DNA from: Torpedo marmorata
Taxonomy: Eukaryota
Reading direction: 5' to 3'
Length of the DNA: 64,000 bases
Assembly: GCA_977017645.1 (NCBI GenBank)
Contig: OZ360234.1
Coordinates: 35,092,001-35,156,000 of the forward strand
A program made the position numbers and the translations under genes. How positions within the stretch are numbered: the first letter of the stretch is position 1; each line of letters starts with the position of its first letter. Under the pieces are notes generated by a model. The model was given only the letters and a program-made list of their open reading frames with translations. It was not told the origin of the DNA and searched no databases. Shown piece by piece: positions 1-64,000 of the stretch.

Positions 1-207
1 TTGGTAGACTGGGAGCCCCATGTCTTGTTCTTAATATGCAGAGTTTGTGCCTCTTGAAACTCTGGAGCCTATCTTAAGCCTAAATAAAGACATGTCCTTT
101 CTTAATATTTGTTGCTTCTGGATGACTCAAGAATAGAATCTTTTACATGTGTTTCAATGGAAATCATTGCCATGATTTCCAGCGGCTATACTTTGTGAGG
201 TGTCTGA

Positions 208-710
208 GGAGATTCGGTACGTCACCGAAGACTCGTAAATTTCTACAGGTGTACCGTGGAGAGCATTCTGGCTGGTTGCATCACTGCCTGGTATGGAGGT
301 GCCAACTCCCAGGACAAGAGTAAACTCCAGAAGGTTGTTAACTCGGCCTGTGACATCACACGCACCAGACTTCACTCCATCGTGGACATGGTGTCTTAAA
401 AAAGCAGCCTCTATCCTCAAAGACCCCCACCACCCAGGCCATGCCCTCTTCACTCTGCTACCATCGGGGAAAAAGGTACAGGAGCCTAAAGACGAGCACT
501 CAACGGCACAAGGACAGCTTCTTCCCCACTGCCATCAGATTCCTGAATAATCACTGAACCAAAGACACTGCCTTACTTTTCATGCACTATTATTTATATA
601 TATTTTTTTATAGTAATGTTGTAATATAGTTATAATATGAATGTTTGCACTATGATTCTGCTGCAAAACACTGAATTTCATGACTTGTTCATGACAATAA
701 ATTCTGATTC
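208..710 (+). mobile_element. Rex1/Babar-type LINE, 3' fragment (subfamily A)
   Basis: Near-identical to the 3' end of the element at 37028-38718 ([25 protein letters not shown]); ends aataaattctgattc. Confidence 0.85.
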
Positions 711-975
711 ATTTGTGCCAATCTCTTGTAACTCTGCCCTGTTTTCTGCCTCCAATCCACCACCACTTTTCTCTGCAATTTAAAACTTGGTTTCTCTTTT
801 CTATAGTTAGGATGAAACTTCATTGAAATGCAAGTGACTCCTTTTGTCTCTGCAGACGGTACCTGATCTGCGTATTTACAGCATCTGGTGCTTTTGTTCA
901 ATAATATTACCCTTGATTGGCATTGCAACTTTACTAGATTGTACTGAAATTGGCTAAAGTTGGCATCCAGTCGGA

Positions 976-1832
976 TTGCATAAATCAAGATTAAAATGGG
1001 AATTAGATTTGAATGTAAGAATAGATGAAAATCATTGGAAAGAATTATGTAAATTAAGTATGACGAAGATTATTAATGTTAGATATAGATTAGTACAATA
1101 CAATTTTTTTCATCAATTATATTTAACACCTAAAAAACTAAAATTTAATCTGACATCAGGTTTATGTTTTAGATGTAATAAAGAGGAAGGGTCTTTTGTA
1201 CATTCTACATGGTTTTGTCCAAAAGTTTGATTTTTGGTTGAAAGTTTAAAAAAAATTTAGATAAAGTATTTAAGATTACATTTCCAATGGATCCTATGAT
1301 ATTTTTGTTTGGAGATATTAGAAAATTTAGTATTAAGATGAAATTAAATATGTATCAAATAGAATTTTTGCGAATCGCTTTAGCTGTTTCAAAGAAATGC
1401 GTTGCTATTACTTGGAAATCTGATTTAGGATTAGAAAGATGGCATGCAGAACTTCGTTCGTGTATACCACTTGAGAAAATTACTTATAATTTACGTAATA
1501 AATATCATTTCTTAAAAATTTGGAGCCCATACATGAAAGCTGTTGGTTTAAGGATTTGAAGATCTCTGGATATCAGATCTACTGGCACACTTGACCTCCA
1601 TAATAGAATTAGTTTATAGATTGGCATTCCCCTTACTCTTATCTTTTTCTTTCTTTTTTCTTCTTTTCTATTTTTTATTTTATATTTTTATTTTTTATTA
1701 GATTAGTGGGGTTGGGAGGGTTGGGGAGGGAGGGGGGGTGAAAATGTATCACAAATAATTTGATAATTTTATATTTTATTTTATGTATTTTGTGATTTAA
1801 AAATTTTAAATAAAATTTAAATTAAAAAAAAA
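976..1832 (+). mobile_element. L1-like LINE, ORF2 C-terminus, 3'UTR and A-tail
   Basis: ORFs 976-1230 and 1287-1559 carry a CCHC knuckle (CFRC..GSFVHSTWFC) followed by T-rich/G-rich UTR, aataaa and an A-run. Confidence 0.75.
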
Positions 1833-1893
1833 AGTTGGCATCCAGTTAAGAACAATTAATGTTTCCTAAATAACTTACTTTTTCCTCTTGCAG

Positions 1894-1946
1894 CATCTGT
1901 GAAGAAACACAAGAAGCATAGAAAGAAATCTGGGGAAAGCATTGGG
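1894..1946 (+). CDS. DKC1: Dyskerin exon 2 (N-terminal lysine-rich NLS, ASVKKHKKHRKKSGESIG)
   Basis: Polypyrimidine tract with cag acceptor and gtatgt donor; phase 1-0 joins exon 3 in frame. Confidence 0.85.
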
Positions 1947-2022
1947 GTATGTATTAAACTTTAGCTTTGTGATTTATCCACACATGTTCTGCAGATGAAA
2001 GACAATATTTCATTGTAATATA

Positions 2023-2371
2023 CAGGTGCTCCTCTACTTACAATGGGGTTGCGTTCTGGTAAACCCATCGTAAGTCGAAAAAGAATACCGCACCTACCGA
2101 ACATCATAGCCTAGCCTACCTTAAATGTGCTCAGACCACTTACCATAGCCTACAGCTGGGCAAATGTTTCTAAAACAAAGCCTCTTTTATAATTAAATGT
2201 TGAATACCTTTTATTCCACACTGAAAAAAACAATTTTTAATCATAAAATATAGCGCCAGCCAAAGCATCCATCAGCTGTTGCACGATAACCAGTAACGAC
2301 AGTCACACCAACACCACCATCGTAACTTCGAAAAATCGTAAGTCGAGCCATCGTAAGTAGAGGAGCACCCG
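2023..2371. mobile_element. Tigger/pogo-type MITE resembling MER47A/Tigger5
   Basis: TIRs caggtgctcctctacttacaatg / catcgtaagtagaggagcacccg with TA on both flanks. Confidence 0.85.
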
Positions 2372-3606
2372 TAATTTCAAAAGTTGCATTATGCAACTAA
2401 AATGTGGTAAACGGCTTTCTGTTTAATTTGTTCTTAAACTATATTGTTAAGAATAGCAGCAAGAGTGTAACCTTCATCAAATGCTGAGTCATGGGCAAGT
2501 TAACCCATTGCGTGAATTTATGTCAAAATTGGTGCATTGCCTGCAATGCAGTGATTTGGTTTTCTTGTACCTGATCTTATTCCTGTCATTGTCCGATGGT
2601 CAGCTTTATCTAATATTGATAAGTAATTGTTGCTTTTTGTTTTACAAATGCTCTTCATCACGCTGTTTCCATGTATATGCTTCTCTCCCTTCTCTATCCA
2701 TCATGGTCTCCATCATAGAAAAGTTATTCTATGGTGGGGAGGATTTTCTTCCAATTAAAATTTGGACTTATTTGAAGTACAGGGTTGTCACTGCAGCCTT
2801 CTGTTTTCCTAGGTATTCACATTTCTATGTCGGGGTTTGATGCAATCAATCACTATACTTTCCACAGTGCATCTGCAGTTGTGTAATGGGTTTGGTTTTA
2901 TGAAACTCCAGACAAAAGTAACCCTTGTTTTGTGGTTACTTTAAAATGACACAGATCAAAGAAGAAAAACCTGCCTGAAGTATGTTGCTTGCAAGTTGAC
3001 TGCTAGCCTTTGGGAGGTGTTTCTGGGTATTCTCTGAAGCAGTCCCTTAAAATCAACAAGGACTCAGTTCCACTTCTGTGGGTTGTTCAATGACTGTTAA
3101 GGTCTCTGTGATGAACTTGCAGTGATTGGAGCAGAAAGTGTCTGACCGGGTGGGTGTGTAGTTTCAGAGATGTATCCTCTTTTTGGCTTGGCCTTTGTGC
3201 TTCCCATTGAGTGGACTTGGTTCTCGATACCATCCTGAATGCAACTCGTCTCTGTTTAATTCCCTGGAATAGCTGCTGATGGGCACATTTCTTTAAGGAG
3301 ATGTCACTTAGTCATCTCGCAACAGCAAAGCTCTCAGCAGAGTCTATTTTGAGGAGTTGGTGTTGGGCACGTGGGCAACGTGGCCCACAAAGGGAAAGCA
3401 GTCATTAGAGCTCTGGGGAAGTTGGCATCAGAGAATACCCTCATTACTTGTGCTCCCTGTAGATTTTTCCAGGATTGTACTTGTGGTACATTTTCAATGG
3501 TGTAGTTTTGTATACTCTTCTAATGTCCCAATGCATGTCTGGCAATGTGTTCATATAGATAGCTTGATGCAAAATTAATCTGTTTTCAAATTTTTTCTCT
3601 TTCCAG

Positions 3607-3693
3607 GAAATCCAACTGGCGACTGACTTTCTAATCGCTCCAGAGTCAAAAATAATAAAGTTAGAGACATCTCATTGGCCTTTGTTGCTGAAG
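3607..3693 (+). CDS. DKC1: Dyskerin exon 3 ([29 protein letters not shown])
   Basis: 87 nt, ag/gt boundaries, WPLLLK motif. Confidence 0.95.
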
Positions 3694-4532
3694 GTAAACT
3701 TGTCTACATGAATGGATGTATATAAAAACTCAGGTGGTTGGTTTAATATTTTTAAAAATTGCCTTGTTTAATGTTGATTCAAAATAAAAGTTGGTCTTAA
3801 GCAGATGGTGATCTTGGCTCAGCTCTAATACATGAACAAACTTCACTTGCATGAATATATAAACCTTAAAACATTTTACATTATTTTCAGTCGCATTCAT
3901 TTAACTGTTGCTACATCTGCAGGTTCCTCCCCCCTCCATGGAGCCGTCCAAAAGACGAACAATAACATAGATAATTAACCCCCCCTTCCCCCAAGTTTAC
4001 AGATAAATCCTTACTAATACACTTAATAATATACTAATAAAAGTAAAGACTCTTAGTAAGCAGGGATAAGGAGAAACTTTAAGAGTCACCCCAACGGCGA
4101 GCGGCATCTGCCAGCTCTTCATCCTGGGTGACACCATTTTATTCAAACACAGCTTTGTTCAAACTTTATTAAAATAGCTGCTACAAGCAAAGCACGACCA
4201 AGGCACTCAGCACTGAATATTTGCTCCCATCTTCATCAAAGGTTTATGTGTTACTTCAGAGAACATTTACTTTTACAATGTTAAACTTTTATTTAAATTT
4301 TAATTTATTTTATTTATTTTTTTTGCTGGTTGCTTGAATACCGGATAACGGGTTTTACTATAGTTCTGATCTAATTAATTATTTCTTGGAGTAGATCATT
4401 GGAGCATTGCCTTGTCAATTGACTATACTTTTCACCTGCAAACTAAATGTGATTTTGCTTCTGAAGTGATTTAGAATAGCTGAGAGGCATGACAAGATAC
4501 AATTTCCCATCACTGTAATCATTGTATTGCAG

Positions 4533-4624
4533 AATTTTGACAAACTTAATGTACGGACGGCACATTACACACCCATTCCAAATGGCTGCTCGCCCCTCAA
4601 GAGGGAAATCGCTGACTATATAAG
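4533..4624 (+). CDS. DKC1: Dyskerin exon 4 ([30 protein letters not shown])
   Basis: 92 nt, ag/gtaagt. Confidence 0.95.
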
Positions 4625-5404
4625 GTAAGTTCTACACTGAGCACGAACAATAGCTGAAGTTTATACATCTGAGCCACTGTTCAACTTTGTAAGGTCCTTG
4701 ATGTTAGTGGGGGAAAGTCAGGAATTCTCCTTTACCTTGAATATTGCAACCACAACTGAACAATAACTATTTCTTCATTTTCCCATCCTCGCAGCTTTAG
4801 TTTTAAGTTCATATCCATCTTCAGAGCTGTGTTTGGTCTCTTTATTAAATTTCTGCTATTGTACTTAAACTCTCATCAGAATAACTAGCAATCTCCCCAG
4901 ATTCATTGCAGCAAAAATAATCTCTTTCCCCTATAATGTGTCTGCAGACTTTGAAACCATTCCATCCACTGTTCTCTTTTTGTGCCTCCACTATCATGCA
5001 GGCAGGTGAGACTAGAATTGCTTGGTATTGTTTTTCTCTAGCTAGTCTTTGTCATGGAATGACAAGCAATGTCTTCACTTTCTGTACTGATACCCATTAA
5101 CTTCAGTCCCTTACTAGAATCTATTGTTTCCCTTCTATTCCTCATTAGTAATGTTATTTTGATGTCCCACGTTTCTTGACCACCATTTTTTTTATTCAAC
5201 TTATCATAGGTAATTTGAAATTTTCTCATCCTAAACATTGGAAAAATCTTAGTTTAAAGTATACAAAAATTGAGCCACATTTTTTATAATCGGGGCATCA
5301 TAGTTAACCTACGGTTCTCAAACTTCATTCTTTTTGGTATATTGAAGGCACTGTAGAAATGGGAATTGTTATTAATTGACTATTGAAAAATGAGTGAATA
5401 TTAG

Positions 5405-5608
<204 letters not shown>

Positions 5609-5821
5609 TAGATTCCTTTGCTGGTTTGAAATTTGTTTCACTCGGTTTTGGTGGCTATGTGTACAGTTCTCTTTTCTCCTGTCATCCCTCCTGCTACGTG
5701 GGTTTGGGGTGTGAGGGAAGCGATCTTATAAGTGACCTTGCTCAAAGTTTCTCAAATTCTTAACTTGAGATACAATAACTGACATGGCCGCTCCTGACAA
5801 CTGCTTTGCTATTAATTGTAG

Positions 5822-5886
5822 GCAAAGAGTATGTGGGAATTGTTCGGCTGCACAATGCTATTGAAAGTGAACTGGAGTTTAGCCGG
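5822..5886 (+). CDS. DKC1: Dyskerin exon 6 (KEYVGIVRLHNAIESELEFSR)
   Basis: 65 nt, ag/gtgagt. Confidence 0.95.
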
Positions 5887-6183
5887 GTGAGTAAACCTAA
5901 ATCCTTGATTTTAAAATATCATTTCCAATCAGAAATTTGAAGATGATTTGTATGGGATACTGCTTGTCTCCAGATGTATTATATATGGGATGTATAGATA
6001 CAGCGTGGCTAACTTAACTAATTCTTCAAATTGCCCACATTGTACTTGTGCTTTGAAGCATACTTTGAACTAACAGTGGAGCAAAGTTAAAAATTCTTAA
6101 ATTATCTGTCTCAATACTCTAGTTCTATTTGTCCCCTATATCTTGTATGCAATATCAATAATTATTTGGTCTTGATACTGTAC

Positions 6184-6413
6184 GTGAAATGATGAATACG
6201 TTTATCCATTCGCTGAGAAATGCAAGCAACTTACTTCACTACACGCTGATCCCTGTTAGAGATTTGGTGTGAATTACGCCTATCTTGTGCCATATCTTGG
6301 CGTTCTGCTGAGATGTTGGTGCCTGTTTAGGTGTATGTGAATGTGAGGTGGTTTGTCAGGGTTGGGAACATTTTGTGCTCCCACTCTTAAAGATGAAGGA
6401 TGCATCTGATCAC
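6184..6413 (+). ncRNA. SNORD17: Long box C/D snoRNA, SNORD17 (HBI-43) homolog, DKC1 intron 6
   Basis: C box ATGATGA 6189-6195, guide cgtttatccattcg before D' CTGA, D box CTGA 6406-6409, 9-bp flanking stem tgtacgtga/tcacgtaca; guide pairs with 28S GAAUGGAUGAACG; termini match recalled human SNORD17. Confidence 0.85.
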
Positions 6414-6433
6414 GTACATAAGTAATTTAGTTA

Positions 6434-6852
6434 CCGTATATGCATTGTATAGGACGGTCCTCAAAACATAAAATTTTCAGTTTAAAATTGGGTTGCCCTA
6501 TACATAGTCTAAAATTCTTGAAGGCGGTCACAACACCGCCGCCATCTCGCGCATGCCCCGTTAGTTATTTGCGAAGTCTCAGCACTCCTCCGCGAGGTCC
6601 ATCCGCCTGTTACAGGAACCGACTGGCTTATTTTTAAATATCCAAATAAAATTTAAACCTTTAAATGATCATTTGTTATTAAATTATTGTGATTTGCTTT
6701 TAACAGCATCCACTGGTCAGCGGTAAGTACCAGATTTTGGGGGGTGGGGGGGGGGTCGTCTTATTCAAAGGGTATCGCTCAAAACCAACATTTTAGGTGA
6801 AAATTCCGGGGTCGTCCTATACACGAGACGTCCTACACAACGGCATATACGG
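6434..6852. mobile_element. Tc1/mariner-superfamily (Tc2/Kanga-like) MITE
   Basis: TIRs ccgtatatgc / gcatatacgg with TA on both flanks and subterminal gtcgtcct repeats. Confidence 0.75.
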
Positions 6853-7070
6853 TAGATTTAACTGATTGAGGAAGTTTCTGATTGAAATTTGCACAATGCC
6901 ATTCACAGTTAAACCTTTATTCTTGCATCTATGAAGTTGATATTTACAAGTCTAATTATGCTGTTATACTCAGGTGTTTGAGAATAGTTTTTAACAGCTG
7001 AAAGTTTTAACTGAGTACAGTTATTAATGTTTCTGCTCAATACTGAATATAATTTGTTTTCTGCACTAAG

Positions 7071-7197
7071 GGGTTGGAGATGCTGACAGGAGCATTATTC
7101 CAACGGCCTCCCTTGATTGCTGCTGTTAAAAGGCAGTTAAGAGTCCGGACCATCTATGAGAGTAAACTGATTGAATATGATCCAGAGAGGCGTTTGG
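7071..7197 (+). CDS. DKC1: Dyskerin exon 7 ([42 protein letters not shown])
   Basis: 127 nt, ag/gtgagt. Confidence 0.96.
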
Positions 7198-7904
7198 GTG
7201 AGTGTTAAGTTTTGCTCTAATGTTAGTTTTTAGTTAAATGGTCTTTACAACATGTAAATACACTTCCAATGAACATATACATTTGACATTAATGATCAGG
7301 AATTACAAGAATGGCTGTACAGAAGCTTATAGTAATGGGCAGAATTGCACTTGAGTATGTAGCTGGCATTATTCTTAGGTTGTACTTGAATTTTGCATCC
7401 ATATAGTCCCCAGTGTCCTGGAGCCATCCCATAAAGTGAACCATACTGCGTATAACCACAGGCAATGAAATCTGTGGCCCTGTTCCCAGTCGGTTGACGT
7501 AGACCAATGCTGGCAGGCATTGCTTAGCAGATCCACTGGTTTGCCATCAGCACTGTCTGGCCTAATAGTGTGGGCAGATGTGATTGAGGGAGATTGTTTC
7601 AAGCCTTGTGTCCAAATGGTTCAGTGAGCTTGTTTCAAGCCTTGTGTCCAAGACACAGGACATCTGCCTTTCCTGGCCCGGGGCCTTGCAGTGTAGGAGT
7701 AATAGAGCTTTAAATGCAAACAAAAAAACATTTGTAATGCAAGCAAATGGGATTTGCGTAGATGGCAAAAAGGTTGGCATGGGCGTAGTGGACTGCAGGG
7801 CCAGTTACTGTGCTGTGTAATTCTGACTTGTGCAGCCTTGAAATGTGCCCTTCTACTGACTATCAAGCACCAATTTACACTAATCCTATTTATTTTTCCC
7901 ACAT

Positions 7905-8600
7905 TCAAAGTTCAAATTTATTGTCGAAGTATACATACATGACGTCACATGCAACCCTGAGATTCTTTTTTCCTGCGGGCCAGGCAGAATTTCTAATTAA
8001 CGGTAGACTATATGAGAAAAATGTAAACAAACTGCAAGTACAGAAAATAAATATTCAGTAATAAATAATGAGCAAAGTAAGAGTCCTTAAAGGAGTCTCT
8101 GAATGAATCTTGTTCAGGAGTGATGGTTGAGGGGTAGCAGCTATTCCTGAACCTCGAGGTACGAGTTGTGTGGCACATGTACCTATTTCCTGATGGCAGC
8201 AGCGAGAACAGAGCATGTCCTGGGTGGTGTGGATCCTAGATGATTGCTGCTGCTCGCCGACTGCAGCGTTCCATGTCGATGGTGGGGAGAGTTTTGCTTA
8301 TGATGTACTGGGCTGTGCCCTCTACCTTTTGCAAGGCTTTCTGCTCAGAGGTATTGGTGCCCCCATATCAGACTGTGACGCAACCGGTCAGCGCACTTTC
8401 CACTACACGTCTGCAGAAGTTTCCGATGACATACCAAACCTCCGCAAACTCCAGAGGAAGTAGAGGCGCTAACAGGCTTTCTTCACGTGGCAATAATATG
8501 AATGGCCCAGGAAAGGTCCTCCGAGATAGTGACTCCCAGGAATTTAAATTTGCTCACCCTCTCCACCTCTGATTTCTCCCAATGATCACTGGATCGTACA
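7905..8600 (-). mobile_element. Rex1/Babar-type LINE, 3' fragment (subfamily B)
   Basis: Reverse complement of the 3' ends at 28200-28927 and 60880-61635. Confidence 0.8.
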
Positions 8601-9210
8601 TTCTCATCAACTCCCAGAGTTTGCTACTTGTCTATGTCCTATCAATTTATATTGACCAATAAATCTATCAACCAATGAATTGGGGAGGAAATTGGAATGC
8701 CTCAGGAAACCCATGTGGTCACAGAGAGCATGCAAACACACAGGCAGTACCTGTGGTTTGGATTGAACCTCGTTTGCTGGAAATGTGAGCAGCAGTTCTA
8801 TGCAACGCCGTCGGTTTGAAAAGATTGGAGAGGTGGAAAGAGGTGAGGGCATCGTGGTTTGAAAAGAATTTGAAACTGGAGTTGTAACTCGGATGATGGG
8901 TGTTTTTTAGTGTCTCTCCAAAGGTGTAGATCTTTCCATTAAGCAGAATGGCATTGGTTACTTGGTGAGAGGTTGAAAAGATTCGTGAATGGGTTAGTAA
9001 AAGTGAAGATACAAGCAATATGGTTTGGGATGAGGTTAAATTTGTCGACTGGTAAAAATATGGGTATAGATGGGTCTAATGGTAACAAAGATGACTTAAG
9101 TGTATCGGTACAATGGTTTAGTAACTGAAAGGTCTTGGAGGGACAAGTAGAATTATATTGCAAAGTTGAGTTGTTAAAACTGAGTTGCAAAAGGTTTGAG
9201 TTGCATTCTG

Positions 9211-9285
9211 GCCAAATGATGTTAAATAAATGAATTGAGCATGCTGTGCCAAGATGACTTGCATCTATCACCCTTGACTGATGGC
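9211..9285 (+). ncRNA. Box C/D snoRNA of the orphan U83/U84 (SNORD117/SNORD84) family, DKC1 intron 7
   Basis: gcca/tggc terminal stem, variant C box ATGATGT 9216-9222, internal gatga, antisense element ATCTATCACCCTTGA directly before D box CTGA 9278-9281, matching recalled human U84. Confidence 0.85.
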
Positions 9286-9961
9286 GAATGCAGCTTGTTT
9301 AGTTTATAATGAATGTTTACACGTGGAGATTTTAAGCAGCCATAAGGTACTGGGTTTTGATTATAGGCATCTCCGCTTGTTTCCTTTTGTAGATGCTGAT
9401 GGAGCAAATGTAACCAAGTTGTCATATAGTGAAATCTCATTTCACAGATCACCAGGTTCCACGAAACATTAGTAAATATAGGTCTTGCCTACACTTTCTG
9501 ATCAATGCTATCCTGTTTCCAGGAGTGGTCCTGCCAAAATCTTGTACTGTTGCAGCAATACTTCTTTACCTTTTGTACTTCATTCACCTTTACAAAAAAA
9601 TGTCAATATGCACTAATTGCTGTACCTGCATTTTTGCTTCATTAGCATTTAAGTCTGTTTTGCTATTCTGTCAAACGCAATGATTAACTTAATTCTCTAT
9701 TATACCATGCCTTTGCATTCCCCTTCATCTTATTTTCAGTGAATTTGGATGCAACACAATCAAATGAAAAGACAACGTCCTAAATATAAATCACAAGTAG
9801 CTGATCTTGTTTAAAATTTGCCAATCCAAATATGACAGTTCCACTCTTTTCTCACTAATTTATTTCATAACATACAATCTTTTTGTGTGGTACTTTTCAT
9901 TTTGATGTATTTAAGGCACATGTTTTCTGTAATGTCTAACCAGTATTGTATCTGCATTTAG

Positions 9962-10092
9962 GAGTTTTTTGGGTGAGTTGCGAAGCAGGGACGTACATCC
10001 GAACACTGTGTGTACATATTGGCTTGTTGCTTGGAGTAGGTGGTCAGATGCAGGAGCTAAGAAGGATACGGTCAGGAGTGAATGGAGAGAAG
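9962..10092 (+). CDS. DKC1: Dyskerin exon 8 ([43 protein letters not shown])
   Basis: 131 nt, ag/gt. Confidence 0.96.
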
Positions 10093-10194
10093 GTAGGAGT
10101 AATCATTAATTGTTTTTAAATTACGATATAAATATTATGAAAACCAAATCATACCCAGATGGTTTATGGGTGATGGTCAAATGTTTCTGGTTTG

Positions 10195-10332
10195 TCCAAA
10201 GTGTTGAGTTCAGTGCAGGTTGCTTTCTCCTGCCCTGGTAATTAAACTTTGGGAAAGTGAATGGCAAGGAGCTTTTGCACATGGTGGCCATGTTTGTGTG
10301 TGCGCCCACCAGAAGGCTTCAGGCTGACAGTT
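10195..10332 (+). ncRNA. SNORA36: H/ACA snoRNA SNORA36 (ACA36), DKC1 intron 8
   Basis: 5' hairpin tccaaagtgttgagttcag...taattaaactttggga; pocket GUGUUGAGU + AAUUAA is complementary to 18S UUAAUU(U)GACUCAACAC; second hairpin; ACA at 10327-10329; same intron as human SNORA36A. No canonical H box seen. Confidence 0.9.
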
Positions 10333-10392
10333 GATTGAGGGAAATATCTTAATATTTGTGTTGGTAATCTTAAGCTATTGCTTTGACTTCAG

Positions 10393-10536
10393 GATAACAT
10401 GGTAACAATGCACGATGTGTTGGATGCCCAGTGGCAATATGACCACAATAAGGACGAAACCTATCTACGTCGTGTCATCTTGCCCCTTGAGAAGTTGCTG
10501 GCAACTCACAAACGGATTGTTATGAAGGACAGTGCA
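10393..10536 (+). CDS. DKC1: Dyskerin exon 9 ([48 protein letters not shown])
   Basis: 144 nt, ag/gtaagt. Confidence 0.96.
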
Positions 10537-11251
10537 GTAAGTAGAGAAGAGAAAAGCTAAATCACCCAAAACAAAAATGCAAACTGGATTTGCTTATTGT
10601 GGGTCTGTTGGTAAAGATTGAGCACTAATAATTAGAACGCACAAAATTGAAAATGTCATTTAATATGGTGTTTCCTCTTTACTTGTAACACCACCTGAAT
10701 CTTCCCTGCTGTTGAAATCTTTATCCATATCTATCTTGCCTTTGAACAATTTTGATGCATTTTTCACTTTCACCAATGTTCTGCTGAAAGAAAACGCAAG
10801 ATCATTCAAAACCGCTCCTTGTCCCAGACCCTGTTAGCCTATTGTCCATATGCTCAAATGTAACTTATTAATTGGCTCTCTTGTGAACAATTTTTTAAAT
10901 CTCTTGGTAGCCATGCATCCAACTGCCATGGCCTTTAGTTTCATCATTCCATTCCTCAGCTCCCCTGAATCTTTTGGTCTTTGCTACTGAAAGCACCATA
11001 TCCAAGTTTGAAAAATTTGCAACCAATTTATTGCCATCTATTTTCAATGGTTCTTATTTTTGACCTGATTCCGATTGAGAATGCAGTTGGCACATTCAAA
11101 CCATGGGGAGTTGAAGGCGATTACTAACCAACAGAGTTCCTATTGAATCATTTGTTTGGATGCAATACTAATAGATTTAGGTGTGTTTATTTTTAACCTA
11201 CTGGTACATTTAATATATGCATAACTTTTTTGAGGCTGCCTTAATATCTGA

Positions 11252-11449
<198 letters not shown>

Positions 11450-11533
11450 TGAAATTGTCTTGATATTTGGGATAATTTGGATGTCACGAAATCTAGTTGA
11501 TGTATTTGGGAAATTGCTTTCATTGACTTAGAC

Positions 11534-12090
11534 TAGGGGTCTCCAAAGTGGTCGATATCGACCTCCAGGGGTCGATAGGACTATCCAAGGGGTCAAAAAA
11601 TGCCAGGGGGTCGATTGAATTTTTGAGGTCGAAAGAATTGTAGAGCCCGATGCTCTTGCCCGGGAGCCCAAGGTCCCCGCTCCTGCCCAGGATCCCGAGG
11701 CGACTTCTTCGATGCGGATGGCACCACACCCGATGTTGAGAATGGAGTCACTGTCGCCGATGCTGAAGACTTGGACCCAGCTCCGTTTGGCATCTTCCCG
11801 GCCAGAAGCAAAGATTTTTTTTACTGTTATTGTAATCACTTGCTTAATTTACAGATTTGTTACTTGGCAATTGGGGTGTTGTAACAAAGTTTGAGTTGTT
11901 ACTGGGAGGCCCGGACACCATGCATATGGTATGCAGTTTCCCTCACTAATGCATATAGAAATTGCACATCTACTTAATTGTTACTATTTATTTATTTACC
12001 GGTACTTATTTTTGTACATGCCTGGGGGGTCTATTAGTGAACAAGGATTCCATGAAGGGGTCGATGGTCTAAAAAGTTTGGGGACCCCTG
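11534..12090. mobile_element. Non-autonomous hAT (Charlie-like) DNA transposon
   Basis: TIRs taggggtctccaaa / tttggggacccctg; imperfect 8-bp TSD acttagac / ttttagac; subterminal ggggtcgat repeats. Confidence 0.75.
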
Positions 12091-12234
12091 TTTTAGACTG
12101 TTACTCAAATATTTATGAGTACTGGTCTTCTTGAGCGATTATAAGCAGAAAACAATATTTCACATATTTTAAAAGAATGCTTAAAAACTTTGAGTACATT
12201 GTATCTTGATGTTTTGGTTATCTTCTGGTGGCAG

Positions 12235-12353
12235 GTATTGCATTAATGACAACTGCCGTGATCTCAACATGTGACCATGGTGTAGTGGCAAAAATTAAGC
12301 GCGTCATCATGGAACGGGACACATACCCACGTAAATGGGGCCTGGGGCCCAAG
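12235..12353 (+). CDS. DKC1: Dyskerin exon 11 ([39 protein letters not shown])
   Basis: 119 nt, ag/gtaagc. Confidence 0.96.
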
Positions 12354-12396
12354 GTAAGCCGTTAATTTGGACAGTGGATAGAAAGCAGGTGGTCTA

Positions 12397-12459
12397 GCCA
12401 CATGATGTTCTACAGTGAACATTAAAGATGACGTTTATCTATCATCCTTGACTGATGGT
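12397..12459 (+). ncRNA. Second, compact U83/U84-family box C/D snoRNA, DKC1 intron 11
   Basis: gcca/tggt stem, ATGATGT 12402-12408, gatga, ATCTATCATCCTTGA followed by CTGA 12452-12455; paralog of 9211-9285. Confidence 0.75.
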
Positions 12460-12692
12460 TAACACTTGGCTAATATATCTTGTGTCAGACGTGTTTGTGG
12501 CTAGTGTCTCCTTAAGAGCCCTTCAGGGGGTGGTGGGAGCTGTTCTCTGCATGGCAATAGTCCAAGCTAACAGACTATTATTCATTGTAAGTGTGAAAGA
12601 TGTAAAGATGGCAAAAAAGGCAGAAAGAGATTAGAAAATGTTTAATGCAATAAACAAGTTTCTTAACCAAACAGTGAAGACTCCAAGGCTGT

Positions 12693-13080
12693 AAAAAGAC
12701 AAAAATGCTGGAGGAACTCAGCAGATCTCATTGTGTCCATAGCAGCGCTATCCCCATTTCTCCTTTCCCCTAGCTCTTTCTGTCTCTGAATCTCTAGCTC
12801 TCTCCAACTCTGCGTTCACAGAGCCTCCCCTGATCAATTCTCACCTTTTCTATCCATGTCCAATTAAGGCCTTTGTCTGTTGGCCTGTGTTTCTCCCCCT
12901 GCCCTTTCTTCCCTTCTCCCCCAGCCTTTTTATTCAGGCGCATGCCTGCTTTTTGCTCATACCTTGAAGGGCTCAGGCCCGAAACTGCTTATATATCTAC
13001 TATGGATGCTGCGAGGCCCGCTGAGTTCTCAGCATTTTTGTGTTTTTACAATAATCACAGCATCTGCAGACTTTTATGTT
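12693..13080 (+). mobile_element. Penelope-like element fragment with inverted pseudo-LTR ends
   Basis: aaaaatgctggaggaactcagc ... gctgagttctcagcattttt inverted ends; 15-bp TSD agactccaaggctgt / agactctaaggctgt; degenerate hammerhead core near 12963. Confidence 0.75.
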
Positions 13081-13564
13081 AGACTCTAAGGCTGTTCTTG
13101 TAAGAAATGCAAATTCCACTGCCGTGCAAGGAAATTTCCGATGCAATTTCGTTCCCTTTTAGTTCTGAAAAGTTTTTAATTCACTTTTAATTTCCAAGTG
13201 AATCCATTAAGTTTAAAGAGAGCATGGGAAGCAGGGCCTTAGTTTAAGGGGAGTGTAGGAAATAGAGCCACAGTGATCAGACTGGAGGCACCAAGGAGTG
13301 AGATGGAGAGCAGGAATTTGAGGTGGGCGGGGGGTAACAGGAAACATGGGATCCAAGCCCCTGCCAATTGGGAATACAGCAGAGATTACCTGGTGAACTT
13401 GGTGCTCAACTGTTGGGATTTACAAGTGGTCATATATCGGAGTTTTGAAAGCATGGTGTTTTGAAAGACGTGAAATTTTGTTTTCGGCTTTGGAGATTCG
13501 GATGGCTTGAATCTTAAAATTAAATTATGCATCCTTCATTTTGATTTTTTTTTTTACTTCAAAG

Positions 13565-13668
13565 GCAAGTCAAAAGAAAATGATGATAAAACAAGGTTTG
13601 CTTGATAAGCATGGCAAGCCAAATGGAAGTACTCCTGCGTTGTGGGTAAAGGACTACGTAGATTACAG
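13565..13668 (+). CDS. DKC1: Dyskerin exon 12 ([34 protein letters not shown])
   Basis: 104 nt, aag/gtaaga. Confidence 0.95.
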
Positions 13669-13965
13669 GTAAGAATTTTACCTTGCATTTGTATGGTGTG
13701 GTTAATGTGCTTTTTGCCACTTGGTGGTGCACTTGTATCACTACTGCATAATAAATGACATTGCAGTTGAGCTTCTGTGGTGCACTTTCATCCTGTGCAG
13801 TGACGTATTTGATTCTACTAAATGACAGTGTTGTATATTGAGGTCTCCCAATGTACTCTTGTTTCAAGTTAATGACAATGCCATACTGAGCTTCCATCTC
13901 GCATGAAATGAATTGACAATTCGCTTCAATTTGTGCAAGGATTATATTTTTGAAGCTGAAAACTA

Positions 13966-14091
13966 GCAGACAGTTATCCCTTTCCAGTCTGGTGTGGCTT
14001 CAGAGGGAGTCGGTCTGCAAGAGGAATTGGAATTGCAAGATTACAGCTGTCCATATTATGGGACTGTTGGGTTCAGCACTTCCTAACATGG
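13966..14091 (+). ncRNA. SNORA56: H/ACA snoRNA SNORA56 (ACA56), DKC1 intron 12
   Basis: 5' hairpin gcagacagttatccc...gagggagtcggtctgc, H box AGAGGA 14020-14025, 3' hairpin, ACA 14086-14088; same intron as in human. Confidence 0.9.
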
Positions 14092-14233
14092 TAATACTGT
14101 AATTTGTAATGGCCACCTTCTGGCATCTGAAAACTGTCCATTTGGTATCTAGACGATGAAGGTAACTACCGGTATTTTCGTTCAAGCACCTCTTGATATG
14201 CATGCTGAATTTTTATCAATGTTTTCTTTCTAG

Positions 14234-14282
14234 ACCTGGAATGGAAGCACCCAGCAATGTGGCACAAATACAGGCAGTGAAG
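14234..14282 (+). CDS. DKC1: Dyskerin exon 13 (PGMEAPSNVAQIQAVK), probable GC donor
   Basis: tag acceptor, phase 2-0; AAG/gcaagt donor restores the K-RKRES junction. Confidence 0.7.
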
Positions 14283-14397
14283 GCAAGTACCTCTGTGGCT
14301 GGATTAATTTTAGCAAATAAGAATATTTCATTTGTTGAAACTAATTCTGTTCACCTTTAGTCTGCAGAGGTGAAGTTTTGTGACATAGTGATTGAGT

Positions 14398-14945
14398 CCT
14401 TCCAAGTGAAGCAACACTTCACATAATTTGTAGGAGTCATTTACTGCTCCCAATGCGGCCTCCTCTACATCGGACACAGACTGGGAGATGGTTTTGTTGC
14501 GTACCTTTCTCTGGCCACTGCAGCAATTAGGACCTCCCTGTGGCCAACCATTTTAATTTCACATACCATTCCGTGTCGTCAGTCTTCAATCAGACGGAAT
14601 CAATATCAACTTCTCCATTAATCAATATCAACTTCTCCATTAACCCCCTTCCTTGGTCTCTCTCCCTCGTCCTTCTGTCTCTTTCCAGCTCCTCACCCAT
14701 GTCCCTTTCTCCTATCAGAGCTATCTTCCTCTGCCCTCTGTCATTTTTGAACTTCTTTCCCTTCTACCCTCGCCTGTATCCACCTCTTGTTAGCCTGGGC
14801 TCCACCCCCTTCCCTCAACTTTTTTATTCGGGCATCTGCCTGGTTTTCAACATGCCTAATGAAAGGCTCAGGCCAGAAACGTCAACTGCCTTTCTGACTT
14901 TCTCCAGCACTTTTGTGTACTGCAGCATCTGCAGATTGTCTTGTT
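14398..14945 (+). mobile_element. Penelope-like element, GIY-YIG region and pseudo-LTR, degenerate
   Basis: Homologous to 62060-63030 (gtgaagcaacacttcac...ggcctcctctacatcgg). Confidence 0.7.
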
Positions 14946-15409
14946 TACCCACAACCTGGGCAGAAGAAATGCAAGCTAAATTAGAAGGACGTTGACTATA
15001 TAATTAAATATTGGCCGGGTGGGAGGTGAGAAGAATGCCATGGAATACAAATTATTACTGGAGCCATGAACCTTGTTTCTTACCCAGTTCTGCTGGAATA
15101 GAACAACAATCTGCTGGAAGAACCTGGTGGGTTGAGCAACATCAGTGTGAGAATAAAATTTTCAGGCCACAATCCTTCATCAGGACTGAGAGTTTAATAG
15201 TGGGTCCATCTGGTCCTTTTTATTCTTCCCTAACAACTCTTCTATCGGTCTCATTATACTAGTATTATCACCTCTTATCAGATTGCTAGTACCTGAATGT
15301 TTAAATTGGGTGATTGAGTTTCTGTGAGAAAGGAAATTTGGGTACATCCCAGTAATAGACATTTCCAGTTACGATCTTATTAGGGTAGATCCGTATCTTG
15401 TGAAGATGA

Positions 15410-16222
15410 GACAGATGGAGTACGCTGTTGGTAAATGTGAAGTTATCCACTTTGGAAGGAAAAACTGAAGAGCAGATTATTATTTAAATTGCAAGCGATT
15501 GCAGCATGCTGCTGTGCAGAAGGACTTGGGAGTGCTTGTGCGTGAACTGCAGAAGGTTGGTTTGCTGGTGCAGCAGGCTGTGAAGAAGACATGAAGTTGA
15601 CCTTCATTGCTAGATGGATTGAATTTAGGAGCAGGGAGGTTATGCTGCAGCTGTACAGGGTACTGGTGAGGCTGTATCTGGAGTACTGCTTGCATTTCTG
15701 GTCTCCTTACTTGAGGAAGGATGTACTGGCTTTGGAGATAGTGCAGAGGAGGTTCACCAGGTTGATTCTAGAGATGAAGGGGTTAGCCTACAAGGAGAGA
15801 TTGAGTTGTCTGAGGCTGGACTTGCTGCAATTCAAAAGAATGTAAGGGGATCTTACAGAAATGTGTAAAATTATGAAAGGCATAGGTAAGATAGAGGTAG
15901 GTAAGTTGTTTCCACTGGTAGGTGGGACTAGAACTAGGGGACATAGCCTCAAGATTCAGGGTAGAAGATTTAGGACAGAGGTAAGAGTTTTTCCCAGAGA
16001 GTGGTGAATCTGGAATTTTCTGCCCACTGAAGCAATGAAGGCTACCTCAGTAAATGTATTTAAGACAAGCTTGGATAGATTTTTACGTAGTAGGGGAATT
16101 AAGGGATATGGGGAAAAGGCAGGTAGGTGGCGATGAGCCTATCAGCCCTGATCTTATTGAATGGCAGAGCAGGCTCGACGAGCCAGATAGCCTACCCCTG
16201 CTCCTGTTTCTTATGCTCTTAT
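15410..16222 (+). mobile_element. CR1-type LINE 3' fragment
   Basis: LYRVLVRLYLEYCLHFWSPYLRKDVLALEIVQRRFTRLI; CR1 3' end cctacccctgctcctgtttcttatg. Confidence 0.85.
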
Positions 16223-16677
16223 GAAGGCAGTGCTCATTTTCTCATGTATTTGAGTCAACCGTTTGCTCAGTCAGCCAGTGGAAATAGGCCCTTCGCTCCA
16301 CACTGAGCACTCAGAAGAATTCCATTTTATTTCCTCCTTCCACCCCCCTCGTTCTCATTAAATCCCCCAGATTCTACTACTGACTGACAAACTGGGCAAT
16401 TTATTGGCCAATTAGTCAACCAGTAGGCACATCTTCGAGGTGCTGAGGGAAATCGAAGCATCTGGGGGCAACCCATTCATTCACAAGAAAAACATAAAAA
16501 TCCCACACATTGCACCAGAGGTCAGGATTGAACCAGGCTTGTTGGTAATGATGCAGCAGCTCCACTTTGCCACTGATGGCAACACAGTGTGTAATATTTT
16601 TCTGCTCCAATTCTGAAATGTGGGTATTTGCTGTGCTTTAATGCTGACTCTTTGTTAACTCTGCATTTCTTCAACAG

Positions 16678-16812
16678 AGAAAGAGAGAAAGTGAGAGTGA
16701 AGAGACAGTGGTGCCACCCACCCCTTCCATGGCAACATCCCAGCCAGAGCCAAGTAAGAACAAAAAAAAGAAAAAGAAAGAAAAGAAGCAAAAATTATTG
16801 CAGGAAACACCG
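16678..16812 (+). CDS. DKC1: Dyskerin exon 14 (RKRESESEETVVPPTPSMATSQPEPSKNKKKKKKEKKQKLLQETP)
   Basis: 135 nt, phase 0-0; RKRESESE start as in human exon 14. Confidence 0.9.
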
Positions 16813-17933
16813 GTGAGCGTATAGGATATGTTGCAAAAAAAAAAAAAAAAATGGAAATGTTCCAAATGAGGCTTGGTGCAATTGCTGTTTAAGGGTCAAG
16901 GAAGAGAGTTGGGAAATCTAGAGGTCTCTAAATGAAAAGCTTAGCTGACACCATTTGTGCACCTCTTACTCCACTTTAGTTACGTGCGTAAGTTTAGGGT
17001 TTGAGCTGCACCTGTGTGGAGAGGTGGAAACTGGAAAACAGAATTTGAGACATTTGTGGTCAGGGTGGAGTGTGGGTCCAAGGCAGTATGGTGCACATGG
17101 TGATGTCTTGGGTGACATTTTTGAAAACTTTAATATATTCTCTCCCCCCCTCATTAATATGCATTGACACCTCTATCCTTTTGTATAAATAACTTGAATG
17201 AATAGATAATGTTTCAAAATTTATTGATAAGACAGAAGGAAGTGATAGAAAGTAGAGAAATGTTAGGGTTAATGGGAAAGAAGCTGGTGGATGGGTATAA
17301 TGTGGGAGAAATGAGAGGTTATGCACGTGAATGTTCAGTGTCTTATCTGTAGATTCATAACATGGGCAAAGGCAATGCAGTGTAGAATGAAATTCAGGAG
17401 GGGGTTTGAGATTCAAAGCAAGGTGGCATTGCTGAAAATGTTCTTTTAATGCGACCATGTGAAGCCTGTTTTCTATAGCTAAGGTCAGATGCTCTGCTGT
17501 CAAGCCTGGTGGTATTTGTATAACTTCTGTATATAAAGTTTGTTTTCACTGGCAAGCTTTTATTACATAAAGAGTAAACCATCCAGAACTGGGAGCAGAA
17601 TTGCATTGTCAATTCACTGGAATGATGCCTCCTCTAAAATTGTAATGAGTGATGACAACCTTGGAATTTGGATTGTGGGTGATATGACTCGAATAGTCAG
17701 AACTAAAGATGAACCAATATAAATAATGAATTCTTCTGCAAATCAGTTTGCTTTGAACTGGAGAGTGTAGGCTTTTAACCGGTGTAGATATGGGGGAAAG
17801 GCAGATAAATGGGTTACAAAATAGCCCTGATCTTCCTGAATGGTGTAAATCTGCTAAAGCGGCCACTCTTGGGCATGTTGATTTGAAACTACTGTATGCT
17901 TCAAGATTGTCAGTGGATCCTTCCTTTCTACAG

Positions 17934-18053
17934 GTGAGAACTGAAAGTAGTGATCCAGTATCTACACTTATGGCTCAAGAGTCCAGTCCAGAACCTGTCA
18001 AGAAAGAAAAGAAAAAGAAAAAAGAGATGGAAATGGAAGAGTCTGGGACTGCA
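17934..18053 (+). CDS. DKC1: Dyskerin additional lysine-rich exon (VRTESSDPVSTLMAQESSPEPVKKEKKKKKEMEMEESGTA)
   Basis: 120 nt, phase 0-0, tttctacag acceptor, gtaagt donor, open frame. Confidence 0.8.
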
Positions 18054-18424
18054 GTAAGTGCCATTAATCACCACTATAGTGGAAATGTTTAATACGGAAT
18101 AACGATAGCCTTTTCTTGCTGTCAGGTAACTTGTTAATTTGTTTTTAAAGTATAAACTGCAGTAGTTGAATTGTCAAGTTGTGATGGCTAGTTTAGATCA
18201 CCAAATAGAAAATCTTCCTGTTGGCTGAGGGGAGACATCTGGGATATTTGAGCAATGTTTTTTAGCAGGGGGTTGCAGTTGCCCTTTTTAGTTTGAAAAA
18301 GAAATGCAGTAAACGTTTTTAATGTTTGGTCTTTAAAATTGAACTTGATTTGTCCACAAGACTGCTTTCTGTGCAGTAATAATTCTAAAGGCAGCTTGCA
18401 GTTTCATTGAGTTGTCAGTGATAG

Positions 18425-18590
18425 CTTCTGCGGGAGCGCTGGAGGCGAATCCATGGACACAGGGTGACTGAGGGGACTTTCTCTGACTAAGGCAATATCT
18501 GTCAATGGCAAATCTGCCTTACAGCAGACAAAAACAAATTTTGAGTAATATTGCACTGTCTTTATTACATGACAATAAATTTAATCTTGA
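18425..18590 (+). mobile_element. 3' fragment of non-autonomous Rex1-tailed element (family C)
   Basis: Similar to 26070-26255 and 62697-62903. Confidence 0.6.
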
Positions 18591-18782
18591 ACAGAAAAAT
18601 GCAAAGGTGTTGTCTTTAAATTGTTACTTTTGTTACAGTGGACCTGTTTGTAATTGCTTCTGACTGAAGTTCTTGTGATTAATTTGGGATCAGAGGCTAA
18701 ATAGGTATTTGCCCTGCAGTTGCTAATTTGTTAAATTATGTAGGCATTTTGTTTATTTGCTAATGGCATTAATTGTCTACAG

Positions 18783-18842
18783 GAGACTGAAAGTTCTAAA
18801 AAGAAGAAAAAGAAAAAAGAAAAATCTGCAACGTGCGAGTAA
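18783..18842 (+). CDS. DKC1: Dyskerin last coding exon (ETESSKKKKKKKEKSATCE*)
   Basis: cag acceptor, poly-Lys tail, TAA stop. Confidence 0.9.
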   Translation, partial: ETESSKKKKKKKEKSATCE

Positions 18843-19637
18843 TGAGGTGACTTTTATCTGGATTTCTCGGTCAGCAGAGAGAAGGCGACTTTTGCAGGGA
18901 CAAAGCTGATGGAGTTCTTTGCTAATTCCATCCCAAAAGAATGTTAAAGTTCTGCTGAATGGCCTTCATGCTTAAAATTTGTAATTTTGTATCTAGGCTT
19001 TTGTTGCCTCATTTAGTTCATTATCCTGTTTTAAGGATAATAGTTGAAGATTCATTGACACACTTTGCATTATGTTTATGGTTAATGCTGTAAGAATAGT
19101 GCTTTACTCTGGAAAGAATATCCAGGGGCAGAAGAGAAAAATCAGCTGACTTTAAGTGACTATCGGAGGAACAACTGACAATTCCTCTTGTATTTTGTAT
19201 GGAACCATTTCCTTTGCAAAATGGGAACATTTTTCATGTCCGAAGCAGCACTGGGAATTTAAAATGGTGCACAGCGTGGAACCTGACATCTAAGGTCTAA
19301 TAATTAAGCTTGTTTATTGGGGAATATTTGGAAAAACAGGTCAGTGTTGCAATTGGTCCCTTTGGAAAGTCTCCCTATTTTGGAGTTTTTGTTTTGAATT
19401 GTCTGATGATGCAATCCTATTTTGGTTCATTTGTTGACTTTTTGTTTGAGTGGTCAAAATCCATTGCAGAATGTAACAGACTGCTACCTCCTGCATGTGC
19501 TCACTTAGAAATTGCACTGGGAAGACTTGAGAAATTAGTTGCTTAGGGTGGGATGAATTTGCAAAGTACCACCAAGTGAATATTTTAACTATTTTTATAT
19601 TGGGGTTTTAGGTTACTGTATTGGTTATGTACATTGT

Positions 19638-19671
19638 AATAAAATGCAGCTATTTAGGGGAATCCAATAAA
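19638..19671 (+). terminator. DKC1 polyadenylation signals (two AATAAA)
   Basis: AATAAA at 19638-19643 and 19666-19671, upstream tgta elements, GT-rich downstream sequence. Confidence 0.65.
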
Positions 19672-19976
19672 TCTTTCTTTCAAGATGTGTTGTATTTGCC
19701 TGTGACCCCATTGTACATTTAACTGTACAGACTTGTTTGATTGTAACAAGCCTTGTCATTTTTTTTTAAAATGGCTTATTTCTACTTGTTTGTATTTTGT
19801 TGGCTGAAATTGTCATCTAATAGAGTAGAAAATGAGCAGCTAGTCCATTATGATGCAATTACTTTGTCATTGGGATATATGTTTTAAAGTGTCCACATTT
19901 TTCTATTGAAGTCCATGGATCCCATGCACATACAACTGAATAGTCTGAAGGTGACTAGAATGCCAACAAAACAAGT

Positions 19977-19982
19977 TTTATT
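19977..19982 (-). terminator. Candidate MPP1 polyadenylation signal
   Basis: tttatt on + strand, about 1.27 kb past the MPP1 stop; other candidates lie near 20538 and 20838. Confidence 0.4.
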
Positions 19983-21248
19983 CACTGGGGTGAATCCAGC
20001 AATCCAGGTTCATTTATGACTTCAATGCTGTGGAGTTTGCTCATTCTTCTTCTTGACCATTTGGGTTTTCCTTCGATACTCTGTTTACATCCCAAATGTG
20101 GGTTTGTAGCTGACTGGTAGCATCCAGAAAGATGAGGGGAATATGGTTACATGAAAATTTAGTATTGGTTTGAGAGCTGTCGTAGACTAGGCTGAAATGA
20201 CACAACTGCATCCATATTTCTCTCACTAAACTAAACAGCTCTCATCACAACCCTGAAATGTCTTCAGAGTGGCTGAAAGGTGGGAAAAGGATTTGAGGGG
20301 AACACCTGAAAAACACTACCTGAGGGAGTGTTGGAAGCAAACATTTAAATCACAGATATAGAGGACTGGACCAACTGCTGGAAGATGGATCAATAGGACT
20401 TGGTCACTCACTGATGGACCATTCAGCCCCCACACGTCAATTTCCATGCCATTTGACTGAACATCTAAATAAAGATGGATTATTGATAATTGCTGCATGC
20501 CCCTAGCCAATTATTCCAGAAATTCACAGGTAAATGCCTTTATTTAATAAGCATTTCCATTTGGATGAGAATATTACATAACATGGTATATTCTTGTATG
20601 AATGTTTAGCACCTAATACCTTGCATAATTTTCAGTTGACTAGAAGATTTGGAACACAATACTTGTATATGTACCTTGGCTGTACTATTGTTAAAAAGAA
20701 ATGATATGCCAGAATATATCTTGCACCATTTCCCATTACAGTTCAAATGTAGACTACTAAATAATTCTGAATTTTTGAGTATTCATTCACATAACAATGT
20801 ATGTCCCATTCTTTAACCTGCTGGTGGAACAGTGATGCTTTATTGTTCTCTATCTTGTGCAAATGCTGCAATTTTAAACACAATGAGCTGTAATAAGATA
20901 GTCATTCACTACAATGGTGTTGGGAAGAATTAAAATGCCATGCCAGGTACATATAAAGGGCTACACACAATAGGTTGTGGGGAAAGTTATATGAAGCAAA
21001 TGTAAGTTCTGTATTGGGCAGGACGACTAACATCTTGTGTAATACAATTGTAAATATCCCATTAGTTAACAGTCACTTTAGTGTATAAAATTTGGCTCGG
21101 GAGAATGATGCATCAATTGAATGAACTCTTCTAAAATGCTAGTGGGGGTGTTTTTTGTTAGAAATGACAGGCTCCAAACTGCATTCTGATTTGGGATTAA
21201 ATGAATTCTTAAAAAGTACATTTGCTGTACCCACACTGCAATAGTCCA

Positions 21249-21425
21249 CTAATAGACCCATGAAACAGGTACCCATTGTGCTGTTGTGCATGCACTTTCA
21301 ATTGCTTCCACCAGATTTTGCACTGTATCTTCCAGTTCATTGTTGACCAGTATCAGGTCAAACCAATGTCCATAGGTTTGCTGTAGGATTTCTGATTCCT
21401 TTCGGATCTTCTTGAGAGATTCAGC
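21249..21425 (-). CDS. MPP1: MPP1 (p55) last exon, GUK C-terminus (...AQWVPVSWVY*)
   Basis: 177 nt; QWVPVSWVY terminus; tail-to-tail synteny with DKC1 as in human. Confidence 0.93.
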   Translation of the reverse strand, partial: AESLKKIRKESEILQQTYGHWFDLILVNNELEDTVQNLVEAIESACTTAQWVPVSWVY

Positions 21426-21560
21426 CTGGAGGGGGAAAAAAAATTGATTTGCATTGAAATTGTGTTCACTCACTTGGCCAAAAAGATCCGTGTCTGTTGC
21501 GTGACTGGTTGTGGCAGTCAAGTTCTAACCTAGGGAGAACTTTTAATTTTTAAAAAAATG

Positions 21561-21750
21561 TAGACTTACAGCACTGTAACAGGCCCTTTCGGCCCACAAA
21601 CCTGTGCTGCCCAAATACACCCAATTGACCTACACCCCCAGTACGTTTTTGAACAGTGGGAGGAAACAGCACCCAGAAGAAACCCACGCAGACACTGGGA
21701 GAACATACAAACTTATAGACAGCACAGGATTCGAACCCCGGTCGCTGTAC
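21561..21750 (-). mobile_element. V-SINE (HE1-like), 5'-truncated
   Basis: V-domain gttctcccagtgtctgcgtgggtttc and CR1-derived tail on the minus strand. Confidence 0.75.
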
Positions 21751-21751
21751 C

Positions 21752-21887
21752 AGTTTCATGAAGGGCTCAAGCCTGAAACGTCGGTTATGTATTTCTACCT
21801 TTGCTACATAAAAGACACTGACCTGCTGAGTTCTCCAGCTTTTGTGTTTTTTACTTCAACCACGGTGTCTACAGATTTTCGTGTTTG
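21752..21887 (+). mobile_element. Penelope pseudo-LTR fragment with degenerate hammerhead motif
   Basis: Near-identical to 43475-43575. Confidence 0.7.
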
Positions 21888-23209
21888 ATTATGAGGCATA
21901 GGTTGATATGAAGTTGTCAATTTTCATATTAAATGTTGAGTGTTATAAACTCTAGGGGCTTTGTTAATGTATATTGGGATTTTTTTAAATTGTAGCTACT
22001 TGTATAGAGTTTGAATGTAGATTTGTCACCTTTTGTGTCAGCTTGGGCTCCACGCCTTGTAACTGGTTATTATTGGCTGACCTTCAGACTTTATTTTCTC
22101 CTCCCACCACCCCCCCCCCCCCTCCTCTCCATACACTTACTTCTGTCCATATCCCCATTGTTACCTATGCCTTTCCCCCATATCCCTTAATTTCTCTACT
22201 ATGTAAAAATAACTTTTCTGTCCATTTCCCCATTGTTATCCATGTCTTATTGACATACTGTTTAAAATGAGGTGATTTAGATTTAAATACAAGCAACATT
22301 AATAGCCTGATTTTGCCATTTTCTGAGCTTGATTATACCTCTGCTTCACACTGCTTGATTAACCTGTTTTTCCTCCTAATGGCCGTTACAATGTTAAATT
22401 TTGAGCTGTGTCTGCCCAGTAGTGGCAGTAGTTGCACATAAAAAAATGGAAGCTTTGGAAAAGTGTGTGGGCTTGGCATTGGACAGGTGTAACAATAAAA
22501 TTATAATATGAAGATTTGGGGACACATTACTAAACTGCCCAGCTCTTTGGAGATGGAGGTTAATAACATGGACACATTCCACTTCTGAAAATATCAAAAA
22601 TAAATCTTAGTAGAGAAGCAAGTGCTTATCACTTGCCCCATTTATTTTAATACTGGTACAGAATATACTTTGTACTTGCAACAGGGGTGCAGAGAAAAGT
22701 GTACTGTACCACTTATTGAAACTACTCTGCATTGTAATGTCAGCAAGTTTAATGATCATATAGAATGTAGGACACAGTCTGTATACCCAAAATTTGGTCA
22801 ATGTTCAGTCTTCCAGATCTGCTTCAACTAAGAGCTGCATATAGTTTTTGAGTTCCAATATACAATAGGGGTGGGAGAACATTTCAGTATTTTTTCCTAC
22901 TGTTCTTGTACAGATCATCCCATAGGAAATTTCATACTAATCGGTGTATAAACAGGATACATTTTCTTGGATGGGGTTTGTATGTGCTGCTGTCACAGAG
23001 CTGTGTGCTGATGAATTTATAAAATCTTTCTTGTGTGGGGTCATAAAACTTAAATTTTCATTTGGAGAAAATGTCTCGATGCAATGATTACTTTTTTTCA
23101 CCTCATTTAGGCCTTGTAAAGCCCAATGATTTCTTGGTGTTTATGCTCATCTTTTCTAAACTGTAGCAGTCTGATTTTTAAACTACCTTTAGTTCAAAAA
23201 AATCTATAC

Positions 23210-23293
23210 CTGAGTGCCTGGCTGAGTCGAAGAGGGAGCAGCAATGAAAACCACCAGTGGTGCGAACTCTGCTGTCCTGAGAACCTTCAGGGC
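23210..23293 (-). CDS. MPP1: MPP1 exon 11 (ALKVLRTAEFAPLVVFIAAPSSTQPGTQ)
   Basis: 84 nt, ag/gt, phase 0-0. Confidence 0.92.
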
Positions 23294-23479
23294 CTGTTAA
23301 TAGAAGCAATACATGCAGGATTAGGACAGTGCTTTGCTGTGTTTGGAATAACACTCCAGTTTCATGTTCAATTTTTTTTCTAGAATAACAGCATTTGGTC
23401 TACTACAAACAAAAATCATGTGAACATCATTTTATAAAAAGACCAAGGGATAGTAATCAATCCTTGATTCCTTGTTCTA

Positions 23480-49117: not shown

Positions 49118-52100
49118 CTAAGAATAAGACAAAAATAAGTTAGATGAAAACAACAATGCAACTTGGCTTTCAGGTGGCAAAGGTGTCTCGCTTTCTCCCA
49201 AATAAGAAAATTACACATGTAGCCCATTTTTCCTGGATAAATTCATTTCTAAAAGCAGGGATAACTGTAAAAGTAAATTAAGTATTAGCATACATCTGCA
49301 ATTGGATGATAAATTTATTAACAGATCAGACTCAGCTATCTCTTATCAAATTTGCTGTTGTGCACAGCTTCATTTTAACCATGCAGAAACTAGAAATTAC
49401 ATTGTTCACCATCTTTATTCTGTGGGTACGTCCTCATGAAATATATTCATTGTGGAAACCTATTCCTTCTTAAATGCCATTATTGATCTTCAAAGTAATA
49501 GAAAAAATGTGCCTACAGAATCTAAATGAATTGCAACCATTTTTCCGAATTCTAACTTTAAATTACTTGCCCTTTACTACATTCCTGAATGCCAATTGGA
49601 ATCCATGATCAAATTGGCTATAACTCTGAGAAAAATTCTCAGGTGTCATTGATGAAAAGGGTCCAACCTGATTTGATTTTATAGATGGGTTGAGGTCAAC
49701 CAACATTGGACGGGTGCTGTGATTCAGTACAATTACTCCTAGTTCTGGAGAGTAGAGCTGAAGGTCATATCCCCCCTTTCCTTCAGTTCCCCTCTGTGAG
49801 GTAACCTAGATCTCAAAGACCACTCGTCATGGTCTAGTACAATTCTGAAGTCACTGAATGCCAAACCAAAATTATAAAGAGGAACCAATTCCAGAAATGT
49901 CAAACTTCAGAGATAAATGCTGAGGATATTAGTTCATAAACTGTGTGTATTCATGTAAACTTCACCAGTCTCCTGCAGTATAGCAGCGTTAACACAATTA
50001 TTTTACATCGTTAATGCTTCCACTGTTATAAGAGACAACTGAATATCAATATCATGTGAAACGTTTGTCATATGAAAACATTCTTGTATTGTCATTATTT
50101 TATTGTATAAAAGTACAACAAACAGCATGTATTAAAGCAGTGGTGCTGCATGTTAGACCTAAACATTCACTTGTTCACATGTCAGTCATCAACCACATCT
50201 TCAGGAAGCATTCTTCCCCACCTACATTATACACGAGTGCAATGTGAACTTTTATACACTTTACTCTCGGAGTAAGTTCACATGTTTTCTATTAGATTTC
50301 CTTTTTCAATCGGTCACATAATAAAGATTCAGCAAATGACCTGACAAGGCAATCGAGAGGTGCAACGGCACTGTTACAACTCCCGATGTTCCCCAGAACA
50401 TCAAATGAGAGCTTCATGTAGATCATCATTAATATGTTGACTTGACAGGGTGGCTTGTTACTCTGACCATCTCTGAATGAATGAGCCCCCACTACTGACA
50501 TCATATTGAATGATAGGCAGTCCAACATTTATTAAACAATGACAGCAAGTTTTCAGCTTTAAATTCCGGTGAAGAGATTTTAGCTCTTTCCACAAATGTA
50601 AGAGGACTGATTTTATGAAGCCCTCTTTTTCTCCCTTTTCAGTTTTTTGATACTTGCTGGTATTACTTGGGAAGACTTGACAGGGCTAGAAGTAATGCCA
50701 AACATCATTAGTTTACATAGAAATGTATAGTAGGGTTTGTTCAACAGCTAATTCGGTGTTCCTTCCCATCCCTCTACTCCCGAACAATCCAACTACTCCC
50801 AACACCACCCCAGTGGCCATTTGGAGTACTCCAGATGCTCTTTCGCCTGAGATGAAGTAGCTTTGTTTGAACTGGGACCTGTCCAGTCTTAGAAATAGCA
50901 CATTACACATTGGGCTGTGCATTTACCCAATAAACCAATGGATATTTAAGAACAGTTGGGAAAGATTCCACCTTTACTTATTGTTGTGAATAATTATCGG
51001 TAGTTAAAATAATTGATCAAAATTGTGCGTGTTTCAGAATGTTGTATTTGTCAGAGGGAAGAACTTGCTTTTCTTAGGCATCACAGGCATTCATCCTTGG
51101 GCAAGGTCTGATTATCAAGCCACCACTGTAAAGTGAGATTCAAATTTCTTCTCCGAATTTGTATGCAAGTAATAGCAACATTGCAAGCTGGTCATAATTT
51201 AGTTCCATTAAAGTGTACAAATATTTTTGATTTGGATTTGCTTCGTGGCCTGTAGTTTACATGACAGTCTGCCAGCCTGTCTTACATCCAGTGACTGTAA
51301 AAGGCACCCTCACACCTTTCAGATTCTGGGCTGAAACAGCGACTGCACCAACTCTCTTTAGTTGGTAAGTCCCTCCAGGATCCTGTGAAGAGGCACTTTG
51401 CAGAGAGGTTCCAACAGTTAAGGAGCCATTCACTGTGTACCCAGTAAGGTCAGCATAAATCGCACAGGAACCCATGCTGGGTGATGTTCATCAATCCACC
51501 ACCATATGTAACAGGATGTACAGAGGGTTTTTTCTTCATCTTTTTTTTCCTGAAAGTACAACTCACCCATGGATACTACGTAGGCTCAGTTTGCCCTCCA
51601 ATTTCACACCTGTTCCACTTGTGTAGGCTTAGACAGAATGTGCCCGCAGGCATTTTTGTTTTCCGTGGGTCTCTGCAGTCGACTCTATTCTTAGCCACAC
51701 TTGGCATGAACCTTTCATGAAGTGTTCAGCAACAGTTGCTGAACAGCGACTGGAACAGAAGCCATGGCAGTAATTTTCATCTAACTTGCTTCATTGGAAG
51801 TTTTGGAAATTGGACTGGTCAACCATTTTACACACTACTTGATTTTACATTCCATCGAAATAGAATGGGACAAGGGCTAAAATATGTGCCTGATGTGAAC
51901 TCATCAGTCTTCCTATTGGTGGGTTAGGTTAAAATTAGCCCTTACCCGTGGAAACATTCCTCATTAACATAAGCGTGCCAAATTCCATCTCATACCCCTC
52001 CTGCTTCCCAAACAGCAGCAATTAATTTCGAGGAGCTTGTGAAACAGCAAACCAATGCGGCTGTGCAGTCTGAACAATCCCAAGCAACAGGCACTGTCAG

Positions 52101-55100
52101 GTAAACCAGGATTTGTGATAAAGTCTTCAGTGAAATGCAAGAACCTCTTTATTGTGCACTCCATTACTCAGAAAGTGGCTGATGTTTGAGGCCATTATAA
52201 TGTCGATCTTCTCAGAATAACTGAAAAGAACCAAAAAGATGTCATTCATTAAAGAAACATGACATTGCTGTATTATCCTGTGCGCTGAGTGCCCTACACT
52301 GGCAGTTCAGCAGCTAGACCTCTTCTTACTCTGACACATCCTGGAAATAGGCGTTGGTAGCCACCAACAGCCCGTTGACCAGTGCACCACCTACAATGGG
52401 GCACAATGCAGATGGGATTTCCAAGGATACAATTTAACCTGATCTGACCATTGCATCCAAGTAGGCAACAGCAAAAAATATATAAACCCCTAAAATACTA
52501 ATGTATTCTAGTGTTCTTTAAGATGAGATGGTTGAAGTTTTGCCAACTTTGTGACTAAAGCTTAAGGTGGGTCCAATGTGTTATTTTGATTCACAGTCAC
52601 AATGATGGTAAATCTTGTGCAATGGTTTTAAATCTGTCCCTTGTGTTGCAACTTCCTGCATGCACCAGGTTGTGGTTACCTCGGGACTGACTGTCAATGC
52701 CCAATTATGATGCTAATGGGACATATTTTACTTCTGCTATGATGTCTTCTGTTAAAGTCTTTATGATACTTGGAGATATGTAGATTTACTATTTTGTGGC
52801 TACTGCAAAATCTTCAATGAAGTTTATTGTTTAGGTGCGGGAAAAAACTTGCATTCTTTCCTGACATGCTTGCATTTTTTCCCACAGCGACATCCTTTGA
52901 GAAATCCTAACCATTCACTCTATGATGTTCCAGGTAAATGGTCAGAGGGTCTGCAAGAATGATTGGGGCAGATTGGGGGTGGGGGGGGAGGGGTCAGCAA
53001 GCAGAAGTGGGGTTGGGTGAGAAAGAGGAGATCAGATGTGCAACAGGGTTGGGGGGGGGGGTGGGCCCCTGGAATTGGGAGTGATTGGGGTGAGGAGGCT
53101 GGAGCTGTGCTGTTAGTGGGGAACAAGCAGTGGTGGCTCTGGGAGAAGTGAATCCAGCTTTGTAATATGAATTTCCAGGTTTTCTTTTAAAAATAGAAAG
53201 AAGCCGTTTGGCCCTTTCAGACTATGCTGGATCACTGCACGATCCTTTATCTGGCTATTCTCCCCACAATCCCATCACCTTTCCCCAGATTCTACCACCC
53301 ACCTACACAATGGGTGACTTATAGTGCCCAAGGAAACCACAACTCCTGGTAACCCACATAGTCAAAGGGAGAACATGCAAAAACTGCACATAGAAATCAC
53401 CAGAGGTCAGAAGTGATGTGAAAGAAAGGGAATCCAGAGCAGTGTGACCTTCAATTGCAGGTTTCGGATGTCAATTCCACTAGTGGGAGAATGTCAAATA
53501 ATGGACTACAATTTCCATAAAAATAATTGATATTTTCAGGACACAGCTCAATAGGTTTGTATTAGGTAGGGTATCGAGAGCTACAGCTAAAGGCTGATAA
53601 ACGGACTTGAGATACACAATAGCAACATATTAATAACTCAGCTAATAGAACACAATCTTTAATTATTGGACCTTGTGTAGGGAAAGTTGTTGGTTCTTTG
53701 ATATAGGTTGTGCTATATGTGTTAATGTTTGAAAGAAAAGTTTACAAAGATAATATTGAGCAGATGGTAACAGTACAATTTGATATAAAACAAATATCCA
53801 ATCATACCAATACTTTCAATTGTCTAAATCAGTTTCAACTGAAGAACATAAGCTGGTGATTAGTTAATGATATCACATTATTGAATTCAACTTTGTAGCA
53901 GTTATCCAAGATGGATATGACTGCATTGCCAGATAAGCTGTGCTGGAACTCTCAGTTTAAGGTTTACTGCAGTGTTAAATAGAAATCTAACTCGTCAGCA
54001 CTCTGCCAGTAGGAAGGAAGGAAAACTCCACTTCAACACGTAGAGTCCACAGGCTGCTTAATTGCTATTAATGGAAACACACAGGCCATTTACCAGCAAT
54101 ATTTAATAGTGTAAACCCCAAGTACTCAATTTCAAATAATTCTCAGTAACTCCTGTTTGTCCCGGCTTATTGAATAATTGGGTGGATAAACATGTCCGTA
54201 TTAGCAATGGTCTCCTTAACCTGAGTAAATGGTCAAGCTGGCTTCCTTCTCCCTATGAATGTGCATGAGGAGGCAAGAGAAAAAGAGAGCATCACAATTC
54301 AGGGAACTTCCTCTTTCATTTCATTTTAGATGCCTAACATACATTATAAAGCTCACATGCTCAATTTTTAAATGGTAAACAATATCATTTTCTTTGGTTA
54401 TTATGCCATTTGCTGGCATTTATGTCCATTATTCAGTCAAATGATATCTAGAATGATAAAGTGAACCTTTACCACCTTTAAATCCAGTTTTGATTGGAAC
54501 TATATACTTGCTTTCTAAAGCCTATATCTGATTCTATTTCTTCTCAAAATGATGTGCCTAACGAGACTGTGCTCTTTCGAAGTTGAAGTGCCAGCATGAT
54601 TTTCACAGCCTTCTGCCCTGAACCCAATTACATGCATCAGACTCTGCCTGAGTACTGCATTTCTGACTGCAGAAGTGCAATTTGGTTTTTTTTTGTGTGT
54701 GTTCTACAAATTTAAATTGCCAGGTTAGTGTCAAGGTGCAGTAAATATAAACATTTTGATCATTTGAAGCTTACTCAACTATAGTCATCTGTAGCAGAAT
54801 AGGGTGAGAGGACAGACCTTCTCAGTTTGTGCTAGCACTGAATCCAGGCACCACAGTGAATCACAATTATTCTTAGTATCCGTTCGCCTTCAAAAGTACG
54901 TACCTAAACTTTTCATTTATATCATCAGTAGAAACTAATCATTCTTCAGGAATGTATTTGCTGAGCTAAGGCACAAAATTGTGGAATGTTTATTAGTGTG
55001 AGTGACAAATTTTATCATCATCTCCTAACTTCAAAATTAATCCAATTTAATCCAATTCTCCAGTATTGTTATAATTGAAAGATTTAAATTGTCTGGACAG

Positions 55101-55249
55101 GACTGGATTTACTTCAGAGCTATTGATGTGAATTCTGTTGAGACCATTATGTTCTCAGCATTGTTTCCTTTTTTTATTGTATATTTCACTAACCAGACAG
55201 TATGTTACCAGAGGTTAAATGGGAAAGTATTATACATTAGACCCACAAG

Positions 55250-57500
55250 ACCCACTGCTACACCAAGATAAGGAAGGCCTACCATTCTTTCCTGAGACCA
55301 CACTTTGGCAAGTCTGATCACCTGGCTGTGCTCCTTCTGCCTTCATACAGGCAGAGCCCAAAAAGAGAGGCTCCGGAGGTCAGGACAGCTAGAAGGTGGT
55401 CACAGGAGGCTGAAGAATGGTTACAGGACTTCCTCGAGTCAGCAGATTGGGCAGTGTTCAAGGACTCTGCTGAGAATCTGAACAAGTACACCGAGGCTGT
55501 CACACACTTTATCAAAACAGCTGTGGATGAGTGTGTCCCCACCAAATCATTCAGGGTTTTCCCCAACCAGAAGCCCTGGATGAACAATGAAATCCAGAAC
55601 CTGCTGAGAGCCAGATCGCAGGCATTTAAGTCTGGAGATCCAGATCAGTACAGCAGGAGCAGGTATGACCTGCGAAAAGCTATCTCCCGGGCGAAGTGGA
55701 GATTCCGGATGAAAATGGAAACAACAAGGGACACCCGACAGCTGTGGCAGGGTCTGAATTCCATAACCTGTTACAAAACCAAATCCGGTAAAGTAGCAGA
55801 CGGCAAAGCTTCTCTCCCAGAGGAACTCAACGCCTTCTACGCCCGATTTGACGAGAGTAACAGCGAAGAACCACCCCTCCGCACCCCCACGTCCCCTGAT
55901 GATCCTATCCTGTCCGTATCTGAGGATGACATGCGTGCTGCCTTCAGGAGAGTGAATCCAAGGAAAGCATCCGGCCCGGATGGAGTACCTGGCCGAGTAT
56001 TAAAGATATGTGCTGACCAACTTACCAAGGTATGCACGGATATCTTCAATATCTCACTCCAGCAGGACGTGGTACCCACCTGTTTCAAACAGGCGATTAT
56101 CATACCGGTGCCCAAGAAGAGTGTAGTAACCTGCCTTAACAACTATCGACCAGTAGCATTTACATCAACAGTGATGAAGTGTTTTGAAAGGCTGGTGTTG
56201 AAGCATATTAGCTCCTGTCTGAGCGGTGACATGGATACATTCCAGTTCACCTATCATAGCAACAGGTCTAAGGCGGATGCCATCTCACTGGCTCTACACA
56301 AAGCCCTGGAACACCTGGACAGCAAAGATGCATCCATCAGGATGTTCTTTATCGACTACAGTTCGGCATTTAACACCATCATCCCCTCAAAACTGATCAG
56401 CAAACTCCACGACTTGGGAGTTAACACCCCACTGTGTAATTGGATCATGGATTTCCTCACCTCCAGACCACAATCAGTGAAGAATGATAAGAACTTCTCC
56501 TCCGCAATCTCCATCATTACCGGAGCACCACAGGGCTGTGTTCTTAGCCCCCTGCTCTACTCACTTTACACCTACGACTGTGTAGCTCGGTACGACAATA
56601 ACTCCATCTACAAATTTGCAAATGATACCATGGTAGTGGGTTGTATAAAGGAAGGGGATGAGTCAGCATACAGGATGGAGATTGAAAACTTGGCTGAATG
56701 GTGCATCAAAAACAACCTTGCACTCAATGTCACCAAAACTAAGGAGCTGATTGTTGAAGTCAGGAAAGGAAAGCCAGAGGTATACAATCCAGTGATCATT
56801 GGGGGATCAGAGGTGGAGAGGGTGAGGAAATTTAGGTTCTTTGGAGTCACTATCTTGGAGGATCTTTCCTGGACCCAACACACCAATGGCATCGTGAAGA
56901 AAGCATGTCAATGCCTCTACTTCCTCAGGAGTTTGCGGAAGTTTGGAATGACACCAGAAACCCTGGCAAATTTCTACAAAGGTGTGGTGGAAAGTGTGCT
57001 GACCAGCTGCATCACGGTCTGGTATGGGAACACCAATACCCCTGAGCATAAAGCCATCCAAAAGGTAGTGGACACAGCCCAGGACATCACAGGCAAAACC
57101 CTCCCCACTATTGAGTACATCTACAGGGAATGCTGCCATTGGAGGGCAGCAGCTCACTGCTGCCATAAGGAAAGAGGTATAGGTGCCACAAGACTCGCAA
57201 CACCAGGTTCAGGAACAGCTGCTACCCCTCCACCATCAGACTCCTCAACAACAAACTCAATCAGAGATTCATTTAAGGACTCTTACTTGTGCACTTCATT
57301 GATTTTCTTTTGTTCTCTCTGTATTGCACAGTTTGTTTGCATTCGTTATCTGTTTAGTTCTTTTATTTGTTTACATGTTTACGCTGTGTAGAGTTTATTT
57401 TTTGCACTACCAATTAGTGGCAATACTGCAGCGCCCGCAGGAAAAATGAATCTCAGGGTTATATGTAATGTCATGTATGTACTCTGACAATAAATTTGAA
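55250..57500 (+). mobile_element. Rex1/Babar LINE, longest copy (end of EN domain plus RT; subfamily B)
   Basis: PHFGKSDH endonuclease end, 687-aa ORF 55328-57391, catalytic FADD mutated to FAND, deletion/frameshift near 57150, 3' tail. Confidence 0.93.
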
Positions 57501-58487
57501 AACTGAAGAAGGAAGGACCTTGCAGCTTTCCATGAACCACAAGCAGAACCTTCAGTATACACTCCTTGTTTATTCTAGGATAGAATAACATGATGCAAAT
57601 TACCAATTTAATGTAATCCACTGTCAAAATGTGGTGTCAGTGGATCTGAGGGGTCAGATACATTACAGCCAGGGAAAGCTGATGGGGGAAGTGTTGGAAA
57701 TTGAGACCTTTTGTAGCAGAATCAAGTAAGCTCTCGCACCGTCCCTTCCTAATTGGTGTTGGTCTTCTCGAGTGTCATTGCCACTGCATACACTCCTGAT
57801 TTGTCTGTTGTAAACAGAGGCAAGAGTTTGGGAACAGACTGTTGTAGTGTATCCTGCACATTTGGTCCAGTTATATTTTTATTTACTAGAGATTCAAAGG
57901 AAATCAATAAGGGGAAACTCAACCTAGAGAGCCTCTATTTATGAAACCCAGCGGCGCATATGATTTATTAAGTACTTGGATATTGCCCTGAGAAGTTCCT
58001 TTAGTGTATGCTGGTGTTGTAACCTTTACTGCATGTGCCAGGTAAAATTCCACTTTCTGACTCCTATGGACCTGTACTGTGTACTATGGCTCCTTGGTTC
58101 TACAACAGAGTTGAATACTGAGGGCAGTTACTTTTCTCTCCTGTCTGCAATGTAGCTTTACGTTGTTAACCAAACAATTTAGCTGGTGCTGAATTATGAG
58201 GAGATGGTCTGGGGTGAAAGTAAAATAAAAGCAAAATATCATAGGAAAACAAATTAAATTGAGGAATGTGATTCTGAAATGCTAAAATTCCATCTCATAG
58301 AAAGGACTTTAATGCAACATTAACCAAATTGTATTAATAAAGTTTTATATGTTGCAAAATATTTCAAGTCACTTCTCAAGAAGATAACCAAGCTTAAGAA
58401 GACATTTGGAAAGATGACCAAATTCTTAGTTTTTAAAACTTTTTTAAATTTTATTTATTTAAAAATTTTTTTTTTTTTTTTTTTTTA

Positions 58488-58727
58488 AGACATACAGCAC
58501 GGTAACAGGCCCTTTTGGCCCATGAGCCTGTGCCGCCCAATTACATCCGATTGACCTACAATCCCAGTACGTTTTGGAGGGTGTGAGGAACCAGCCCGGG
58601 GAAAATGCACACACAAACGTGGGAAGAACATACAAACTCCTTACAGACAGCGCGGGATTCGAACCCCAGTCCCAGACACAGGCGCTGTGACAGCATAATG
58701 CTAACTGCTACGTTAACCTTGCCACCC
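58488..58727 (-). mobile_element. V-SINE (HE1-like) with poly-A tail
   Basis: B-box ggttcgaatcc on the minus strand; T-run on the + strand. Confidence 0.8.
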
Positions 58728-58928
58728 TAAGCTCAAAGAGGTAAGACTTAAGTACCTTTCTGAAGGAGCACGAGAGGTGACGAGGGTAAGGAATGGAATT
58801 TTAGAGCTTAGGATCTTGCATCTCAATGACAGGATTAAATTTAGGAATGATCAAAAAGTCAAACTGAAGGTGAAACAGATATCTTGGAGCGTTTTGGCTG
58901 AGAGAAGTTGCAAAGTCCAGAGAAGTGA

Positions 58929-59130
58929 AAAGGTAAAGGTAAAGGTTCCATTATTGTCACGTAATATTACATTTAGAATGTAACATGAAATTCTTTAACT
59001 TTGTCTACCATAAGGAAGATAGAGAGTCGCTACTTTGTCCAGTGCCCCTCACAGAGGTGAGGCCCCAGCGAGGAACGAACTCGCAGCCCCTGGTTTACAA
59101 GACCAGTGCTCTAACCACTAAGCTATGGAG
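58929..59130 (-). mobile_element. Short SINE: tRNA-Thr(TGT) head, Rex1-like 3' tail and (ACCTTT)3
   Basis: Minus strand reads CTCCATAGCTTAGTGGTTAGAGCACTGGTCTTGTAAACCAGGGG..GGGGCCT, then a tail resembling family C/Rex1 ends; its first two bases are displaced to 60006-60007. Confidence 0.8.
59060..59130 (-). tRNA. tRNA-Thr(TGT)-derived sequence (SINE head, disrupted acceptor stem)
   Basis: Cloverleaf with anticodon TGT at 59097-59099; no oligo-T terminator; 5' GG separated by the LTR. Confidence 0.75.
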
Positions 59131-60001
59131 TGTTATGGACCATGACTGACCATTTGGACTGCGGACGGTCAGCAGGAAGGATGAAGTCTTTTGGAGTATA
59201 CACTGGGGCCAGGTACTGAAAGAGTTAACTTGCCCAGGACTTGGTGTACCCAGAGAGAGAGAGAGAGAGAGCAGAGAGAGACAGGCTGTGGAAAAGATAC
59301 TTTGTTGCACTTTTGCAAAAGCAGGTGCAGACCTCTGCAAAAAGCAGACAGTTGGGAGTTGCAAAGGCTAGAGAACACAGCCAAATCCAGGCTTCTGCAT
59401 CCCAGAGAAAAGGCTGGAAGAATAGCACATGGCCTCCTGTCTCAGAGAAATTCTGAGGTAAAGCAACTTTTGTGGAGAACAGGCGTGAGATCAGCGAGAC
59501 CAGCTGTGAGATCCAAGCACACGCCTAAATCAGTGGTATACTGATCTGAATTCGCAATCCTTATGAAAACACAAGAAGGGAACGTCATCAGAGAAGAAAA
59601 ACAAGCCAAGTATTTGTAAGCATAAACAGTCATTGTCTCTCTCCCAACGTTCATTCAGAAGTACTTCTACCAGCACACCGAGCTGAATTTGAAACCTGAA
59701 CTTAGAGAGTGGAATTTTGTTGACTGTATTATTCTTTTTTTGACTGACTTGTTTTTATGACTGACCTGGGTTTTTTTTTGGGAAAGTTTTTCCATTTTTA
59801 CATAAGGGTTGGGCACAGACTGTAATGGTCTGGGCTTTACACACACACACACACCTTTTAGATAAGAATAGTGTTTATAGACGTTTATAGTGGGGTTAAT
59901 TGTTGTGAAATTATATGTTTAATTGTGTTTAATAAATATAAATTTCAATTTTACCCCTTTTGAATTGCGTCTTCTGTCGTTGCTGGTTTGATTTTGTAAC
60001 A
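59131..60001 (+). mobile_element. Solo LTR (871 bp)
   Basis: TGTTA...TAACA termini, perfect 4-bp TSD GGAG (59127-59130 and 60002-60005), AATAAA near 59931. Confidence 0.85.
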
Positions 60002-60289
60002 GGAGCCACGTGGAAAGGCAACATTGTGGAAGATGTTAAAGCAAGAATGAGAATTTTAATTTGGTGATGTTGCTTAACTGGAAGTGAATGTAGGTAAAAG
60101 ATACAAGATGATGGAAGAATGAGAGCAGATGCGAGTTACAATGTGGGTAGCAGGGTTTTGAATGACCTCAAGTTTATAGAAAGAAGAACAAATATAACTG
60201 GCCATCAACACATTGAAATTGTCAAAACAAAAGCATGGATGAGGAGGAGATCAGGAGCTGAGAAGAGCTGTGCGCTACTGTAGGTAGGT

Positions 60290-61635
60290 AGGCTGGTGAT
60301 GAAGCACATCAGCTCCTGTCTGAGCGGTGACATGGATCCATTTCAGTTCACCTATCGCGGCAACAGGTCTACGGCGGATGCCATCTCACTGGCCCTACAC
60401 AAAGCCCTGGAACACCTGGACAGCAAAGATGCATACATCAGGATGCTCTTTATCGACTACAGTTCGGCATTTAACACCATCATCCCCTCAAAACTGATCA
60501 GCAAACTGCAAGACCTGGGAGTTAACACCCCACTGCGTAATTGGATCATGGATTTCCTCACCTCCAGACCACAATCAGTGAAGATTGGTAAGATCTTCTC
60601 CTCCACAAACTCCATCAGTACCGGAGCACCACAGGGCTGTGTTCTTAGCCCCCTGCTCTACTCACTTTACACCTACGACTGTGTAGCTCGGTATGACAAT
60701 AACACCATCTACAAATTTGCTGACGATACCACGGTAGTAGGTTGTATAAAGGAAGGGGATGAGTCAGCATACAGGATGGACATTGAAAACTTGGCTGAAT
60801 GGTGCACCAACAACAACCTTGCACTCAATGTCACCAAAACTAAGGAGCTGATTGTTGAAAGCCAGAGGTATACAATCCAGTGATCATTAGGGGATCAGAG
60901 GTGGAGAGGTTGAGCAAATTTAGGTTCTTGGGAGTCACTATCTCAGAGGATCTTTCCTGGACCCAACACACCAATGGCATCTTGAAGAAAGCAAGTCAGC
61001 ACCTCTACTTCCTCAGGAGTTTGCAGAGGTTTGGTATGACACCAGAAACCCTGGCAAATTTCTACAGATGTGTGATGGAAAATTTGCTGACCAGCTGCAT
61101 CACGGTCTGGTATGGGAACACCAATACCCCTGAGCGGAAAGCCCTCCAAAAGGTAGTGGACACAGCCCAGGACATTACTGGCAAAACCCTCCCCACTATT
61201 GAGTACATCTACGGGGAACGCTGCCGTCGGAGGGCAGCAGCAATCATCAAAGCCGCACACCACCCAGCACACGCTCTGTTCTCGCTGCTGCCATCAGGAG
61301 AGAGGTATAGGTGCCACAAGACTCGCACCACCAGGTTTAGGAACAGCTGCTACCCCTTTACCATCAGAATCCTCAACGAAAAAGTCAAATCAGAGACTCA
61401 TTTAAGGACTCTTACTCGTGCACTTTATTGATTTTTCTTTGCTCTCTCTGTATTGCACAGTTTCATTTTCAGTTTCATTCGTTACCTGTTAGCAGTTCTT
61501 TTGATTGTTTACATGTTTTCGCTGTATACAGTTTACTTTTTGCACTACCAATTAGTGGCAATTCTGCTGTGCCCGCAGGAAAAAGAATCTCAGGGTTGTT
61601 TGTGACGTCATGTATGTACTCTGATAATAAATCTT
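60290..61635 (+). mobile_element. Rex1/Babar LINE, 5'-truncated (subfamily B)
   Basis: ORFs 60296-60883 and 60880-61431 with GAPQG and KFADD; highly similar to 56190-57500. Confidence 0.92.
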
Positions 61636-62064
61636 TATAACACTGTGGATTTATTATATAATGCCCATTTTACGATCAAACACAACCTTTGTGTTTCAGT
61701 TAGTCCCTGGGACATGGATGGCGTTGTTGACTCGGGATTATAGATGCTAATGTTTTTATTTTCCGTTCATCCAGTGTGACAATTTAAAGACAATGGACAG
61801 GCCCAGGGATGTTACATTAAAGAAATGGCCTTGACTATAGGCATTTCTTTAGTTTTTTTTTCAATTTTAATTAGATGTTGTACATTAAGGTAGAGCAATG
61901 GAAAGGAACCTTGTAATAATGAAAATCAACAGGACTCCAGCGATACAATACCATTCAAGGCAAAATGAACAAAATCTATCCTCTTCCTAAATATGAAACA
62001 GATACTCTTCTGTGCTTCTTCTATCACACAATATACATTGTTAGCTTAAGCATAGAATTGAAAC

Positions 62065-63035
62065 TAAGTAAAAACACCAAAATGCTGGAGGAACTCAGAT
62101 GGTCATTTCAGCATCTATAGGAGACAAAGATTTATTGCCGACATTTCGGGCCTGAGCCCTTCAAGGAAAAAAAAATCAGAAAAGGCAGAAGCAGGATATA
62201 CCAGAAAGTCTCAGAATTCAAACAATGGGGGAGGAATCCAGACCAACAAAAGGTGTTAATTGGATGTGATAAGGGACTAGGTAGAATTTATCATGACTGT
62301 GCGAAAGGAGATGGAATGGAGAGACGACAGGGGAAAGCAGGGGGTGGGGGGGGGGGGGGGGTGGAGTTTAACGAAAGCCAGAGAAGTCTATATTAATGCC
62401 ATCCGGTTGGAGGGTGCCCAGTTGGAAGATGAGGTGTTGTTCCTCCAATTTACAGGTGGTCTCAGTCTGGCAGTGCATGAGACCATGGACAGACACGTCA
62501 GCAAGGGAATGGGATGGAGAATTGAAATGGGTGGCCACTGAGAGATCCACGCTATTGCGGCGGACAGAGCTGAGGTGCTCAACAAAGCAATCTCCCAGTC
62601 TGCATCCAGTCTCTCCGATGTAGAGGAGACCACAGCGGGAGCACTGGATGCAGTAGATGACCCCTGCAGATTCACAAGTGAAATGTTGCTTCACCTGGAG
62701 GTGAATCTATGGACACTTGGTGACTCTGGGGGGACTCTCTTTTGCTTCTCTTTCTCTGACTGTAAGGAATGTTAGAGGCGCCTAGGCAGTTTCTGCCGAT
62801 GGCGAATCTGTCTGCCTTGGAGCAGGCAAAAAGAAATTTCGTGGTATAGGACACTGTCGTATTGCTGTGACAATAAATTGAATCTTGAATCTTGAATCTT
62901 GAAGGACTGTTTGGGGCCCCGAATGGTCGTGAGGGAGGTGGTATGGGCACAAGTGGAGCATCTCCTGCGGTCACAGGGGTAGGTCCCAAGGGGATGATTG
63001 GTGGAGAGGGAGGAGTGGACAAGGGAGTCACAAAT
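62065..63035 (-). mobile_element. Penelope-like element (GIY-YIG endonuclease and pseudo-LTR), interrupted
   Basis: VIYCIQCSRCGLLYIGETGCRL...ATHF...EEQHLIFQLGTLQPDGIN; upstream CDRRRCSTC motif. Confidence 0.88.
62697..62903 (+). mobile_element. Family C 3' fragment nested in the Penelope element
   Basis: Near-identical to 26075-26255; (tcttgaa)3 tail. Confidence 0.8.
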
Positions 63036-64000
63036 TGCTTGGAACAGCAAAAGTCCTCTGCCTTGCGAGTTATTGTGCTGAAACAATGTTAAGTACACAT
63101 CCAGTTGCTGACTCCACATCAAGGCCTTTATCACACTGTTGTAAATACCTTAACAGCTGCTGACTACAAAATTATTTCTGGGAAACTAACCAATGATAAG
63201 AAGATACATCTTAGAAGCACAAAGTTCAGAGCACTCAGCCTACCTAAATTATTGTAAGGATTCTTGGGTCAGCACATTTTAATTCTAAGCAGTAAAATTC
63301 ACATTAAACTCAATTATGTTGCATGATAAAGATGACTAAACATTTTAATTAGGTTGACAAGAAGGCAAGATGCAATCACAGCACAGCACTATGATATCTG
63401 AACTATGCACTGAATGAACTGCAAATCAGTTTTTGTTTGGACAAGATTACGGAGGCCCAAACTTGCACGATATCTGAAGATCACATGCCCTCGTGGAAAA
63501 CCGTGGACATTTTTTTTTATCATATTGACATCTATGACCTGTGTTTTAAGTCTTTTCACAAGTACCCACTTCCCCATTTATTCTTGAAGAATCCAATTGA
63601 TATTGGGCAACTCTCCAATGTTTTGACCAAGACCCCTTCTTCAAATGTGCTTCTAAAAGACAATAGTGAGGTGGTCTGAAGTACAAGGTTTGATGACTGC
63701 GGTCAGGGGTTTCCACTGAGCTCAGTTACATCTTCAGCCCTTGCCCACACAAATACCCTTTCCAGAGTTGTTAACCAATAGCAATGAAGAGAAGGAACCC
63801 TAACAGAGGGCCTCTCCTTAAATATGGGAGCACTAAAGACAGTTGTTTTCCTCTCCCCAAAAAGTTAATCAGGAGACAAAAAAAAGTGCCTTCACTAATC
63901 AGCACATCATGTTATCAAATAACAAAGTTCGTCTCAGGATTTAACCTTCTTGCTTGATACAAATGAATAAACACTTAAATTAGTTATTTAAAAAAATAAA

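What the first reader, a model, noticed from the sequence alone, without database searches (positions are those of the whole stretch)
9211..9285. Orphan U83/U84-family C/D snoRNA with an invariant antisense element in DKC1 intron 7
Seen: gccaaATGATGT...gatga...ATCTATCACCCTTGA-CTGA-tggc. Known: human U83/U84 (SNORD117/SNORD84) lie in DDX39B/BAT1 and were described as lacking rRNA complementarity; the element here matches my recollection of U84. Inference: conservation of the guide from cartilaginous fish to human despite a host change implies a conserved, unidentified target resembling 5'-UCAAGGGUGAUAGAU-3', with a G at the D+5 position.
Basis: partly seen in the sequence, partly recalled or inferred. 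Interest (0 to 1): 0.75.

Follow-up and report, generated by a model that had tools for sequence, protein, structure and literature searches.

The report
Known snoRNA, candidate rRNA acetylation guide
An intron of the dyskerin gene carries a small nucleolar RNA of a known vertebrate family (U83/U84) whose conserved guide likely grips 18S ribosomal RNA just ahead of an acetylated base, which makes it a testable, unproven candidate for the acetylation guide known in yeast but never found in vertebrates.

Summary
Real: 9211-9286 is an Rfam RF00137 (U83/U84 = SNORD117/SNORD84) box C/D snoRNA (61.9 bits, cut-off 35) in DKC1 intron 7; a second copy lies in intron 11. The guide is not invariant (D+4 U/A, D+7 C/U). 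DKC1 as host is implied by published Xenopus coordinates. The family is not strictly orphan: chimeric eCLIP places mouse and human SNORD117 on 18S rRNA about 1295-1352 in five data sets. The guide pairs there (18S 1317-1328, 11 of 12 positions, several G-U), the best site for this copy in 5.4 kb of rRNA; D+5 falls on G1320, unmethylated in published maps. The pairing is weak (no better than shuffled guides), and copy 2 fits worse. Its core covers -16 to -9 from ac4C1337, exactly the window that yeast snR4 uses to guide the same acetylation, whose vertebrate guide is unknown. Best reading: a non-methylating helper on pre-18S (0.5). Boldest: the missing snR4 counterpart (0.2). A non-rRNA methylation target stays possible (0.3). 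A double knockout plus ac4C sequencing decides.

The parts
9211..9285 (+). U83/U84-family (SNORD117/SNORD84, RF00137) box C/D snoRNA, copy 1, DKC1 intron 7
   Evidence: Rfam 61.9 bits, E 2.9e-10; 675 bases before the 3' splice site
9211..9215 (+). 5' leader GCCAA: terminal stem with UGGC; could also pair weakly with 18S +9 to +13 from the acetylated C
   Evidence: fold; pairing -4.6 kcal/mol, matched by 49 of 1024 pentamers and in 41 of 300 random 18S windows, so not significant
9216..9222 (+). box C (AUGAUGU)
   Evidence: sequence, Rfam alignment
9235..9258 (+). probable box D' (UUGA, 9235-9238), short hairpin and box C' (AGAUGAC, 9252-9258); the stretch before D' is not conserved between copies
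   Evidence: read from the Rfam alignment and the two-copy alignment; assignment inferred
9263..9277 (+). conserved D-box antisense element; D+2 to D+13 (9276-9265) pairs in silico with 18S 1317-1328, stable core D+5 to D+13
   Evidence: human and Xenopus 18S numbering
9260..9263 (+). copy-1-specific extension UGCA that pairs with 18S 1329-1332 after one bulged U
   Evidence: RNAduplex -20.3 kcal/mol for the 18-base guide; weaker or absent in copy 2
9278..9281 (+). box D (CUGA)
   Evidence: sequence
9198..9296 (+). flanking intron arms that fold into a long external stem around the snoRNA
   Evidence: z -1.81, 12 of 200 shuffles as stable; copy 2 has a stem of other sequence (z -2.0, 10 of 200)
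12397..12459 (+). second U83/U84-family copy, DKC1 intron 11; box C 12402-12408, guide 12437-12451 (C to U at D+7), box D 12452-12455; about 12 bases shorter
   Evidence: Rfam 48.9 bits, E 8.7e-07
7071..7197 (+). DKC1 exon 7 (5' flank exon)
   Evidence: open frame across 11 exons
9962..10092 (+). DKC1 exon 8 (3' flank exon)
   Evidence: spliced joints to exons 9, 10, 11 seen in run X2
6184..6413 (+). SNORD17-family snoRNA, intron 6 (same host cluster)
   Evidence: Rfam 86.5 bits; same cluster in Xenopus
10194..10325 (+). SNORA36, intron 8 (3' end estimated)
   Evidence: Rfam 48.9 bits for 10194-10282
13964..14095 (+). SNORA56-like, intron 12 (3' end estimated)
   Evidence: Rfam 54.1 bits, E 3.6e-08, below its cut-off of 80

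Best explanation
This is an intron-encoded U83/U84-family box C/D snoRNA whose conserved D-box element likely pairs, loosely and likely without methylating, with 18S rRNA nucleotides 1317-1328 just 5' of the acetylated C1337. Shown: family, boxes, host intron, two copies. Shown by others for the mammalian relative SNORD117: it sits in fibrillarin/NOP56/NOP58 particles ligated to this part of 18S. Computed: the pairing register, with D+5 on G1320. Inferred: it is cut out of the spliced DKC1 intron, assembles the C/D core, and holds this strand of pre-18S open for a short time, in competition with the guides for Um1326 and Gm1328, as a folding or modification helper; G-U pairs and the U-U mismatch at D+4 would keep fibrillarin from methylating G1320. 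The most specific job that fits is the one yeast snR4 does at the same nucleotides, presenting C1337 to NAT10; that last step is untested (about 0.2).
For: Chimeric eCLIP table S1 (PMC11863803): Snord117 peaks on mouse 45S 5302-5359 (FBL, 33% of its chimeras) and 5309-5356 (NOP56), and human 45S 4938-5006, 4940-4997, 4948-5003 (FBL, NOP58, NOP56): 5 of its 6 rows. They coincide with the SNORD33 peaks (human 4938-5003), i.e. around Um1326. The copy-1 guide pairs at 11 of 12 positions with 18S 1317-1328 (numbering). This site ranks first for copy 1 in 5 of 5 rRNA sets and at 3 of 3 guide lengths, whereas shuffled guides have their best site inside the chimera window in 0 to 5 of 200 and 7 of 150. 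The only lower-case position of the Rfam consensus within D+1 to D+15 is D+4, the one mismatch in the duplex, and the mammalian variant (A) repairs it (-17.3 against -14.7 kcal/mol); the C to U change at D+7 keeps a G-U pair. G1320 carries no methyl mark in the human and Xenopus maps, and Snord117 is not among the new sites with high RiboMeth score.
Against: The duplex is no stronger than the best site of shuffled guides: 69 of 150 as good for copy 1, 9 of 150 for the D+4 A variant; 40 to 103 of 200 with bulges allowed. For copy 2 the site is not the best at any of 3 lengths and 167 to 200 of 200 shuffles do as well. Snord84, whose guide equals copy 1, has no significant peak in the same table (0 rows). 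U at D+3, D+10 and D+12 never changes to C in the four sequences seen although that would strengthen 18S pairing, and D+14 does not pair. The scan used fungal and other non-vertebrate rRNA (target stretch equal to the Xenopus form; LSU incomplete, no vertebrate expansion segments). Recalled, not read (one search found no copy): Jady and Kiss 2000 reported that U83/U84 do not sediment with pre-ribosomes and can methylate artificial substrates.
Confidence: 0.5

Rival explanations
1. One reading: an ordinary 2'-O-methylation guide for a conserved RNA other than rRNA, matching the element by Watson-Crick pairs, with the 18S chimeras a side contact.
For: The element abuts box D in the canonical guide position; U at D+3, D+10, D+12, D+14 and A at D+15 are unchanged in four sequences and upper case in Rfam, and the one change seen at a C is C to U; the 18S duplex is not exceptional; Snord84 has no rRNA peak. 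The original paper's title says they lack rRNA complementarity (reference list).
Against: U83 and U84 differ at D+4, next to the methylated position, so one perfect target cannot suit both. No Snord117 peak on snRNA or mRNA passed the thresholds (6 of 6 rows are rRNA). No target was found here: none in the window besides the two genes themselves, none in paper texts. Imperfect fits in U6, U6atac, U1 and 7SK are recalled only and untested.
Confidence: 0.3
2. A canonical but weak rRNA methylation guide that puts a partial or tissue-limited methyl group on 18S G1320.
For: D+5 falls on G1320 with 12 contiguous pairs for the D+4 A variant; chimeras with fibrillarin at the site.
Against: No Gm1320 in the human or Xenopus maps; not among the highly methylated new sites; both copies here have a U-U mismatch at D+4.
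Confidence: 0.07
3. The conserved element is not an antisense guide in trans: it is a protein-binding or structural motif, or the RNA acts on splicing of its host, and the 18S contact is incidental to a G-rich, exposed stretch.
For: SNORD84 is listed as pairing with its own host intron near an alternative exon (PMC10324135); 15 of 150 shuffles of the D+4 A guide land in the same 18S window; an earlier AI note on a fungal RNA found that pairing near this site held only in some lineages.
Against: The element is kept in different introns and in two host genes, which a cis role in one intron does not explain; its place before box D is that of a guide.
Confidence: 0.13

Closest known systems
U83/U84 = SNORD117/SNORD84 (Rfam RF00137, named SNORD83; distinct from SNORD83A/B in RPL3, listed with target 18S-468 in PMC4696412)
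   Same: Boxes, GCCA/UGGC ends, size 76, element identical to mouse Snord84 over the last 23 bases and 5' 12 bases identical to mouse Snord117; two copies per host gene.
   Different: Host is DKC1 (introns 7 and 11), not DDX39B; middle part diverged; copy 2 is shorter with U at D+7.
Xenopus tropicalis SNORD117 (PMC6984369 supplement) and zebrafish dkc1 snoRNAs (PMC11880993 supplement)
   Same: Xenopus SNORD117 chr8:17808094 lies with SNORA36, SNORD17 and SNORA56 within 2.1 kb, the same four families as here; zebrafish dkc1 holds four snoRNAs of 76-77 bases and no row names ddx39.
   Different: Xenopus lists one copy, called orphan; order of SNORD17 and SNORA36 is reversed; the zebrafish table does not name the family, so that link is inferred from size.
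Yeast snR4 (guide for Kre33-made ac4C1280, helix 34; PMC5464676)
   Same: GS2 pairs 18S 1264-1271, i.e. -16 to -9 from the acetylated C, overlapping the sites of snR55 and snR40; D+6 to D+13 here covers -16 to -9, overlapping the SNORD33 peak.
   Different: snR4 is 155-242 bases with GS2 in a loop after box C' and a pseudoknot, and a 5' AACUA element pairing at +6 to +10 that is essential; this RNA is 76 bases, its element abuts box D and it has no AACUA. No homology is claimed.
SNORD13/snR45 and Dipteran Or-CD1 (helix 45 acetylation guides; PMC9226516)
   Same: Or-CD1 guides acetylation with one antisense element and looks like an ordinary intronic SNORD; the authors ask whether other orphan intronic SNORDs do so.
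   Different: Other site (helix 45), capped independent transcripts, about 110 bases; function proven by knockout.

Membership tests
RF00137 U83/U84 box C/D snoRNA | Covariance-model score above the curated cut-off over the full model | tested here: met
   61.9 and 48.9 bits against 35, model 1-78
RF00137 U83/U84 box C/D snoRNA | Boxes C and D with terminal stem, conserved element before box D | tested here: met
   element equals mouse Snord84
RF00137 U83/U84 box C/D snoRNA | Sense orientation inside an intron of an expressed host | tested here: met
   exon map; spliced joints of exons 8 to 11 in run X2 of a related organism
RF00137 U83/U84 box C/D snoRNA | Mature RNA accumulates and binds the C/D core proteins in this species | not testable with these tools
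   no run on record as RNA holds the stretch; contigs only; mammalian SNORD117 is captured with FBL, NOP56, NOP58
Canonical rRNA 2'-O-methylation guide | 10 or more near-perfect base pairs next to box D | tested here: inconclusive
   11 of 12 pairs, 3 to 4 of them G-U, mismatch at D+4; energy no better than shuffles
Canonical rRNA 2'-O-methylation guide | Methyl group on the nucleotide paired with D+5 | tested here: not met
   G1320 unmarked in the human and Xenopus maps; no map for this species
snR4/SNORD13-type acetylation guide | Antisense element pairing 5' of the acetylated C (snR4: -16 to -9) | tested here: met
   D+6 to D+13 pairs at -16 to -9 in both copies; computed pairing, backed by SNORD117 chimeras
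snR4/SNORD13-type acetylation guide | 5' element pairing 3' of the acetylated C | tested here: inconclusive
   GCCAA +9 to +13 and GCCAC +12 to +15; 49 and 39 of 1024 pentamers, 41 and 52 of 300 random windows as good; Dipteran Or-CD1 works without one
snR4/SNORD13-type acetylation guide | Element held in a loop after box C' with a pseudoknot, away from box D | tested here: not met
   element abuts box D in a 76-base RNA against the snR4 model
snR4/SNORD13-type acetylation guide | Loss of the RNA removes ac4C; association with NAT10/Kre33 | not testable with these tools
   needs knockout and ac4C sequencing; no such data found

The most novel reading that the evidence does not exclude
U83/U84 (SNORD117 and SNORD84, redundant) are the missing vertebrate counterpart of yeast snR4: a 76-base intronic C/D RNA that uses its D-box element, not to methylate, but to pin 18S 1321-1328 and present C1337 of helix 34 to NAT10 for acetylation. 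It would be an acetylation guide built like an ordinary methylation guide and reached by convergence.
Probability: 0.2. Interest if true: 0.8.

Novelty: new member of a known kind. Interest (0 to 1): 0.5.

Why it matters
The gene itself is an ordinary member of a curated family, and its DKC1 home is implied by published frog coordinates. What matters is the link made here between two open questions: U83/U84 have lacked a function since 2000, and the guide for 18S ac4C1337 is stated as unknown in humans (PMC9670809; PMC9226516). The element's computed footprint equals that of yeast snR4, and published chimeras put SNORD117 there. Two redundant paralogues in one host gene would explain why a single-gene loss could have missed it. 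If true it completes the vertebrate rRNA acetylation machinery and shows that a guide beside box D can serve NAT10; if false, the same knockout points to the real target.

Tried and rejected
No whole genome is held for this window, so no search for targets, rDNA, snRNAs or further copies in this species. Homologue scans: viral contigs gave 4 matches and metagenome contigs 65; none shows the family's ends by eye and 0 of the 18 loci scanned (2 viral, 16 metagenome) hit RF00137: taken as chance. No vertebrate 18S came from genome contigs (0; 40 eukaryote contaminants); vertebrate numbering comes from a supplement. U6 and U6atac were not found in viral contigs, so snRNA targets are untested. No RNA holder listed; contigs of 4 runs cover both copies but the table of differences was cut (40 of 407 rows shown), so conservation against flanks is not measured; for run X1, 0 of 19 listed changes in 8900-10233 fall in the snoRNA, about 1 expected. 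A perfect antisense match is absent from the window and from paper texts (2 unrelated papers). A 5' second guide was tested and is not significant. A conserved D' guide was rejected: the two copies differ there. Jady and Kiss 2000 is not held. The Jorjani supplement gave only name lists, 2 files unsearched; Gumienny, the Xenopus main text and the 2026 NAT10 paper do not name these RNAs in the passages searched. PMC12645875 (human CLASH) was seen only as a listing; its supplements could bear on the target.

Full report
Observation. The quoted letters are in the window. Box C (AUGAUGU) is at 9216-9222, the element AUCUAUCACCCUUGA at 9263-9277 and box D at 9278-9281. A scan of the whole window against Rfam gave 5 matches; RF00137 (named SNORD83, the U83/U84 family) covers 9211-9286 with 61.9 bits against a cut-off of 35. 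The two copies share the 5' end with box C, AAGAUGAC and the element with box D, and little else. Each is framed by a long stem of its own flanking sequence (12 and 10 of 200 shuffles as stable).

Host. Eleven exons between 1894 and 13668 join into one open frame of 408 residues, with dyskerin domains and a best match to human DKC1. Copy 1 is in intron 7 and copy 2 in intron 11, counting one exon upstream of the window (human numbering, recalled). Joints of exons 8 to 11 appear in a run of a related organism. SNORD17, SNORA36 and a SNORA56-like RNA lie in introns 6, 8 and 12. In Xenopus, SNORA36, SNORD17, SNORD117 and SNORA56 lie within 2.1 kb on chr8 (PMC6984369, supplement rows); zebrafish dkc1 holds four unnamed snoRNAs of 76-77 bases and no row names ddx39 (PMC11880993, supplement rows). 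Human SNORD117 and SNORD84 are in DDX39B (PMC4696412, passage), and U83 overlaps a conserved element in BAT1 intron 5 in a comparison with marsupials (PMC1654159, passage). So DKC1 is likely the older host and the move happened on the way to mammals (inference).

The element is conserved but not invariant. Mouse Snord84 has the copy-1 element; mouse Snord117 has A at D+4 (PMC11863803, supplement rows); copy 2 has U at D+7. In the Rfam consensus D+4 is the only lower-case letter of D+1 to D+15.

A partner is on record. The chimeric eCLIP study names Snord117 among orphans with a high-confidence rRNA contact (section 7 read in the preprint; passages). Of its 6 table rows, 5 are one 18S site in mouse (FBL, NOP56) and human (FBL, NOP56, NOP58), and 1 is a 28S site seen with mouse NOP56 only. 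The 18S peaks coincide with those of SNORD33; with the usual offsets (recalled, and in line with the Snord13 peak ending at 5875) they span about 18S 1295-1352. Snord84 has no row. The human rows are labelled 'predicted', so a database already held a prediction there; I did not see it.

Pairing. Using rRNA from contaminant contigs (L083 equals the Xenopus sequence over the site) and the human and Xenopus maps (PMC6984369, supplement part 2), D+2 to D+13 pairs with 18S 1317-1328 at 11 of 12 positions, with a U-U mismatch at D+4 and three G-U pairs against human (four against the Xenopus form). D+5 faces G1320, which is unmarked in both maps, while Um1326 and Gm1328 are marked. For copy 1 the site ranks first in 5 of 5 rRNA sets (second site only 0.1 kcal/mol behind in 2 of them) and at 3 of 3 guide lengths; shuffled guides put their best site in the chimera window in 0 to 5 of 200 and 7 of 150. 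Against this, the energy is ordinary: 69 of 150 shuffles find as good a site somewhere (9 of 150 for the D+4 A variant, whose shuffles land in the window in 15 of 150), and copy 2 prefers other sites at all 3 lengths, with 167 to 200 of 200 shuffles as good. The computation therefore supplies a register for the published contact; it does not prove the contact by itself. The rRNA set was non-vertebrate and lacked part of the large subunit.

The link to acetylation. Yeast snR4 guides Kre33 to C1280 through GS2, pairing 18S 1264-1271, and a 5' GS1, pairing 1286-1290; GS2 overlaps the sites of snR55 and snR40 (PMC5464676, passages, discussion and figure S3 text). That is -16 to -9 from the acetylated C. 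D+6 to D+13 of both copies covers -16 to -9 from C1337. SNORD13 loss leaves ac4C1337 intact (PMC9226516, passages and discussion), and a human snR4 counterpart is stated as not identified (PMC9670809, passage). Fly Or-CD1 guides acetylation with a single element. I found no paper that names a vertebrate helix 34 guide or ties SNORD117/84 to it in searches (open-licence library, main texts, listings partly cut; PMC12848939 and PMC13547379 read as passages). Against: the architecture differs from snR4 (76 against 155-242 bases; element beside box D; no AACUA), the 5' pentamers pair downstream only at chance level, the match of windows was noticed after the fact, and the stretch is G-rich and attracts C/U-rich guides. 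From recall, the original paper found U83/U84 outside pre-ribosomal particles and able to methylate artificial substrates; I could not read it.

Weighing. Membership of RF00137 is settled. Membership among canonical rRNA methylation guides fails on the missing Gm1320. Membership among snR4-type guides fails on architecture and is untested on function, but 'works like snR4' remains open. I put a functional, non-methylating contact with pre-18S at 0.5, of which acetylation guiding is about 0.2; a non-rRNA methylation target at 0.3, because four U residues stay fixed where 18S has G or U; partial Gm1320 at 0.07; a role without trans pairing at 0.13 (SNORD84 host-intron pairing, PMC10324135, passages). 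PMC3349704 (passage) lists both RNAs as without target.

Verdict. A new member of a known family in an already implied host, not a new kind of element. Its interest lies in one cheap experiment that would settle both the function of U83/U84 and the missing guide for ac4C1337. Interest 0.5.

Noticed in passing
window 3104-3243 (+), DKC1 intron 2: Possible unlisted box C/D RNA: UGAUGA at 3109, CUGA at 3142 and 3235, no Rfam match up to E 2. The element before 3142 pairs over 10 bases with large-subunit rRNA of L101. Zebrafish dkc1 has a 124-base 'novel' C/D snoRNA in an early intron.
   Followed up: partly
window 6184-6413 (+): SNORD17 lies in DKC1 intron 6; human SNORD17 is on chr20 while the Xenopus gene is in the same cluster as SNORA36 and SNORA56: a second snoRNA that left this host.
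   Followed up: partly
window 12397-12460 (+): Second family copy only 43 bases after the 5' splice site, about 12 bases shorter, with a D+7 change and weaker 18S fit; may be drifting or specialised.
   Followed up: yes
mouse 45S 11459-11501: A second Snord117 peak, in 28S, seen with NOP56 only; the region before box D' is not conserved in the two copies here.
   Followed up: no
window about 11530-12090: High-copy repeat inside intron 10; a contig of organism B joins 11524 to 12124 without it, so the insertion is lineage-limited.
   Followed up: partly
window 59063-59130 (-): tRNA-like sequence, 51.8 bits, anticodon loop reads UGU (Thr); ends cut short in the model, may be a pseudogene or repeat head.
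   Followed up: no
window 40018-40473 (-): Frame with an SH3-like exon on the opposite strand; looks like MPP1, the tail-to-tail neighbour of human DKC1 (name and synteny recalled).
   Followed up: no
window 37018-38565, 55241-57391, 60284-61431 (+); about 33200-34150: LINE-type reverse transcriptase frames; an assembly gap (931 N in the window) beside a simple repeat.
   Followed up: no
L001 1779-2690, L002 1844-2090; L072-L111: Eukaryotic 18S sequence inside two viral contigs and in at least 40 contigs filed under prokaryote genomes: contamination or mis-binning.
   Followed up: no
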